64,000 nt of DNA from Tricharina praecox (lineage: Eukaryota). Below, one piece after another: positions 1 through 64,000 of this stretch (positions are counted from its first letter, which is position 1; every line of letters begins with the position of its first letter). The position numbers were made by a program, and so were the translations under genes. Location of the stretch: NCBI RefSeq assembly GCF_024521635.1, contig NW_026250436.1, positions 186,001-250,000 on the forward strand. The letters are read 5' to 3'. The notes beneath the pieces are model-generated. The model was not told the origin of the DNA. It saw only the letters and a program-made list of their open reading frames with translations, and ran no database searches.

Positions 1-413
1 TCACTCACTCACTCACTCACTCACTCACTTGACCGGGAGTCCCGGGATGTGGCCTAATATACCGAGGGTTCGCACGAGACAGTGGGCACTGGGTAGAAGC
101 GAAAGCGAGTTCTTTTCTCTCTTCTCTTCTCTCCTCGTTTGAATTAAATTTGAATTACATACATACGGAGGCGGGTAGGGATATACCCAAGTATCAGCCA
201 CCGCGCACCGGCGGAGTAAGATGTCTCTACTCTGCTACTAGTACATACTGCCCACATCCGCGCGGAGAAACCACCCGGAGAAACCACCCGGAACCACAAA
301 GATCATGATAATTCGTGAACCCAAAAAATAAAAAAATAAAAAAATCGTAGTCTTTCACCCTTGTCGCACGCAATCGCACGCAATCCGTTTCACATTTATG
401 TCGAGTCGAAAAT

Positions 414-2971
414 CTAACTGACCCAGAACGACGCCGTCGACCTGATCCCGGTGGTACTGCTGTCCTGTCCGACCTTGACGATGAACTCGCCGTCCTCGAC
501 GACATACTTACTGCGCACGGTCCAGACGCCGAGCGTGCTGACATCGATGTCGACGCTGACCTTCTTCGTCTCGCCGGCCTTCAGGAAGACCTTCTTGAAG
601 CCCTTGAGCTCCATGTTGGGCGTGGTGACGGAGGCGATCTTATCGGTGACGTAGAACTGCACGACTTCGGCGCCGGGAAGCTTGCCCGTGTTCTTTATCA
701 CGACGTTGGCCTTGACGATCGAGGACGCGGTGACGTTGGTCGCCGACAGCGTCACGTTCTGCAGCGAGAAGGTGGTGTAGCTCTTGCCGTAGCCGAAGGG
801 GTACAGTGGTATCGGGCTGGAGAGAACGTACTGCTGGCCGAAGACGAGGGTGCCGTTCTCGTACGCGGCGCCGGGGGAGCTGTAGCGGCCGCCCTTCATG
901 AAGTCGTAGTAGCTGGGGGTCGTGCCGACGTCGTGCGGGATCGAGACCGTGAGCTTGCCGGACGGGTTCTGCGAGCCGAAGAGGACGTCGGCGAGAGCGT
1001 TGCCGCCTTCTTCCGACGGGTAGAACTGCTGCACCAGTGCGGCTGCCTTGTCCGAGATCCACGCCTCGGTCACGGGCTTGCCAGAGGAGTAGACCACGAT
1101 CGTGTTGGGGTTGGCTTCCAGCACGGCGCGGACGAGGGGCGCTTGTGCTCCTACGAGGTTGAGGCTGTGGACATCGATGTGCTCTATGTGCAAAGATACG
1201 TCAATGATGGGCAAGGGAGGAAGGAATCGAAATGGGATGGCATACCTCCAGTGGTGGCGTTAAAATTCCTCCAGAGCTCGAACTGGTCTCGGGACCACGT
1301 TCCGACGACGACAACTGCGACTTCGGCGGCCTTGGCTGCAGCAACGGCCTCCGCGAACCCAGATTGGTCATTGGACCAGCGCTCACAGCCCTTGGCGTAG
1401 GTGACCTTCGCGCCGGTACCCTTGAGCGCCGACTTGATTCCTGCAAGGGGTGTGACGCCGCGGTACATTGAGCCCTTGACGACGTAGTCTCCGTAGCTGC
1501 GCATCGAGTCAGACTTGACGATCGGTTCAATGGTTGCGAGATGACTTACTTCATGAATCCATCAGCCATCGGGCCGAGCACGGCAATGCTCTTGACCTTC
1601 TTCTTGTTGAGCGGGAGTACGCCATCGTTCTCCAGCAGGATGATACTCTCGGCATCGATCGTCCGCGCCAGCTTGATCGCCTCCGCTGAGTGGATAAGTT
1701 TCTTCCACTGATCCTTCGGTGCCGCCGAGAAAGGGTTCTCAAAGAGGCCCATGGCGAACTTGGTCCTCAGAATACGAGAGACAGAATCGTCGACGAGGCT
1801 CTGCTTGATCTTGCCGGCTTCGAGAAGCTTGGGAATAGTCCGGTAGTTGAACGATCCACCACCCATCTCGACGTGGTTGCCTGCCCCGAGAGCGAACTGG
1901 GTGATCGCCTCCATGTCGCCACGCTCGCAGAGACCGTGGTCGTTGCAGATCCTGTCGGTTCCTCCGGCCTGGAAAAGTCAGCATGCCCTCTAATGTCTAG
2001 TGAGAATCTGTGAAGAATACGAACATCAGTCATCACGTGGTACTTGAAACCCCACTCCTCCTGCAGAATCTCCGTGAGCAGATGGTAATCCGCGACCGCC
2101 GGTATTCCATCGTACGAGTGGTAAGCACTCATGACACTCCACGCATCCGAATCGATGATGGTCCTCTTAAACGCGGGCAGATACGTTCGTCGCATCTCCC
2201 TCTCGCCACCATGCACAGGCGCGGTGTTCAACCCACCCTCTGGCGTTCCGAATGCTGCAAAATGCTTTACCGTGGAAGCGACGCCATGATCCTGCAGACC
2301 CTTGACGAATGCGTACCCCAGCTCGCCTGACAGGTATGGGTCTTCGCTGAACATCTCCTCGACACGCCCGAAGCGAAGTTCTCGCGCCAGGTCGACGACG
2401 GGAGCGAACATGTGGTTCACACCGAGAGCGAGTGACTCTTTCGCCACCACCGCGGCGAGCTTGTAGACCAACTCGGTATCCCACGCGCAGGCGTATGCGA
2501 TGGGGGAGTTGAAGATGGTCGCATTCTCCAACAAGAATCCATGGATACCTTTTTTCACGCACCTGTCAGTCCCTTCACCGGTCGCAATCGCATCGGAACA
2601 GAGCACGTACCCTCCGTCTGCGTGAGCGCGGGAATTCCAAGTCGAGTCTCCTCGACGAGGTACCTCTGCCCGCGCTCCGTCTCCTTCTGCAGCCAATCCC
2701 AAGAGATCGGGTAGCCCACGTAGAACTGTCCGGCTTTTGTCTTCATGTTCTCGACCAGGCCGGTGCGGTTGAACTCTCCCGACGTGGTGTTGAGCCAGTT
2801 GGAGATGTCGCCCTGCATCATCTGCGCCATCTTCTCTTCCAGCGTCATGAGGGACAGGAGGTTGGAGATGCGCTCTTCGATCGGCAGTGTGGCATCCTTG
2901 TACGGGTAGGTGGTGTTCGCGGCCTTTGCCATAGAGGCGGCGCCCAAGAGGGCGAGGACGTGAAGCTTCAT
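414..2971 (-). CDS. Secreted glycoside hydrolase family 3 (beta-glucosidase/xylosidase-like), multi-exon
   Basis: Signal peptide MKLHVLALLGAASMAKA. GH3 motifs RLGIP, ELRFGRVEE, VKHF, MSAYH, VMTD (nucleophile region), IILLEND, NPSGKL and PLYPFGYGKSY, plus a C-terminal Fn3-like segment (GAEVVQFY...ELKGFKKV). Four short GT-AG introns join ORFs 2555-2992, 1767-3092, 1546-1914, 1184-1504 and 414-1214. Confidence 0.93.
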
Positions 2972-3069
2972 AGTGATGGATTTTCGAGTCACGTTTGTGG
3001 AGAAAACCGAGGCCCTGGTGCACGGGGAACACGGGGGATGGAGACCAATATTCTGGCAGCAATTGGGGC

Positions 3070-3075
3070 TTTATA
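3070..3075 (-). promoter_or_regulatory. Candidate TATA box of the GH3 gene
   Basis: TATAAA on the minus strand about 100 nt upstream of the ATG at 2971. Confidence 0.45.
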
Positions 3076-6000
3076 GTCCGGGACAATGCCAATATCGTAC
3101 ACGTTCATTACATGCCCGTACGAGGAATTGAGTTTTTTTTGTTATTTTTGATTGAGGTGGTGTAACTATCCCGAGTTCTCCGTTGGCAAACCCCGGGTGA
3201 ACACACGCCACCCCGGTAAATCATGTCGATCGACGGGACGACCACCAGCTTTCTCCGGTGGCGGGGATGGTATGCACGGTTAAAAAGCACATACCACCTT
3301 GCAAGGTGTGTTGGTGAGGAAAGTCGGCACCCTTTGCACCGATTGCCATAGTACAAACATTCGTCAAATCACCCGCTGTACATACAATTAATATGGCCCG
3401 TGTGCCAAGGGACAACGAACGTACCTGCATCCAGTTGATACGTCGATATCCGCCAGTTTATTGCAGAAACCAGGAAAACCCGTCGTGCATGCATCCGAGG
3501 GGCCGTTTATCCTCGGTTCGTGATGAGTCCATATCGCCGGGCCCGTGAAATTGGAAAATGGGGTTGGTGTTCTAAACGCTGGGAGGTACGGGTATGTACC
3601 ATGGTTCGATGAAACGACGAAACCGAGTTCGAAGGATGAGATCGACGGCGGGGAAAGACCGATGGGAGGTTTGCGGGGTGCCGGTCAGCTTAGGTGAGCG
3701 AGCTTGACGAGGCGAGCAATGGGTGAAAAGCACCACTGCATACCATCGTTTGGATAAACGTCAATTGCATGGGAATATCGGGCTCGCAGTTTCCGGGGCA
3801 TTGCGCCTGGCTCTCTCCGCCCCCGCCCCCGCTCGGTACGCCTTAACTAGCTGCGAATGCCAACCCCACAGCGGAGCATCCTCCACAGTTCAGTCCTTCC
3901 GCCTAAACGGTGGGCGCATGCAACTTGTGCACAAACGGGCCATCCCCACCTGTGCTGCACAGGCAACACCCCGCGGCCAATGATGATGATCCGTTCCGAC
4001 GTCTCGTGTTTCTGCTACTTCATCTCTCCCCCGCAAACGATGGACCCCTCACAGGCGCTGCATGCGTCTCCAAGAACCGGATTTCGGATTTCGCGCCGGT
4101 AAGCCTAGCTCCATATACATCAGGCAGCGGATAAAAGCCGTATCAATGATGTGAATGAACTTCCACTGCACGGCGGTATCCCGTCCACCGTCTTGGCCAT
4201 CATTACTGCCTTCTGAGGGCGATGATGAGTCGATGATGTCCTCGAAGAAGAAGAAGGCGCTGCTAAAGTCTGGTGCTTCTGGCCAGCACCGAGCGTGTGA
4301 AGCCGTAAACTAGACCAACGTCCCTTCGGCAATCGCTTCGCCCAATCTCACTCCAGCACACGACACGAGCGTCGATGAAAGCCCGGTATTCAGGCATAGG
4401 TATTCCTATTTGCGGACGTTCCGACCTACTTCGCTCAACTGCTGAAACTGTGGGGGAACTGGGTGGATTGACGACTTACCCATGCGAATCCGGGCTCGAC
4501 GATGGAAGCCGGGGGACAAGGGAGTGGTCGGTGATTGGAAGATGAACCCCGCAGGCAGACCATGCTCGTGCGTACGAGTATCAGCATGCAACGCTAGGCC
4601 CGATCTTGACGTAACGAGTGAGATGACGATTAATCTACCGGAGTTGAAATGAGGAAGGCAAGCGTGTTGATGCCGAATGAGATATCACTCTAGGATTGAA
4701 GGCTATAAAGGACTCGTAGATCCGTAGGGCTACATGGCATGAACGAATCGAATACAGCTCAAGAAGAGCTCCTCCAACTCAAGACAAGCTATTTGAGCTC
4801 TCTCTCCAGCATGTTTCCAAAGATACAGGTTTACATGTTTTCTGACGGATACAAGAAAACCAGGGAGAGGTATGTAGCCGAAAACACTGCCCAATCCGTC
4901 TCTATCGTAACCATCGACCTAAGTCTACGCGGACAACACGATGCCCGTGAACGACAGGCTGCGACTTTGTTGCCGGACACCATTGACAGCTCAGCAGCGT
5001 TATGGGAAATCGAACCCGACGGGACCTAACGCACAAATTGGCCCGGCTTCCTTTCCAGTAGATACATTGAGCACTCAATAGCCTTATGGAGTTGAATGAG
5101 AGTGCTTTGAAGGAGTAAGCAACACGGACGAAGCAGCGATACACGTACATACAAGGCCGTGGACATGAGCTGTCACTCAATCGACTGAAAGCTGCCGAAA
5201 AGATTATGCCAAAAGATGTTTCCGTCGGCCCGAGGCGGATGGGCAGGGGAAGTAAGGCACGGACTGGCCGGTACCGGGGATTTCACCTCGACTGGCCAGG
5301 GCGGGCAGGAAAAGGAGTTCGTTAGTTCGCCATAGTTTAGATAGGCTGCATGCGAAACAAAACAGGAAGGTCTCTCTCTCAGATGTTTTTCGTATAACGT
5401 TTCCTGGTGGGGAGATTATCCCTTAGTTTCCGCAACTCTGTGGCGTCAGAATGTTCATGCTCCACTGCTTATCACTGCTCTATGCACACGGATATGAACA
5501 TTTTGAGCATCGATTTACGACTCATCCACTCCACGGAAACCCACGGAGCTGGATTCGTCAGGGACAGTGCTGGATAGACACCGATTACGATGCAAGTATT
5601 TTGGATCCACCCAGACGATCTCGATAGCTTGGTATTGTGGGGCTGGACTTGCTATCTGTCCAGAGGTTTGAAAACAAGTTGAGTTGGAAAAAGCCAACAC
5701 CCCCCCCCCACCCCTAGCAGCACGAGCGATCGCTCGCCCGCCTACTTGTATCATGCACCTGTCGGTAAATATTTGGCTTGATCTACACTCGCTTTTGCTT
5801 ACCCACAAGCGTGATACAGTGCCTACATAATACCGTATAAGCCTTGGGATTTCCATGGTTACCATAAAAGTACATAAATGCACTGACAGATACTTCTCAA
5901 TTCTGTAGGGACTCGGCAGCTCTACTATATTCAGCTCAATCCGTATAGTTGCGGAGTTTCCTTTCCAGCATTTATTCTGTATCCCTACGGCACTTCCTCC

Positions 6001-6856
6001 ACTACACGAATGTCGTAAATGCTTGCTTGCCTACAGCACGTCTTACTCACAGTACGTATTCTCGAAACTACAGGATTTCTACTGTATGCATACCGAATTA
6101 AATGACCGGTGCATTCTGCTCAGCACGGCATTTCTTCCGTAGGACTCGTCGTCATAGTTTTACTACAGTCTAGGAACTACCTACTTGATCAGCATGACAT
6201 CGTTTTCTCTGCACCATCTACGCTATTGTGCGAATAAGGTATAGTAGTTCTCTGGTAGGTCTCTGGTATTCCGGACACCGCGTATCACTTTGCATTCGGA
6301 AGAACTACGGTAGTTCTTCCGGCTTTTTAGTAAGCGTATCTTCATAACACTGCGTATAATTTTTCGATACCGTAGGATTGAGACTAACTACAGGAGGAAA
6401 AAGGATTACAGAGTAAATATGTATTCTCATGAGACTGCTGGATTTAAATCCGTGCGGTAGTACTACTGGAGACCTTCGGCACCAATCGCCCCCCACTTTT
6501 GCTATTATTGGTAAGTGTAATCTTCCAGACTAACGAGTGAATGCCCATGAATCTATTACCGTTGAGCCTTTCGCCATGATCCCTCTTCCTTTGGCGAAAC
6601 CGAGTACGGGCTCCTGTGGTCGCCCCTGGTCACCCAAAAGCATGTCGTACCAGCACCAGCCGGCCATAGTAGCAGACTCTCCATGGCCGTCAATCACGTA
6701 AACAGTCAGTACTAGAGTGTACATAGTATCATACATAGCACCCAGTAAAATCCATTGACGTTCAACCAGCAGACTGCCCTAAGAACTAACCGCCCTTCAA
6801 TTTATTGCCATTATGATACCAGCCTTGCCGCGTCTCAATTACAAAGCTTTCCCGTA

Positions 6857-9014
6857 TCACACGCCCTCACTGATCGTCGCCTCCACCACGTCTCCCGTAG
6901 CCTCATACATCGGCGCCACGAAGGCCATCTGACTCCAGCTAGTGACCGTATTCCTGCCACCGTAGACAAACGCCTCAAACCTACCCAGAAACTCCTCGTC
7001 CTCCCCGCCAGCCCACACGCGGCTGCCGCCAATCTCGTCGGTCCGGATAACTACCGTGCCCCGAGACGGAAGCAGCACTGCTTCGTGCGATGAGCTGGTG
7101 TCGTTGCTCCAGATCCGGCCCGGGTGGCCCGCGTCGTAGCCGGCCGAGGACGAGGTCGAGCGGAGCGGGTAGTGTGTGCCGTCGGCGATGAAGTGGAGTT
7201 CGCCCGATGGGAGGAGGGTGAGGTTCGCGTCGGGTAGAGAGGAGAGAGTGAATGGTGCGGTGTACGAGATGGTGAGGGTGTAGTTCATCCCCTTGCTGCC
7301 GAGGCCTATCACCGCAGGAGTGGTGCCGTTCCAGCTCACAGGCAGAGCTGGGATACGGCGGTCGAGATTCTGCCCGGGGGCGGCGGTGGCGAGGCGGGCG
7401 ACGGATTCGGCGAGGGTGGATGTATCCAGCAGCGGGCCACGACTCCCGCTCCAGGCGCGTGCACCAACGACAGGCATCCCCTCCCTCCACGCGTAGTACG
7501 CCTCTAGCTGCGTGCTCGCATCCGGACCGTTGTCGTTCCAGCTCGCCATTGTCGCACCCCGCAGCCTCTTGCTCCCCTGCGGAATCTGCCATTCCTCGCT
7601 CGTATTGAACGGATTGACAAGGCGCGGCTCCCACTGCCACCCCTCGACGCCGGCAAAGTTCAGTGTGCGGTCGGTATCGAAATGCTGCGGGTACGGCCGC
7701 GGCAGGATCGGCGTGTGGTCGTTCTTGATGGAGACGTAGCCCCACCAGTCTTCACTGTTTATCACGTCGTATCCCTGCTGCTCGAGTAGCACCGGGTCCG
7801 ACTCGCCGTACTGCCAGTGCTGGATGACAATATCCTTACTGACACTCATCGTGGTCGAGGGCTCATTGGTCCCCCAGATCCTGACCCTCTTCCCGCTGAC
7901 CTCCTTGACCCAAGCCGCCATCTCATTAACAAACGCGATGTAGACATCCGCAAGCGTCGCATCATACTCATCCGCGCCGATATGGACCTCCTTGGTCATG
8001 AACCACGGCAAGAACTCGTTCCAGATCTTCTTGACGGTTGGAATCGTCTCTGGGTGCGTAAGATTCAGCAGATCCTTCTTTGCCAGCGCCAGCTGCGGCA
8101 TCCACTTCGTGATCGCTAAGGCGTGCCCGGGACTCTCGATCTCGGGAATGACCGTGATCCCGCGCTGCGCGCAGTGCCGCTGGAAGTCCGCAAACTTCAT
8201 GCGCGAGAGCGTCTCGTTCTTCCGAGCGATCAGTCCGAGCAGTGATTCATCCTCGGGAAGCAGCGAGAATTGGCTGTACACCTCGCTCCACGTCTCATTC
8301 CGCCCCCGGTTCAAAGGGTAGTTGTCGCTGGCGTGGTATTGGAACTCCGAGAACTTGAAGAAGCTGGCGTAGGTACATAGTTCTTTGAGGAGCTACCCAG
8401 CGTCAGATAGAGGAAAACCGAGAGGAGGAGGATGAACATACACCGAGTGAATACCACTTCCGTCCAGCGTCGAGCATAAACCCGCGAGTGCTCACGGCGG
8501 GAGCATCCCGTGTCTTCCCCGCCTTCACAGTCCCATCACCAACCACTAAGCTCTGCAGCAGCGTCCTCGTCCCCCACCAAGCCCCCCTCGCCCCGGCCCC
8601 CTTCACTTGCACCAACGCTCCACTTATCTCGAGCTCATACCCCTCTGTCGTCGCCTGGCCGGACTCATACTCCAGCCCGCCTCTCGCCTCCTCTGGCAGG
8701 ATGGTCAAGTACACGCCGGCACTCGGCGGCTCGTCGACAACCTGCACCGTGAATTCTCTCCCGAAGAGGTCTAAAAGATCGGCGGCGAAGGTATTTGCGA
8801 ACTCGAGGGTAGAGGGGGGGATGAGGGTGATGCCGTCGGTGTCGCGGACTGCGGCTGAGGAGGAGGAGACGTACACCGTCGGCGGCGCATTGGCGATCTT
8901 GAAGACATCTGTAGTAGTAGTGGTGGAAGTCCAGTTGACGGGCGGCAGGACTTGCAGCGCCGTCGCCGCCGTGGCAGTGGCAGCCGTAGTGAGCAGGATC
9001 CAGGAGAACAGCAT
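6857..9014 (-). CDS. Secreted glycoside hydrolase family 20 (beta-N-acetylhexosaminidase-like), 2 exons
   Basis: Signal peptide MLFSWILLTTAATATA. GH20b domain (EGYELEI, GARGAWWGTRTLLQ), RGFMLDAGRKWY, PEIESPGH and catalytic HIGADE. One intron at ~8394-8441 (GTATGT...CTGAC...TAG). Confidence 0.92.
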
Positions 9015-9069
9015 CGTCACGCACGTTGTGGCTGTAGTTACGATCACAGGGCGGGCAGCACTCCCAGAA

Positions 9070-9075
9070 TTTATA
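9070..9075 (-). promoter_or_regulatory. Candidate TATA box of the GH20 gene
   Basis: TATAAA on the minus strand about 56 nt upstream of the ATG at 9014. Confidence 0.45.
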
Positions 9076-9713
9076 TGCATTCTATGTAGGCGTGCCAGCA
9101 GGGCCAGCGAGTCACTGGTGACGTGCCGCCCTCCCGTTCCAATCACGACCCGGTCAGGCATGTCGGCACCGCGTCCAATTCCGGCGGCGATCTGCGGGGT
9201 GCCTGAGACCGACAGGGCTGGGGCTTGTCTTGTCTTGTCCCTGTCCACGCGCAATGCCTGGATGCTTCGTATGGAATACGGTAATCACATCAACTCAGAT
9301 AGTGCTTCTCCAACGGAAGCGAATCGTCACGCCGTAGACAACATAATCCGTCCATCAGGAACGCAGAACAAGATTCCTTTGCACCGAGAAAAGAACAGAG
9401 CTGAGAGAAGAGTAAGAGCAAAATCATAAACCATCATTGATATCTCCTGACAACAAACATGGAGCGCGGATGAAAGGTGAATAAGAACAAACCGATGTGA
9501 AACCGCGTGAGCATGAAGAATAGAAAGCCGCACCGCAACAAGAAACGAAGGGAAAACGCAAGAAAGAAACAGCCAATACAGAGAAACAGCGACGAAAGGG
9601 AAAAAACAGCCGCCCGCCCGCCCAAACCGCCCTACTATGACATTACGTACCCGTCTCTCGGTCAAGCCTCCACACATAACATACATTATTTACTCCCCGA
9701 GCGCGCCTCCCCG

Positions 9714-12700
9714 TTATGAAGAAGCTCCAGCCGCAGCCGCAGCAGCCTTTGCGGCGTTCTTCTCCTTCTTCTTCTTTCCAAAAACACCAGAGAAGAACCG
9801 TCCCATGCCTCCAAACCAACCAAAGAAAAACATCTGCCAGAAATTGTGCATGATGTTGCGATGCGCTCTAGCAGACACAATGTCGCTTCCTGAGCTTGCC
9901 GGACGCTCCTGGGTAGAGGTCGCTCCAAGATTCTTCCTCTGTCTAATGCCTTCTGGCGAATTTTCTAAAGAATATTGTAAGAAAGGACTTACGGACTGGT
10001 TCCACACCGGACTCGTGAAGATCTCACCTGCAGGGGTAGGTTGTACGATCTCTACTGTGCGTGTCGCCTGGCCAGAACCCTCTTCTACGGCAGGAGGTGA
10101 TACTAGAACCGTCGGTGTAACACCCCGTGTAGCCTCAGAATCCTCGAGAAGCTTGGGGATTTCGGTCTCGGGAACGATTTTACCGTGAACGGGTGAGGGA
10201 GATGCTTGCGGAGCGGGCTCCGTGATCAACTCCTCTCCAGCCGCTCGGTGGGCAGTAGATTCGTCGACTGCTTCCGTGACCGGTGATGCATCAGGCTTCT
10301 TGTGTTGGGCCGTCTCGTCGGCGAGGTGCTCAACCTTTGGCGGCTCGACGGATTTATCCTCGGTCCCATCCGACTTACGGGAAAGAACGACAGCGGCAGC
10401 ACCAGCAGCAATCGCAGCACCAGCGAACGCGCCGGGAACGACGAAGTCGCTCAAGTCGATTCCAGACTCTTCCTTGGCGGGCTCAGGGGTAGAGTTGTTC
10501 TCTGCCGGAGTAGCTAATCCCTGGTCAGTGCGCAATCCCACAATACCGGCTGGAATGGGCGGCGTACCAGGAGCCTCCTCGACAGCGAGGACTGGCTCCT
10601 CTACCCGGGTAACCTCCGAAGTCGGTTCGACATCTTTCCTAGATATTAGTTTCCACCCGGGCGAAGCAAGAACTGAATGAGGGTTATGAAATACGGACAC
10701 CTTACCCTTTACTTCCTCGGTAGTGGACTGGTCCAACTTCTGGGCAGCATCTGCCACCTCAGCCGCTGTTTCCGCAACTTCCTGAACGGGAGTCTCGGTC
10801 TTCGTCTCCTCAGGCAGCTCAATGGGCACGCTTGGCACAGTGTTTTCGTATGATTCCTGGTCAAGCTTGACGTGGTCCTGGACAGACCTAGTGGTGATGT
10901 CTTCCGGAATGGGCTCCCCGGGCTGCAGCCGAATGGGATTCTCGGCGTTCTCGAACGCAGGCAGGGGCGCAATCTGAACTTCCTGCTCCAGGTCCTCCAC
11001 AGGCACAGAAGGGACAGTAGGCTCGGTGCTCTCAAAGAACTCCTTGTCGAGCTTGACATGGTCATGAATATGGGCAGGCTCGACATCCGGAATCGGCTCA
11101 CCAGGCGCCAGATGAACTGGATTCTCCGCATTATCAGACGCAGGGAGGGGGGACACCTTGAACTCCTGCTCCTCAACTGGCGCGGCCGGTACGGTAGGTT
11201 CTTCGCTCTCGTAGGCCTCCTTGTCCAACTTCACATGATCGTCGATAGAAGCCACAGTGACATCCTCAGGAATGGGCTCACCGGGTGCCAGCTGGATAGG
11301 GTTCTCGGCGTTCTCGAATGCGGGCAGAGGGGATACCTTGACCTCCTGCTCCTCCTCGACGGGTGCAGCCGGGACATTGGGTTCCTCGCTCTCGTAGGCC
11401 TCCTTGTCCAACTTCACATGCTCGTCGATGTTGGTAGCAGCCACGTCAGGAATGGGTTCACCGGGTGCCAGCTGGATCGGGTTCTCGGCGTTCTCGAATG
11501 CGGGCAGAGGGGATACCTTGACCTCTTGCTCTTCCTCAACGGGTGCAGCCGGAATATTGGGTTCATCGCTCTCGAAAGACTCTTTGTCGAGCTTCACATG
11601 ATCGTCGATAGAGGCCGAAGTAACATCCTCAGGAATGGGCTCACCGGGTTCGAGCTGGATCGGGTTCTCGGCGTTCTCGAATGCGGGCAGAGGGGATACC
11701 TTGACCTCCTGCTCCTCCTCAACGGGCATGACAGGAACACTCGGCTCTTCGCTATCGTAGGATTCCTTGTCCAGTTGGACATGATCGCCGACGGCGGCGG
11801 TGGTGACCTTGGGGACGGGCCCACCGGGGGCAAGCTGAATGGGGTTCTCCGCGTTCTCAAAGGCAGGAAGAGGGTTGACCTTGACTCCCTGGTCCTCCTC
11901 AATAGGCGCCACCGGAACTGTAGATTCCTCACTCTCGTAGGATTCTTGGTCCAGCTTGACGTGGTCATTAATAGTAGCGGTAGTGACCTCCTCGGGGATC
12001 TTCTCGCCAGGGGCAAGATCAATGGGGTTCTCGGCGTTCTCAAAGGCAGGAAGAGGCGAAACCTTGACTTTCTGGTCGTCCTCAACCGGTGCAGCAGTGA
12101 CAGTGGGCTCCTCACTCTCAAAGGACTCCTTGTCGAGCCTGATGTGATCGTTGATCCTAGCTGTAGTGACCTCCTCAGGGATCGGTTCACCGGGGGCGAG
12201 CTGAATAGGGTTCTCGGCGTTCTCAAAGGCGGGAAGAGGGTTGACCTTGACCTCCTGGTCCTCCTCAACAGGCGCCAGCGGAACAGTAGGCTCATCGCTC
12301 TCATAAGACTCTTTTTCCAGCCTCACGTTGTCGTCGATGATCGCAGCCAGGGCACTCTCGGGAATCGGCTCACCGGGTGCCAGCTGGATCGGGTTCTCGG
12401 CGTTCTCGAATGCGGGCAGAGGGGATACCTTGACCTCCTGTTCCTCCTCAACGGGTGCGGCAGGAACATTGGGTTCATCGCTGTCGAAAGACTCCTTGTC
12501 GAGCTTCACATGATCGTCGATAGAAGCCGAAGTGACATCCTCGGGAATGGGCTCGCCAGGTTCGAGCTGGATCGGGTTCTCGGCGTTCTCGAATGCAGGC
12601 AGAGGGGATACCTTGACCTCTTGCTCTTCCTCAACGGGTGCAGCCGGAACATTGGGTTCATCGCTCTCGAAAGACTCCTTGTCGAGCTTCACATGATCGT

Positions 12701-15700
12701 CGATAGAAGCCGAAGTGACATCCTCGGGAATGGGCTCGCCAGGTTCGAGCTGGATCGGGTTCTCGGCATTCTCGAATGCAGGCAGAGGGGATACCTTGAC
12801 CTCTTGCTCTTCCTCAACGGGTGCAGCCGGAACATTGGGTTCATCGCTCTCGAAAGACTCCTTGTCGAGCTTCACACGATCTTCGATAGAAGCCGAAGTG
12901 ACATCCTCAGGGATCGGTTCACCGGGGGCGAGCTGGATCGGGTTCTCGGCGTTCTCAAATGCAGGAAGAGGAGTAACTTTGACCTCCTGTTCCTCCTCGT
13001 GTTCGGCTGCCGCGTGGGTCTCCTCGATTGCTACGGGAGTCTCCTCGACTGCTGCGGGAGTCTCCTCGACTGCTGCGGGAGTCTCCTCGACTGGCGCGGC
13101 GGGAACATTAGGCTCCTCACTCTCGAAGGACTCCTTGTCGAGCTTGACGTTGTCGTGGATGGACGCAGTAATGTTGTCAGGAATGGGCTCACCAGGTTCG
13201 AGCTGGATCGGGTTCTCGGCGTTCTCAAAGCTGGGCAAGGGGGTAACCTTAACCTCTTGGGACAGATCCTCGGCGGGGGCGTCGGTAGCGACATCTTCCT
13301 GGAGTTCCTTAGGAACAACCGGCACAGTCGACTCCTCACTCTCATATGGCTCTTGGTCGAGCTTCACATGAGTGTCGATAGCCGCGGCAGTGATATCCTT
13401 TGGAATTTCCTCACCAGGCTGAAGGTGGATGGGGTTCTCGCCAATCTCCGATGCGGGAAGCGGGTCGACGTTTACCTCCTGGGAAGGCTCCTCCGTAGAT
13501 TCCACAACTTCGGGAGTCTTGTCTTCGGGTTGATCCAGCTTCTCGGCGACATCAGCAACCTCAGCCGCAGTGTCCGCAGCCTCAACCTCTTTGTCAGTGG
13601 TTGTTTCAGCGACATCCAACTTCTCGGCGACGTCGGCAACCTCCGCAGCAGTCTCGGCCACTTCGGTCTCCTTCTCAGTGGCGGCCTCTGGCTCAGGGTG
13701 AACAACGGCAGCTTCGGCAACCTCGGCAGTCTCAGCCACTTTGGTCTCCTCCTCAGTGGCGGCGAGCTCTGGAGTATCCAGGTGCGCAGCGACATCGGCA
13801 ACCTCCGCAGCAGTCTCAGCAACTTCGGTCTCCTTCTCTGTGGCGACCTCTAGCTCGGGGTGAACGGCGGCAGCCTCGGCAACCTCGACTTCCTGCTCAG
13901 TGACAGCCTCGGGTTGGTCGAGGTTCTCCGCAACATCGGCAACCTCCGCAGCAGTCTCCGCCACTTTGGTCTCTTCCTCAGTTGCAGCCGGTTCTGTCTG
14001 GTCGAGCTTCTCGGAGACGTCGGCAACCTCCGCAGCAGTCTCGGCGGCCTCAACCTCCTTCTCTGTGGCGGCTTCTGGCTCAGGGTGAAGGACGGCAGCT
14101 TCGGTAACCTCTGCGGCAGTCTCGACCACTTCGGGCTCCTTCTCAGTCGCAGCGGGTTCTGGCTGGTCGAGCTTCTCGGCGACGTCGGCAACCTCGGCAG
14201 CAGTCTCTGCAGCCTCGGTCTCCTTCTCAGTGGCGGCGGGCTCTGGAGCATCCAGGTGCTCAGCGACGTCAGCAACCTCGGCAGCAGTCTCGGCGATCTC
14301 GACTTCCTTCTCAGTAGCAGCCGGTTCTGGCTGGGCGAGCTTCTCGGCGACGTCGGCAACCTCGGCAGCAATCTCTGCAGCCTCGGTCTCCTTCTCAGTG
14401 GCGGCGGGCTCTGGAGCATCCAGGTGCTCAGCGACGTCAGCAACCTCGGCAGCAGTCTCGGCGATCTCGACTTCCTTCTCAGTAGCAGCCGGTTCTGGCT
14501 GGGCGAGCTTCTCGGCGACGTCGGCAACCTCGGCAGCAGTCTCTGCAGCCTCGGTCTCCTTCTCAGTGGCGGCGGGCTCTGGAGCATCCAGGTGCTCAGC
14601 GACGTCAGCAACCTCGGCAGCAGTCTCGGCGATCTCGACTTCCTTCTCAGTAGCAGCCGGTTCTGGCTGGTCGAGCTTCTCGGCGACGTCGGCAACCTCC
14701 GCAGCAGTCTCGGCGGCCTCAACCTCCTTCTCTGTGGCGGCTTCTGGCTCAGGGTGAACGACGGCAGCTTCGGCGGCTGTAACCTCCTCCGAAGGAGCGT
14801 CATCGTGGCTGACGTGGACAATTTCTTCGTCCTCGTCCTTTACTTCCTCGTCTTTGGGTTTCTCATCGACGTGCTCGGATGCAGGCTCGACGTGCTCGGA
14901 TGCAGGCTCGACGTGCTCGGACGCTGCGGGCTCGGGGGTCTCGGAACGCACCGTCTCGGTGGGCGCAGACACGTCCTCCTTTGACTCTTCGGACTCGGGT
15001 TCTGCGGTTTGTTAGCATGCGTCCATATCGTGTGAAACAAATTGCATACCAGTCTTCGCTTCTTCCGTGACAGACTCAACGGGGGCTGCAGTCATCGCAA
15101 CGGCTTCGGGGGCCTCCTCCTTGGGAGCTTCCTTCTCCGAGGAAGTCTCTTCAGTCTGAGCGGCTTCCGCAACCTCCTCCGCCTTAGGGGCTTCGGAAGT
15201 CTCCTCGGCCTTCTCCGCGACCTCCGAGGTAGCCTTCCCAGTCGAAACGACATCCGCGTATGAAGGCGTCTCCTCAACCTTGGGAGTCTCCTCGACGTGC
15301 TCGGCCTCGTGGGTTTCGGGGGTTTCGGAGGTCATCTCGTTGACTTCGGGTGTCTCCGCGGCCTCCTCAACCTTGGGAGTCTCCTCAACATGCTCAGGCT
15401 TGTGGGTTTCGGCGGTTTCTAGGATATCCGTGGCCTCCTCAACCTTGGGAGCCTCCTTCTCCAAGGAAGTCTCTTCGATCTCAGCGGCTTCCGCGACCTC
15501 CTCCACATTAGGGGCTTCGGAAGTCTCCTCGGCCTTCTCCGCGACCCCCTCAGTCGAAACAACGTCCGCGTATGAAGGGGTCTCCTCGACGTGCTCGGGC
15601 TTGTGGGCTTCGACGGTTTCGGGGGTCTCCAAAGCCTCCTCAACCTTGGGAGTCTCCTCAACGTGCTCAACCTTGGGAGTCTCCTCGACGTGCTCAATCG

Positions 15701-17468
15701 TGGGTGTCTCCTCGACGTGCTCGGCCTCTTGGGTTTCGGAGGTTTCGGGGATCTCCGCCGCCTTCTCAACCTTGGGAGTCTCCTCAACGTGCTCAACCTT
15801 GGGTGTCTCCTCGACGTGCTCAATCGTGGGTGTCTCCTCGACGTGCTCGGCCTCGTGGGTTTCGGAGGTTTCGGGGATCTCCGCCGCCTTCTCAACCTTG
15901 GGAGTCTCCTCGATGTGCTCAACCTTGGGTGTCTCCTCGACGTGCTCAATCGTGGGTGTCTCCTCGACGTGCTCGGCCTCGTGGGTTTCGGAGGTTTCGG
16001 GGATCTCCACCGCCTTCTCAACCTTGGGAGTCTCCTCGATGTGCTCAACCTTGGGAGTTTCCTCAACGTGCTCGGGCTTGGGACTCTCCTCAACGTGCTC
16101 GGGCTTGGGAGTCTCCTCGACGTGCTCGGGCTTGGGGGTTTCGGCGACTTCGGAGATCACCGCGGCCTCCTCAACCTTGGGTGCCTCCTTCTCCAAGGAA
16201 GTCTCTTCATTCTCAGCGGCTTCCGCGACCTCCGCCTTGGGGGTTTCGGAAGTCTCCTCGGCCTTCTCCGCAATCTCCGAGTTAGCCTCTCCAGTCGAAA
16301 CAACGTCTGCGTATGAAGGCGTCTCCTCGACATGCTCGAGCTTGGGAGTCTCCTCGACGTGCTCGGCCTCGTGGGTTTCGGGGGTCCCCGCGACCTCCTC
16401 AACCTTGGGAGTCTCCTCGACGTGCTCGGCCTTGGGGGTTTCCTCGACATGCTCGACCTTGTGGGTTTCGGCAACCTCGGGTGTCTCGTCATCGACGTTA
16501 GGAACTTCCTTCTGCCCGACTCCCTCCACCTCGGGGGTTGCCAGGGTCTCCTCGGCCTTCTCCGCAACCTCCGGTGCAGCCTCGTCGGTCTTGTGCGCGA
16601 CCTCTTCGGATTCGGTGACGTCCACAGGCGCAGCAACTTCCGCATACGTGGGCGCCTCCTCGACCTTAGGCGTCTCCTCGACAGCATGCTCGGTGGTTAC
16701 CGGCTCCTCCCTCGGTGTCTCGTCCTCGTGGTGTGCGGGTGCCTCGACGGGTTCCACAGCCTTGAGGTCCTCGTGTTCCTCGACCTTAGGTTCATCGAGT
16801 ATTGCCGCAATGTCCTCGATCGGAGCGTCGGCCTTCGGTGGATGTTCCGCCTCCTCCTCCACTCTCTCCTCGCTAGAGCCGGAGTGTGGGGGCTCGGCAT
16901 GTTCCGTCGGCTCATTAGCCTTCTCGGTCTCGGCAACGTCGGCAATTGACTCGGCTTCAGTAATAGGCTCAGCAACAGCGACGACATCCTCAATCGGTGG
17001 CTCCCCTTTGATCGGCTCAGCCGTCTTCTCCGGTGCCTCCTCGACGACCGGCGCCGCGACTTCCGACTCGGGTTCCGCGTGAGCCTTGTCCTCTTCCTTC
17101 TCGGCTATTGGTTCCTCCGTCGTCGTCGTGCTCTCCTCCAATGACTTCGCAGTGGGTTCCTCCTCCTCGAGTATGGGAACCACCTCCATCTTGACCGGCT
17201 CAGCCTCAGCCTGCACGTCCTCGACCGCAGCCACGGGAATGGTAGCCGCCTCTTCGATAGCAATGGCCTCCGGCGTCTCTTCCGTCAACGGCAGGATACC
17301 GCTAGCCGACAGAGGTGTAGGAGGTAGGTTATGGTTATTGTTGCTACCCTCGATGCTGTCGCTAGGAGTTGGGGGGCCGGAGATCTCCTCGTCTTCATCT
17401 GGGCCTATTGTCGGTGTTGACGGTGTGGATGTGGACATCGAGGAGCCAGCTTCACTGCCACTGTTGCT

Positions 17469-17499
<31 letters not shown>

Positions 17500-17727
17500 T
17501 TTTTCTTAGCAGTCGTTGTTGTGGCGGAGGCTTCGGGTGTTGGTAAGCTTGTCGTGGAGGTATCGATAGGCGCGGGCATGGGCTATGAGTAATTCGAAAC
17601 GATTGTTCCTTCATGTCAGTCTGGTGGGGGAGGTGGGGCGGGGGGTGGGGGGCGGGGGGAAACGAGATGGAGATGGATGTACCTTCTCGGGAACATTGAC
17701 GGCTACGGATTCGGCGGCGGAATCCAT
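9714..17727 (-). CDS. Giant (~2,600 aa) acidic tandem-repeat protein of unknown function
   Basis: Exon 1 17683-17727 (MDSAAESVAVNVPEK), intron 17583-17682, exon 2 15050-17582, intron 15002-15049 (GTATGC...GCTAAC...CAG), exon 3 9714-15001 with a possible in-frame 72-nt intron at 10634-10705. The splices join ORFs 15012-17579 and 9714-14972 in frame. Confidence 0.85.
10845..13475 (-). repeat. Coding tandem repeat, 14 copies of a ~61-aa (183-nt) unit
   Basis: Consensus VKVSPLPAFENAENPIQLxPGEPIPEDVTSASIDDHVKLDKESFESDEPNVPAAPVEEEQE, counted in the translation. Confidence 0.95.
13530..14760 (-). repeat. Coding tandem repeat, ~12 copies of a 28-aa unit with a 56-aa higher-order A/B alternation
   Basis: Unit PEPAATEKEvEaAETAAEVADVAE(K/H)LD. 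Near-identical 168-nt blocks at ~14170-14680. Confidence 0.93.
15250..16700 (-). repeat. Coding repeat array of 9-aa EHVEETPK(V) units with higher-order blocks
   Basis: Many HVEETP/HIEETP copies, three near-identical ~39-aa blocks at ~15680-16030, and recurring PSYADVVST. Confidence 0.9.
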
Positions 17728-20092
17728 GATGGCTAGGGTATATTACAGTCCTCCGAGTAGGATGAAGTGGAAGAACGCGGGTGAGACGGGGGCGGGCGGC
17801 GGACGGGGCGGAGAGAGGCGGAGTTGTAGACGTTGATAGTAGAGGTATGGAGGTAGGCAAGGTACAGGTGGAGGGGTTTTTTGGGGCAGAAGAAGTAGGA
17901 TGATGAATAGGTGGCGGTAGGAGGGATGGCTGGAGGAGGTTGGGTTGGCTAGGTGGATAGGTAGTTAGGGTCTCTTCCGTCCGGAGAGAGGGAGAGAGAG
18001 AGCGAGTTCGTGACGGGGCGTTGGGAAAAACTACGAGGGCGACTAGAACGAATCGCGGTTAGCGGAGGACCGTGCTTATTGGTTGAGGGATGATGGCTGA
18101 TGATGATGATGATGATGTTATGCTGCAGAAGGAAAGTGGCGGACGAATAACAACCTCTTCTATCCTCATCCAGGTCCGTTTGTGTTCTATGGCGCGGTGG
18201 GTATGGGGAGAGATGCGGCGGAAACGGAGGGAGAGGAAGACGGGAGTGAGAGGTTGGTACAGAGTTGTCGGAGAAGAATCTTTTCCCCGTCCGGCGGATT
18301 CAGATGAGGCTGGGGGGTTGGGGTTTGAAGAGATGGAGTTTGTGGAAGTGGGGGTGGGGAGAGGGAGGTGGTTGGTTGGTGGGGGGAGGGGGACAGACGA
18401 GGAAACAGAAGGAGGAGGACGAGGAGGAGAGGAAGAGGAAGAGGGAGGAGGGGAGTGGGCTCTGGCGGTTAACCAACCACGACAATGAGACGGTGGACAG
18501 ACAGACCACCCGCCCCACCGAGAACGAGCAAGAGGATACGGCCTACCTGAAGCAGAGTACTACTGCCGGTTCGTGGGTTTGTGATGTGATATCCTTGGCT
18601 TGTTATGTACGGGACATGCACGCGCAACAGACGATTCGCGATTGGATTGGAGGGCTCTGGTCACGGGAGTGGTGGCAGTGGTTACTGAGGACAGGAGATG
18701 TACTCTAGAGCGGTTGTGTGGTGAGTGGTGGGGTTGTGCGATGCAGGTCTGCGTCGTGCGTGTGCTGCGCGTATTAGATGGAAATCTGCACAAACGGCGA
18801 GGCGTCGAGGCGGGCAACTACAAGGGTGGTTGGGAGGGGGTGGTGGTGTGAGTGGGATGTGGGATGATGATGCTGAGGTGAATGGCGAGAGAAGAGTGAA
18901 GTGAAGGTTGTGGTCACGAATACAACAGAGTAGTAACCAACCAAACACGGTAGCAAGTAATCAAAAGACGGGACGACGAAAGCGGCAGACAATCTTCAGG
19001 CCTCACCCGCCTTCTTGTCCGCCTCTCCATCTGTCCTCTCTCCCTCCGTCCGCGTCCAGTCATAACCAACCCTACCCCCATCCCCATCCAACGCTGAAAC
19101 CAGTCGTCCTTCTCCGCAATTGGGTCCCCGCCCAACTGCGTCCGCCCGCAAATCCGCCTCACTCATCATCCACACACCCACCCAGTTTCCAAACTCTACA
19201 CTGCTTCCCCATCCGAGCTCCGACATCAATCGATCTAACTTTACGCATGGAGTAAACTCTACAGTACATCATGCTTCCTAGATGGAGTACTCGGTACATG
19301 CTACCTAATACTGTAAATTGGCATCACCTGTCCGCTTCTTCATCTTCTTCTTCTTCCCTCTTCCCTTCCACCGCCACCATAGTACAAGTACCGACGACCA
19401 CGTCAGCCAGTCGTACCAATGGCCAACGGCATCCTCCCCCTCATCCCGATTCCCCCTCCTCATCCACCGTTTCCATTTCCTTATCGTACTGGTACGCACT
19501 CTACAGTACTTGTCCCCATCCCGATCTCGAAACCACATCACAACCGAGATAGATTATGCCCGAACGTCAGCTGCCCCTCCCCCTCCTCCCGCCCCTCCGC
19601 CAGGCAAGCCCCTCCCTCTCTCCATCCCTTCATCCCTTCCCTCCCTCACCCTCACCTCTCCTTCTTCGTTAGACCTTCCACTCGGCAAACCAGACGTGGC
19701 TTGGCCCCGCACGCGCGAACTACACAACCTCAGGGTTCAAGGGAAGGAAAGGCAAGGGAAGGGGAGGGGGACACCGGTGTTTCCCTTCCCTTTCAACTTT
19801 GATGTCCGTGCGCTACGGGGATCCCTGTTCCTTGTGCTATGTATGCTTGTGCTTGTTCGTGTGCTGTGCTGTGCTGTGCTGCGCTGTGCTTCTGCTTGTG
19901 CTGCTAACTGGTGCTGCTATGTACTGGTGCTGTGCTTGTGTATGTGATGTGCTGTGCTGGTCCTGGCTGGTGCTGAAGTGGTGCTGAAGTGTTTTTTTTC
20001 TCACGCGATCGCGGGCGGAGAAACAGTGGACAAGGCGGAGGCGGAGGTGGAGGACACTTGTGTCGCTTCGACTCTGCTTCTTTGGCTTCTTC

Positions 20093-20124
<32 letters not shown>

Positions 20125-20156
20125 CTTCTCCTTCTTCTCCTTCTTCTCCTTCTCAT

Positions 20157-20548
20157 TCGTTTGCCGCTTCCGCGCACCGAAAGTCCTATCGAGGCGCATG
20201 GCTGTTGGACGCCGGCTCCTGCGCGGCCGTTCGAACGGGTCGGGCAGTCGGACTTCGAGACCCCTCCATCGGAGACCTCCATCGGAGATCGTAAGCCTTA
20301 CTTCGTAGTTAAACCGCCAGTGCTGCCTGCGATGTTCTTCTGCTTCTTCTTCTTCGTCTTCTTCACTTCGTCTCCTCCTTCTCCTTCGTTTGCCGCTTCC
20401 GCGCACTCAAAGAACTCTCGAAGCGCATGGCTACTGGCCATCGGCTCCCGCAGGCTGCGCGGTCGTTCGAGTACCTAGTCGGACTTCGAGATCCCTCCCA
20501 TCGGAGATCGCAAGTCGTAAGTCGTAAGCCTTACTTCGTAGTTAAACC
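20157..20548. repeat. Degenerate ~160-bp direct duplication (20157-20315 and 20386-20548), each copy preceded by a CTT-rich tract
   Basis: Shared blocks TCGTTTGCCGCTTCCGCGCAC, GCGCATGGCT, AGTCGGACTTCGAGA, CCATCGGAGATCG and GTAAGCCTTACTTCGTAGTTAAACC. Confidence 0.9.
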
Positions 20549-21300
20549 ATCAACGGTAACAATGGTACATACTACTATATCTGCCTGCCATCGTGATGCG
20601 ATACGTACTCTACGTACTCTACTCTACTCTACATCCATAGAGTATCGCCATGTACCGTACATACGGGTGTAATCCGCGCAAACCAGATGGGGATGCGCGA
20701 GGAATACCTCTGTATGTAGGTGGAAGAAGCACAACGAATTAAATACCTCTCCATCTATGACTTTTACATAGGCACTCACTTTACACCTAGATGGTATGTG
20801 GGTATGTCCTCATCACATCCGTGAGGTGAGGAATCAGGATGCCGATGGCCGATGTCCGATGTCCGACAGTCCGATGGGATGCGGACAGGGTGCTACCTCC
20901 ACTCTACATACCTCACAGAGTGCTCGAGCGTAGAGTGGAGTGGAGTGGAGTGCCCTGACACGCCGAGCGCTGAGCAGTGCCCACGGTCAGAGCGGGGCGG
21001 GGCGGGGCGGGGCACAAGTGAACCGTCAGCCTGTCAGAGTCAGAGTGCACGTGCAAAGGCGGGGTTTCCGCCGAGTATCTATCATAGTAACTACAAGTAC
21101 ACAACAAGTCACCCAGCATAAAACTCGAAATCAATAACAATGACAATGACACAACTCCCAATTGCTCCGCAGAAAGGAAGAACCATATTTTTCCATCGAA
21201 AACATTTCCATTGACAACATTTGCATTTCCATCGAAAACATTAACATCAAGATTCAACCATCGGAATCGACGACTAAGTACCTGGTCTATGTAATGCTGA

Positions 21301-24300
21301 CTAGTATTCAAAGTTATCATCGACGCCCTTCTTGGCGTTGTTCTTCACAACGTCCTGGTTTTGATACATCTCGGCCACTTGCTGGGCGGAGGTAGCATCG
21401 TCGGGCTTCTTATCGTCGCGTTCCCTAATGAAGCGTGGGAACCTCAAGCTGACGCCCCTGCCCTTGCCCTCGACATCGGCCAGTCCCTTGGCGGCCATGT
21501 ACTTCGGGCTGAGCGAGAGGTCGGCGGTCTTGACCTCCCAGACGACCTTTGGCTCGAACCAGACGTCTGGCTGCTGCATGTTCCCCGTGGCATGGACGTA
21601 GTACGGCTTCGGTTTCTCGATCTCGAATTCCAGCAGCTGGGTGTGAAACTTGATGAGGACCTCCTCCGAGAAGCCCGTGCCGATGTTGCAGATGGTCTCG
21701 TAGTTCTGCGTGGCCGGGTTGTAGCAGGCGAGGAGGAACGAGCCGTAGACGCTCGTGCGCTTGCCTTTTCCGTGGTAGGCGCCGATCACGACGAGGTCGA
21801 GGGAGTCGCCCACGCCGTCGAGGTAGTCTTTCTTGAGCTTGAGCCAGTTGCGGGAGCGCTTCGATGGCTGGTAATAGGAGTCGGGCGTGTCGAGCATCTT
21901 GACCATGAGGCCTTCACAAGATGCTTTACAGGATTCTTCGAGGAAGGCCTGGATTATTTCGACTTCTTGGCCGTCAATGGCTGTGGCGAACGCGAACTCG
22001 CCTTCCACAGATTTGAAGGATGTGTACATCATCTTGCGGCGGTCTGCCAGACTGTCTTGGACCGTCGACTGCATGAGAGTTAGTGGCTATCGTAGCGAAA
22101 CGGATGGACGGAGAATTTACCTTTCCGTTGAGGAAGAGAAGGTCGAATCCATAGACACAGACTTTAACCTTGACGTCCTCGGCGGCAACGTCCTTCCTCT
22201 TACGCGTCTGGAGCTGCTGGAAAGGGAGGACCCTCTTCTCAACCCGGTCCCAAGCAACAGCTTCACAGTCGAGCACGAAACTCTCGACACCATCTGTCAC
22301 CCACTTATCTAGAGCAGCCAGTATATCAGGGTACTTGGGCGACAGCTCTTCCGAATTGCGGGAAAAGACCTTGGCAATCCCCTTCTTTTGGTCGATAGTC
22401 GGGAACTCGACCGAAGAGTTAGGTGCCACATAGTGGATCTGTACTCGCTCGCCGTCGTATTTGTACTCACACGTGAATCTCTTTCCCTCGAAGCGATCCG
22501 TGATTTCAGCTATCGACTTGGTGGGTTTTGCGAGCATAGGCTTGAGTGGAACACCGGGCTGGAGTTTGCAGGCGTCCTTGAGATTCATGATACCAACTTT
22601 CATGATCTCGGGGATGATGATCTCATAATTTGGTAGTTCGCTGTAGACCTCTTTGAGCATGGCTTCTGCGGCAATCATCTGTTCCAGACTGGGCGCCTTC
22701 TTGCCTGCCTTTTCCGCCTCGTGCACGATGACGGCCTGACTCAGTCCCACGATGACTGTTCTGTCCGCCAGTCCCAGTCTCAGCTTTCCCTCGAGTCCGC
22801 GAACAAGGAACTTGGCTTCATCTCCCTTGGCAGCAGACAGCATCTTTTTGATGCCGTCTACTTTGCGACCCTGACCACCATCTCCTTTGACCAACGCGAT
22901 GTCCCTGAGTCCAGTATGGACACTGCGAACAGTAAGTGGCTTCGGCGGGAACAGGGTCGTCTGGGTATTCCGACTCTTCTGCGCGATCTCGCCCAGGTCC
23001 CCAATCTGTTTATGCTCTTCCTTGAGTGTCGCTAATGTCCGTCCACACGACTCACAGATAGCCTTCATCAGCAGACTCTCGCCTATTCCCAGCTCGATGC
23101 CCTCGTAGTCCGCGGCGATTCTATTGATCATCAAGTGGATGACCAATAGTAACTCGTCGGGTGTCAGCCTCAACACCTGCCGCAGAAACAGCGAAGTATG
23201 CGACACCTTCTCGAGACGTTTGGTGGTCGATTCGATCAACGAGAACGTCGCGACCAGAGCCGCGTAGGGTATCGATGCACCGGCCTTCCAGTCAGGATAT
23301 GCATTCACGTCGTTGCCCTTGCTAGTGAGCTTCGCCTGTACCACCTTGCGCCCCTTGATAGTGATGACGGGCTTCTTGATCTCGACCTCGACGTCGCTTC
23401 CAGCTTCCACATCACTCTTGTCCGACTCGGACGCTGACTCCTCAGACTTCTCCTCTGTCTTTCCAGCTGCCGCCTTTTTGCCCTTCGCCGTAGTGGTCTC
23501 AGCCTTCACCTTCGGAGATTTCTTCGACTTCACCGCAGGTTCCTCCTCGTCATCCTGCTCGATGTCCTCTGCCTCTTCTGTCTCCTTCGTCGGCGTCGTC
23601 TTCCCCTTCACCGCCTTCTTCTTCGATTCGGGTTCAGGTGTAGCCTCCTTCTTTTTCTTCGCAAGCCCCCTCTTCGCAGGCTCCGTTTTAATCGCTGGCT
23701 CCTTCTTGGTCGCGGACACCTTGCTGGTCACGGGCTCCTTCTTCTTTGCAACAGGACTAGCCGCCGTCGTCCTCGACTTCCGTCCCCGCTTCGTGACTGG
23801 CTCCTCATCTTCGTCCTCGACTTCAGACACTTCCTTCTCGATCTTGACCTCCGCCTCCTCTTTCTCAACCTCATCGCGAGCACGTTTCTTTGCTGGCACT
23901 GCAATTAATCGTCAGCACACCCCACCTACCCCACAACAAGTGAAGCGAACATACCAGTCTTCTTGGAAGTACCATCCGCCTTCTTCGACGTCTTTTCACT
24001 TGCCAGCTCCTTCTTTGCTAACGCATCCTCGGCGTCCACGTCCACCATGACCTCATCCTGCGGTTCCTCGACTTTCACCTCATCGTCACCACCCAATTCC
24101 TGCTTCGCCTCCTTCTTGGGCTTGCTCGTCAAGACAGTCTGCTGTGGTGCAGGCTTCGCAACGCCCTTGGGGAGTGTGAAATAGTTACTGTTCGCCCCTC
24201 CCCATCAGCACACTTCGTCACAGTCCCACGATCCCGGTCTCAATCGAAAGAGAAATACCCCAGCGTCGTCTGCAGCTTGACATACCTGAGTGTAGACTGT

Positions 24301-24530
24301 TTAGGGCCTGCAGCGGCAGGCTTCTTGGGGGTGATGGGAGATTTTTTCGGGGGCATTTCGGCGGCGGTGGTGGTGGTGGTGGTGGTGGTGGTGGTGGAGG
24401 AGGAATGGATGAGTCGCTGTGTGGGTGTTGGTGACAGGAACAGGACTGGAAGTCGCGCGGGAAGTCGCGTTGGTCGTCGCAGTGTCCGTTGCAGCAGCAG
24501 CTGCGAGAGGAAAGGAAAGGCGCATCTCAT
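21301..24530 (-). CDS. CDC9: DNA ligase I (ATP-dependent), 4 exons
   Basis: Adenylation motif CEYKYDGER, plus FVLDCEAV, FDLLFLNG, CEGLMVK, WLKLKKDY, DLVVIGAY and SLRFPRF. N-terminal PIP box. Introns near 24188-24285, ~23899-23954 and ~22060-22120. Confidence 0.97.
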
Positions 24531-25232
24531 TTGGGAGGCCTTGTACTATACTCTACATGCGCGTCGGTTACGCGAGCCAGCACCGTGTGGACGTCGAGGG
24601 TTGTGGCTTGGCTGGCTGGCTGTCCCGGCGGTCGTTAGTGGCGTTTGCGAGTGTCCGAGGAACATTAGAATGGAAATCTCGGCGGTGCTGGCTACTCTAC
24701 TGAGGGGTCCGCATTGAAGTTGTACTTCCGGAATCTGGCGGAGACCAGTGGGTCCGTCATGCTGATGATATGGATTTGGGGTCTGGGACGTCGGAGGCCT
24801 TTCTCACTTGGCGACGAGGTCTTGGACAGTGGACAGTGCGCAGTGAGCTCATGATCACGTCTCTCGGGTTTGAACTTTGCATGAGCTACTAGCAGCGGTA
24901 CCGCCCCTCGAATTCCATGCTGAGCAGTCCCTCAATCACCATTTGCAAATATTCCGAATGTGTTCTCCCGTCACATCCGCAAGAACTGTACGCGTACGCG
25001 TCAAGCATCGGCGAGCTATGCCTTGTACCACCCTGCCGCCGTGGCTCATCCTCACCGGCCCACGTTAAATCTCCCGGCTCAAGACCCTGAAGGTAAACAC
25101 CAACCTTAAGCTTAACGTCTATTCTACGAACACCATCGCCTCAGGGTCCTCACCATTCCTTTAAGCTCTCACATGCGATAACCCATTCCAGCAATCCCTT
25201 CCCGCCTCTACCACCGTCTCCACGACACAGCG

Positions 25233-26816
25233 ATGGAATACGAACTACACCCCCGTACACCCCCGTTACCTACCCCTTCGCCCGACGAATTCGCGCTCTC
25301 CGACGACGATGACGACGCCGACGACGACGAGCGAGGCCTCCTCGCCGACACCTCGACACAACCCACAGAGAAGAAGCGAAAGCCCGCCGGGTCATGGTGG
25401 AGACGACTCCAGCGACGCCGGCTAAGGCGCCGACGGTTATTTTGCCAGCTGCTGGCAGTCGTCGGGTGTGCGCTGTTACTGCTGGTCGTGGCCAATGTGG
25501 TATTCTTTCCATCGTACACACGCGCATCATACCCACCGGCCTGGCGGGCTTTGGAGGCGAGCGTGCAGGCGGGCGGAGGCTCAAATCCGGCCGCCTACTG
25601 GACTCAAGGCGGGGAAAAGCGCACCACCGGCGGCCGCGGCAATCCCGGCAACGAGCGCATCTTCATCGCGGCGAATATCGTCGACGCACAGCTGATCCGC
25701 TCGGAGTGGGGAGTGCGCGTGCTGGAGCTGCTTGACCTCCTCGGCGAGGAGAACGTCTTCCTGAGCGTCTTCGAGAACGATAGCGGACCTGAAACTACCG
25801 CCGCCCTCGGGGAGCTCGACGAGATGATCAAACGCCACATGCCCAAAGCAGGCAGGAGTATCGTCTCTACCACGTTGCCGCTCGAGGGCGTGCCGCGGGT
25901 GCGAGTGCCGACCGGTGAGACGTACGTCAAGCGGATACGGTACCTGGCGGAGGTGCGGAACCGTGCTCTCCTCCCGCTTCTTGGCGGCATCCCATCTCTC
26001 TCCCGCTGGAACCAAACCGGGCCTCGCCCGGCCCTGCCGGAGGAATTCAGCGAGTGGGAAGTCCTTTCGCCGATCCCCTCATCCGTGCACCCGCCCGCGC
26101 TGCCCCCATCCTGGGTCCCGCAACCAGAAGGCATCACCAAAATCCTCTTCCTGAACGACATCGTCTTCTCGCCGCTGGAGCTGACACACCTCCTCTTCGG
26201 CACAAACAACGGCGCGTACGCGGCCGCCTGCGCAGTCGACTTCATCAACCCGTTCAAGCTGTACGACACCTTCGCGACGCGCGACGTATTCGGGTACCAG
26301 CTGGGCATTCCGATCTACCCCTTCTTCTCCACGCCCCCGTCCCGTCGCCTCATCCGCCTCTCCTCCCCCGCCATCCCGGTGAAAAGCTGCTGGGGCGGCG
26401 CGATCGCCTTCAACGCGAGCCACTTCACCAGCGGCGGCGCGAACGCAGTCCGTTTCCGTGCGGAGAAGGAGCCGTTCTGGGACGCCTCCGAGTGCTGCCT
26501 CGTTCATGCGGATATCGACCGCCCGCAAGAGACGTTCGTTAACCCGTTTGTCCGTGTCGCGTATGACCGGCAGACGTTCGACTGGCTGCCCGCAGTGAAG
26601 TATGTCGAGCGCTTGTTGACCCCCGTGCAGGCAGTCGTGACGTGGGCGGTGGGAATGCCCTGGGGCGGGGAGAGGCGCATGGAGATGGAGGGGGAGCTGG
26701 TCGAGGGGAGGATAGCCGGGAAGGGCGGGTTTTGTGGTAGTCCCAAGCTACTGGTCATGAATGAACACCCTGAGGAGGGCGGGAAGAGGTGGAGGGGCGT
26801 GCCTGTGCCCGAATGA
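25233..26816 (+). CDS. GT69 (CAP59/CMT1-family) alpha-1,3-mannosyltransferase-like type II membrane protein
   Basis: N-terminal TM helix after an Arg-rich stretch. Motifs IFIAAN, VFLSVFENDS, RIRYLAEVRNRAL, ILFLNDI, AACAVDF, YDTFATRD, PVKSCWGG and ASECCLVHAD. Confidence 0.9.
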   Translation: MEYELHPRTPPLPTPSPDEFALSDDDDDADDDERGLLADTSTQPTEKKRKPAGSWWRRLQRRRLRRRRLFCQLLAVVGCALLLLVVANVVFFPSYTRASYPPAWRALEASVQAGGGSNPAAYWTQGGEKRTTGGRGNPGNERIFIAANIVDAQLIRSEWGVRVLELLDLLGEENVFLSVFENDSGPETTAALGELDEMIKRHMPKAGRSIVSTTLPLEGVPRVRVPTGETYVKRIRYLAEVRNRALLPLLGGIPSLSRWNQTGPRPALPEEFSEWEVLSPIPSSVHPPALPPSWVPQPEGITKILFLNDIVFSPLELTHLLFGTNNGAYAAACAVDFINPFKLYDTFATRDVFGYQLGIPIYPFFSTPPSRRLIRLSSPAIPVKSCWGGAIAFNASHFTSGGANAVRFRAEKEPFWDASECCLVHADIDRPQETFVNPFVRVAYDRQTFDWLPAVKYVERLLTPVQAVVTWAVGMPWGGERRMEMEGELVEGRIAGKGGFCGSPKLLVMNEHPEEGGKRWRGVPVPE

Positions 26817-27277
26817 TACCGTGTGCATGTGGGTTGGAGGAGTATGTACTGGATATAATGATCATGGCTATACGGGAATATAATGGCAGCACAACACACT
26901 ATGGTCATCATTCGTGAAGTCACAGATGTTACATATTGTGGGTTGGATATTTGGTATATTCATCTGTCGCCCATAGATGTTATGCTATGCAGGTGTGACT
27001 TGTACTAGAATAACTAGTACCTACCACCTGTCCACCATTGCCGTACTCCACCTACTCCACCCACCCCACCCACTCCACCTCCTCGGGCCCGGTGATTTAC
27101 CACGGCCCCCAATGCCCATGAATCCAACGCTAAAATCCCACAACAAAACCAGAGAAAGCCAGAACAATCAGAAGGCAGGGAAGGGTATGTATGTATGTAT
27201 GAAGGGTATCAATAGCTCACGACCGCCAGAACAGCACAGCACAGCGTACAAAAAAAAAGAATAAACAAACCCAGCGC

Positions 27278-27980
27278 CTAATAAATCTCCAGACCCTCAA
27301 ACTCGACCACCAGCTCCTCCAGCGGGCGTCCGCTCATAAAGTTCGCTGGTCTGCTGGCATAGACGCCGATGCGCACATTCTTCTCGTCGACGCCGTAGAA
27401 GAACCACGTGACCTCGCGGAGCTTCTTCCACTCCGACCCATCATCAAAGTAGACCCAGAGCGCGTTGTCCACACGCTCGAACCGCACCTTGAGCTCCGTG
27501 ATCCCCACCGGCAGCTCTATCAGACTCCAGTCCGCGCCGTCGGAGGAGGCGGATACGGACGAGGCGGTCGTCCGGTTGTCGTAGTACTCGATTCCGGCCT
27601 TGACCCATTTTCCGGCTGGCGGCTGGTCGTATGCGGGTAGGCCTGTGGCCGATGTCGTGACTGGGGGCGGGCCGGCGAAGATCACAAGGCCGCCTTGGTC
27701 CCATTCAAAGGCGTTGGTGAGCCGGATATGCACCGACACCTCGGCGCGGAAGAAGGATATCGGAGATGAGGTGTAGAGGACCGGCGCGGTAAAGGTGTCG
27801 CGAGCTGGTTTCCGCCAGAGGTCGGTTCCGGAGCTATACCCCAGTCAGTAACGACCACAGCACACGATGAGGGCGGATGGGCACATACCGCGCCTTGAGG
27901 ACAAAGTTGCCCAGCCACGGAGGTACGGGAGTGTTTGCCGGTGTGTTAAAGTAACGGAAGTTTGCGCTATCCGGAGGCAT
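27278..27980 (-). CDS. DUF1349 / Ree1-like concanavalin-fold protein, 2 exons
   Basis: ATG at 27980 (MPPDSANFRYFN...), intron 27834-27888. Motifs TDLWRKP, WDQGGL, KWVKAGIEY, ADWSL, KLREVTW and GVYASRP. Confidence 0.82.
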
Positions 27981-30900
27981 TTTGGCGGCGACGAGAAGGG
28001 AGAGATAGAGAGGAGAATAAGGAGAAGGGATTCAACTTTGAATGGCTCGTATCGAATGCGGTGGTGTCAGCTGTGGCCAGTGACGTTCCGAGCGATTGCC
28101 GTCTAGTCTCAATTGAGGAGGCTGGATGCTTGCTGTCTCGGCTGCAACAACTGTACAAGTGATGAAATCTGCGATGTGTTGGGTTGATTATCTCGTCCGA
28201 AGTTTTTTTTTTTTTGCGTGTGTCCGAGTTCGGGGAAGGGGCGAGTGAAAGGGCCTATCCAGCAAGACGGCGGAGATTTGGAAAATGAGAGTAAATGGGA
28301 GGTTTTGGACGGCGTGATCGACAAGATCTGCTCATAATCCGGCCCGCGGTGGAGGGGGTACGAACGTGCTGTGGAAACGACAGAATGGCTGCTTTTGCTC
28401 GTGTGCGGGCGGTGGCGTTGTTGCCTCTCTCCGAAGCAGGAAGTAGGAGGTTGGGAGATGCAGAGGTGGGTGTTGCTCGGAGCTCGGAAGTCGCAATGCA
28501 GCAGCAACCTATATCAGTTCTATAGAAGAGGGAAATCCGTCAGCTAAAGTAACAAGCAGAGAGAAGCAGAGCAGCAGTTATTTTGAAGAAGCAAAAGCTG
28601 AAAGCGGGTATTCCGGTCCACAAGCTCTTCTCCGCGGCTCGCTGCTTTGCTGGCAGGCGTCAGGCAGTATCGGAATTCGATCGGGCTCTCTGGGCTTCTC
28701 GGTCTAGGGACACACATATGTAGGAAGAGTATTTTCCTCCGCATCCGCGTTAAGACATCCGTCTGACATGACAGTACAGGACTGGTATGTGGATTTGTTC
28801 GAGGCGACGGGTTGCCCGATCCCGAGGAGCTTTGGCTATCGATCAGCCGGACGAGGACGAGGTGGAGGCGCACTATAGGAGCCAGTTATAGCTGCGCGCG
28901 CGCAGAAGGCGGACGGTCGCCAGCCAAGAAACAGCGCCATGCCTCCCATCCATCCACCCATCCATCCATCCATCCATCCAGCAATCTGGATGGCACGACA
29001 TGGCATTGCAGGACTGACTAGGGGAATATCGAAAAAGCGCTGCGTATGACGGAAACGCATGCAGGTGGAGTAGAGGAGAAATGCACAAACCTAGACAGGG
29101 TGCACGGTGCGGTTGCAGACCGTATCGTTTTTTTTCTTCTCCCTCTCGATCTCTGTCCGCCAACTGAAAGGCCGGCCTTTTCTTTTGCCTTCGATCTCTC
29201 TCTTCCCCCCCGCAGCACCCGAGCTGTTCCTAGCGCGCGTGCGATGTGTCCGTCCGTCCGTCCAGCTACTGTTACCGCGCGTTGCGGACGAGACGAGACG
29301 ACTTGTTGAACCGGCCCAGGCAGAGCAAGAACGTGGATGGCCCGGCCGAGTCGGGAGAGCTAGTTGCAGATGGCTGGAGGGGGAGGATAGGTATCTAAGG
29401 CGAGTGGTGAGTAAGTAAGTTTGAACTGCAACTCGACGTGGCACTATCCGGAAGCAGTGCTGTGAGAAGGGGTCTTTTGTGGTGGACTTACTGGTTAGCT
29501 GGGTGATCCGGAGTGGAAGATGAGGATGGTTCGCAAGGGAGAAATGCAAGGCGGAGGACGGGATATGTGGAGGGTTAAATCCAAGTCTGTGGGGGAGGGA
29601 GGAGGGATATGGACTTGTGGGGGGGTGGGAGGTGGACCCGAGAGCATGTGGAAGAGCTCCACTGGGGGGGGGAGCACGAGTTTCATATGGAGTGACTAAG
29701 CGCGAGTGAGTGGGCGTGTTTGGGCTTGTGCCAGAAGGCGTCGCCCCGTATCCAACTGCCGGGGTCTGCCTTATGTTTCGAGCTCTGGATATGGCGATAA
29801 ACAACCAACCGCCCAGTCTATATCGGTGATCTTCTCCTGAAGCCACCGCCGACAATCTCTGGTCGGTTTGGCCATCGTCTCAAATATTCTCGAGACACTA
29901 CCGACTACCGGTACATAGTACTCTCGGGTATCCTCGAAATGTTATCCCAAGCAGAAAACACTCCTAAGCCAATCTACCTGCGCACACTCTAGAGTCGAGT
30001 ATCTACTACTCTACATAGTACTATTAATACCCCTACTACCTCCTCCTGAGTCCTGAGTCCTGAGTCCTCCCTCCTCTCCACCAGCACCCTCTCGCCATCT
30101 CCGGCCTGTGTAAGGCATCACAAGGCTTCCCCCCCTCCCATCCTCCGCCGTTTTCGCCTCCCTCTGCCGTTCTCCTCAACGGCAATCTCCACCACCATCC
30201 ATCCATCCACCACCACCATCCACAATCCATCCACCACACCCACCCCATCCAAGACCTTGAAGCCCTCGTGGTTTCTTGCGTGAACTGACTGTGCTTTTGT
30301 GGGTGGGTGGGTGGGTAAGTGGGTGGATGGACTTTCCCGGCAGGGATAGTGGGGAAGGGAAGGGAAGGGGAGGGGAGGCTTGGGGCCCGCGGGCTCGCCT
30401 ATCGATACGGGTGGGATAAGCGCATCGCGAACATCAACAGCCGTACCTAAATACATAAAGTGAGTTTTTGCAGGGGTTTCTCGCGCCGTGGACTCCCAAC
30501 CTCCGTTCCCGCCCCCGTTCCCGCGATCTGCCCAGCTCGAGTACATCCACCATTCCGCACGAGTGAACCCGTAAAATCCGCAGGCAAAACATCACTGTGT
30601 GCATCCAGCGGCGGGGTGTTGTGTTGATCCATGGGGCATTGTTCCGAGTCGCTCCCGTTCCGGCCTTCCATCTACCAAAAAACAATTGCAATGCCCAGCG
30701 CTGCACTGTAAACCTATATAGCTCATCACCCTCCCTCCTCACCCACCTGTAGACCGACATCTCATGCTCAATGCCAGTGCATCGATGGATGGATGGCACA
30801 TGCTGGCTGGCGCCGTGCGACGACCACAACCAGCTGAAACCTCCTTCCCTCCCCCCACTCCGTAGTGTCTATAGAGTAGATTGTAGGTAGGTAGTCGGCA

Positions 30901-31309
30901 CATCCACCCGCAGGTGTCAAACATCTCGGCACGGCGATCGAGTGGAAAGTGGTGAATGGTGAGAGAGAGAGCAGAATGTCTCTCTCTCTCGATCCTTTGC
31001 CCTGCCCGTGAAGACGGTGCTATGCTAGTTACTAGTATGTACATACAAAACGCTCAAGCTTTGATATATTTACAACGAATGGCCCCAGACTCCTCCCAAG
31101 TACACTCCAACCAACATTCTATCCCCTCGCTAAATGACAATATGCCCCCTCCCCAACTCCCCCCGATCCCGCAGAAGAAGCTTGAAGCGCCCGCCCAAAC
31201 CCAGACCAGACCAACAAAAAAAAGAAAAGTAAAGAGAAAGAAGAAAAAATACAAATCCAAACACCGGGTGACATCTCGTGAATCCGCATCCTCCGCATCG
31301 TGTCGTTCG

Positions 31310-32545
31310 TTAACCATACCGCCCCTCCACGAGCCCCTCCGCCACATCCTCACCAAACACCTCCGCAACAGCTCTGAGGAACCCCTCATCGAGCCCGCGA
31401 TTCCTCTTCTGCTTAACAAACCCCCAGACCGCGACGAGGTCCCACCCCTCGAGCCCCCACCGTGCCATCGCCTCCACGCCCGCGCCCCACCCCCTCCTCA
31501 CCGCCGCCTCAAACGGGCTTCCAAGCGCACACGCCTTATCGACATCGGCGCCGCCCTCGAGGAGACACTCGACAACGCCGACCGTATTCCCCTTGACCGC
31601 GTAATGCAGCGGCGTCAGCCCCACGCCGTCCACCGCATTGACATCCGCGCCGTACTCCAACAACACGCCGACCATATGTTCCCTCCCCCTTTCCGCCGCC
31701 CTCTGCAGCGGCGTGACCCCGCCCGCCCTCCCATCCACCTCCGCCCCCCCGCCCACCAACAGCGCCATAACCCCGACCGCATTAATCGCCACAGCTTTAT
31801 GCAGCGCCTCGCCCAATCGCTCCTTCCCCACCCTCCCCCCCCACCTAAGCACCCACTCCACCGCCGCTTCCCTCCTCTCACTCACCGCCAGGACCAGCGC
31901 CCTCCCTATCGCCTCCTCAACCTCATTCTTATCATACCGCCGCGCGAGCTCCTGCGCGAGCACACCCATGACCTCGGTGTGCCCGCCCTTCGCGGCTAGA
32001 TCCAGCGGCGAGAATAGCGGGAACTGCCGGCCGCCCTTCCGTGCGGCCACCGTGGCGCCCGCGGAGATCAGCGCCACTACTAGCGCCACGCTGCCGGCGC
32101 GCGCGGCGTGCTCCAAGCATGAGATCCCGTGCGCATCGGCGGTGTCTGGCGGGGCGCCGGCAGTGAGGAGGGAGGTCGTAAGCGGCACGTTGAGGCGGAG
32201 AGTCGCGGAGAGGAGCGCGGCGGGGTGAGAGGCCGAGAGCGTGTGGTACGTGGGTCGTAAAAGGCGGTGTAGCCGCCGGCACGTCAGGAGGAAAGCGAGG
32301 AGGTGCGGGGGCCGCAGGGAGTGCGCGATCGCTGTGAGGAGGTCGGGGGGGAGGCGAAGGAGTGATGGTGTTAGTGGTGGTGGTTGTGGTGGTTGTTGTG
32401 CTGGTGGTGGTGGTGGTGGTTGTGGTGGTTGTTGTGCTGGTGGTGGTGGTGGTGGTGGTGGTGGTGGCGGGGGACGGATCCCGTGCGGATGCGGGTGCGG
32501 GGGATCGGGCGAGCGAGGTGGAGGAGGCGACATTGTGGTGTGCAC
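31310..32545 (-). CDS. F-box-like plus ankyrin-repeat protein with a Pro/Gln-rich N-terminus
   Basis: LLRLPPDLLTAIAHSL...LLTCRRLHRLL (F-box-like), followed by ankyrin repeats (TPLQRAA...LLEYGADVNAVD, GLTPLHYAV...LLEGGADVD). Start may be at 32533. Confidence 0.85.
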   Translation of the reverse strand: MHTTMSPPPPRSPDPPHPHPHGIRPPPPPPPPPPPPAQQPPQPPPPPPAQQPPQPPPLTPSLLRLPPDLLTAIAHSLRPPHLLAFLLTCRRLHRLLRPTYHTLSASHPAALLSATLRLNVPLTTSLLTAGAPPDTADAHGISCLEHAARAGSVALVVALISAGATVAARKGGRQFPLFSPLDLAAKGGHTEVMGVLAQELARRYDKNEVEEAIGRALVLAVSERREAAVEWVLRWGGRVGKERLGEALHKAVAINAVGVMALLVGGGAEVDGRAGGVTPLQRAAERGREHMVGVLLEYGADVNAVDGVGLTPLHYAVKGNTVGVVECLLEGGADVDKACALGSPFEAAVRRGWGAGVEAMARWGLEGWDLVAVWGFVKQKRNRGLDEGFLRAVAEVFGEDVAEGLVEGRYG

Positions 32546-33533
32546 TGTGCTGCTGTTTGCGAGCGTGGATTGATGTGTTGGGCCAAATATCGATAGAGTA
32601 TCGCGACAGCTCTTTCTTAACGGCGACGAACGACGATATGCGGACTCAGGTCTCAGGTCTCCCTTCCTTCCTTCCTCCTCCTACTTGCTTGTCCCCCTCC
32701 CCCCCTCCGCGCGCCCCTCCCTTCCTCCTCTTCACAACTGCAAGCAAGCGCTGGATCTAAGAATAGAAACCCGCGCTGCTAGAGTTCCGTACTACCCCAC
32801 ATCCTAATATCCTATCGTTCCCTTTTTTTACTTTTCCAAGTCGCAGAACGACAATCTACGTGCTTACGTACCTCCTACCCCGCCGCAAATAGCAAGAACC
32901 CTCAAATCAAACTCAGATATCGAAACATCCATCCCGCGCCCCTTCTGCGCTTCTTCACGTATCACGGTTCACGAAGCATCACTCACCAGCGGTAGCAGTC
33001 GTAGATCACATCATTCCTCACATTCCACACTACTCGCCTGGCAACTCAAATCGCTCCAATCTCCAGAGCATCATCCAAAGAAAACGAAAGAAAAAAAAGA
33101 GAACAAACATCCAAGAAAGAACAGGAAAAGGGAAAGAAGAAAAAATACATCACACATCCCATCCCTCAAAGAAAAAAATAATAACCAAAGACGGGAAATC
33201 TTCAACAGTACGGGAAGGGAGAAGAAGAAAACTTGAAGAGCACAAGAACGGAAACAAATGCTACACAAGAATTGAAGCGAAGCGAGCCCCCATTACAAGA
33301 CGAAAAGACGAGTACAGAAAAGCAACCCCCTAGCCTGTAGCGAAACAACGATGAAGTAGAAAGGAGAATGGACCGAACGACACCGACGAGCAAACCGTAG
33401 CCATGCATACCGAGGTGTCATTCCTTCAATGATCGTCTCGATCCCGGAGTATAGGAGGACATCTCAAGTCGTGATTGCTACAGACTCGTCAACACACGCT
33501 TGGAAGCCTGCCATCGTTGTAAAGATACCCACC

Positions 33534-34581
<1,048 letters not shown>

Positions 34582-35104
34582 TTATGGACGATTGCACAGT
34601 CGCGGACCGGTGGGAGCAGCGGATCTCTGCGGTGGCGGGGGTACCTCGTATGGAGAGGACGAGTGGCGAGTCTATCGATGCCGCAAGCACCCATGTCAGC
34701 TTCTGTGCAGCAGAGAATGCTCCGAGCATACTCAAACGCACGGTAGAGGCATACTCCTTGAGCTTCATGATGAATAGAGTAGATGGGGATTGGGATTGGG
34801 GAAAATGTGAGTCGGGTGTGATAGTGTAGGTGTATTGAGACAATGGATGATTGAAGGGTGTGGTAGTATAGATAGAGGCGTATTGAAACAATGGAAGGTT
34901 GAAGGTGGAGGGGAAGAAGGGGATGAGGAGGAGAGATGAAGTGGGAAAGGTAGTACAGAGCAAGTCGTGGGGAGGGCAAGGCGGGGAGGACGCGACGAGT
35001 CTTGCTGTCGCCCGCTACTCCTCGACGCGTAGCCATGAAATGCCATCGCGACCCGTGACAAAACGCGAGGTGGTAGCGTGCAAGGAAATGTGTGCATAGG
35101 AGTG

Positions 35105-35283
35105 GAGTGACAGAGTGACAGAGTGACAGAGTGACAGAGTGACAGAGTGACAGAGTGACAGAGTGACAGAGTGACAGAGTGACAGAGTGACAGAGTGACA
35201 GAGTGACAGAGTGACAGAGTGACAGAGTGACAGAGTGACAGAGTGACAGAGTGACAGAGTGACAGAGTGACAGAGTGACAGAG
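35105..35283. repeat. Perfect 8-bp minisatellite (AGAGTGAC)n, ~22 copies
   Basis: Seen directly, upstream of the CDC42 coding region. Confidence 0.97.
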
Positions 35284-37696
35284 CGATAGAACGATAGAAC
35301 GACAGAGTGCGAAGGTTAATCTGCAAAGACAAGCGGGACTGCAGTGCAGCACAAAAGAGAGCTCTCTCACCTTTATGGAAGAACACTTATGATCGCCGGG
35401 TGGATGGGTTAAAAAGAGCCGCAATATGTAGTATCTCTCGATAAAAAGTAAATAAAAGGCTAAAAAAAAAGAAACCAATATTGGTTAAGCTATCTAAAGT
35501 TGCTGTAGAGAAGAGAAGAAGCGGTTCGATCGGGTGCGTGAGCGCACGGAGATGGATGGGCGGAGATCCGTACGGTTCCCTATGCTATGCTGTCGTCGTA
35601 TACTTGTGGTTTCTATGGGAGAGAGATAGTCCGGAGTTGCGAAGTAGGTTTCGGAGAAGAGCAGGTGACGGATACGTAGGCTGGTCTTTCCGAGGAACCG
35701 TCCGAATGCTGACGTGCTGCGGTTATCGTGTGAGGAGGGGAACGTGGGAGGGATGGGCCGATCGAGGTGGGCGGGCGGGGTGAAGATGACGACGGCGATG
35801 GGGTGCTATAGTCGGTACTCGTCGCGGTATCGTCGTGCTGACGGCGATATATATGGTGGGAGAAATGGCAGGCGAAGCGTGGACGCCGGAAGTGGTGGTG
35901 GGTGGTGGGTGGTGGTGGGAGGGAGTAGTGGCGGGTGCGATGGATGATGGACGGCGGATGGTAGTGTGGTGGTGGTGGTGGTGGACAGGGTATGGGCGTG
36001 CGAAGGAGAGTGAATGAAAGCTGCTGGCTGCTGTGGCTCCGAGGCAGGACGGGTGAGAGATCGAAGGGAAGGGAGTGAGGAGGGATGGAGAAAGGGACAA
36101 GGACGGCGACGACGGACAAGACAGGACAGGACTGAGAAAGAGAGTGGGCCGTGAAGGAAGGAGGTAATTGATTGATTATTGCTTGGGAGGGGGACTGTGC
36201 TGTGCTTTACTCTACTCTGCTGTAGAGTAGCGAAACCGTTAAGGGGCTGGCTGGCTGGCTGAACCACCACCTTCTTCTAGGATAGCTTCCACTCGACTAC
36301 GCTGCTGGGGTGTGGTGAAGCTGAAGACGAAGGCGATTGTCGCGGTGCAGACAGCAATGGGGAGACGAGAGTCGGGGAAGAAGAGGAGTAGGAAAATGAA
36401 GCGGAATAGAAACAGGCAGAGAAACCTGAAGAATCCAGCCGATCCTCCATCTTCGCGACAACCTCCACCACCACCTCCATCCCCATTCACTTCGCTTCCC
36501 AAACGCAATCGCCTATGCTATGCCTACTATACAACCATACAACCAGCCAGCCGTTAATCGACGTCCCCCCAAGGTTTACCGACGCAATAGGGCTGTCGAA
36601 ATCACCTCTCGATCCCGTCAGGATCCCGTCCATCCATTCAGCAGCCAGGATTGGAACCGGTGAACACTCTACTCATACATACTCTGCGATAGCAGCAGCA
36701 GCAGCAACCGTCAGACGCCAATGTACTCTACTCTACCTACTGTTCGACACGTTTCCCGGCAGTTGCCCTCAGGGCCTCCCCCCTCCCCACCCGTCAACTC
36801 CTTCTCGAAGCCTGCAGTCCTGCATATCATACGTAGCATATCATACCTATCCTACATACATATCATACTCGACACCCGTTGACCACTTGAAACCGGATCC
36901 CGCACCACAGGTAGAGTAGGTAGAGTATGCGATTCTGGAGTAGAGTGCTCGTGGTATCTATTAGACTCCTTGACACGTCCTCATTTCACCTAGTCACGTG
37001 ACCAGGGACGGGCTTGATTCGCGGCGCCACGTACTGACACTCTGTCTGCGTGCTTGGACTATGGGCTATGGAAGTAGTAGATAACAGGTGGCTGTCCACA
37101 CTTTTTATTGCTGAAAGGGTGCATAGACTCTCCTGAAGGGTTAAGGAGGGCTCGAGTTTGAAGAAGTATCGCGGGTGGGAAGTGGAGGATAGCATTCGTG
37201 GAGACGGAGACGGAGGCAGGAATTTGGGGAAGAGAAGGGATCGGAGAATAGACTGGAGATGTTGCTTTCCCATCCTTCCATCCTTCCATCCTTCCATCTA
37301 GATACTCACCCACCAACCTACTCTACCAGCCGTCTGGTAGGCCTGGTAGCGTATGTCGATCGTGATTGACGAGATCCCGCAACCATAGTACAATGTCCAT
37401 TCATCCCATCACCGTAGCAAGACTCTGATAGACAACTCATAGCTTGATTGATACTCCACCACCAGGTACATTAGGTACCCAGGCAATCGCCGAGTGACCA
37501 CCATGCAACAAAACAGAATTCTATCCCAAACTCGCCACAAAAGTATACCCAAACGCCACCCCAAAATGCTCAAAAGACGATATGCACACCTCCCCTCCTC
37601 CTTCCCTCCCTTCTCTTTCCCCATCCTCATCCCCATCCTAGCTACCTGGGTCCCCCATTACCTCCCCTCCTATCCTTGGAGTACTGACCCACCCAG

Positions 37697-39690
37697 TTAC
37701 ACCCCTAACACCCCACCCCCAAGCTTCCCAATCTCGTCCTCAATCTCGTCGAGACTCCTACTGAGCGCCTCGACCTCATCGAACCTTCTTCGCTTCTTCG
37801 CCTCCTCCATCATCGCAAGGACAAGGAACTTCTGCTCCTCCAGCACGACGACCACATCCCTTCGCTGGTTGTCCTCGTCGTTCTCCCCCTCTTCCACCGT
37901 TCGGGCGGGGGCTGGAGTGTGGTTCGGGGTGGGTAGCGGTTTCGCCATATTCGGCGGGGCTCTTCCCGTGCGCTGCGCGATCTCCGCCGCGGCCGAAGGG
38001 CGTGTGCTATCGACGACGCGATCGAGCATCATAGCGGCGGACTTAACGCGGAGGCCGACGTCGCGGCCCCAATTTGCGGTGGCGAGGGCGATCGACTTTC
38101 TCAGGCGTTCCTCCGCGCTCCCCTGTGCGGCGGGTTGCCCCGCGATCTGTTTCGCCAGCGCGTCCACCTTCCCAAGGGTTTCGACCACGCGCTTCTTCAT
38201 GCGCACGGCCTCGACGACGGCGACGCGGTCACCCGGCCGCCGCTGTAGGCTATCAACGAGCCGTTGGAACCGTGGGAGTTGCTCTTTGATCCCGTTTTGG
38301 AAGGAGACGAGTGTGGTGTAGGGGCGCACGTAGGAGGGTGTTGTGGAGAGCGAGGCGGCGAAGTCGCGTTTGCTGAAGAGTGTGGTGGCGCAGGGCGTGC
38401 ACATTCGTACGTGGAGGACTGGGCCGTCGGGGGTGGAGAGCGGCTTTTCGGCCGTGGATGGGGCGACGTCGAGCGTGATCTCCTTCGAGCAGAAGGTGCG
38501 GTGGTCGCCGCAGACTATTTTGCCGCAGAGACGGCAGTGGTGCTTGGGAAGCGTGAAGCGCGAGAAGGTTTGGAGGCAGTAGGGACAGGCGGCGACGGCG
38601 GCGTCGTCTTCCCAAGCTACCACGCTCTGCTCGAGGGCTCGTCGCTGGTTTATTAGTGGCTTTGTAAGGCCGCGGATGACGCTCGCTTTGTCGCCGTTGG
38701 CTGTGATGGTCGCCGGTGGGGGGTTGATGAGGAGCTGTGTGAGCTGCAACCAGTCAGCACTTGACCCAGCATGAAACCAGTGAACAAACAAACCTTCGTC
38801 AATCTCTTCTCCAGCCTCGAAACCTCCAAGCACGACCTCTCAACCGTCCTCTTCCTGGCATTCCGGAACATCTCGGTATGATCCCTGACAACACCATGAT
38901 GATCATTATACCCCTCTCGACTCTTGTAGCAAGTCTCGCAGACCCTACTCCAATACCCCCTCACCGGCTCATGCTGCGCACTCCTGCTGAGCCGGATCTG
39001 ATACATCGTATGCTCCTCACAAAAGAGCTTCCCACACTTCCTACAATTGACACAACCATTGACGACGCCCAACGGGCGCTGACAAGTCGGGTCGAGACAG
39101 AAATCATCGCCGTAGGACTTCTGCCAGTGAGCGCGGGTGACGTGGAAGTCCGCGTCGCGCTGCTGCTGCTGCTGCTGGTGTGGCTGCTGGTAGCCCTGCT
39201 GCGGGTCACCGGGGAGGTCGTTCGCCTCGAAGACGTCGAGGCCCTTCAGCTTCTGGTTCAGCACTGCGACCGGCTGGAACGCTTTGGCTTTCAGCATGCG
39301 CTTGCGGAACCACGTGGTGATGTCGTCTTTTTCCAGCGATTCGACTTCGGCGTGCGTATCGTCGAGGTGGCGGTTCAGCTGCAGGAGCGTGACCTGTCTC
39401 CGCCGTTAGCATGGCCCACGCACGGCGACGCACAATGCACGACGGGTATCTACCATCTCCTCCGAGCAAATAGGACAGACGAGCGCCGACCCTCGCGAGA
39501 TTTCGGACGTGGCGGTGAGCGACACCTCCGAGGCGGAGGGCGAGAGGCGGCCGCCGTTGGAGGCATTTCGGTTGGAAGCTTGCAGTGACGACGAGGGGTT
39601 GGAGCTGCCAAGCACTCGGCGGGTGACGCGTGGGATCTGCTTGGGGTGAGGGTGAAGATGCGATGGCGGCGATGGACGCGGGGAGGCCAT
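37697..39690 (-). CDS. PEP7: Pep7/Vac1 (rabenosyn-5 homologue), FYVE-domain Rab5 effector, 3 exons
   Basis: C2H2 finger CPIC...LLQLNRHLDDTH split by an intron. FYVE1 (HWQ...NCRKCGKLFCEEH...RVCETC), FYVE2 (WEDD...HHCRLCGKIVC), and C-terminal Rab-binding helix (EQKFLV...RRFDEV). Confidence 0.92.
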
Positions 39691-40515
39691 TGTCTGTCGG
39701 TCGGTCTATCTGTCTGTCGTGTTCTCGGCAAGCAAGCAGTCGGTGGTGTTGGGGTTGGGTACGGGGGTTGACGGAGCTTGCTTGCTCGCGCTCACGGCTG
39801 ATGAGAGAGCTATGGATCTTGCTTGCTCGCACTGGCACACTACTCGATGCGGTAAATTCAGAAGCACATCATAGATTGATGAAGTAATCAGCTGAGCGGA
39901 CGCGTAGTCAGCGTGCAGACAGAGCAGAGGAGAGCAGAGCTTTATGCAACGGCCTAAGCACAGATCTATGCGATGCTTCACATGTTCTGCTGGTCCCCCG
40001 CACATGCACAGCACCTTCAGGCAGCTGTCGTGACCGACTCAAAGTCAAATTGTCCAAACGAAAGAGTCGTCTGCAGCAATGTGGAGCTGAGCACATATTT
40101 ATTACCAACTGCATTCCCCGTTCTTTGATGACAAACGTGGGGTATCCGTCGTTTCTGATAAACATCGCGCAAGTTCTTTGCTCATCCCGATTGTCACAAG
40201 ATCGAGTCCCGGTGTCTTTTCCGCCCACTGCCTCGGAGAAAGTCTGCGCAGAGTGCAGAGCGTTGCATTGCTTGGCGCTCTCGCGTGCTTGCTGCTGCTG
40301 CTGGCGGTACCTAGACCCGACCCGAAGATATGCGACCACCACCTGCACCACCACCACTACAACACTACTTCTTCTCCTCCCTCACCACCGCGCACCGCAC
40401 CAGAAAGCTCTTCACCACCCCCCTCCGCGCCCACCGCCACCACAACTACAACCCCATCCACCACTCCGCACGCGCTTCTGCCCGTACTGTCCCCGCCCAC
40501 TCCCCCCCACAAACC

Positions 40516-41475
40516 ATGTCCAGTCCCACCACCACCACCACGAGACCGACACCCGCGATGTCGCCACCGCCGACGCCCAAAGCCTTGCCCACGCCATCCC
40601 CCTCAACCACACCGATCCCGCCCACCACTGCACACAATTTCCCGCCCGTGCAATCCGGCGGCTCGCTCCTAGTCGCGTATCAAGTGCGGTCCAAGCCGGT
40701 CCTCGTAATCGGCGGCGGCGCCGTCGCCGCCGGGCGCATCCTCAGCCTTCTCAACGCCGACGCGCACGTGCACCTGGTGTGCCCCCTCTCGGGCTGCAAC
40801 GCTGAGGTGCTCCACCGGATCCGCACGTGCCCTTCCAGCTCGTTGACACACCACGACAGCGAGTACGCCCCGTCGTTCATCCACAGCCTCTCGCCGACAC
40901 TCGTCCTGACGGCCATCGACGACCCCCGGGTATCAAGCGAGATCTACACGCTGTGCCACTCGCTGCGCATACCAGTGAACGTCGCCGACGTCCCGCCGGA
41001 GTGCGACTTCTATTTCGGCAGCGTGCACCGTGACGGGCCCTTGCAGGTCATGGTGTCGACCAACGGCAACGGGCCGAAGCTGGCGAATATCGTGCGCCGG
41101 CAGATCGCGAAGGAGCTGCCCGACAACCTCGGCGAGGCGATTACGCGCGTCGGCGTGCTCAGGAAGCGGCTAAGGAAGATTGCGACGAGCCAGGAGGAGG
41201 GCCCGAAAAGGATGGAGTGGATGTCGAGGGTCTGCGAGGAGTGGTCGCTCGCGGACCTGTGTCAGATGGCGGAACCGGAGATGGAGGCGCTGCTGGATGG
41301 GTTCAGGGAGGGACGGGTGCCGACGCTGAGGGAGATCCGGGGGACGCCTGAGGAGGAGGAGGAGGAGGAGGAGGAGGAGGTCTATGATGATGATATCCTT
41401 GACGATGAGGATCTGCTCGATGCGGATAAAATGGTGTTTGAGGAGGCGTTTGATGGGAGTTTTGGATGGTTTTGA
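40516..41475 (+). CDS. MET8: Siroheme biosynthesis precorrin-2 dehydrogenase/ferrochelatase
   Basis: GGSLLVAYQV, Rossmann VLVIGGGAVA, LTAIDDP, PVNVADVPPECDFYFGS and QVMVSTNGNGPKLA. The exact start codon is uncertain. Confidence 0.93.
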   Translation: MSSPTTTTTRPTPAMSPPPTPKALPTPSPSTTPIPPTTAHNFPPVQSGGSLLVAYQVRSKPVLVIGGGAVAAGRILSLLNADAHVHLVCPLSGCNAEVLHRIRTCPSSSLTHHDSEYAPSFIHSLSPTLVLTAIDDPRVSSEIYTLCHSLRIPVNVADVPPECDFYFGSVHRDGPLQVMVSTNGNGPKLANIVRRQIAKELPDNLGEAITRVGVLRKRLRKIATSQEEGPKRMEWMSRVCEEWSLADLCQMAEPEMEALLDGFREGRVPTLREIRGTPEEEEEEEEEEVYDDDILDDEDLLDADKMVFEEAFDGSFGWF

Positions 41476-41906
41476 GGGCGTGGATGTGTGAGGGCATGTG
41501 GATGTATATATGGGGGCGCGTGTAACTTTACGATCGGTTTTCTTTTGCTGCGTGCTGGGTTATGGGTTTGTTTTGTTTGTTATTCTAATGGCTTTATGTA
41601 TGAACGGTGATGGTATGGGAACGGTGGGACGAAATATATCCAACAACTTCACATGAGAGGGTACTCGCACGGCGCGCAATCGATATAATCACAGCCGGTC
41701 ACTTGTCTTTTATAAAGTTGGTGACTTTTGCAAAAGTCAATTCGAATTGAGTTTGGAAAAAGAAGAAATCCCATCGTGAAGGAACCCGAGAAATGGCATT
41801 TATTAAAGATACACCGAAACACGCTCAATTCACGCCCATTGAAACCAAAGCAGACCAACGCCGATCCTTTTTTTATTATTAAACTCGACTATCTAGCGAA
41901 AAACAT

Positions 41907-42612
41907 CTAGTAGAAGCTGTGGTATCCGTTAGCACTTATCCCATCTCACTCGTTCGAGGAGCGCGGAGAACATACAATCCAATGATCTTTCCGGCAACGT
42001 GCTTGCGACGGGCCTCCTCGTGGTCCATGATACCCGCAGAGGTGGTCAGGACGATGTGGCCGAACTGACGCGACGGCAGGAGCTTGGCAACCCACTTCTC
42101 GAGGTCGCCGAGCTTGACGTTGTAGCGCGGGCTGATGCAGCCGGTCTTGTTGATGCGGCCGTTAAGCTGGATCACGATCTTGCCGGAGCGGTGGTCGTCG
42201 ACCTCCTCGAACTCGCCGATGTAACCTGGTATGAAGTGTCAGCGTGTGGCTCCCGGTGTCTACCAGAGCGAGGGCCCAAGAAGGTGGATGGAGACGTGTG
42301 GAAGCCAGTGCGTGTGTGGTGTTCAATGTGCCGGATACTTAAAGGACTAACGTCGTGGGATCGAAACGCTCGTCTAGTTATCAACCCGGGGCGCGCGAGC
42401 GCTGTCCGCACACACACACTGCACATCCTTCCATCCCGCATCCATCCCCTGCACCCTCGCCCCCCACAATCCATCGTACCGTGCTTCTGCATAACGTGCA
42501 AGAACTTGACGATGACCTTCGACGACGGGCGAATGAGGACCTGTCTCTTCCCGGCCTTCTCGGCGTTGTTGATGGCGTTCAAGCAATCGTTGAGGACGGA
42601 AGTCTTGACCAT
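41907..42612 (-). CDS. RPS22: 40S ribosomal protein S22 (uS8/S15a)
   Basis: [38 protein letters not shown]...ISPRYNV...[26 protein letters not shown]. Introns 42226-42479 and 41917-41975, with a probable 5'UTR intron at 42618-42774. Confidence 0.98.
42324..42391 (-). ncRNA. snR44: Intronic H/ACA snoRNA, snR44-like, predicted guide for 18S rRNA pseudouridine ~106
   Basis: Minus-strand hairpin CCGGGT / GATAACT / upper stem / TTTAA / ATCCGG / ACA+3 nt. The pocket strands complement conserved 18S UUAAA-U-C-AGUUAUC, and ACA lies 14 nt from the pocket top. Yeast snR44 is hosted in an RPS22B intron. Confidence 0.8.
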
Positions 42613-44778
42613 GTTTGCTTTGCTCCCCGGGTGGGGGTTTACGTCAGTCGAGCCATTTTGAGTGTCCGAAGCCCTTTCTTTTCTCTTGCGATCATAGTCC
42701 GGGCCATCGGACGAGATGGGAGAAAAGGTAAGGGGGATTCAAAAAGCTCGGGTTTCGAGGCGAGGCGAACTTACCGGTTGGAGGGAGAGGTGCAGGTTTG
42801 TCGACGAGGTTTGCGTGGGCGAAAGGGAGGGTTGGCGGGCGGAAGTTCGTTGTCGTTGTCGTCGGGGATCGGAGGGCGTGATCGCGCTGTGTGCACGATT
42901 GTAAAAAGTCAAGTTGCGTTGTGTGCGTCTTCCGGTTGTGTGGGACTGCGAAATCCTTGCCCTAACTAGAGTACGAGGCACGTGAGCTGCGTGCGAGCTG
43001 CATGGAAACTCACCCGGAAACGCTGCGCAGAACTCGACGCTCAAAAGCGTCAGGGGCAGGGGCTGGATATCGCTAATTACTCTAGCAGCTAACTTGGCCG
43101 TATGCGACCACGACCACAATTCTTTTCTCTCTGTCCCTCTCTCCCTCTGGAGTCTGGATATCGCTAAAGGTTAGCTACTTCTTACTAGTGGTACAGCCAG
43201 TCAAACGGATTCGAAACGACGCTTCCAGTACGGCGTGTCATGCGTCTTCGCTTGACCTCCTACTCTACATACTCTACACACCTACGTGGAGAATTCGGCG
43301 ACGTGGTTCGCATGAAGCTGCGATGCCAACTCCCGTCGAAGCCATCGTCGCCATCGTTAACAAACGGCGGCGAAGGCGAAGGCGACGGGGACAGCAAGAC
43401 AGCAAGGCGCCCAGTGCTCTTTACGACATGCTATGTATGGCATGGTATGATAGGCACCCATCCCAACTATCGTGACATGAGTGCCTACCGGTATCATATC
43501 GATACCCACCTACCATACCCTCCTACCGCATCCATCGCGACTGACCCCAATCCCATCAATCCCACCCCCCTCCTAGATATCCCCCGTCACCCCCCCCCCC
43601 CCCCCCCCCCCCCCCCGACCCCCGACCCGGTCCCCGTTGGCACCAGCAGCAACACCACCAGCACCACCAGCACCAGAACCCGCACCAGAACCACGGATCA
43701 GCACCTGTAGAGATTGGGAACGGCCATAGCGTCTGCCTTTCTACCTACTCTGGTATATCTATAAATGATGTAAATGCTACGCCGCACGCCCCCCGTCCCG
43801 CGCGCCCAGATGTCCCGGTATTCCGTCTCTGGGACTCTGGGACTCCCTCATCATGGCTTTCCAGGCTTTCCAGGCATGGCATGGGTATGACCAGTGCTCG
43901 GCCGGTCGGCGTCGCCCCCAAATTCCACAAATTCTAATACCGCGTCCGGAGATACGGTATTGGGGCGCCGATAGCCAAAGCTCGAGAGCTCGGGAGTGGG
44001 AGAGATATACATAGAGGGCGAGGGAGAGGGACTGAGGGAGAGACACAGAGACAAAGGGAGGGAGATGGAGAGGGAGAGGGAGAGAGCTCACTGGAACCAC
44101 GCACGTACCCTACACACTCTACTCCTCTACTATACTCTACTCACTTACGGTAACTACGACCATGGCCATGACCACGACCAGTTTCTCGGCTCTCTTCCAG
44201 TTCCACTACCACTCCCACTCGCACTCCCACTACATACCAGTCCCACTGCCCACTGCCCACTTCCCACTCCCAACAAGTTATGATTATGATTGGGAGGGTG
44301 AGGGGGGGGGCTGTGATATCATTCAATCATTCAAAAAGTAGTCTGTGCGTACTCTGCGGCGTGCGTGCGAGCGAGGGAGTGTGGGAGCGGGGGTTTCTCG
44401 TGGGTTTTTTGGGGTTGTTTCTTCTAGGTAGTTTTGTTTCCGTTTCCGTTTCCGTTTCTGTTGGATTGGGGCCGTTCGTTTCTTGCTGCTGCTATGATAT
44501 GTGTGTAGAGCGGTGAAGAGAGTGAGTGGCAAAGATGTAGAAAAGTCGCAGAGAATTATGCGTGCATGCATGAAGTGGATAGAGAGGTAGGCATCAGCTT
44601 ACCTTTACAAAGTAGAGTGCGGTACGTGCATTATTCGCACCCTGGACAGGCAACGCCTTGCCTTGTGCTCTCTGCTCTCTGCGCGTGCGGGCGCCAGGGA
44701 AGGAGTGAGGGAGTGTGGGAGTGGGTTGGGTTTGTTGGTGGGGTGGGGTGGGAGGGGGTGCTCGATGTTGGACACGGA

Positions 44779-44845
44779 CACCACCACCACACCACCACCA
44801 CCACCACCACCACCACCACCACCACCACCACCACCACCACCACCA
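44779..44845. repeat. (CAC)n trinucleotide microsatellite
   Basis: Seen directly in intergenic sequence. Confidence 0.9.
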
Positions 44846-47800
44846 CACCACGGTCCACACCACGGTCCACCCACCCACTTTGCTATCCGCCCACTTCTGT
44901 CCTGTCCTGTCCTGTCCTGTCCTGTCTGTCTGTATGCCACTTGCTTTTTGACAGCCATGAAGAAAAGGAAAAGGAAAGGGAAAAAAACAAATGTCTCAGG
45001 AACAGGGACGGGCGAGGTCGGATTCGGAGGAAGCGACGTCCACACACACATATTTGGACAGTTAGGCACTAAATGCGGCGGGACGGGCGGGCGGGAATGT
45101 CACTACGGCATCACAGAGCAGAGCAGAGGAATTGTGCTGAATCCGAATCTCCCACGGGCTGGGGATGGGACGGGGACAGTGAAGCGTGAAGAGAGAGGAA
45201 GCTGTGCCACAGCCGTCCACAGCCGTCCGCAACAACGACGACAGCAACGGCCACGGCCCGATCCAGCGTGCAGAAGAGTCCCGTCCATGGTCCATGGTCC
45301 GCCGTCCATCGTCGTCCGTAGTGCGCCGTCCGTGTTGGTCCAGATGAAACCAGACTCCCCCCCCTTGTACCAACTAACTACGCCCGGAATAGCCGGCACG
45401 TGTGTGGGCACGGATGCAGAATCCAGACAGACATGTTTGCTGCTGCTGCTTTTTCGCTGGGACTGGAACGGAAACGGAAGTGGATCGCGACTGGAGAGAA
45501 GCTGGTGCCCTTCCCTTCCAAGTTGACTTCGCTCGAAACGGGACCGTGCACGGCTTGGGTTGTATATGGTTAACTTGCGTGGGGTTGGTGCGAGGCCTCA
45601 GCAGGTTAGGCGGTCCCAGAAAGTTCATCCTGTTGGTGCAGCTAACCAAACTAGAGTATTCTATTCCTTGCTCTTGCTCTTGCTCCGGCGGCGACGACGA
45701 CAAAGAAGAAGAAGGGCTTTGGGGTTTGGGGTTTGGGGTTTGGGGGTTGTTGTTTGGGGTTGGGGTTGGTGGGCTGAGCTGAGCTGGTGTGGTTCGGTTT
45801 GTGTGGTTTGGTCTTGTTTGGGTCGGAAGGGGGGAGGGTGACGAGATGGGCGCGGCTTATGAACTTATGTTGAGGAGCTGGAACAGGTGCTCTACTCAGC
45901 TGGGAGGAAGGAGGGCAGGAGATAGTAGGCAGAAGGGCAGGAGATAGTAGGCAGAAGACAGGAGGCAGCAGGGCACGCAAAGGCAGATGTCCGCACCGAA
46001 AGAAGGCAGCGAGTGACGGCTGGGCGGGCAGCAATATTAGATATGGTCGGATCGATGTTGGATCTGTTCGTGAGTCGTGACCAGCTGGAAACCTTGGAGT
46101 GCACGCGACGGCAGATGGCCGAAGCGAAAACGAAGGAAAAGAAGTAAAAACTCGGAGGGCGGGCGACGGCAAACAGCCAAGAGGAACAGAAGGCAACGAT
46201 TGACGGCTGGATGGACACCAATGGTCGGATCGATGGTGTTGTTGCGTCTGTTTGTGAAGAGTGCTGGAGCGAGAGAGAGGTCTGGCTCGATTGATCTCTG
46301 GGAGGGAGGGGAGACGTCGTGGCCTGGCCCGGGCCAAACGTCCACTTCAGTCTTTCTCCCCTCCGCCTCCGCCTCTGCCCATCCTCCCTTACTTTGCCTT
46401 GTAGATAGTCTCACTCCCTCCGCTTCCCTATCCCCCTCCTGCTCTCACGTCCCTCCCCCCGTTCTGCTCTACTCTACTCATCCTCCTCGAGGACAATCGA
46501 GCTCTATCACCGCCCCCCACCCGCCTGCCTTATCCCCGGCTGCCTGGTCAACCCTCACATCTTCTGCTGCCACTGCCGCTGTCACTGTCACGGCCACGGC
46601 CTCTGCCACTGCCGCTCACTCCTCCAACTCGGCCACTCCTCCAACTCGGCCACTCGTTCACTCGTTCCCCCATTCACTCTGCACCATCCCCATTCACTCC
46701 TTCAGTCTCAGTCAATCGATCAGCCATTCACCCGCTCAGTCGTTGAGTCGTCCGTTCCTTCACCTTCCCTTCTCATCTTCCCTACTCTATCAGTCATCAT
46801 CGTCACCATACATACCGTCCTCTACACATTACCAGCATCATTAGCCCCCTCCCTCCCCTCCCCGTAATCATCACCACATTTTGCCAGGTCTTCACGACCA
46901 CCATCGTTCCTACCGCGAGTATACTTGGGCAGAGCACAGTAGACTCCCCTTCACTCGCTCACTCGCTCACTCGCTCGCTGCTCACTCTTCACCTTCGCCC
47001 TCACTTCGCCACCTCATCCTCATCCTCATCCTCCTCCTCCTCCCACATTGAGCCCAGCCCAGCCGCCGCCTTCATTGCATCCACGCTCGTTCTTGCTGCA
47101 CAATCACGCACATATGTATACCATCTAAGCATCAGCAGTAGCAGCAAGCACCCCGCATAACATCCACACAAGTCCTCCCATACTCACTCTACATATATAC
47201 CCGCATATCGAAAAACTCCCTAGATCCGGCCGCCGGTTGTTCTTCAGCACCCCTCCCTCCACCCCCATCCCTCCCCGGCGCTTCGCTTGTTTCTCCGGCA
47301 AAAAACGCCCTCTTTTGCCCGCACTGTCTGGCCTGGTCTTGCCTGGCCTTGTCTTGTCGTGTCTTGTCTTTCGTCACCGCCGAACTGGTCCCGTCTCTGT
47401 TGTGCCTGCCTGGCTGGCTGGCCCCGTCACCACCCAACAACAACAACACCCTTTAGAACACACAACATACCAACTTCCTTCACAGTTTTCAACTCGGAAG
47501 CCCCGGCGGTTACGGACAATTCGGTTCGACATCCACCCTCGCCCCCCCTCCCGCCGTCCAATCCAATCCGTTCCGATCCACACCCTCCTCCACTGTTCGC
47601 TGGAGCGCACCAACAGACTCGGACCCACTACCACCTGTCACCACTCGACTATTCTGCAGCTGTCATTTGCTCTACCGCCCAATCTGCGATACGACCGAAC
47701 CACCAACACAATCCCAACCCACCCGCCCGCCGCGACCACGCCGCCGCCGCCATTCCCCAGCTTTTCCCTTTCCCGTCGTGCACACGCACTGCACACGGAT

Positions 47801-47995
47801 AGGCACCCACCGGCATAGGCATAGGCGTAGGCAAGCACACTGGCACTCCTCACCCCCCTAACCCATATACGTCCGGTGCCTTCTCGTAGCGATTTCCATA
47901 GTATATATATACGATTTATATATATACTGACCACCACACCCCACGCGCGACATACTCGCACCCCCCCCCCCCCCCCCCCCCCCTCCCCCTCCGTT

Positions 47996-50521
47996 ATGGT
48001 GTTCACGAGTGACCGTGATCATGGCCCCAGAAACTCCGGAATCCGTGCATCACTAGACGGCTACTACGCTGCCGCCGCCCTCACCCTGACCCCGAAAAAA
48101 AGAGCTTCGGTGTCTTTGTCCAACTGGTCGCCGCTCACTACCTCCAAGAGCGCAGATCCAACCCAGCTAAATCTCTTCGACGGTTCGAGCCCGGTAGTAC
48201 CGAACACTCCGAAGCAGAAGCAGAAGCAGAAACATCATAAGCAAGCGCACCAGCAGCAGCAGAAGGATCAGCACCACTACCACCACCACAACCACCACAG
48301 CCACAACCACAACCACAACCACAACTACACCCACACTGACGACTACGACCTGCAGCAACACCCAAAACCCAGCAGAAAAATGTCGTCGTTTTTTTCTCGC
48401 TTCGGAGCGAGAAATAAATCGAGACTCACCATCGCTATCGATGTCGAAGAGCCCGTGTCGTCGCCGAAGCTGAACAACACCACCACCAACAAGAGCGACA
48501 GCAGTAACAGCAGTAGCAACAGCGTTAGCACCGCCACCCACCGCTACACACGACATAACTCGGTGCCTAACACACCCTCAACCATCGTGCCAGCCGCGAA
48601 ACTCTCGGTTCCGATCGTCGACCCATTACCACCGCCAAGCGCTTTTCGAACGATAGAGCAATTCCCGCTCTGCGTCGCATACGTCCAAGCCATCAAAACA
48701 TCGTCGCTGCCGGCATGCACGCTTTCGTCCGAAAAGATCCTGCGACAGCAGGAAGTCGAGAAGGCCGGCGGCGGCTCGAGACGCGGTCGCGCGATTCACC
48801 GTCATCACGTCTCGACGAAATCGGCGGATCTGGACTGGACGAAGAAGTTGTATGTGCTGGTGCCAGGAATTCTGCTGCAGTACTCAGGCGAAGGGATGGA
48901 TGATCGGCTGCCCGAGAAGGTGCTGCAGTTGACGGCGAGCTCACTGGCATTCGCGAGCGATGCGATTCCAGGAAGACCGTGGGTGCTCCAGGTTTATAGC
49001 AGTGCCGGAGAGGATGGAAGCGGTGCGCTGGTTCCAGAGAAGAGGAATGCGTTCATCGCCAAAGTCACGTTCTGGGGGTCCATGCGCAATTGCGTTTCGG
49101 CCATCCTCCTGGTGTTTGAGTCGGCGGAGGATATGGATGGGTGGATGGGCGCGCTGAGGATGGAGGCGGCGAGGCTGGGAGGGAAGCCCTTGGTCAAGAA
49201 GGACAAGCCACTGCCGAAGATACCCAGGACGTCGGTGGATTTGGAGATCGCGGCGGTTGAGCAGGAGGTTGAAGTTGAGGCCGAGAAGGAGGCTGAGGAA
49301 TTCGATACGAGGTTCTCGAGGCGAATCGTCATCAACCGCGACGACAGCTCCAAGACCGAGTGGTCGTCTTCAGACGAGAATGCGTCGAAGCGCGCGTCGA
49401 CCTGTCGCAACTCGACGGACGCGGAGAGATCAATCATCTCGCACGATCAGATCGTGCTGGATCAGCTGCGCGGTTCGCGTTTGTCGCTACACTCTGGTGG
49501 AGACACCACGCGCGTCATGACTGTGCAAATGTCGCCGGACACTTCGCCCGAACGATACTCGACGAAGAGCAGTCGGAATTCCTACAAGAGACGGTCGCAG
49601 GCAGTGTCGACGCAATCGCGGTCATCGATCGAACTGCGGCTGCCCCCGCATGGTCTCAGCGCTATCGATAAGGACGGGAACCTCTACTGGATCCCGCGCA
49701 CGCCCTCACCGAGCAACAAATTCGCGCTGCCGAGTTACCGGACACCGCGGACTTCGGCGATCCTTCCCGTCCCTGCGGTTCCCAGTGCGTCGCGACCGTT
49801 GACCACCGTCATCTCGTCCGAGCAGCTCGAGGAGTCGCAGACACCACGCGCAAGGCGTCCGCGTCCAGTGTCGATACAGACGATGTCGCCGTACCAAACC
49901 GCGTCACCGAAATCGACGCCGTCACCTTCGACAAAACCGCGACCCGTATCCATGCTCGACTCTCCGTCGAAATCCAACTACCACTACCGCACGCCAAAGT
50001 CGACGTCCGAGCTCCGCACGCCAAAGTCCTCGTCGGAACTGCTCACCACCGTCTCGGCACCCTCACCCGCCACGCAGCTACCAACGGTCTCGACACTCTC
50101 CCCGGTCACCATCTCTCCCCGCCGCGTAAGCGCCGCAGCGGGTCTGCCGGGTCACCCGCCCCCAATCACCATCCCTTATCGCTCGCGCTCCCTCCGCCGC
50201 CGCAGTCTGGGTGCCCTGGAGAACGAGCTCGCCCGCGGCGCGCCAAAGCATCCTCCACCGAGCATGCCACTGCCCAAGGTTCCTTCGCCGGTCGTCGAAA
50301 GCCTCGATGTCCCCGTCGTAACCCGACTATCGCAGAGTGTACCCCGCAGCACGGGTGGCAACTGGGGTGCAATGGAGAAGCGTCGACGGCGGAGTCGGCA
50401 GCAACAGACGGGACTGGGCCTGGGAATATCATTGGGCGACGATGACAATGAGAAGGAGAGGGAGCGGGCCGAGCAGAGGCACAGCTTTTGCGCGAAGGGG
50501 AGCCCGAGCGAGTTTGCGTAG
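47996..50521 (+). CDS. Uncharacterised fungal protein with a PH-like domain and long Ser/Pro-rich disordered regions
   Basis: Long intronless ORF. WTKKLYVLVPGILLQYSGEG..DRLPEKVLQL...WVLQV...LLVFESAEDMDGWMGALR resembles a PH fold. His/Gln/Asn tract near the N-terminus. Confidence 0.78.
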   Translation: MVFTSDRDHGPRNSGIRASLDGYYAAAALTLTPKKRASVSLSNWSPLTTSKSADPTQLNLFDGSSPVVPNTPKQKQKQKHHKQAHQQQQKDQHHYHHHNHHSHNHNHNHNYTHTDDYDLQQHPKPSRKMSSFFSRFGARNKSRLTIAIDVEEPVSSPKLNNTTTNKSDSSNSSSNSVSTATHRYTRHNSVPNTPSTIVPAAKLSVPIVDPLPPPSAFRTIEQFPLCVAYVQAIKTSSLPACTLSSEKILRQQEVEKAGGGSRRGRAIHRHHVSTKSADLDWTKKLYVLVPGILLQYSGEGMDDRLPEKVLQLTASSLAFASDAIPGRPWVLQVYSSAGEDGSGALVPEKRNAFIAKVTFWGSMRNCVSAILLVFESAEDMDGWMGALRMEAARLGGKPLVKKDKPLPKIPRTSVDLEIAAVEQEVEVEAEKEAEEFDTRFSRRIVINRDDSSKTEWSSSDENASKRASTCRNSTDAERSIISHDQIVLDQLRGSRLSLHSGGDTTRVMTVQMSPDTSPERYSTKSSRNSYKRRSQAVSTQSRSSIELRLPPHGLSAIDKDGNLYWIPRTPSPSNKFALPSYRTPRTSAILPVPAVPSASRPLTTVISSEQLEESQTPRARRPRPVSIQTMSPYQTASPKSTPSPSTKPRPVSMLDSPSKSNYHYRTPKSTSELRTPKSSSELLTTVSAPSPATQLPTVSTLSPVTISPRRVSAAAGLPGHPPPITIPYRSRSLRRRSLGALENELARGAPKHPPPSMPLPKVPSPVVESLDVPVVTRLSQSVPRSTGGNWGAMEKRRRRSRQQQTGLGLGISLGDDDNEKERERAEQRHSFCAKGSPSEFA

Positions 50522-51645
50522 AATAAGTTTACTCGATTTGTCTTGTCTTGTGTTTCCTGTGTTTCTTTGGGGTTTGGTGTTCCGGTTGTCTCTCCTGTTC
50601 CATTTGTTTGAGGGGTTTTTCATTTTCTTCTCATTTGTTTGATTTCATTTGTGTTTTTTTTTTGTTTTGGGTAGGGAGTTTGTGGATTTGTGGATTTGAG
50701 GGGCGGACGGGGGTGGGGGCGGGATATCTATTGCTGTATTGTACAAAACATCTGCTTGAAGTGTGCGTTTTTTGCTTTGTTTGGGGGTTCATTTGTCTTT
50801 GGATCGGATGGTGGTGTGTACAGTATATCACCGTGCATAAATGTGGCGGTTGGGGTGACTGGAGTGGCTGGAGTGATGTAAGGGGAGGGGAGTGGGAGTG
50901 GGAGGGGAGTGGGAGTGGGAGTGCGAGTGGAAGTAGCGATATCAAGGCTTGAATGACATTACACACATGGGAGACTTCGTGACTTCGTAAGCTGGAGGAC
51001 TGACGTCCCTTGCGTGATAGAGAGGATGGAATGGAGCCTTGTACAAATCGTCACTCGGTTTGGATGCTCGCTCTGACCGCTTCGAAATGTGTGGAGAAGA
51101 GACTGCTCTAAGGCTATATTACTACTGAGTTGAGTGGAATGAACTGAGGATTCCTTCATTATGCAAGGCCTGGATTTTGCGTCAATGTTACTGTCACCAG
51201 ACTCTGCCATGAATGATGATGGTACATCCAACAATGCCAAAGCCCAACATGTGTGGAGTACACTCCTCCGTATTATACTATGGTTTGGTTGATAGATAGA
51301 TACGGCCAGCCGTGGGATCGAATGGTCCGAGTGATTACATAGCTATCGATAGAGTCCTCTCGGATTCTACGCAGGGTACTCGGCGCTGTCCCTGCTGGTG
51401 ACTCTTGAGTGTCTCCCCCATGGTCCATCATCACCATCGGCCCCCTGCCACAGACCTGACGAGTGACACACCATGCCCATCGTCAGAATACTCTAACCTA
51501 CGCCATGAAGTATGTGCAAAAGTCAAGCTGCAAGAGCCAGCTGTCCCCAAGGAAAGCTTAACTCTACTTCCCACTGCCCCCGCCCTCACAGTCTTAAATC
51601 AAAACCAAAACCAAATGCTCCCATCCTCCAACATCTTCATCAGTA

Positions 51646-51757
51646 ATGGCACCCACCGACCCTGAGCGTGGGCCGCAACCCCAAGCCGGCGTGCTCAAGG
51701 CCCAGGCCATCAGCAGGACGTGGACTCGGCGGTCGCTCTGGATAGCATACGCTGGGT

Positions 51758-51797
<40 letters not shown>

Positions 51798-53476
51798 CTC
51801 CCGTGCAGTACTGATGCAGACGGGACAGAATGTTCCTGATGTGCATCTCGACCTCCTTGGACCAGCAAACGACCAACAACCTCGTCTCCTTCGCCACGTC
51901 GTCCTTCAACTCTCACTCGCTGCTCTCCACCGTCGCCGTAATAACTAACATCCTCAACGCGGTGATGCAGCCACCCATCGCCAAGTTCTCCGACGTCTTC
52001 GGGCGGACCGAAGCGTTCACTCTCGCCATAACACTGTACATCCTCGGCGCAGCCCTGACCGCAAGCAGCGGATCCATCGCCGCGTACACTTTAGCCAAAG
52101 TCTTCGACGCGGCCGGCAACACATCCTTACGGATGCTGCAGCAAGTGTTCATAGCAGACACCTCTGACCTCCTAAACCGCGCGCTGATGAGCTCGCTGCC
52201 AGACGTCCCCTTCCTCGCGACCGTCTGGCTCGGCCCCGTGATCGGCGGGCCCCTCGCCACGCGCGGCGCCTGGCGCTGGGCATACGGCATGTGGGCGCTC
52301 ATCACGCCCGTGTGCTCCGCGCCGCTATTCTGGTGCTTGTGGGCGAGCGAGCGGAAGGCGCGGCGGGCGGGCGCGCGCATCACATACCCGTGGCGCGGCG
52401 GCGGGTGCTGGGCGGGCGCGCGCCGCCTCGCCACCGAGCTGGACGTGGGCGGGATGCTCCTGCTTACCGCGGGGTTCGCGCTGCTGCTGGCGCCGCTGAC
52501 GCTGCGACAGGGCGGCAGCGGCTGGAACCAGCCGGGGATCATCGCCTGCTTCGTCATCGGCGGGGTGGCGCTGCTGCTGTTCCCCGTGTGGGAGTCGCGC
52601 GCGCCGCACCCCATCGTGCCGCTGGAGCTGTTCAAGAACCGCACGGTGGTGGCGGGGTGCACGCTCGGCCTCTTCTACTTCGCTGCGTTCTTCCTGTCGG
52701 TCCAGCCTTACTTCTTTTCGTACCTGGTTGTGGCACGCGATCATGGCCCCGTCGCCGCGGGGCATATCGTACATATATTCTCGTTTGCGTGCACGGTTGC
52801 GGTGCTGGGGGCAGGTGCGGTGATTAAGCGCGTGGGAGAGTATAAGCGGATTCTGTTGGTGGGGGTGGCGGCGTATACAACGGGTATAGGCCTCATGCTG
52901 AGGTTTCGCACGAGGGAGGCGAGTACTGCGGCTGTGGTAATAGTGCAGGTCCTTGTCGGGGTGGGTGGTGGATTGATCAATGTTCCCACGCAGCTGGGGA
53001 TCCAGGCGAGTGTGGGCAGTGGAGACGTGGCGTGCGCGACCGCCGTGTTCCTGACTACGGTGTCGCTGGGCGGCGCGGTGGGCAGTGCCGTGAGCGGCGC
53101 TGTGTGGAGTCGCCTGCTGCATGCGAAGCTGGTGGCGTATCTCCCCGAGGAGAGCATGGGGATGCTGGAGAATATCTTTGGGGATTTTACTGTAGCGAAG
53201 GCGTTCCCCATGGGTGGGGAGACGAGGGTGGCCATTGGGAGGGCCTACGATGAGACGATGCGCACGCTGCTGATCATCGCGCTGTGTGTGTGTGCGCCGC
53301 TGTGGCCGATGGCGCTGTGTATGAAGAGCTTGAAGCTGCGGGATGTCGAGACGGAGGAGAAGGGGGTGATTATTGGGGGAGGGAGGAAGGTGGAGGTGGA
53401 GGACGAGGGGCAGCAGGAGGTGGAGGACGAGGGGCAGCCGGAGGGTGGGAATGAGTTGGATGAGAGGAAGGCGTAG
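51646..53476 (+). CDS. MFS siderophore-iron transporter (SIT/ARN family, MirB/MirC-like), 2 exons
   Basis: Exon 1 MAPTDPE...GVLKAQAISRTW...AYAG, then a poly-C intron (~51756-51828). Motifs ATSSFNSHSLLST, PPIAKFSDVFGR, FIADTSDLLNR, WRWAYGMW and ELDVGG; about 14 TM segments. Confidence 0.9.
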
Positions 53477-53719
53477 GTTGCAGGAGATGTCACTCGTCTG
53501 GTCTTGGGGACAGTCTATTAGTTTTAGTATTCCCCCATTCCTTCAGTATTTGCAAGCAATTAATGTTCTCTCTATTCCGCCAGCTACACAAACAAGTACG
53601 CAGTAGTAAACCAAATCAACCAGTATAACAGCAATGGTATCACATCTATCGCAAACCCCACCATCTATCCAAAAGCGCACAAAACCAAAACAAGATCCAA
53701 AGAAATCACCCACTATCAA

Positions 53720-55949
53720 TCACGCCTTCCCCCTGCCCCTGTGCCTGAGCAACCCTACCACAGTAACCGCAAAGCCCAGAATCACCACGAGGGTAGAGAT
53801 CCAATACGCATTCCGATAGCACTCCAATCCGCTGCTGCACCACCTGCGTCCTTGGTCGTCGCGGACACTGTGGTCGTCAAACACCTTGCCGTAGAACAGA
53901 TTCAGCGTGTTCCCCGAGATGACGGCGGCGATCGTCATGGTCCCCCAATTAGTGGACAGGCCGTGGACACCGAAGGCCTCGCTGACGATTGTGGGCATCA
54001 CGCCGAAGAGGAAGCCGTACCCCAGCCCTGTCAGGGTGGACACTGCCCAGAGGTGCACGGGGTTGCTGATGTTCAATGCCGCGAGTTGCGCGATGAAAAA
54101 GAGCAACGAGCTGAAGATGATGAGCCAGAGGCGCTGCGTGCCGAACTTTCTGATCAGGACGTCGGAGGATATGCCTGCGCAAGTTAGAGTGGAATTTGGG
54201 GGAGAGGGTGGAGGGGACGAACCGCTGAGTATGCGCCCCGTGCAAGATCCGATGGAGATGATCGAGACGTGCAGTGACTGTCGGGCTTGGACGAAATCAG
54301 CGCCTTTGGAGGGGTCGTACACGTTCCAGAGGGCTTGCGCGTTGTGACCGATGTTGCTGTTCTCATCAGCACACACACTCCCGCTCCATCCCAACGAGAG
54401 AACCCACTTGATGGTCATCAACCCGACTCCGGTAAGTGCTCCCAGCATGGTAAATATCAACCAAAATTCCGAGCTCCGCACGAGCGCCCATCCTCGAATA
54501 TCTACATGGTGAGCAACACCGACACCCGAGTCACTATGTGCGTCCCTAGTACTACGAATACTCTCGGCATCCCGGATGTTCTCATCACTCGATGTCGAGG
54601 ACGATGTGGATTTTGAAAACAGCGACGACTCCTCGTCCGGGATCGGGTCGGGGTTGGGAATGACAATGAGGGCTGGCAGTTGGGGATGGTCTTGGGCTGT
54701 ACCTAGCGAATCATCATCGGCGTACCGTCCCGAGTGTCCGCTCTCTCCGGACTTTGTGCGGTGGAGATGCAGTCTGCTGGCGGCTGCCTCGGGGTCGTGA
54801 CTCGGGACAGCGGCGTAGGATCCCGGCACCGGCACAATGCGGCAGAAGAAGAATGCGACTACGACGATGCCGCTCGTAGCGATGGCCAGCATGAGGAGGA
54901 ATGAGTCCGTGTTGCCGGGAAAGAGCCAGGAGGATAGACACGAGAAGAAGAAGGCGCTGAGGCCGAATGCGGCGAGCGGGAGGGCTGTGGCCGTACCGCG
55001 GTGTCCGGGCCAGTTGAGGGCCGCTTCCAGCCGTCAGCCTCCGTCGCACCAGACTTCGGACGGGAGAGCTCACCCATCTTTAGCGCCCCCCCAAAAGCGC
55101 AACAACTCCCTACCCCCGTCAAGGTGGAGAAGAAGCAGAGCGCAGGAATGCTCATGTATCCCTCGCCATTCAACATCGCTACCCTCCACACCGTATCAGC
55201 CCTCTGCCCATAGCCTCTCTTCTCCGCCGACGACGTACCTAGGTGAATAGGAAAATATCCCAAAAACAGACAGACGGCGCCGATCAGCATCGGCGGACGC
55301 GGGCCCTTGTTGTCGACCAGCATTCCGCTCGGGATTCCTACGGCACTCGTCAACGTCCGCTTTCCTCGCACCCGCAGCCGTGGCCGGGAGTAGTCGATCG
55401 ATGCATACCGGAGAGGTACATTCCTACACGCATAGCCGTTAGCACTCTGCGCTCTTCACTCAGCACTCCGCACTCTCCAACCCACACTCCACACTCCACA
55501 CTCCACACTCCACACTCCACACTCCACACTCCACACTCCACACTCCACACTCCACACTCCCCCCTTAAGCTCCCCCGCCAGCGCACTCACCGAGATTCCC
55601 AAAAGTCCCCTAACCGTCCACGTCCCACAATCAGCCCCCTTCCGCTCCCATCTCGCACCGCGTCCGCGTGACAGTACTCACGATCAGATTACTCTCCGTC
55701 GCGCTCAGCGCCAGTCGTTCGGCCAGTTGTGGTGCGTAGGCCGAGTAGGCGTACTATTTTGCATCAGCCCCCGTCTCGCATCTCCTATCCCATCCCCATC
55801 CCCCATCTCCTATCCACCACCACCACCCCCCACATTCCCACAAGAGAGAGCGAGCGTACATTCGTCCCCGCCGCCAACGAAATGGCCATGGAAGCCACCA
55901 AGCTCACCACGCGCGCGGCGTGGAGTTGTTGTTCCCGAGTGCGCGCCAT
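53720..55949 (-). CDS. MCH1-like (nodulin-like/OFA) MFS transporter, ~9 exons including micro-exons
   Basis: Spliced N-terminus MARTRE...SLAAGTN/YAYSAYAPQLAERL..ESNLI/GTFGNL/GMYLS/GIPSGMLVDNKGPR. Also HRGTATALPLAAFGLSAFFF, EFWLIF..LTGVGLMTI/NNIG, and FGVHGLSTNWG. Confidence 0.88.
55482..55559. repeat. 7-bp tandem repeat (CACACTC)n, ~11 copies, intronic
   Basis: Seen directly between the two micro-exons of the MCH1-like gene. Confidence 0.92.
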
Positions 55950-58346
55950 CGTCTGTCTGTCGTTCGTGTTGTGCGGAGATTGACTAGGGGAGAGAGGTGG
56001 GGGGGGAGCTGTAGCTTTTGTAGACCTGCCCTGTCGCAGCTCCAGGGCACCTGGCTACTCACATAGCGAGCACAGAGATGGACGCAAGATAAGCGCACGC
56101 TGCAGTTCTTCAGTCCAGTGTCCACGGCACTCCCCTTCCAGATTACATAGCCTAATCAGACTTTTTATTTTCCTTTGCTTGCTACTTGCTCATGTACGGC
56201 CACAGCCGGTCGTCCCGGCGACCCGACGACTTACATACAGATCATACAGATCACACAGAACATCATAGTACATGCTGCAGCTAGAGCAGCCACGGTGCAG
56301 TGCGCATTCTTGAGATGGCAGACGCAGGGTCCTGTCGTAATAGTTACGCAAGAGGAGAGGGGACAGCCCGGACTCCGCACATCACAACTTCCCCAAGTTC
56401 CCACTAGAGTACTTGGTTACGTACCGGTGCTATGCAGTCCGTGTATCATACCGCTGCGGACGTCCGTTCCTCCCCCGGCAGCTGCGACAGCGCCGACCGA
56501 GTTGAAGCTTTCTTTCTTTCTTTTTCGTTCTGGAATCCATTCCCCCGCACTGCAAGAGCAAGAGCTGGAGAAAATACCTAGAGAAAGAGAGCATCCCGTG
56601 CCCTTCGTTCAGGCTCACCCCCGCCATCCCGCCATCCGGTGATGTCTGAACTCACGCGGACATTGGCGAAGTTTCGGATGGGGCCGGAGACATGGTGGGA
56701 TACGTCCATCTGCCGAGCTCGGAGTTTCCAGGGGGAGATGACTGTCAACAAGTCAACTGCCAACGACCATCGCAACTGAAAACACCATGTAGCTACGCAT
56801 GTAACATTGTAAAATACAGATCCATCACCAGATTTACCACCTCGACATGTCGCGTTTCCCAGTGCCTGATGACAACAGATATGCATACCTACATAACTAG
56901 AGTAGGGTGCCAGCAATTCAAGCTTCGCCTCCTGTCCATCGCATTTCCGCACAGTCCTGAAAACGCACACTCCCGTTCCAACTTCCGACAGACGCGCACT
57001 GATGTGTACCATACTACCATCACTAATCGCTCCAGACTATGATTGAAGGCATCGCACGTGACTTGCGACCCGTCCCGGTCGAACCCCCGGTCCCCCGCAG
57101 CCAGCAACGGCTAGGTATGTCTAACATCGCAGCCAACATATACAGACAAAACAATCGCCAACTAAAAGAAGAAAAAACAACGTCTTCGGTCTCCTAGGTA
57201 TCCGTGGTCGGGGTCCGAACCGTCGTTCCCACTCTTGACTCTTGAGCCGGAAATGCTCATATCCTGTCACTCGCCCGGCTCCGGAGTCTCGAGGGGACTC
57301 AAATATATCGGAAACCATCTCGACTCGTACCCCCTGGAGCCCAGAAGCCTTGATGTAAATATCCGAGGCGTGTCGTCTTCTAACTACCTACATAGTACTG
57401 AGTAGCTAACTACCTACATAGTACTGAGTAGCTACCTACCTAGCAGCTACTCTACTATAGAGGCACTGGATTTAAGTATGGTACCATCGCCGTCCGATTC
57501 CACAGCTGGGCTACGATTTGGCCGTTTGAATTGGCGGAGATACCGAATAATAGCCTCGTAGCGGAGCTCATATGAGTGAGTAGCCAGCGCCACAGACCAC
57601 GGGCAACACGCCTTCCGCTATGTAGAGTGGTATGTACAGCATCTCGCCGCGCAGGCTGCAATCATAGATGTCACTCGGAATTCCGGGCGCTTCAATTGTT
57701 TAACATACTGGTAGTTTGGCGGTTGTATCCCCTCAGCCTTCAGGCGACGTACATAGCAAGTTTTTCTCTTCTTGTTGGATGTGGTAGTGGCACACCTGGG
57801 ACGGTAAGACGGGTTTATGGAACGAGCGAGCGTCGAGTACGGTACGGTGGTCCTTCACACTATAGTATGGGCTCGTTCTAGATATTCGAATCGTTTGAGC
57901 TTTGAAGGTACTTAGTTGGATGGCCAATTCAATCGATTTCCTTGCGCCGACTCGACAAAACGATGGTGGGTAGGGAAATGGAGTTTGTACTCAGTCATGA
58001 TCTAGTAATATTATGGTCGAATGCTATGATGATTGAACAAAATAAAACAAAAAAACGCCGCCTTCACCACTCACAGCGTGCTCCAGCCACACATAATCTA
58101 GAATGGTTAGGTAGCCCATATACAACTCAAATAGATAGTGGATGCTCTGTAAAATTGTTTGCGTACAGTTACGGCGTAGGATTCTCCAGTGCTTGGCAAA
58201 TGACCGGGGCGGTGGAGCTGGCGTCTATCCGTGATCCATCAGCTTCGCGCCCGTACATATGTAAGGAGAGCTTCCAATCCACATCCCGCCGGTGATAGTT
58301 ACCCCACCGGACATCACAACTACGCCATCCTCGACCACAGCTAGCT

Positions 58347-61122
58347 ATGTCCTCGCAAGCTCGAGTAAGTGAGCCGGGACCGCTGCCGTTCGGTACATAC
58401 ATAGAGGCGTATCTGATGCTCCACAGAACCACACAGCCGGAGTGGGAGCTGCAGAGAGCTCTACCCCCGCCGATCCGGTACTAGCCCAGCAGGCCCTGGC
58501 CGACACCACCGATCTCGAGCAGACTCTACAAACAGTGAAAGGGGAGGAAGAGGATGGGGGAAGAGGGGCGGTGGTAGTGATGGATGCGGCAGCGGAGAGC
58601 GATGAACCTCCGGCAAAAAAGAAACTCCGGCGGTCGAGCGATCCGGACAGGGCCCGCCTCCCGCAACCCACAAGAATAGCCCCGACCCGTCCCGAGTTCA
58701 TACCGTTCACGGCACCGAACCTCTGCAAGGAGTATGGCATCCACTACGACAATCTCGGCTTCGCGGGCTTTGCGGTCCGCCAGGGATGGCGCCTACAACC
58801 GTCCGATCCGTGTGAGGCCGCGTGCACGGAATCGCCGGGGACGTACTGCGCAACACATGGCAGTTTCCGATCGCAGCTGATCTTCCGGGCGGATGGGGGC
58901 TTTTCTTCCAATAGCGAGAAGGTGTGCTTCTTGCAAGCATGGTTGTTCTTCGGCATGCTTGGGGAGGTCTCCGCGGCGTGTGAGTTCCCCATTGATATCG
59001 AAGCGGACTTTCTCGTGGACGGCGGGCAGAGCGTGTCGACGGCGGCAGTGAATGGGCTTGCTCTCGGGTGGTTCTCTGCGCTCGGCAGGCAACATCCTCA
59101 ACGGCAGAAAGGGAACCTGGAGCGTGTACTGGCCGCCCTGCGGCAGCTCACGGTTGTACGCTCGACATTCTTGCTGTATCCGCGCACAGAGCAGACTCCG
59201 GGGCCGGATCGGAATGTTGCGGAGCCGAGAGATTATCGCGTGCTTTTGTCGATTGAGGTTTTGCAGAAGGCGGTGGTGTTGTCGCTTAGCTACCATCCTC
59301 CGGAGATCACCAATGAGCTTTCTGCGCCCTCTCCCGATGGGGTGCGGGAGGATAAGCGGTACTTGCACGGGACCCATTTCAATCCCGAAAAGCGAGTGAA
59401 GGAGATCGAGAGCAAAGCGCTCGAGGCAAAGGGGTGGTGTAGAAGCCAGACCAGGCGGTTGGGCGAGCTCGACACGAGCTACCTTGTTTTTGCGAATAGT
59501 CTGGAACGGCCTTTGCTTGCACAGGCGAATCACGGCGAGTGTAATGATTTGGTCTGTAAAGCTGATCATGTCGGCGATGAGGCGGGCTACAGGAGTGTGC
59601 ATTATTCGGACTGTAGTGGCACTTGCGGCGATCTGGTTTCGGTGGACGGCGAACAACTCGCAGCAGTGCTGAAGCGTGGAGGCATACCGAGAATCGCGAT
59701 CTCTGACGATCTTCAATTAACTGTTGTCGATGAAGGACCATATGTCTGCATCTCACACGTCTGTAAGTGCACCGACATCCTTCTGCGAGTGCATATTTCT
59801 AACGGAGCCCAGGGATGCATGGTATGGGTAACCCCCATAGCAACTCCCTTCCCCGTTGCCAACTCCTCCGGCTCCGGAGTCAGATCTCAGCGGCATCTCG
59901 ACATCAGTCTCCCTCCTTATGGATGGACACGCTCTGCATCCCCGTGCAGCCCGAACTGAAGGAATACCGCAAGAAAGCAATCACCCTCCTTGGCCGTACC
60001 TTCCTGGAGGCAACATCAATCCTCGTCCTCGATCGGGAGCTGGAGAAGATACGATCTTCGCGCACCTCCTTCCTTGAGCTCACGCTCCGAATAGTCTGTA
60101 GTGGATGGATGCAGCGACTCTGGACGTACCAAGAGGCGGCGTGCGCGCTTGAGGATCTTGCCAACCTCAACGGCCGGATGCTATTCTTCCAAATGGCGGA
60201 CGGAACCCTGAATTACGACTCTCTCGCCTCCTTCGCCTACCACCTTGGTGTCGGAGACGGCCGTTTCCAACTCCAAGAGAGTGAATTCATCAGTGCGCAC
60301 CTCTACGAGCGAGCTTACTCCGAGCTACTCCGGCGCATACCGTCCCTCCGCGCGCTCCAAGCCGCCACCTCCTCCTTCACACTGATCTGGAACGCGGTAG
60401 CCAGCCGGACCACCAGCAAGCTGGACGACGAGCCCTTGATCCTCGCAATCATCATGCAACTCGACGTCTCTGCTATCCTACAGCAGCCGACAATCCCGCA
60501 GAAATTCCAGGCGCTCTACCAGATGATGGGCAAACTCTCCGCCGACGTCGTATTCGACCCATCGACCCGCAAACTGCTGCACGCCCCCTTCCGCTGGGCG
60601 CCAGCCTCGCTGCTCAGACACGCAAACACCCTCACCGTCACGCCGAGCCAGTGGGGCAGCTGCACGCCCAACGGGCTGAATATCGTCTACCCGGGGTTTC
60701 TGCTGCACGACCAGGGCGAGACCACGGTAACGGTAACAGTAACAGGCTCGTTCATATTCCACGACGATTCCACAGGCGCGCGCTTCAAGGCGTTTAACAT
60801 AATCGATCCAGTTTCGGGGGGAAACTCACTGCAGCTATCGCGGAGCTCGGGGATAGTTTTCGGGAGTCTGAATGGTGCGGCCATCGTGGAGATCGAGAGG
60901 GAGGAGGACGTCGACGTGTGGGAGATGCCGGACTTGATGGTCGGTGCTGGACTTCACCACTTTGAGACGGAGTCGGAGTCCGAGGATACGCAGGGCCCGT
61001 GGAAAGTGCTGTATGCTACCGTCGTCGGGTATGTGGATATGGCGGGCCCCATAGACGCCCCCGGGCAGCCGGGATTTTCGGCAAAGGCGCTGTCGGTATG
61101 GCAACGGTGGGTTATTACATGA
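58347..61122 (+). CDS. HET-domain (heterokaryon incompatibility-type) protein, 3 exons
   Basis: Exon 1 MSSQAR, intron ~58365-58426. Intron 59763-59812 restores YVCISHVWMHGMGNP. Motifs FLQAWLFFGML, NSLPRCQL, LWMDTLCIP, ILVLD, WMQRLWTYQE, RTTSKLDDE and FRWAPASLL. Confidence 0.88.
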
Positions 61123-62211
61123 TGGAAAGCTTGAGCTCAACTAGACAATACTCTGCGGTTGGAATAAGTACGTACCGAGCCGATGGAACATGAGTCCACT
61201 CCAAGTACTTAGCCCAGAAACCATCCCTCCAGCGTAGGTATGTGTTTACTCAGACTTTCCGACCGGTATGTAGTGGATATCATTTCTATGGCTCTTCAAG
61301 TCTGCACACTAAGAGTGTATTTCTCACGATTATTGAGTATGTAGGTTGGAATCGACATACTCCAGCCAGTTATGGCGGCACGTGAATTAGTATACCCCCG
61401 ATGCCTTCGTTCGGCCTCGTGGTATGTAATATCGTAGTAATATCGTAGTCGAAGGTGATAGCAGTATGAGTTATTCTAGATAAGACCACACTAGCAAGAG
61501 GTGATTATGTGGGATATCACTCGCCGGCCTAGTGATCGTTAGAGCTATCTACCGAATAGCTAGGTAGCTGCAACTTGCAACTTGCAATTTGCACTGTGCG
61601 GGGTACGGCGGCTTGTACTCTACTATCATACACATTAGAGAAGCTACCTACACAACAGCTAAACTTGGAGAACCAAAGCTTGGAAAACCGGCTCTAGTGA
61701 AATCGTCCGCTGTCACTATCGTGTTTCAACTGGATACATTGTGCTTTGTACCAACAGGTGTCAGTATGATTACCATATGTACCAACAGCTGTCAGGTATC
61801 AATTGAACCTCACGCCTGTCTATGGCGGACTATTCGGCCATGCGATTGACCTACCGGTGCAGCCGGAGTACGACATCGTCGTACGATCCATCTGCCAATC
61901 TGGAACAATCACCACCGCAGGTGGGTGAAGCATTTGCGTAAAGTGGGGCCATTCATCATCTCATCAGTTGCATATAGTAGGATATAGTAGGTACGTCCAG
62001 TTCCCAGAATATCGCACAATCCCATTTAAAGCAAACAAGCAGACATACGAGCAGTGAGCACACGCACAAGCACAAGCACAAGCACAAGCACAAGCATTAC
62101 AACAACGACCAAGCCAAAGCAAAACAAAACAATCGCTGACGCAAAGAAGAAAAACGCCACTCTCAATTGCCAGTCCTCGTCCAAAGCCCAAGCATCTACT
62201 GCTACGGAACT

Positions 62212-63862
62212 CTAGTAATCGAACCGATCGGGAAACAACCACGGGGCAACAAGGGTCCAGATGTAGATCGCATAGCAGACCCAGGCGGAGATGATCTTGA
62301 CCCAGGAGGCAGCATAAGTTCTTCCGACGGGAGTGAAGCCCTCCTCGTCGCCCTTTCCAGGCTCGATGCTCATCGTGAGCAGTGTCGCGGTCCAAGCGGT
62401 CGCGAGAACAAAGATGATGTGGAAGAACGAGTACGAGTACTGCGTGCCGCCCTTTTCGTCGTCGCCGGAGCGGCTGTTGTTGTCATCCTCGTCGTCGGTG
62501 TCCTCGTCGAGGGCGGAGGCGGGGAGCGCACCGGACTCGACGGCGGAGCGAAGCGCTTCCTGCCGCATCTGCGCGCGCGTCGGCTCCGTCGAGATGAGGC
62601 TGTGTTCGTTGTCGCCGGCGTCGAGCGCTGAGTAGCCGCCGTTGGATGGAGACGAGGATCGGCCGAGGGCGGGGGCTTGGGTCGCGGCGCGGGTGGTCGT
62701 GTAGGCGATCGTGAGGAGGGTTACGATTGCGCCGAGGACGATGGAGGCGGTGCGGGTGCCGCGCGCACGGAGGAGCGGGTTGCACTGGCGGTCGTCGGGT
62801 TCCATCGACACGGCGGACATGGTGAGGTAGGAGCAGTAGACTGCGACCATGGCCGACTGAGCCAGCCCAGCGGTGGGGTTGTATTCCTGGATCGTCGGGT
62901 GGACCGAGATGAACGAGACGATCAGGAAGAGGAGGAGGTTGACGGTGATGGCGGCCTGGTTCATCTTGCATCCTTCGCCGGCGAAGAAGACGTACATCAC
63001 TATCGTCAGCACGAAACCACCCATGTACATTCCCAGCGTGCTGCCGATCAGGATGCCGCGCCAGATGCGCGAATCGTCGTTCTCCATGATCTTAGCCAAG
63101 CACGTCTCAGCCCAGCTATGCGCCAGATCCACGAGCAGCACCAGACCGAGCAGCAAGAACAGCATAGCGCCGACCAGCGCAAAGTAGTTGCCCCAGACGA
63201 TAAAGAACTTCTCGGGGATCAAGAATGTGAGGACGATCAGCAGCAGCCACGCCATGATCTTCGGTCCCCAGTAACCATTCTGAATAGCCGCGCGACCACT
63301 CCTCGAGTTCCGAACGCCGAGGAGTAGAACCGCTAGAACCGAGTGGAAAACGCCGAGTGCGAAGTTGATGCGGTGTACCGAAACGAAGCCCCAGCACTGC
63401 TCGCCGAAACAGCTGATCGGAAGTGTGTCCAGCGTGAGGTGCTCGATCTTTTTGATCGCCCAGGGCGTGAGCATGATCCACGATAGGATACTGTTGACGA
63501 GGAACAACACTACAGAACGGCAGAGTCAGCGAAATCAGCGAAATCAGCGACGTGAGCCGTAAAGAATGGGGGCCGTACAGGCATAGGTGATTCTCGTAGC
63601 CATGCTATTCATCCACATGGTCAGCCCACAACTCTCCAACGTCCCCACCGCATCGCGATTCTACGCACCTGCCCTGACACTTCCCGCAAGCGCTACATAT
63701 GGCCGAACACGCTGCAGCGCCGCAACACGACGCGACGAACGAGCCAACCTGTGCACGTATAGTCGGTCAGTGGCGCTCCGAGATATCTTCCGTCGCAACC
63801 CGGGAACTAACAGTCGTGATACTGGGCACGGCCAGGAACGGAATGGAGAGCAAAGCCCCCAT
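62212..63862 (-). CDS. TMS1: TMS1/SERINC (serine incorporator) membrane protein, multi-exon
   Basis: MGALLSIPFLAVPS...FVASCCGAAACS, SVHRINFALG, AIQNGYWGPK, LLVDLAHSWAE, GLAQSAMV, QYSYSFFH and WTLVAPWLFPDRF. Confidence 0.95.
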
Positions 63863-64000
63863 TTTGTTTTCGGTACTTCAAAGGCTTCTTTCTGGGTGCG
63901 TAGTAGTTGGAGGTTGGTGATCCGATGCGGTGGTTTGTGGAGAGACGGTTGGTTCGTTTGTGGATCTCAAGTGTGTTATGCGCGCGATGCAGGAAGCCGG

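Follow-up and report, generated by a model that had tools for sequence, protein, structure and literature searches.

The window analysed here is a 64,000-nt stretch of the genome of the cup fungus Tricharina praecox (contig NW_026250436.1), and the gene that concerns us, on its minus strand, encodes DNA ligase I (Cdc9/Lig1). Its product is 949 amino acids long via the first donor of intron 1 (donor 1) and 958 amino acids long via a second one (donor 2) (Table 1). In a Pfam search, the ligase domains were present in the order DNA_ligase_A_N (PF04675, 6.3e-46), DNA_ligase_A_M (PF01068, 1.2e-34 and 1.8e-16, the match being split by intron 3) and DNA_ligase_A_C (PF04679, 4.5e-23). The homologue search gave 100% identity to a partial T. 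praecox ligase model (P0001) and 62-87% identity to fungal proteins named DNA ligase, Cdc9 or DNA ligase 1 by their sources. The domains and the closest homologues thus agree with the first-pass annotation of this DNA, which had called the gene DNA ligase I.

Table 1. Features of the DNA ligase I gene of T. praecox; positions are those of the window.
Feature	Position	Strand	Basis
In-frame upstream extension from ATG 24530, 58 aa	24357..24530	-	translation
DNA ligase I (Cdc9/Lig1) CDS, 4 exons	21301..24356	-	built model, Pfam domains, joints in RNA-like contigs
Exon 1 of the short form, starting at ATG 24356 and ending at the base that precedes donor 1	24286..24356	-	model; joint 24286^24187 in X1 and X2
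First PIP half-site, CAG TCT ACA CTC (Q-S-T-L), then AG/	24288..24299	-	homology with copy 1 (QATLG) in 23 related loci
Alternative segment, 27 nt: intronic with donor 1, codes (R)YVKLQTTLG with donor 2	24259..24285	-	codon-periodic conservation in relatives
Donor 1, GTATGT	24280..24285	-	used in RNA-like contigs; GTATGT or GTACGT in 24/24 sequences
Second PIP half-site, CAG ACG ACG CTG (Q-T-T-L), then GG/	24261..24272	-	sequence and relatives
Donor 2, GTATTT, without G at +5	24253..24258	-	GT invariant in 24/24; no contig junction
Branch-like site CTGAT, its A (24205) 17 nt upstream of the acceptor G (24188)	24204..24208	-	sequence
Acceptor CAG, common to both donors	24188..24190	-	sequence and contig joint
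Exon 2, begins T AAC TAT TTC; contributes base 3 of the codon for PIP position 5, then residues 6-8 (N-Y-F)	23955..24187	-	model and contig joints
Intron 2, 56 nt, GTATGT..CAG	23899..23954	-	joint 23898^23955 in X1 and X2
Intron 3, 52 nt, GTAAAT..CAG	22069..22120	-	joint 22068^22121 in X1 and X2

The same annotation had described two in-frame donors in intron 1, AG/GTATGT (24285) and GG/GTATTT (24258), sharing one acceptor, CAG/T (24188), and had claimed that a PIP box is rebuilt by either of them. The donors are indeed there, exactly 27 nt apart. Translation across the junction reads ...KQSTLSNYF... with donor 1 and ...KQSTLRYVKLQTTLGNYF... with donor 2, and both QSTLSNYF (donor 1) and QSTLRYVKLQTTLGNYF (donor 2) match the PIP pattern, Q-x-x-[LIM]-x-x-[FY]-[FY]. 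As for the branch site of intron 1, the likely candidate is CTGAT at 24208-24204, the branch-site consensus being CTRAY. The PIP core stands 20 residues from the start methionine in the short form (QSTLSNYF) and 29 residues in the long one (QTTLGNYF), a position that fits Cdc9 and LIG1 as described in the accessible part of PMC1865074.

To see which donor is used, we turned to two runs from two studies, X1 and X2, which are labelled 'RNA?' in their record and consist of assembled contigs, not raw reads. None of the listed runs that contain the gene is recorded as RNA, and X1 and X2 were taken as RNA-derived only because their contigs skip all three GT..AG introns. Nothing from two soil metatranscriptomes, X3 and X4, aligned to the gene, a result that counts neither for nor against donor 2. 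The first-pass annotation had proposed counting the junctions of both donors. That of donor 1, 24286^24187 (98 nt skipped, CT..AC), was present in X1 and in X2, at depths of 71.3 and 53.7, respectively, and the one of donor 2, 24259^24187, was absent from the contigs of both runs; as assembly drops rare variants, this absence from the contigs is no proof that the junction does not exist. Intron 1 also occurred as an unspliced contig in both runs, which was not the case for introns 2 and 3. The cDNA-like contigs of other fungi were of the short form in five cases out of five (L005, P0077, P0109, P0163 and P0246), each carrying an uninterrupted ORF of 866-935 amino acids on a contig of 2.9-3.4 kb. 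No long form contiguous with exon 2 was seen among the ORF-called Logan, ENA and JGI proteins examined. A search for a transcript-derived long form (N-terminal searches seeded with residues 1-60 of P0061, and clusters, among the members listed) returned only long forms from gene models or intron read-throughs from ORF-called sources. The RNA-like contigs show that donor 1 makes the main, short mRNA. Since the T. praecox contigs show only the donor 1 junction and unspliced intron, and the cDNA-like contigs of other fungi are all short, any use of donor 2 would have to be read from selection.

Among the fungal metagenome loci, 28 had an identifiable PIP exon, and two copies of the half-site are present in 26 of these (23 distinct); these counts exclude loci L043-L078 and L080 (43-48% identity, except L047) as well as those whose contig starts inside or after the intron (L002, L004, L007-L009, L020, L023, L027, L030 and L032). 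Two more were uninformative, namely L017, with no PIP exon in 1741 nt upstream, and L026, whose contig begins past this exon. The 23 distinct loci display the layout QxT[LI]G/GT twice, with a spacing between copies of 27 nt in 6 loci and of 30 nt in 17. The exceptions are L010, which has a single copy, and L005, which has no intron at the PIP position. The metagenome scan yielded no close relative from the Pyronemataceae (best identity 67%).

Conservation was then analyzed on 24 sequences, the 23 distinct loci and T. praecox, in all of which both GT dinucleotides are invariant. In the Q, T and L/I codons of copy 2, entropy is 0-0.25 bits at positions 1 and 2 (1.38 bits at position 1 of the L/I codon) and 0.8-1.9 bits at position 3. 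Past donor 2, from the third codon onward, all three positions lie at 1.6-1.95 bits and stops appear. The pN/pS ratio between the donors is 0.42 (n=17) and 0.16 (n=7) in frame and 1.2-2.8 out of frame, and just past donor 2, in the intron proper, it is 0.83-1.02; these values, like our counts, are descriptive because the 24 sequences are related. Judged from its pattern of substitution, the segment between the donors evolves as coding sequence does. The first-pass annotation had stated that its idea of alternative splicing would fail if a single donor were used and the segment lacked codon-level conservation; entropy and pN/pS show such conservation for the 27/30-nt segment and its second GT, and the idea is therefore not refuted. 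The hexamer of donor 1 is itself informative, being GTATGT or GTACGT in 24/24 sequences; GTAAGT and GTGAGT, which in this phase would introduce the stops TAA and TGA, do not occur. Another conserved intron of these genes has a GT[AG]A.. donor in 13/13 loci and in T. praecox. Donor 1 is a clean natural case of a site under two constraints, to act as a donor and to create no stop codon.

Two other explanations of the duplicated layout were considered. Concerted evolution of the copies was ruled out because they are consistently different (QATLG versus Q[LQTM]T[LI]G). A spliceosomal twin intron (PMC6616335) was ruled out by reasoning, since 27-30 nt leaves no room for a nested intron, which would need a branch site and an acceptor of its own.

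Gene models from other fungi tell of the same segment. Among the best 120 homologues, 19 are of the long form, 34 of the short form, 4 read through the intron and 63 lack the N-terminus. The long forms, which as gene models are predictions, span Pezizomycetes (Tuber), Eurotiomycetes, Sordariomycetes, Dothideomycetes, Leotiomycetes and Geoglossomycetes. Tandem strings of the type QATLGYV...QxTLG, which the first-pass annotation had mentioned for other filamentous-fungal Cdc9 models, are present in many Pezizomycotina models. Cdc9 annotations conflict within single species, short and long models standing under one name for A. fumigatus, A. niger, A. nidulans, A. flavus, Talaromyces marneffei, Blastomyces and Monosporascus, and some models translate through the intron. 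Intron 1 thus causes systematic disagreement among the Cdc9 N-termini listed in databases.

We consider it probable that intron 1 carries an ancient pair of alternative 5' splice sites, with the short isoform as the main product and the long one as a minor product, both keeping the PIP core but differing in its N-terminal flank. The intron interrupts the PCNA-docking PIP box past the second base of the position-5 codon (phase 2), and at its 5' end the end of the exon is repeated in frame, donor included (Q-x-T-[LI]-G/GT), a duplication that we take to be ancient. As this duplicate is in frame and has its own donor, either donor joined to the single acceptor writes a complete PIP box. In the mechanism that we propose, donor 2 has been kept by selection across Pezizomycotina, and its product would most likely be a long isoform, minor or made under certain conditions, to which it adds 9-10 residues (YV[KR]xxQxT[LI]G). 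The isoforms would be identical in the PIP core and downstream of it, and the flank before the PIP glutamine would be P-K-Q in the short one versus mostly [ST]-Q in the long one.

What could be the role of this flank? Copy 1 has K or R at -1 in 22/24 loci and in 48/48 long models; copy 2 never has K at this position, and has S or T in 14/24 loci and 35/48 long models. According to the accessible part of PMC1865074, the residues on the N-terminal side of yeast Cdc9's PIP box make a beta-zipper with the C-terminus of PCNA, and both interfaces matter functionally. Because the yeast flank pairs with this C-terminal tail, the likeliest effect of a changed flank would be an altered seating of the ligase on the clamp. 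We infer that donor choice could tune the ligase-clamp interaction, an idea of the first-pass annotation, which had named PCNA or 9-1-1 as the clamp; the findings here concern PCNA only. A bolder and distinctly more tentative hypothesis is that the duplicated PIP half has been kept since the common ancestor of filamentous ascomycetes, that donor choice gives either a basic (P-K-Q) or a mostly S/T-Q flank, and that the long form would be a regulated isoform whose grip on the PCNA C-terminal tail is changed by splicing and perhaps by phosphorylation. S/T-Q is the consensus site of Mec1/Tel1-type checkpoint kinases, and the common ancestor of filamentous ascomycetes lived several hundred million years ago.

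On the other hand, donor 2 could be an unavoidable cryptic site that the spliceosome picks at times, selection keeping the stretch that precedes it readable as a PIP half-site so that a mis-spliced mRNA would still encode a working ligase, and the long protein would then have no function of its own. The RNA-like contigs, which show short forms only, are consistent with this explanation, as are the same PIP core in both products and the consistently poor hexamers of donor 2 (GTAAGT or GTGAGT in 0/24, T at +6 in 12/24 only). However, losing the second GT would be simpler than keeping 27-30 nt coding, yet this GT is invariant in 24/24 sequences. In addition, the basic residue of the linker is kept via synonymous AGA, CGG, CGC, AAA and AAG codons, and the flank of copy 2 is systematically unlike that of copy 1, as though the long protein were itself under selection. 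We regard such a buffer against splicing errors as rather unlikely.

One would also wonder whether the pair, functional in an ancestor, is a relic in Tricharina, where donor 2 would have decayed, donor 1 alone would be used and QTTLG would be a leftover. The frame between the donors is open, with Q, T, T, L and GG/GT all intact, and a minor junction could escape the contigs. Decay could be read from the GTATTT of T. praecox, one of the 4/24 donor 2 sites where the G at +5 present in the other 20/24 is missing; yet GTAAAT, likewise without G at +5, is the donor from which intron 3 of this gene is spliced. The lack of a donor 2 joint in X1 and X2 would also fit a relic, and so would the closest named relatives, Sphaerosporella, Pyronema and Geopyxis, whose sequences (models only, with introns unseen) are short and have a QSTLG copy resembling copy 1. 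For T. praecox we hold this explanation to be unlikely, and slightly more so than the preceding one.

It is very improbable that copy 2 is never translated and acts purely at the RNA level, be it by enhancing splicing, by serving as a U1 landing pad or by forming a structure on which the removal or retention of intron 1 depends. Both invariant GT dinucleotides would be expected of such an element, and intron 1, unlike introns 2 and 3, has an unspliced contig in both runs. But the segment displays a three-base periodicity with free third positions and swaps that preserve the amino acid (TTG/CTC/TTA/CTA, AGA/CGG), its pN/pS is low in the ligase frame only, and its fold is no better than that of shuffled sequences (z = +0.73; 147/200 shuffles fold at least equally well). 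Finally, a coincidence in one intron is practically out of the question. An in-frame Q..[LIMV]x+GT 15-60 nt from donor 1 arises in 303/200000 dinucleotide shuffles of the intron body (~0.15%), a rarity that does not settle the matter for a single intron, and among the tens of thousands of introns of a genome some such sites would occur by chance. What decides is the recurrence of the layout: 23 distinct loci share it, as do gene models by the dozen in six classes, and these comparative data already refute coincidence.

The pair of alternative donors that we favor can be compared with several known systems, as far as the accessible parts of the papers cited here describe them. Yeast Cdc9 and human DNA ligase I belong to the same enzyme family, and their flexible N-terminal region likewise bears a motif of the QxTLxxFF type (PMC1865074); the yeast motif is QATLARFF, residues 38-45, and the usual fungal first copy is QATLG+[KR]FF. 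In Pezizomycotina, by contrast, the motif is split by an intron and its first half is doubled together with the donor, an arrangement that the accessible part of PMC1865074 does not mention. The SRC1/HEH1 gene of Saccharomyces cerevisiae also has two close donors in one fungal intron, with a common acceptor and two mRNAs (PMC12830679, PMC3597508), but there a distance of 4 nt separates the donors and the reading frame is altered, whereas those of the ligase are 27-30 nt apart, in frame, and each restores the same motif. Human in-frame tandem splice sites (3-9 nt) likewise produce subtle indels by the choice between neighbouring sites (PMC2279118, PMC2423196); from what these sources contain, they are on the whole selected against, unlike the ligase pair, which is kept with a coding-type constraint across a subphylum. 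Alternative splicing that is conserved throughout Ascomycota and has two proteins as its outcome is rarely seen, and SKI7/HBS1 is one instance; there, alternative 3' splice sites are used and the proteins differ in function (PMC3597508). The terms ligase, CDC9 and PCNA occur 0 times each in that paper. In the reported splice variants of RTEL, PARG and p21, splicing also alters the relation of a protein to PCNA, but there the PIP box is present or absent, whereas both ligase isoforms keep the motif and the N-terminal flank alone differs. In the literature searched, with supplements and subscription papers outside its scope, no description of the twin donors of the ligase was found.

Conserved alternative splicing that gives two proteins is rare in fungi. 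If our proposal is true, it would act here on the essential replicative ligase, and exactly at its clamp-docking peptide. As the isoforms can be distinguished by 27-30 nt in one RT-PCR product, this would be an easily testable case.

A last observation concerns the 58 amino acids that extend the ligase frame upstream. This extension is rich in R, L, S and T, contains a poly-Thr run, and could possibly be a mitochondrial presequence. Contigs span 24410-24800, and comparable upstream extensions are observed in the ligase models P0012, P0031, P0036, P0193 and P0255.

The four-exon model of DNA ligase I (Cdc9/Lig1), on the minus strand of the window, encodes a 949-aa protein with the domains DNA_ligase_A_N, A_M and A_C. 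This protein is 100% identical to P0001, the NCBI ligase model of T. praecox (Pyronemataceae, Pezizales according to taxonomy look-up), which is partial (649 aa). P0001 starts at AYPDWKAG and lacks about 300 N-terminal residues, that is, the whole N-terminus including the PIP box and a K/E-rich linker. The window and the RNA-like contigs described below support a 949-aa ligase in T. praecox (21301-24356).

Re-reading of the sequence and its translation proved correct all the coordinates, hexamers and peptides that the first-pass annotation had given for two in-frame 5' splice sites of intron 1. On the minus strand the gene reads ATG(24356)...CCT AAA CAG TCT ACA CTC AG/GTATGTC AAG CTG CAG ACG ACG CTG GG/GTATTTC...GTGCTGATGGGGAGGGGCGAACAG/T AAC TAT TTC. 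The two donors, spaced by 27 nt and in frame, are each preceded by a PIP half-site (copy 1 and copy 2) and share one acceptor. By translation, donor 1 gives a short form, ...GPKQSTLSNYF..., and donor 2 a long form, ...GPKQSTLRYVKLQTTLGNYF....

Features of the ligase locus, in window positions
Feature	Position	Strand	Remark
Exon 1	24356-24286	-	gene model
Exon 2	24187-23955	-	gene model
Exon 3	23898-22121	-	gene model
Exon 4	22068-21301	-	gene model
Donor 1, start	24285	-	short form
Donor 2, start	24258	-	long form
Acceptor CAG of intron 1, end	24188	-	common to both donors
Intron 1	24188-24285	-	skipped by contigs of both runs
Intron 2	23899-23954	-	skipped by contigs of both runs
Intron 3	22069-22120	-	skipped by contigs of both runs
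Collinear 155-nt contig	24161-24315		both runs
TGA in retained intron 1	24241-24239	-	...QTTLGYFSFD*
Upstream in-frame ATG	24530	-
58-residue extension	24357-24530	-
Trinucleotide repeat	24354-24409		ACC/CCA on gene strand
Second Q motif	about 24100-24150	-
Low-complexity tract	19900-20450		downstream of the ligase gene

The arrangement was compared at the DNA level in metagenome contigs, where a scan with the catalytic part of the ligase yielded 80 loci. Of these, 28 fungal-type loci (57-67% identity) had an identifiable PIP exon, and 26 of them, or 23 distinct ones (L003=L033, L015=L016, L040=L079), display two copies in a common layout: CAR NNN ACN YTN GG/GTAYGT, a linker of 7 or 10 nt, then CAR NNN ACN YTN GG/GT..... 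Among the distinct loci the donors are 30 nt apart in 17 and 27 nt apart in 6, and the acceptor of the two-copy loci sits before x-[KRN]-[FY]-F. The two exceptions are L010, with a single copy (QASLG/GTTTGT, exon 2 beginning NFLG), and L005, which lacks an intron at this place: on its contig of 3377 nt, QATLGKFF is contiguous within a 911-aa ORF that nothing interrupts. Three further loci of 50-52% identity (L035, L039, L042) have one PIP-like motif in a single uninterrupted frame.

We then aligned the 23 distinct loci and the window codon by codon; these 24 sequences are mutually related, so that the figures are descriptive. In the Q, T and L/I codons of copy 2, positions 1 and 2 have an entropy of 0-0.25 bits (1.38 for position 1 of the L/I codon) and position 3 one of 0.8-1.9 bits, with TTG, CTC, CTT, TTA, CTA and CTG in use for leucine and all four codons for threonine. 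The third linker residue is K or R in 22/24 (AAA, AAG, AGA, CGG, CGC). At each donor the G, third base of the preceding codon, and the following T are invariant. Beyond donor 2, every codon position is at 1.6-1.95 bits from the third codon onwards, and stops appear. Over the stretch that begins with the K/R linker codon and closes with the Leu/Ile codon of copy 2, pairwise pN/pS in the ligase frame amounts to 0.42 for the 17 sequences of the 30-nt group and to 0.16 for the 7 of the 27-nt group; the two remaining frames give 1.2-2.8, and a piece of intron of equal length past donor 2 gives 0.83-1.02. Codon-level conservation of the 27/30-nt segment, which the first-pass annotation had left unverified, is thus found in a frame-specific pN/pS, free third positions and a second GT invariant in 24/24. 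Such a frame-specific pattern with a sharp boundary at donor 2 would be expected of a segment that is translated and ends at a used donor, and not of an RNA element.

Tandem strings of the type QATLGYV...QTTLG, which the first-pass annotation had mentioned for other filamentous-fungal Cdc9 models, are real and present in many Pezizomycotina models. Those of Tuber indicum, T. melanosporum and T. magnatum start MSS.KKQTTLGYV[KN]SQTTLGRFF, and QATLGYV[KR]xxQxT[LI]G[KR]FF is found in many models from Aspergillus (Eurotiomycetes), Penicillium, Talaromyces, Onygenales, Geoglossum, Monosporascus, Tothia, Lineolata and Pseudogymnoascus. Taxonomy look-ups place the long-form models in six Pezizomycotina classes. 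Since its query was the catalytic region, the first homologue search favours neither form; its best 120 homologues comprise 19 long, 34 short (e.g. KQATLGRFF) and 4 read-through models with both copies, besides 63 without the N-terminus. Long gene models are predictions, and short ones are uninformative on the content of their intron. A long model stands beside short ones in A. fumigatus (P0123 beside P0152 and P0193), in the A. niger group (P0179 beside P0171, in addition to the read-through models P0122 and P0175) and in A. nidulans (AN6069.2 beside CBF70249); both forms are likewise annotated in A. flavus, T. marneffei, Monosporascus and Blastomyces. In-frame read-through of intron 1 is seen in several Aspergillus niger and Penicillium oxalicum models (P0122, P0175, P0177, P0180, P0278; e.g. 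...QLTLGCVCNWTSDASGSPIRLDANTGSINRRFFG...); these put intron-encoded residues into the PIP box and are an annotation artefact of the open frame.

All five cDNA-like contigs of other fungi (L005, P0077, P0109, P0163, P0246) have the short form. In principle they could stem from intron-less genes; even then, the short form is the one that they show to be expressed or retro-copied. P0246 clusters with Aspergillus glaucus/cristatus, and A. glaucus has a long gene model (P0242); therefore a genome with the donor pair yields a short RNA-like contig.

For T. praecox itself, contigs from two runs of two studies, each run with 0.94 of the sampled words and labelled 'RNA?', were mapped to 21200-24800. 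We take both runs as RNA-derived because their contigs skip three introns whose ends, CT..AC on the plus strand, read GT..AG in the direction of the gene. In neither run is intron 2 or 3 covered, and the bin depth drops exactly by the intron's share. At intron 1 the joint is that of donor 1, 24187^24286, with contig depths, not expression levels, of 71.3 and 53.7. The donor 2 joint, 24187^24259, is not among the contig joints of the two runs, assembled contigs being prone to drop rare variants and no measure of levels. A 155-nt contig collinear with the genome over the whole of intron 1 occurs in both runs too, at depths (134.2 and 21.6) that, like the spliced ones, are unreliable as measures. 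What can safely be said is that donor 1 is used, that intron 1 also occurs unspliced and that the donor 2 product is absent among the contigs. The frame of the unspliced form would end within the intron, and its presence could reflect regulated retention or slow splicing from competition of the two donors.

Across the 24 sequences donor 1 is GTATGT (18) or GTACGT (6); in its phase, donors of the most frequent types would introduce TAA or TGA. As an internal control we took a conserved intron that these genes carry after ...LNG[EK]; its donor is GT[AG]A.. in 13/13 loci having it (GTAAAT in the window). Unlike this control, donor 1 lacks GT[AG]A.., and on that account it looks shaped by two demands, working as a donor and leaving an open frame up to donor 2. 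The hexamer of donor 2 is GTAAGT or GTGAGT in 0/24 and mostly GTGCG[TGAC], with GTGTGT, GTGTGC, GTGGGT, GTACGA, GTGCAT, GTTGGT, GTCTGT and GTTGTG as other types; it has G at +5 in 20/24 and T at +6 in 12/24, and the window's GTATTT is among the four without G at +5. Our reading is that donor 2 would be kept weak in favour of the constrained donor 1, which thereby remains the dominant one; this would fit the five cDNA-like contigs, all of them short.

The two isoforms share Q-x-T-[LI]-x-x-[FY]-F and everything downstream, and differ before it. In the short form the motif follows [AP]-P-K or R-K and begins at residue 5, after M-x-P-K, in 18/24 sequences; position -1 is K or R in 22/24 loci and, for copy 1, in 48/48 long models. 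In the long form it follows YV[KR]xx, and position -1 is never K, being S or T in 14/24 loci and 35/48 models. An S/T-Q site, the checkpoint-kinase consensus, is thereby made in the long form and never in the short one (K-Q); the window has L-Q. Its flanks are GPK-Q (short) and VKL-Q (long), with S and G, respectively, at PIP position 5. According to the paper on the yeast PCNA-Cdc9 peptide structure, 35-KPK-37 before Gln38 is ordered, and the residues preceding the PIP box pair with the C-terminus of PCNA as a beta-zipper, both interfaces being important for function (PMC1865074). Because the flank before the PIP glutamine differs, the isoforms would differ in exactly this contact, and donor choice would alter it, which is our most specific mechanistic proposal.

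One could also assume that the long form is a tolerated error buffer without use of its own. This fits the RNA data, but accounts less readily for the invariance of the second GT and for the long-form flank, which is distinct and conserved. A relic in Tricharina alone would fit its weak donor 2 (GTATTT) and the missing donor 2 joint; it is opposed by the open frame, by key codons that are all preserved and by intron 3, whose donor GTAAAT is spliced. An RNA element between the donors is contradicted by the codon periodicity, and in the window this region shows no better folding than shuffled sequences do (z = +0.73). An in-frame Q..[LIMV]x with a GT after it, 15-60 nt from donor 1, arose in 303/200000 dinucleotide shuffles of the intron body, which for one intron is uncommon, but not conclusive; a chance origin is excluded by recurrence of the layout in relatives.

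The age of the donor pair, as estimated from its spread over six Pezizomycotina classes, would correspond to several hundred million years. The freely accessible full texts searched on ligase PIP box splicing, fungal tandem donors and conserved Pezizomycotina alternative splicing do not describe the arrangement, and the paper on SKI7/HBS1 alternative splicing (PMC3597508) nowhere mentions ligase, CDC9 or PCNA. Its ingredients, alternative 5' splice sites and the ligase I PIP box, are known.

Yeast CDC9 gives nuclear and mitochondrial forms from two starts. In T. praecox an upstream in-frame ATG adds 58 residues before the PIP-box start (MRCAFPFLSQLLLQRTLRRPTRLPARLPVLFLSPTPTQRLIHSSS, ten Thr, then AAE); rich in R, L, S and T, with the first acidic residue at the last position, this extension looks like a mitochondrial presequence. 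Similar extensions occur in Geopyxis (P0012), several Aspergillus (P0031, P0036, P0193, P0255) and Blastomyces models. Contigs cover 24410-24800, a contig being no proof of a single transcript, and seem cut at the trinucleotide repeat that encodes the poly-Thr; Geopyxis P0012 has a comparable Thr-rich run in the corresponding position. The PIP box is followed, at a distance of 10-20 residues, by a further conserved Q motif. It reads PAPQQTVLTSKPKK in the window, PKKQTTL[SA]F among Eurotiales and PQQS[KR]L[SA]F in models from other classes, and has the look of a degenerate Q-x-x-L-x-F. Finally, in the ORF listing the low-complexity tract reads as poly-Glu on one strand and poly-Leu/Ser on the other.

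Follow-up and report, generated by a model that had tools for sequence, protein, structure and literature searches.

In yeast and vertebrates, an H/ACA RNA needs both of its hairpins and both of its boxes to accumulate in RNPs; single-hairpin H/ACA guides occur in archaea and trypanosomatids. The snoRNA snR44 of Saccharomyces cerevisiae (Rfam RF01262), encoded in the second intron of RPS22B, targets 18S-Psi106 and 25S-Psi1056 (PMC7641733), and snR44 orthologues are known in Saccharomycotina and Pezizomycotina (PMC4937481). In Neurospora crassa, the 136-nt intronic RNA Nc ACA1 was detected by northern analysis and reverse transcription; Table 2 of the study (Liu et al. 2009, PMC2780460) assigns its H hairpin to 18S-Psi105 and its ACA hairpin to 26S-Psi1037. 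Pezizomycotina RNAs that have an H box and one guide-like hairpin, without a second hairpin or ACA, are described by Gao et al. (2021, PMC8216456). At the level of the host intron, S. cerevisiae zipper stems, such as that of RPS17B, are described as pairing the region after the 5' splice site with the region before the branch point; according to the same report, this in vivo survey of yeast intron structure left out the eight snoRNA-host introns (Kumar et al. 2025, PMC12350175).

Here we describe an snR44 element of Tricharina praecox, located on the minus strand of a 64,000-nt stretch of contig NW_026250436.1 (positions 186,001 to 250,000; hereafter the window, with WIN denoting its own intron and element). 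The element resembles S. cerevisiae snR44 in host gene, intronic place, and hinge type. Its 5'-hairpin guide strands are the same as those of the yeast RNA (CUGAUAACU / UUUAAGU in the Rfam consensus), and the 18S target is therefore the same. Unlike yeast snR44, it has no 3' hairpin guiding 25S Psi1056, its upper stem falls far short of that in the Rfam model (12 nt versus 64), and the ACA that may terminate it overlaps the branch site. Nc ACA1, from a filamentous ascomycete, is likewise an H/ACA snoRNA encoded in an intron, and it is listed as the snR44 homologue with 18S-Psi105 as the target of its H hairpin, but its reported length of 136 nt and its second target, 26S-Psi1037, fit the majority of the related loci described below and not the window clade (PMC2780460).

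Results

The element resides in the snoRNA-host intron of RPS22 (uS8), a GT..AG intron of 254 nt at 42226-42479, preceded by an exon at 42480-42617 that carries the start codon (ATG at 42612-42610) and is bounded by two confirmed splice joints. Contigs of three RNA runs (X1, X2, and X4) were spliced, joining 42223 to 42478 with 254 nt skipped, the cut being ambiguous by 2-3 nt. The RNA coverage consists of contigs only, from which RNA ends are not readable, and gaps in these contigs (run X3 over 42360-42477 and run X4 over the intron) carry no information. RPS22 exon motifs also flanked 41 of the 43 metagenome loci that matched the hairpin pattern given below. The exons read in the sequence, the splicing seen in three runs, and the related loci together confirmed the placement in an RPS22 intron that the initial annotation of this DNA had proposed.

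All of the hairpin motifs named in that annotation were found at their reported places on the minus strand. The 5' hairpin (42331-42389) comprises a lower stem, CCGGGT (42389-42384) / ATCCGG (42336-42331), a 5' guide, GATAACT (42382-42376), an upper stem, GACGAGCGT (42374-42366) / ACGTTAGTC (42353-42345), with one G.A mismatch, and a 3' guide, TTTAA (42343-42339), followed by ACA (42329-42327). The guide strands lie at 42383-42376 and 42343-42339, and their pairing was examined with rRNA sequences taken from the loci L137 and L071. The fungal small subunit (SSU) rRNA of L137 paired through UUAAA-UC-AGUUAUCG, with 5+8 bp around U105/106 and the box 14 nt away; hairpin 1 of WIN and of the related loci L004, L036, and L001 each formed 5+8 bp around SSU U105 at 14 nt from the box.

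The pattern CCGGNNTGATAACT-N20-50-TTTAAGTNNCCGG matched once in the window and in none of 100 shuffles. It had no match in the prokaryote genome collection and matched 43 loci in metagenomes. Alignment of these RPS22-intron relatives (29 unique sequences) revealed that the hairpin was 98.1% paired, with compensatory changes in 7 of 13 pairs and a covariation score reached by 0 of 500 shuffles. Because the search pattern fixed the guide strands and the CCGG stem, only the covariation of the upper stem is independent evidence. The folding energy of the hairpin alone was not unusual when compared with shuffles (z -0.31).

Alignment to the Rfam snR44 model (RF01262) gave 29.1 bits (E 5.8e-4 over a 401-nt stretch), just under the gathering cut-off of 33 bits, with hairpin 1 and the hinge aligned and the 3' hairpin deleted; a scan of the whole window at the gathering threshold returned no snR44 match. 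A match to KCNQ1OT1_2 in Rfam was dismissed as chance (15.2 bits against a cut-off of 80). The majority of the relatives, with RNAs of about 136 nt (range 135-140 nt), scored 35.9-51.9 bits with both hairpins aligned in all four loci tested, and the two-hairpin motifs UUAC...UUUA...ACA were present in 24/24 of their unique sequences. Their 3' hairpin, as represented by L001 and L032, formed 5+7 bp around U1036 of the large subunit (LSU) rRNA, 14 nt from the box. In these sequences, a two-hairpin snR44 with a 25S U1036/1056 guide is the family norm, and it is both the ancestral and the sister state. The model match, the 5+8-bp pocket pairing at U105/106, and the 14-nt distance bear out the earlier identification of an snR44-type H/ACA guide for 18S: the window hairpin is the 18S-guiding half of snR44, and the RNA is orthologous to snR44 of yeast and Nc ACA1 of Neurospora.

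The hinge ACAUUGA (42323-42329, minus strand) aligned to the hinge of the Rfam model and probably represents a relaxed H box of the type usual in the snR44 family. Its A65 and A67, the ANA positions, were invariant in the 29 sequences. Among the 43 hinges tallied, 21 had a strict ANANNA and 18 a relaxed ANANN[G/T] followed by A; the window hinge, ACAUUG followed by A, departs from the strict form and belongs with the latter 18. The initial annotation had cited ACATTG in place of ANANNA as a sign of a single hairpin. Since the relaxed hinge is shared with relatives that have a canonical 3' hairpin and score above the Rfam cut-off, this argument fails, and we read the window hinge as the H box, the ACA of which had been taken for a terminal box. 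In one respect the hinge is peculiar to the window clade: there alone does it read ACA (4 of 43 hinges), which is compatible with a single-hairpin RNA and weighs against a two-domain one.

The small clade to which the window belongs, represented by three independent sequences, has lost the 25S guide. After the hinge, this clade has a C-rich stretch of about 85 nt in place of a recognisable 25S-guiding hairpin. A search with an nhmmer profile built from the 3' hairpin of the majority relatives gave no match in the window intron, L004, L036, L007, or L011, the pattern TTACA..TTTAA..ACA gave none in the window, and the pocket scan for LSU U1036 found it in L001 and L032 and not in WIN, L004, L036, or L007. 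A weak nhmmer match at 4831-4847 of the window (E 1.5) was rejected, having no hairpin or ACA context. The earlier observation that no second hairpin is evident thus stands for the canonical 25S-guiding hairpin, which is deleted in the Rfam alignment and matched by neither profile nor pattern. It does not extend to other folds, as a candidate degenerate 3' hairpin folds at 42247-42307 on the minus strand with a minimum free energy (MFE) of -23.5 to -23.6 kcal/mol (z -1.98 to -2.13).

This candidate has a lower stem of UGGCUUCC (42307-42300) / GGGAGCCA (42254-42247) and an inner stem of GUCU/AGAC, without a 25S pocket. A similar fold was present in L004 and L007 and absent in L036, where the hairpin contains uncompensated C.A and U.U mismatches and the MFE structure is a different fold. 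The z value was about -2 in the window and L007, -0.10 in L004, and +1.13 in L036, so that in the latter two loci the candidate folds no better than shuffles; this weak support within the clade speaks against a two-domain RNA. In L007, where the hinge reads AUA, a 12-bp basal stem is followed directly by the second of the two ACA boxes described below. RNAalifold on MAFFT alignments of all 29 sequences and of the 24 majority sequences did not predict hairpin 2, and a sub-alignment gave a short version only.

Conservation downstream of the hinge was uneven. The 3' strand of the candidate hairpin was 75-89% conserved, and GGAGCCAC(AC)GCUGACA was common to the window clade and its sister clade. 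A CA block, CACCACACACGCACUGG (42305-42321), was 67-82% identical within the clade and pairs with an upstream GU block at 42422-42405; in the clade consensus fold from RNAalifold, it takes part in the pairing of positions 98-107 with 204-214. Overall, the conserved downstream blocks were 67-89% identical within the clade, compared with 20-45% in the hairpin centre and the unconstrained parts of the intron.

Two ACA trinucleotides could close a 3' domain. ACA-1 (42245-42247) lies directly after the candidate lower stem and is present in the window and L004/L018, reads GTA in L036, and is absent in L007/L011. ACA-2 (42239-42237) and the 3 nt that follow it (together 42234-42239), a possible 3'-terminal box, occurred in 5/5 unique sequences from the window clade and its sister. 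It overlaps the branch site CTGAC (42242-42238), and its conservation is confounded with the branch-site consensus CTGACA, a point against the two-domain interpretation. In WIN, L004, and L007, and not in L036, the MFE structure has a short GCUG basal pairing immediately before ACA-2. With GUCU/AGAC paired, ACA-1 lies about 10 nt and ACA-2 about 18 nt from the pocket; neither has the canonical spacing of 14-16 nt from a proper pocket, which likewise counts against two domains. A metatranscriptome contig of run X3 covers 42233-42359 without a break. Its end at 42233/42234 coincides with ACA-2 plus 3 nt, a weak hint at most because contigs cannot show RNA ends.

Folding of the whole intron gave an MFE of -107.5 kcal/mol (z -3.12). 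The segment after the 5' splice site is complementary to the segment before the branch site in the window: a G/GU-rich 5' arm (42405-42477) pairs with 42322-42242, and the duplex, spanning 42477 to 42242, had an energy of -82.7 kcal/mol, compared with -67.9+-5.0 for shuffles (0/100 as good). RNAalifold on whole introns of the clade gave this zipper, and not hairpin 2, as the consensus; together with the Rfam score under the gathering cut-off, this consensus is an observation against two domains. The zipper recurred in 16 of 28 introns, and in a group of six sequences its four helices (29 pairs) were 93-96% paired with 3 compensatory pairs. The 5' part of the intron is thus predicted to pair with the downstream stretch as a long zipper that carries the 18S hairpin at its tip, a structure that recurs and covaries in several lineages. 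The zipper partners of the downstream blocks, namely the GU block and the stretch beside the 5' splice site, were conserved as well. Zipper pairing largely explains the conservation of the downstream blocks, which is therefore no proof of a mature 3' domain.

The arms occupy the same positions as those of the S. cerevisiae zippers, which are reported to have low primary-sequence conservation (PMC12350175). They differ in that one arm is here the 3' half of an embedded snoRNA, in the window a degenerate remnant, and that the tip is a guide hairpin. Several independent lineages show this complementarity between the snoRNA 3' hairpin and the upstream half of the host intron, and the zipper of the pre-mRNA and the fold of the mature snoRNA are therefore mutually exclusive.

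Discussion

We consider the window RNA to be a two-domain variant of snR44 without the 25S guide, a reading to which we assign a probability of roughly 0.55. The 5' hairpin, bound by Cbf5, Nop10, Gar1, and Nhp2, would guide pseudouridylation of 18S U105/106, as family membership and pairing geometry suggest. After the hinge, the C-rich stretch of about 85 nt would still form a degenerate 3' hairpin with no guide and provide the terminal ACA, for which the copy overlapping the branch site is the likeliest candidate. The 3' domain is probably retained, and the mature RNA would comprise two domains and run from 42391 to 42242 or 42234, a length of about 150-160 nt. In the pre-mRNA, this C-rich stretch would pair with the G-rich 5' part of the intron to form the zipper, bringing the 5' splice site beside the branch site and leaving the 18S-guiding hairpin at the tip. 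The fold of the mature 3' domain and the choice of ACA are inferred, as is any influence that the zipper may have on splicing or on the assembly of the snoRNP.

The alternative that fares best, although we regard it as unlikely, is that snR44 of this clade has been cut down to one hairpin, an H/ACA guide of about 65-70 nt in which the hinge, now ACA, serves as the 3'-terminal box and the former 3' hairpin is recycled as the 3' arm of the zipper and degraded after splicing. The hinge ACA is present in all members of the clade and in no other lineage (4/43) and lies 14 nt from the pocket, but it amounts to one inherited change to C with a chance of 1 in 4. Downstream, no 25S guide or other convincing pocket was found, the fold of hairpin 2 in L004 and L036 does not surpass that of shuffles, and ACA-1 is lost in L036; against this, the ancestral and sister states have two hairpins, and L007 combines a strong hairpin 2 and ACA-2 with an AUA hinge. 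Sequence downstream of the hinge ACA is constrained (67-89% versus 20-45%), which argues against a 3' end there, although the zipper, being the consensus fold of the clade, is able to explain that conservation. The contig from the RNA library runs through the proposed 3' end, but may derive from pre-mRNA. A further objection is the need for both hairpins and both boxes in the yeast and vertebrate RNPs. Archaeal and trypanosomatid guides and the Pezizomycotina 'intergenic structures 1, 3, 4', which Gao et al. (PMC8216456) describe as having an H box and one guide-like hairpin without a second hairpin or ACA, share with the window one pocket hairpin and an ANA-type box about 14 nt away. The window element differs from these guides and structures in belonging to an ancestrally two-hairpin family. 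The RNA of about 68 nt proposed in the initial annotation is unsupported, as the relaxed hinge is shared with two-hairpin relatives and the conserved downstream blocks can fold into a hairpin followed by ACA.

It is more doubtful still that the 3' domain is a functional guide hairpin retargeted from 25S U1036 to another part of rRNA or to an snRNA. The 3' strand UGGU.GACACCGGGA is conserved (75-89%), and opening GUCU/AGAC creates, about 15 nt from ACA-1, an internal loop of 8+8 nt; its two strands are, however, mutually complementary, which suggests a stem rather than a pocket. L007 can pair around U831 of the SSU (816-840, 14+6 bp) at a distance of 16 nt from ACA-2, whereas no convincing common target for WIN, L004, and L036 was found in SSU, 5.8S, or LSU 1-2215 rRNA. 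These three share only weak matches at LSU 495/496 of 11-13 bp, against a background of 13-14 bp in a noisy scan in which hairpin 1 itself yields chance matches of 13-14 bp. Duplex energies between the 3' block and rRNA were no better than those of shuffled sequences (WIN 52/200, L004 171/200, L036 190/200, L007 21/200), and the L007 match to SSU 816-840 was set aside as not significant on this basis (21/200).

That the window encodes a complete, ordinary two-guide snR44 whose 25S guide has diverged beyond recognition by our searches is highly improbable: both targets are listed for Nc ACA1 (Table 2 of PMC2780460) and ACACGUCU, kept in the 5' half of the stretch, can be aligned with CUUACACGUCU of the majority, but the stretch has neither CUUACA nor UUUAA, two motifs that are invariant in the majority, neither the nhmmer profile nor the Rfam model aligns the region, and the LSU U1036 pocket that the scan detects in L001 and L032 is missing from WIN, L004, L036, and L007.

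An snR44 in an RPS22 intron is textbook, and the hairpin itself is ordinary. What sets this clade apart is that one lineage kept the 18S guide almost letter for letter and discarded the 25S guide. This loss predicts either that 25S Psi1036 is missing or that a replacement guide exists elsewhere, and it makes the window clade a natural test of the need for a second hairpin in a fungal H/ACA RNP. Should the RNA prove to be single-hairpin, it would be the first such H/ACA guide RNA shown in fungi, with the transition from two hairpins to one caught in the act and the zipper presenting the guide hairpin at its tip. Mutually exclusive zipper and snoRNA folds would couple the splicing of a ribosomal-protein mRNA to the assembly of an rRNA-modifying RNP.

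Host gene and the snR44 5' hairpin

The RPS22 (uS8) gene was read from the sequence on the minus strand of the window. Its snoRNA-host intron (42479-42226, minus strand; 254 nt, GT..AG) was spliced out in contigs from the public RNA runs X1, X2, and X4 (joint 42223/42478). A 157-nt intron (42618-42774, minus strand; joint 42617/42775 in spliced contigs of X1, X2, and X3) sits wholly within the 5' UTR. Yeast RPS22B is arranged alike, with a 5'-UTR intron and a snoRNA-bearing intron, and its 5'-UTR intron is reported to mediate autoregulation by Rps22 (PMC13232506). Close to its 3' end, the coding sequence is interrupted by a third, short intron (41917-41975, minus strand; GGATT/GTATGT...ACAG/CTTCTACTAG), and X1 and X3 contigs have loose ends at 41976 that run on into last-exon sequence.

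The initial annotation had placed an H/ACA guide hairpin (hairpin 1; 42389-42331, minus strand) in an RPS22 intron, and a sequence check found it inside the 254-nt intron with every motif in place. The pattern of its lower stem and guide strands matched once in the window, in 0 of 100 shuffles, nowhere in a prokaryote genome collection, and at 43 metagenome loci. An RPS22 exon motif flanked the hairpin in 42 of the 44 rows formed by these loci and the window; this, together with its uniqueness in the window and the shuffles, shows that hairpin 1 is no chance match. The two exceptions, L038 and L039, lacked flanking RPS22 exon motifs and an Rfam snR44 match at E 0.1 or better; their hairpin has the same 18S guide strands but is longer (74 nt), the hinge reads AUAGAAGG, and GUUUAAUC...ACA lies downstream. 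The two loci may represent an snR44 relative from another fungal group or in another host gene.

Rfam at gathering thresholds gave no match in the whole window. The sensitive search of 42150-42550 agreed with the proposed snR44 identity (RF01262, 29.1 bits where the cut-off is 33, E = 5.8e-4), aligning hairpin 1 and the hinge directly 3' of it and deleting the model's 3' hairpin. Across 29 unique sequences, hairpin 1 was 98.1% paired with compensatory changes in 7 of 13 pairs, a covariation score reached by 0 of 500 shuffles; the guide strands and CCGG stem were set by the search pattern, and the independent covariation evidence is the upper stem only. The hairpin is the known 5' hairpin of snR44. 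Orthologues of snR44 are reported from Saccharomycotina and Pezizomycotina (PMC4937481), and yeast snR44 directs 18S-Psi106 and 25S-Psi1056, an assignment checked with a deletion strain (PMC7641733). In Neurospora, northern blotting and RT detected Nc ACA1 as an intronic RNA of 136 nt, its H hairpin being assigned to 18S-Psi105 and its ACA hairpin to 26S-Psi1037 (PMC2780460, Table 2).

rRNA targets and the two-hairpin norm

The rRNA used for target checks came from eukaryotic rDNA contigs in bacterial assemblies, found by short-motif scans and confirmed by Rfam (L137, complete SSU of 1796 nt; L071, LSU 1-2215; L073, LSU 1-1258). Fungus-like eukaryotic rDNA (SSU, 5.8S, and LSU by Rfam) was filed under bacterial assemblies or MAGs at L059, L062, L068, L071, L073, and L137; its presence in such records is contamination. 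The target U is number 105 of the L137 SSU at the 18S site (CAUUAAAUCAGUUAUCG) and number 1036 at the LSU site (CUUUAAAUAUGUAAGAAG). The pocket scan, in which 13-14 bp matches arise by chance too, bore out the 18S pairing of hairpin 1 (5+8 bp at SSU U105, box 14 nt off) in the window, L004, L036, and L001. In majority loci, the relatives with an ordinary two-hairpin snR44, it paired the 3' hairpin (L001, L032) over 5+7 bp at LSU U1036, with the box again 14 nt off.

The part downstream of hairpin 1 was intact in 28 unique sequences, the window not counted. The majority type comprised 24 unique sequences (32 loci), all with the order hinge, lower stem, UCUUACAC, upper stem, UUUAAUC, lower stem again, and ACA (24/24), and a length of about 135-140 nt, comparable to Nc ACA1. 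All four tested exceeded the Rfam cut-off with both hairpins aligned (L013, 51.9 bits; L001, 42.6; L009, 36.7; L032, 35.9), and the 3' hairpin consensus of the model carries the same words (UCUUACACG...CGuUUAC). Judged by sequence, this uniform layout and these alignments indicate that a two-hairpin, two-guide snR44 is the norm in such filamentous-ascomycete-like introns.

Architecture of the probable 3' domain

The main argument for a single-hairpin RNA had been that the hinge ACATTG is no H box. This argument fails, as the same relaxed form is common in the family, canonical two-hairpin loci included. Both A's of the hinge ANA are invariant and the sixth position is variable: 21 of 43 hinges are strictly ANANNA, and 18, the window among them, are ANANN[G/T] followed by A, many with a canonical 3' hairpin (L032: AGAUUG). 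The Rfam yeast consensus also aligns the hinge. From the invariant ANA, the relaxed hinges, and this alignment, the window hinge appears to be an ordinary family member. The window, L004/L018, and L036 (the window clade) have in common the hinge CACAU[U/C]GAA, downstream of which their sequence is divergent, and L007/L011/L027 are their sister group. A middle hinge letter C, giving ACA, occurred in this clade only (4/43 hinges) and is one inherited change.

The claim that no second hairpin is evident held in part: the canonical 3' hairpin is unrecognisable, but candidate hairpin 2 (42307-42247, minus strand; stem UGGCUUCC/GGGAGCCA plus GUCU/AGAC) folds with a z of -1.98 to -2.13. On its 3' side lie ACA-1 (42247-42245, minus strand) and ACA-2 (42239-42237, minus strand), the latter within the branch-site CUGACA. 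In L007, ACA-2 comes immediately after a basal stem of 12 bp (z -2.06), and the 3' strand GGAGCCAC..GCUGACA is common to this locus and the window. The corresponding region folded no better than shuffles in L004 (z -0.10) and worse in L036 (z +1.13), which has uncompensated mismatches and GTA where ACA-1 stands. ACA-2 was present in all five unique sequences of the clade and sister group but is inseparable from the branch-site consensus. Within the window clade, identity was 93-98% in hairpin 1, 67-82% in the CA block, and 75-89% in the 3' strand and 20-45% in the centre of candidate hairpin 2, with 82-87% at RPS22 exon third codon positions for comparison.

The RNA data were assembled contigs, from which RNA ends cannot be seen. 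Intron-bearing contigs spanned 42212-42451 in X1 (depth 484 vs 3776 for the spliced contig) and 42197-42507 in X2 (548 vs 5645). A 156-nt contig from X3, a soil metatranscriptome (depth 12.6), matched 42233-42359 without difference, and is thus unbroken across the 3' end proposed by the single-hairpin model. The reading we favour (probability roughly 0.55) is a two-domain snR44 whose 3' hairpin is degenerate and whose end lies at 42242 or 42234. A true single-hairpin RNA would fit the unrecognisable canonical 3' hairpin, but the X3 contig passes its proposed end, and we regard it as unlikely. The X3 contig opens with 29 letters that repeat 42330-42358, as would a 126-nt circle or a tandem copy in which 42234/42233 meets 42359/42358. 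Possible sources are an artefact of assembly, tandem duplication in a relative, or an RNA fragment that had become circular. The contig's low end is ACA-2 plus 3 nt, at most a hint of an RNA end, and its other end falls within the hairpin 1 apical loop.

Retargeting of the 3' guide is improbable, as no rRNA target stood out for the window, L004, or L036 in the rRNA scanned (SSU, 5.8S, and LSU 1-2215). The sole site common to all three was LSU 495/496 (11-13 bp, within scan background), and 3'-block duplex energies were no better than those of shuffled blocks (window 52/200, L004 171/200, L036 190/200; L007 21/200). As a separate observation, the hairpin 2 3' strand of L007:763-860 (GAAUGGAGCCACGC) can pair with SSU 817-830 over 14 bp, 4 of them G.U, and its 5' strand adds 6 bp past a UG, 16 nt from ACA-2; the duplex shuffles are marginal.

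A canonical 25S guide present but unrecognised is barely credible, given that the majority 3' hairpin profile had no match in the window intron, L004, L036, L007, or L011, the 25S guide pattern had 0 matches in the window, and the pocket scan did not recover LSU U1036 for the clade or sister group. The Rfam snR44 model scored 30.0 bits on L036 and gave no match at E 0.1 or better on L004 or L007. One distinguishing feature of the window is that its small clade has lost the 25S guide.

Intron-wide pairing

In the whole-intron minimum free energy structure (-107.5 kcal/mol, z -3.12), the G/GU-rich 5' part pairs with C/CA-rich sequence on the 3' side of the hinge, forming a "zipper" that begins close behind the 5' splice site and reaches the branch site. 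For the upstream-downstream duplex, at most 1 of 100 shuffles was as good or better in 16 of 28 introns (window -82.7 vs -67.9±5.0 in shuffles; z -9.1 in L032, -7.2 in L014, -6.4 in L007); it was not significant in the other 12, L004 and L036 included. In a swap control, the cognate arm was better than all unrelated partners in 12/28, a result that is partly a matter of base composition in the GC-rich window clade.

RNAalifold on six related majority introns gave the zipper as consensus, with four helices, 29 pairs (93-96% paired), and 3 compensatory pairs; the predicted structure was 95.8% paired overall vs 36-45% with partners slid, and in one helix GUCG beside the 5' splice site pairs with the branch-site UGAC. 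For the window clade it predicted the zipper and not hairpin 2, although the low-complexity upstream alignment makes the 'covariation' weak. The predicted zipper offers a second possible explanation for the conserved downstream blocks. L004 and L018 are nearly identical contigs that differ by two GGATGGT copies in the G-rich arm (intron 305 vs 291 nt), which points to slippage evolution of that part.

In yeast introns, zipper stems are already recognised as a class, described in a study that left out snoRNA-host introns (PMC12350175), and a limited literature search found no description of a zipper that uses the hairpin of the snoRNA itself. In majority loci, the zipper takes in the 5' half and loop of the functional 3' hairpin, with 19 consecutive pairs in L032. 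Many lineages with a fully canonical snR44 (L001, L005, L014, L037, L029, L032, L007, L011, L012, L025, L016, L010, L019, L021, L008) show such complementarity between the upstream half of the intron and the functional 3' hairpin of the snoRNA, so the zipper and the mature hairpin are mutually exclusive folds. The intron-wide zipper, as modelled with the snoRNA 3' region as one arm, is the second distinguishing feature.
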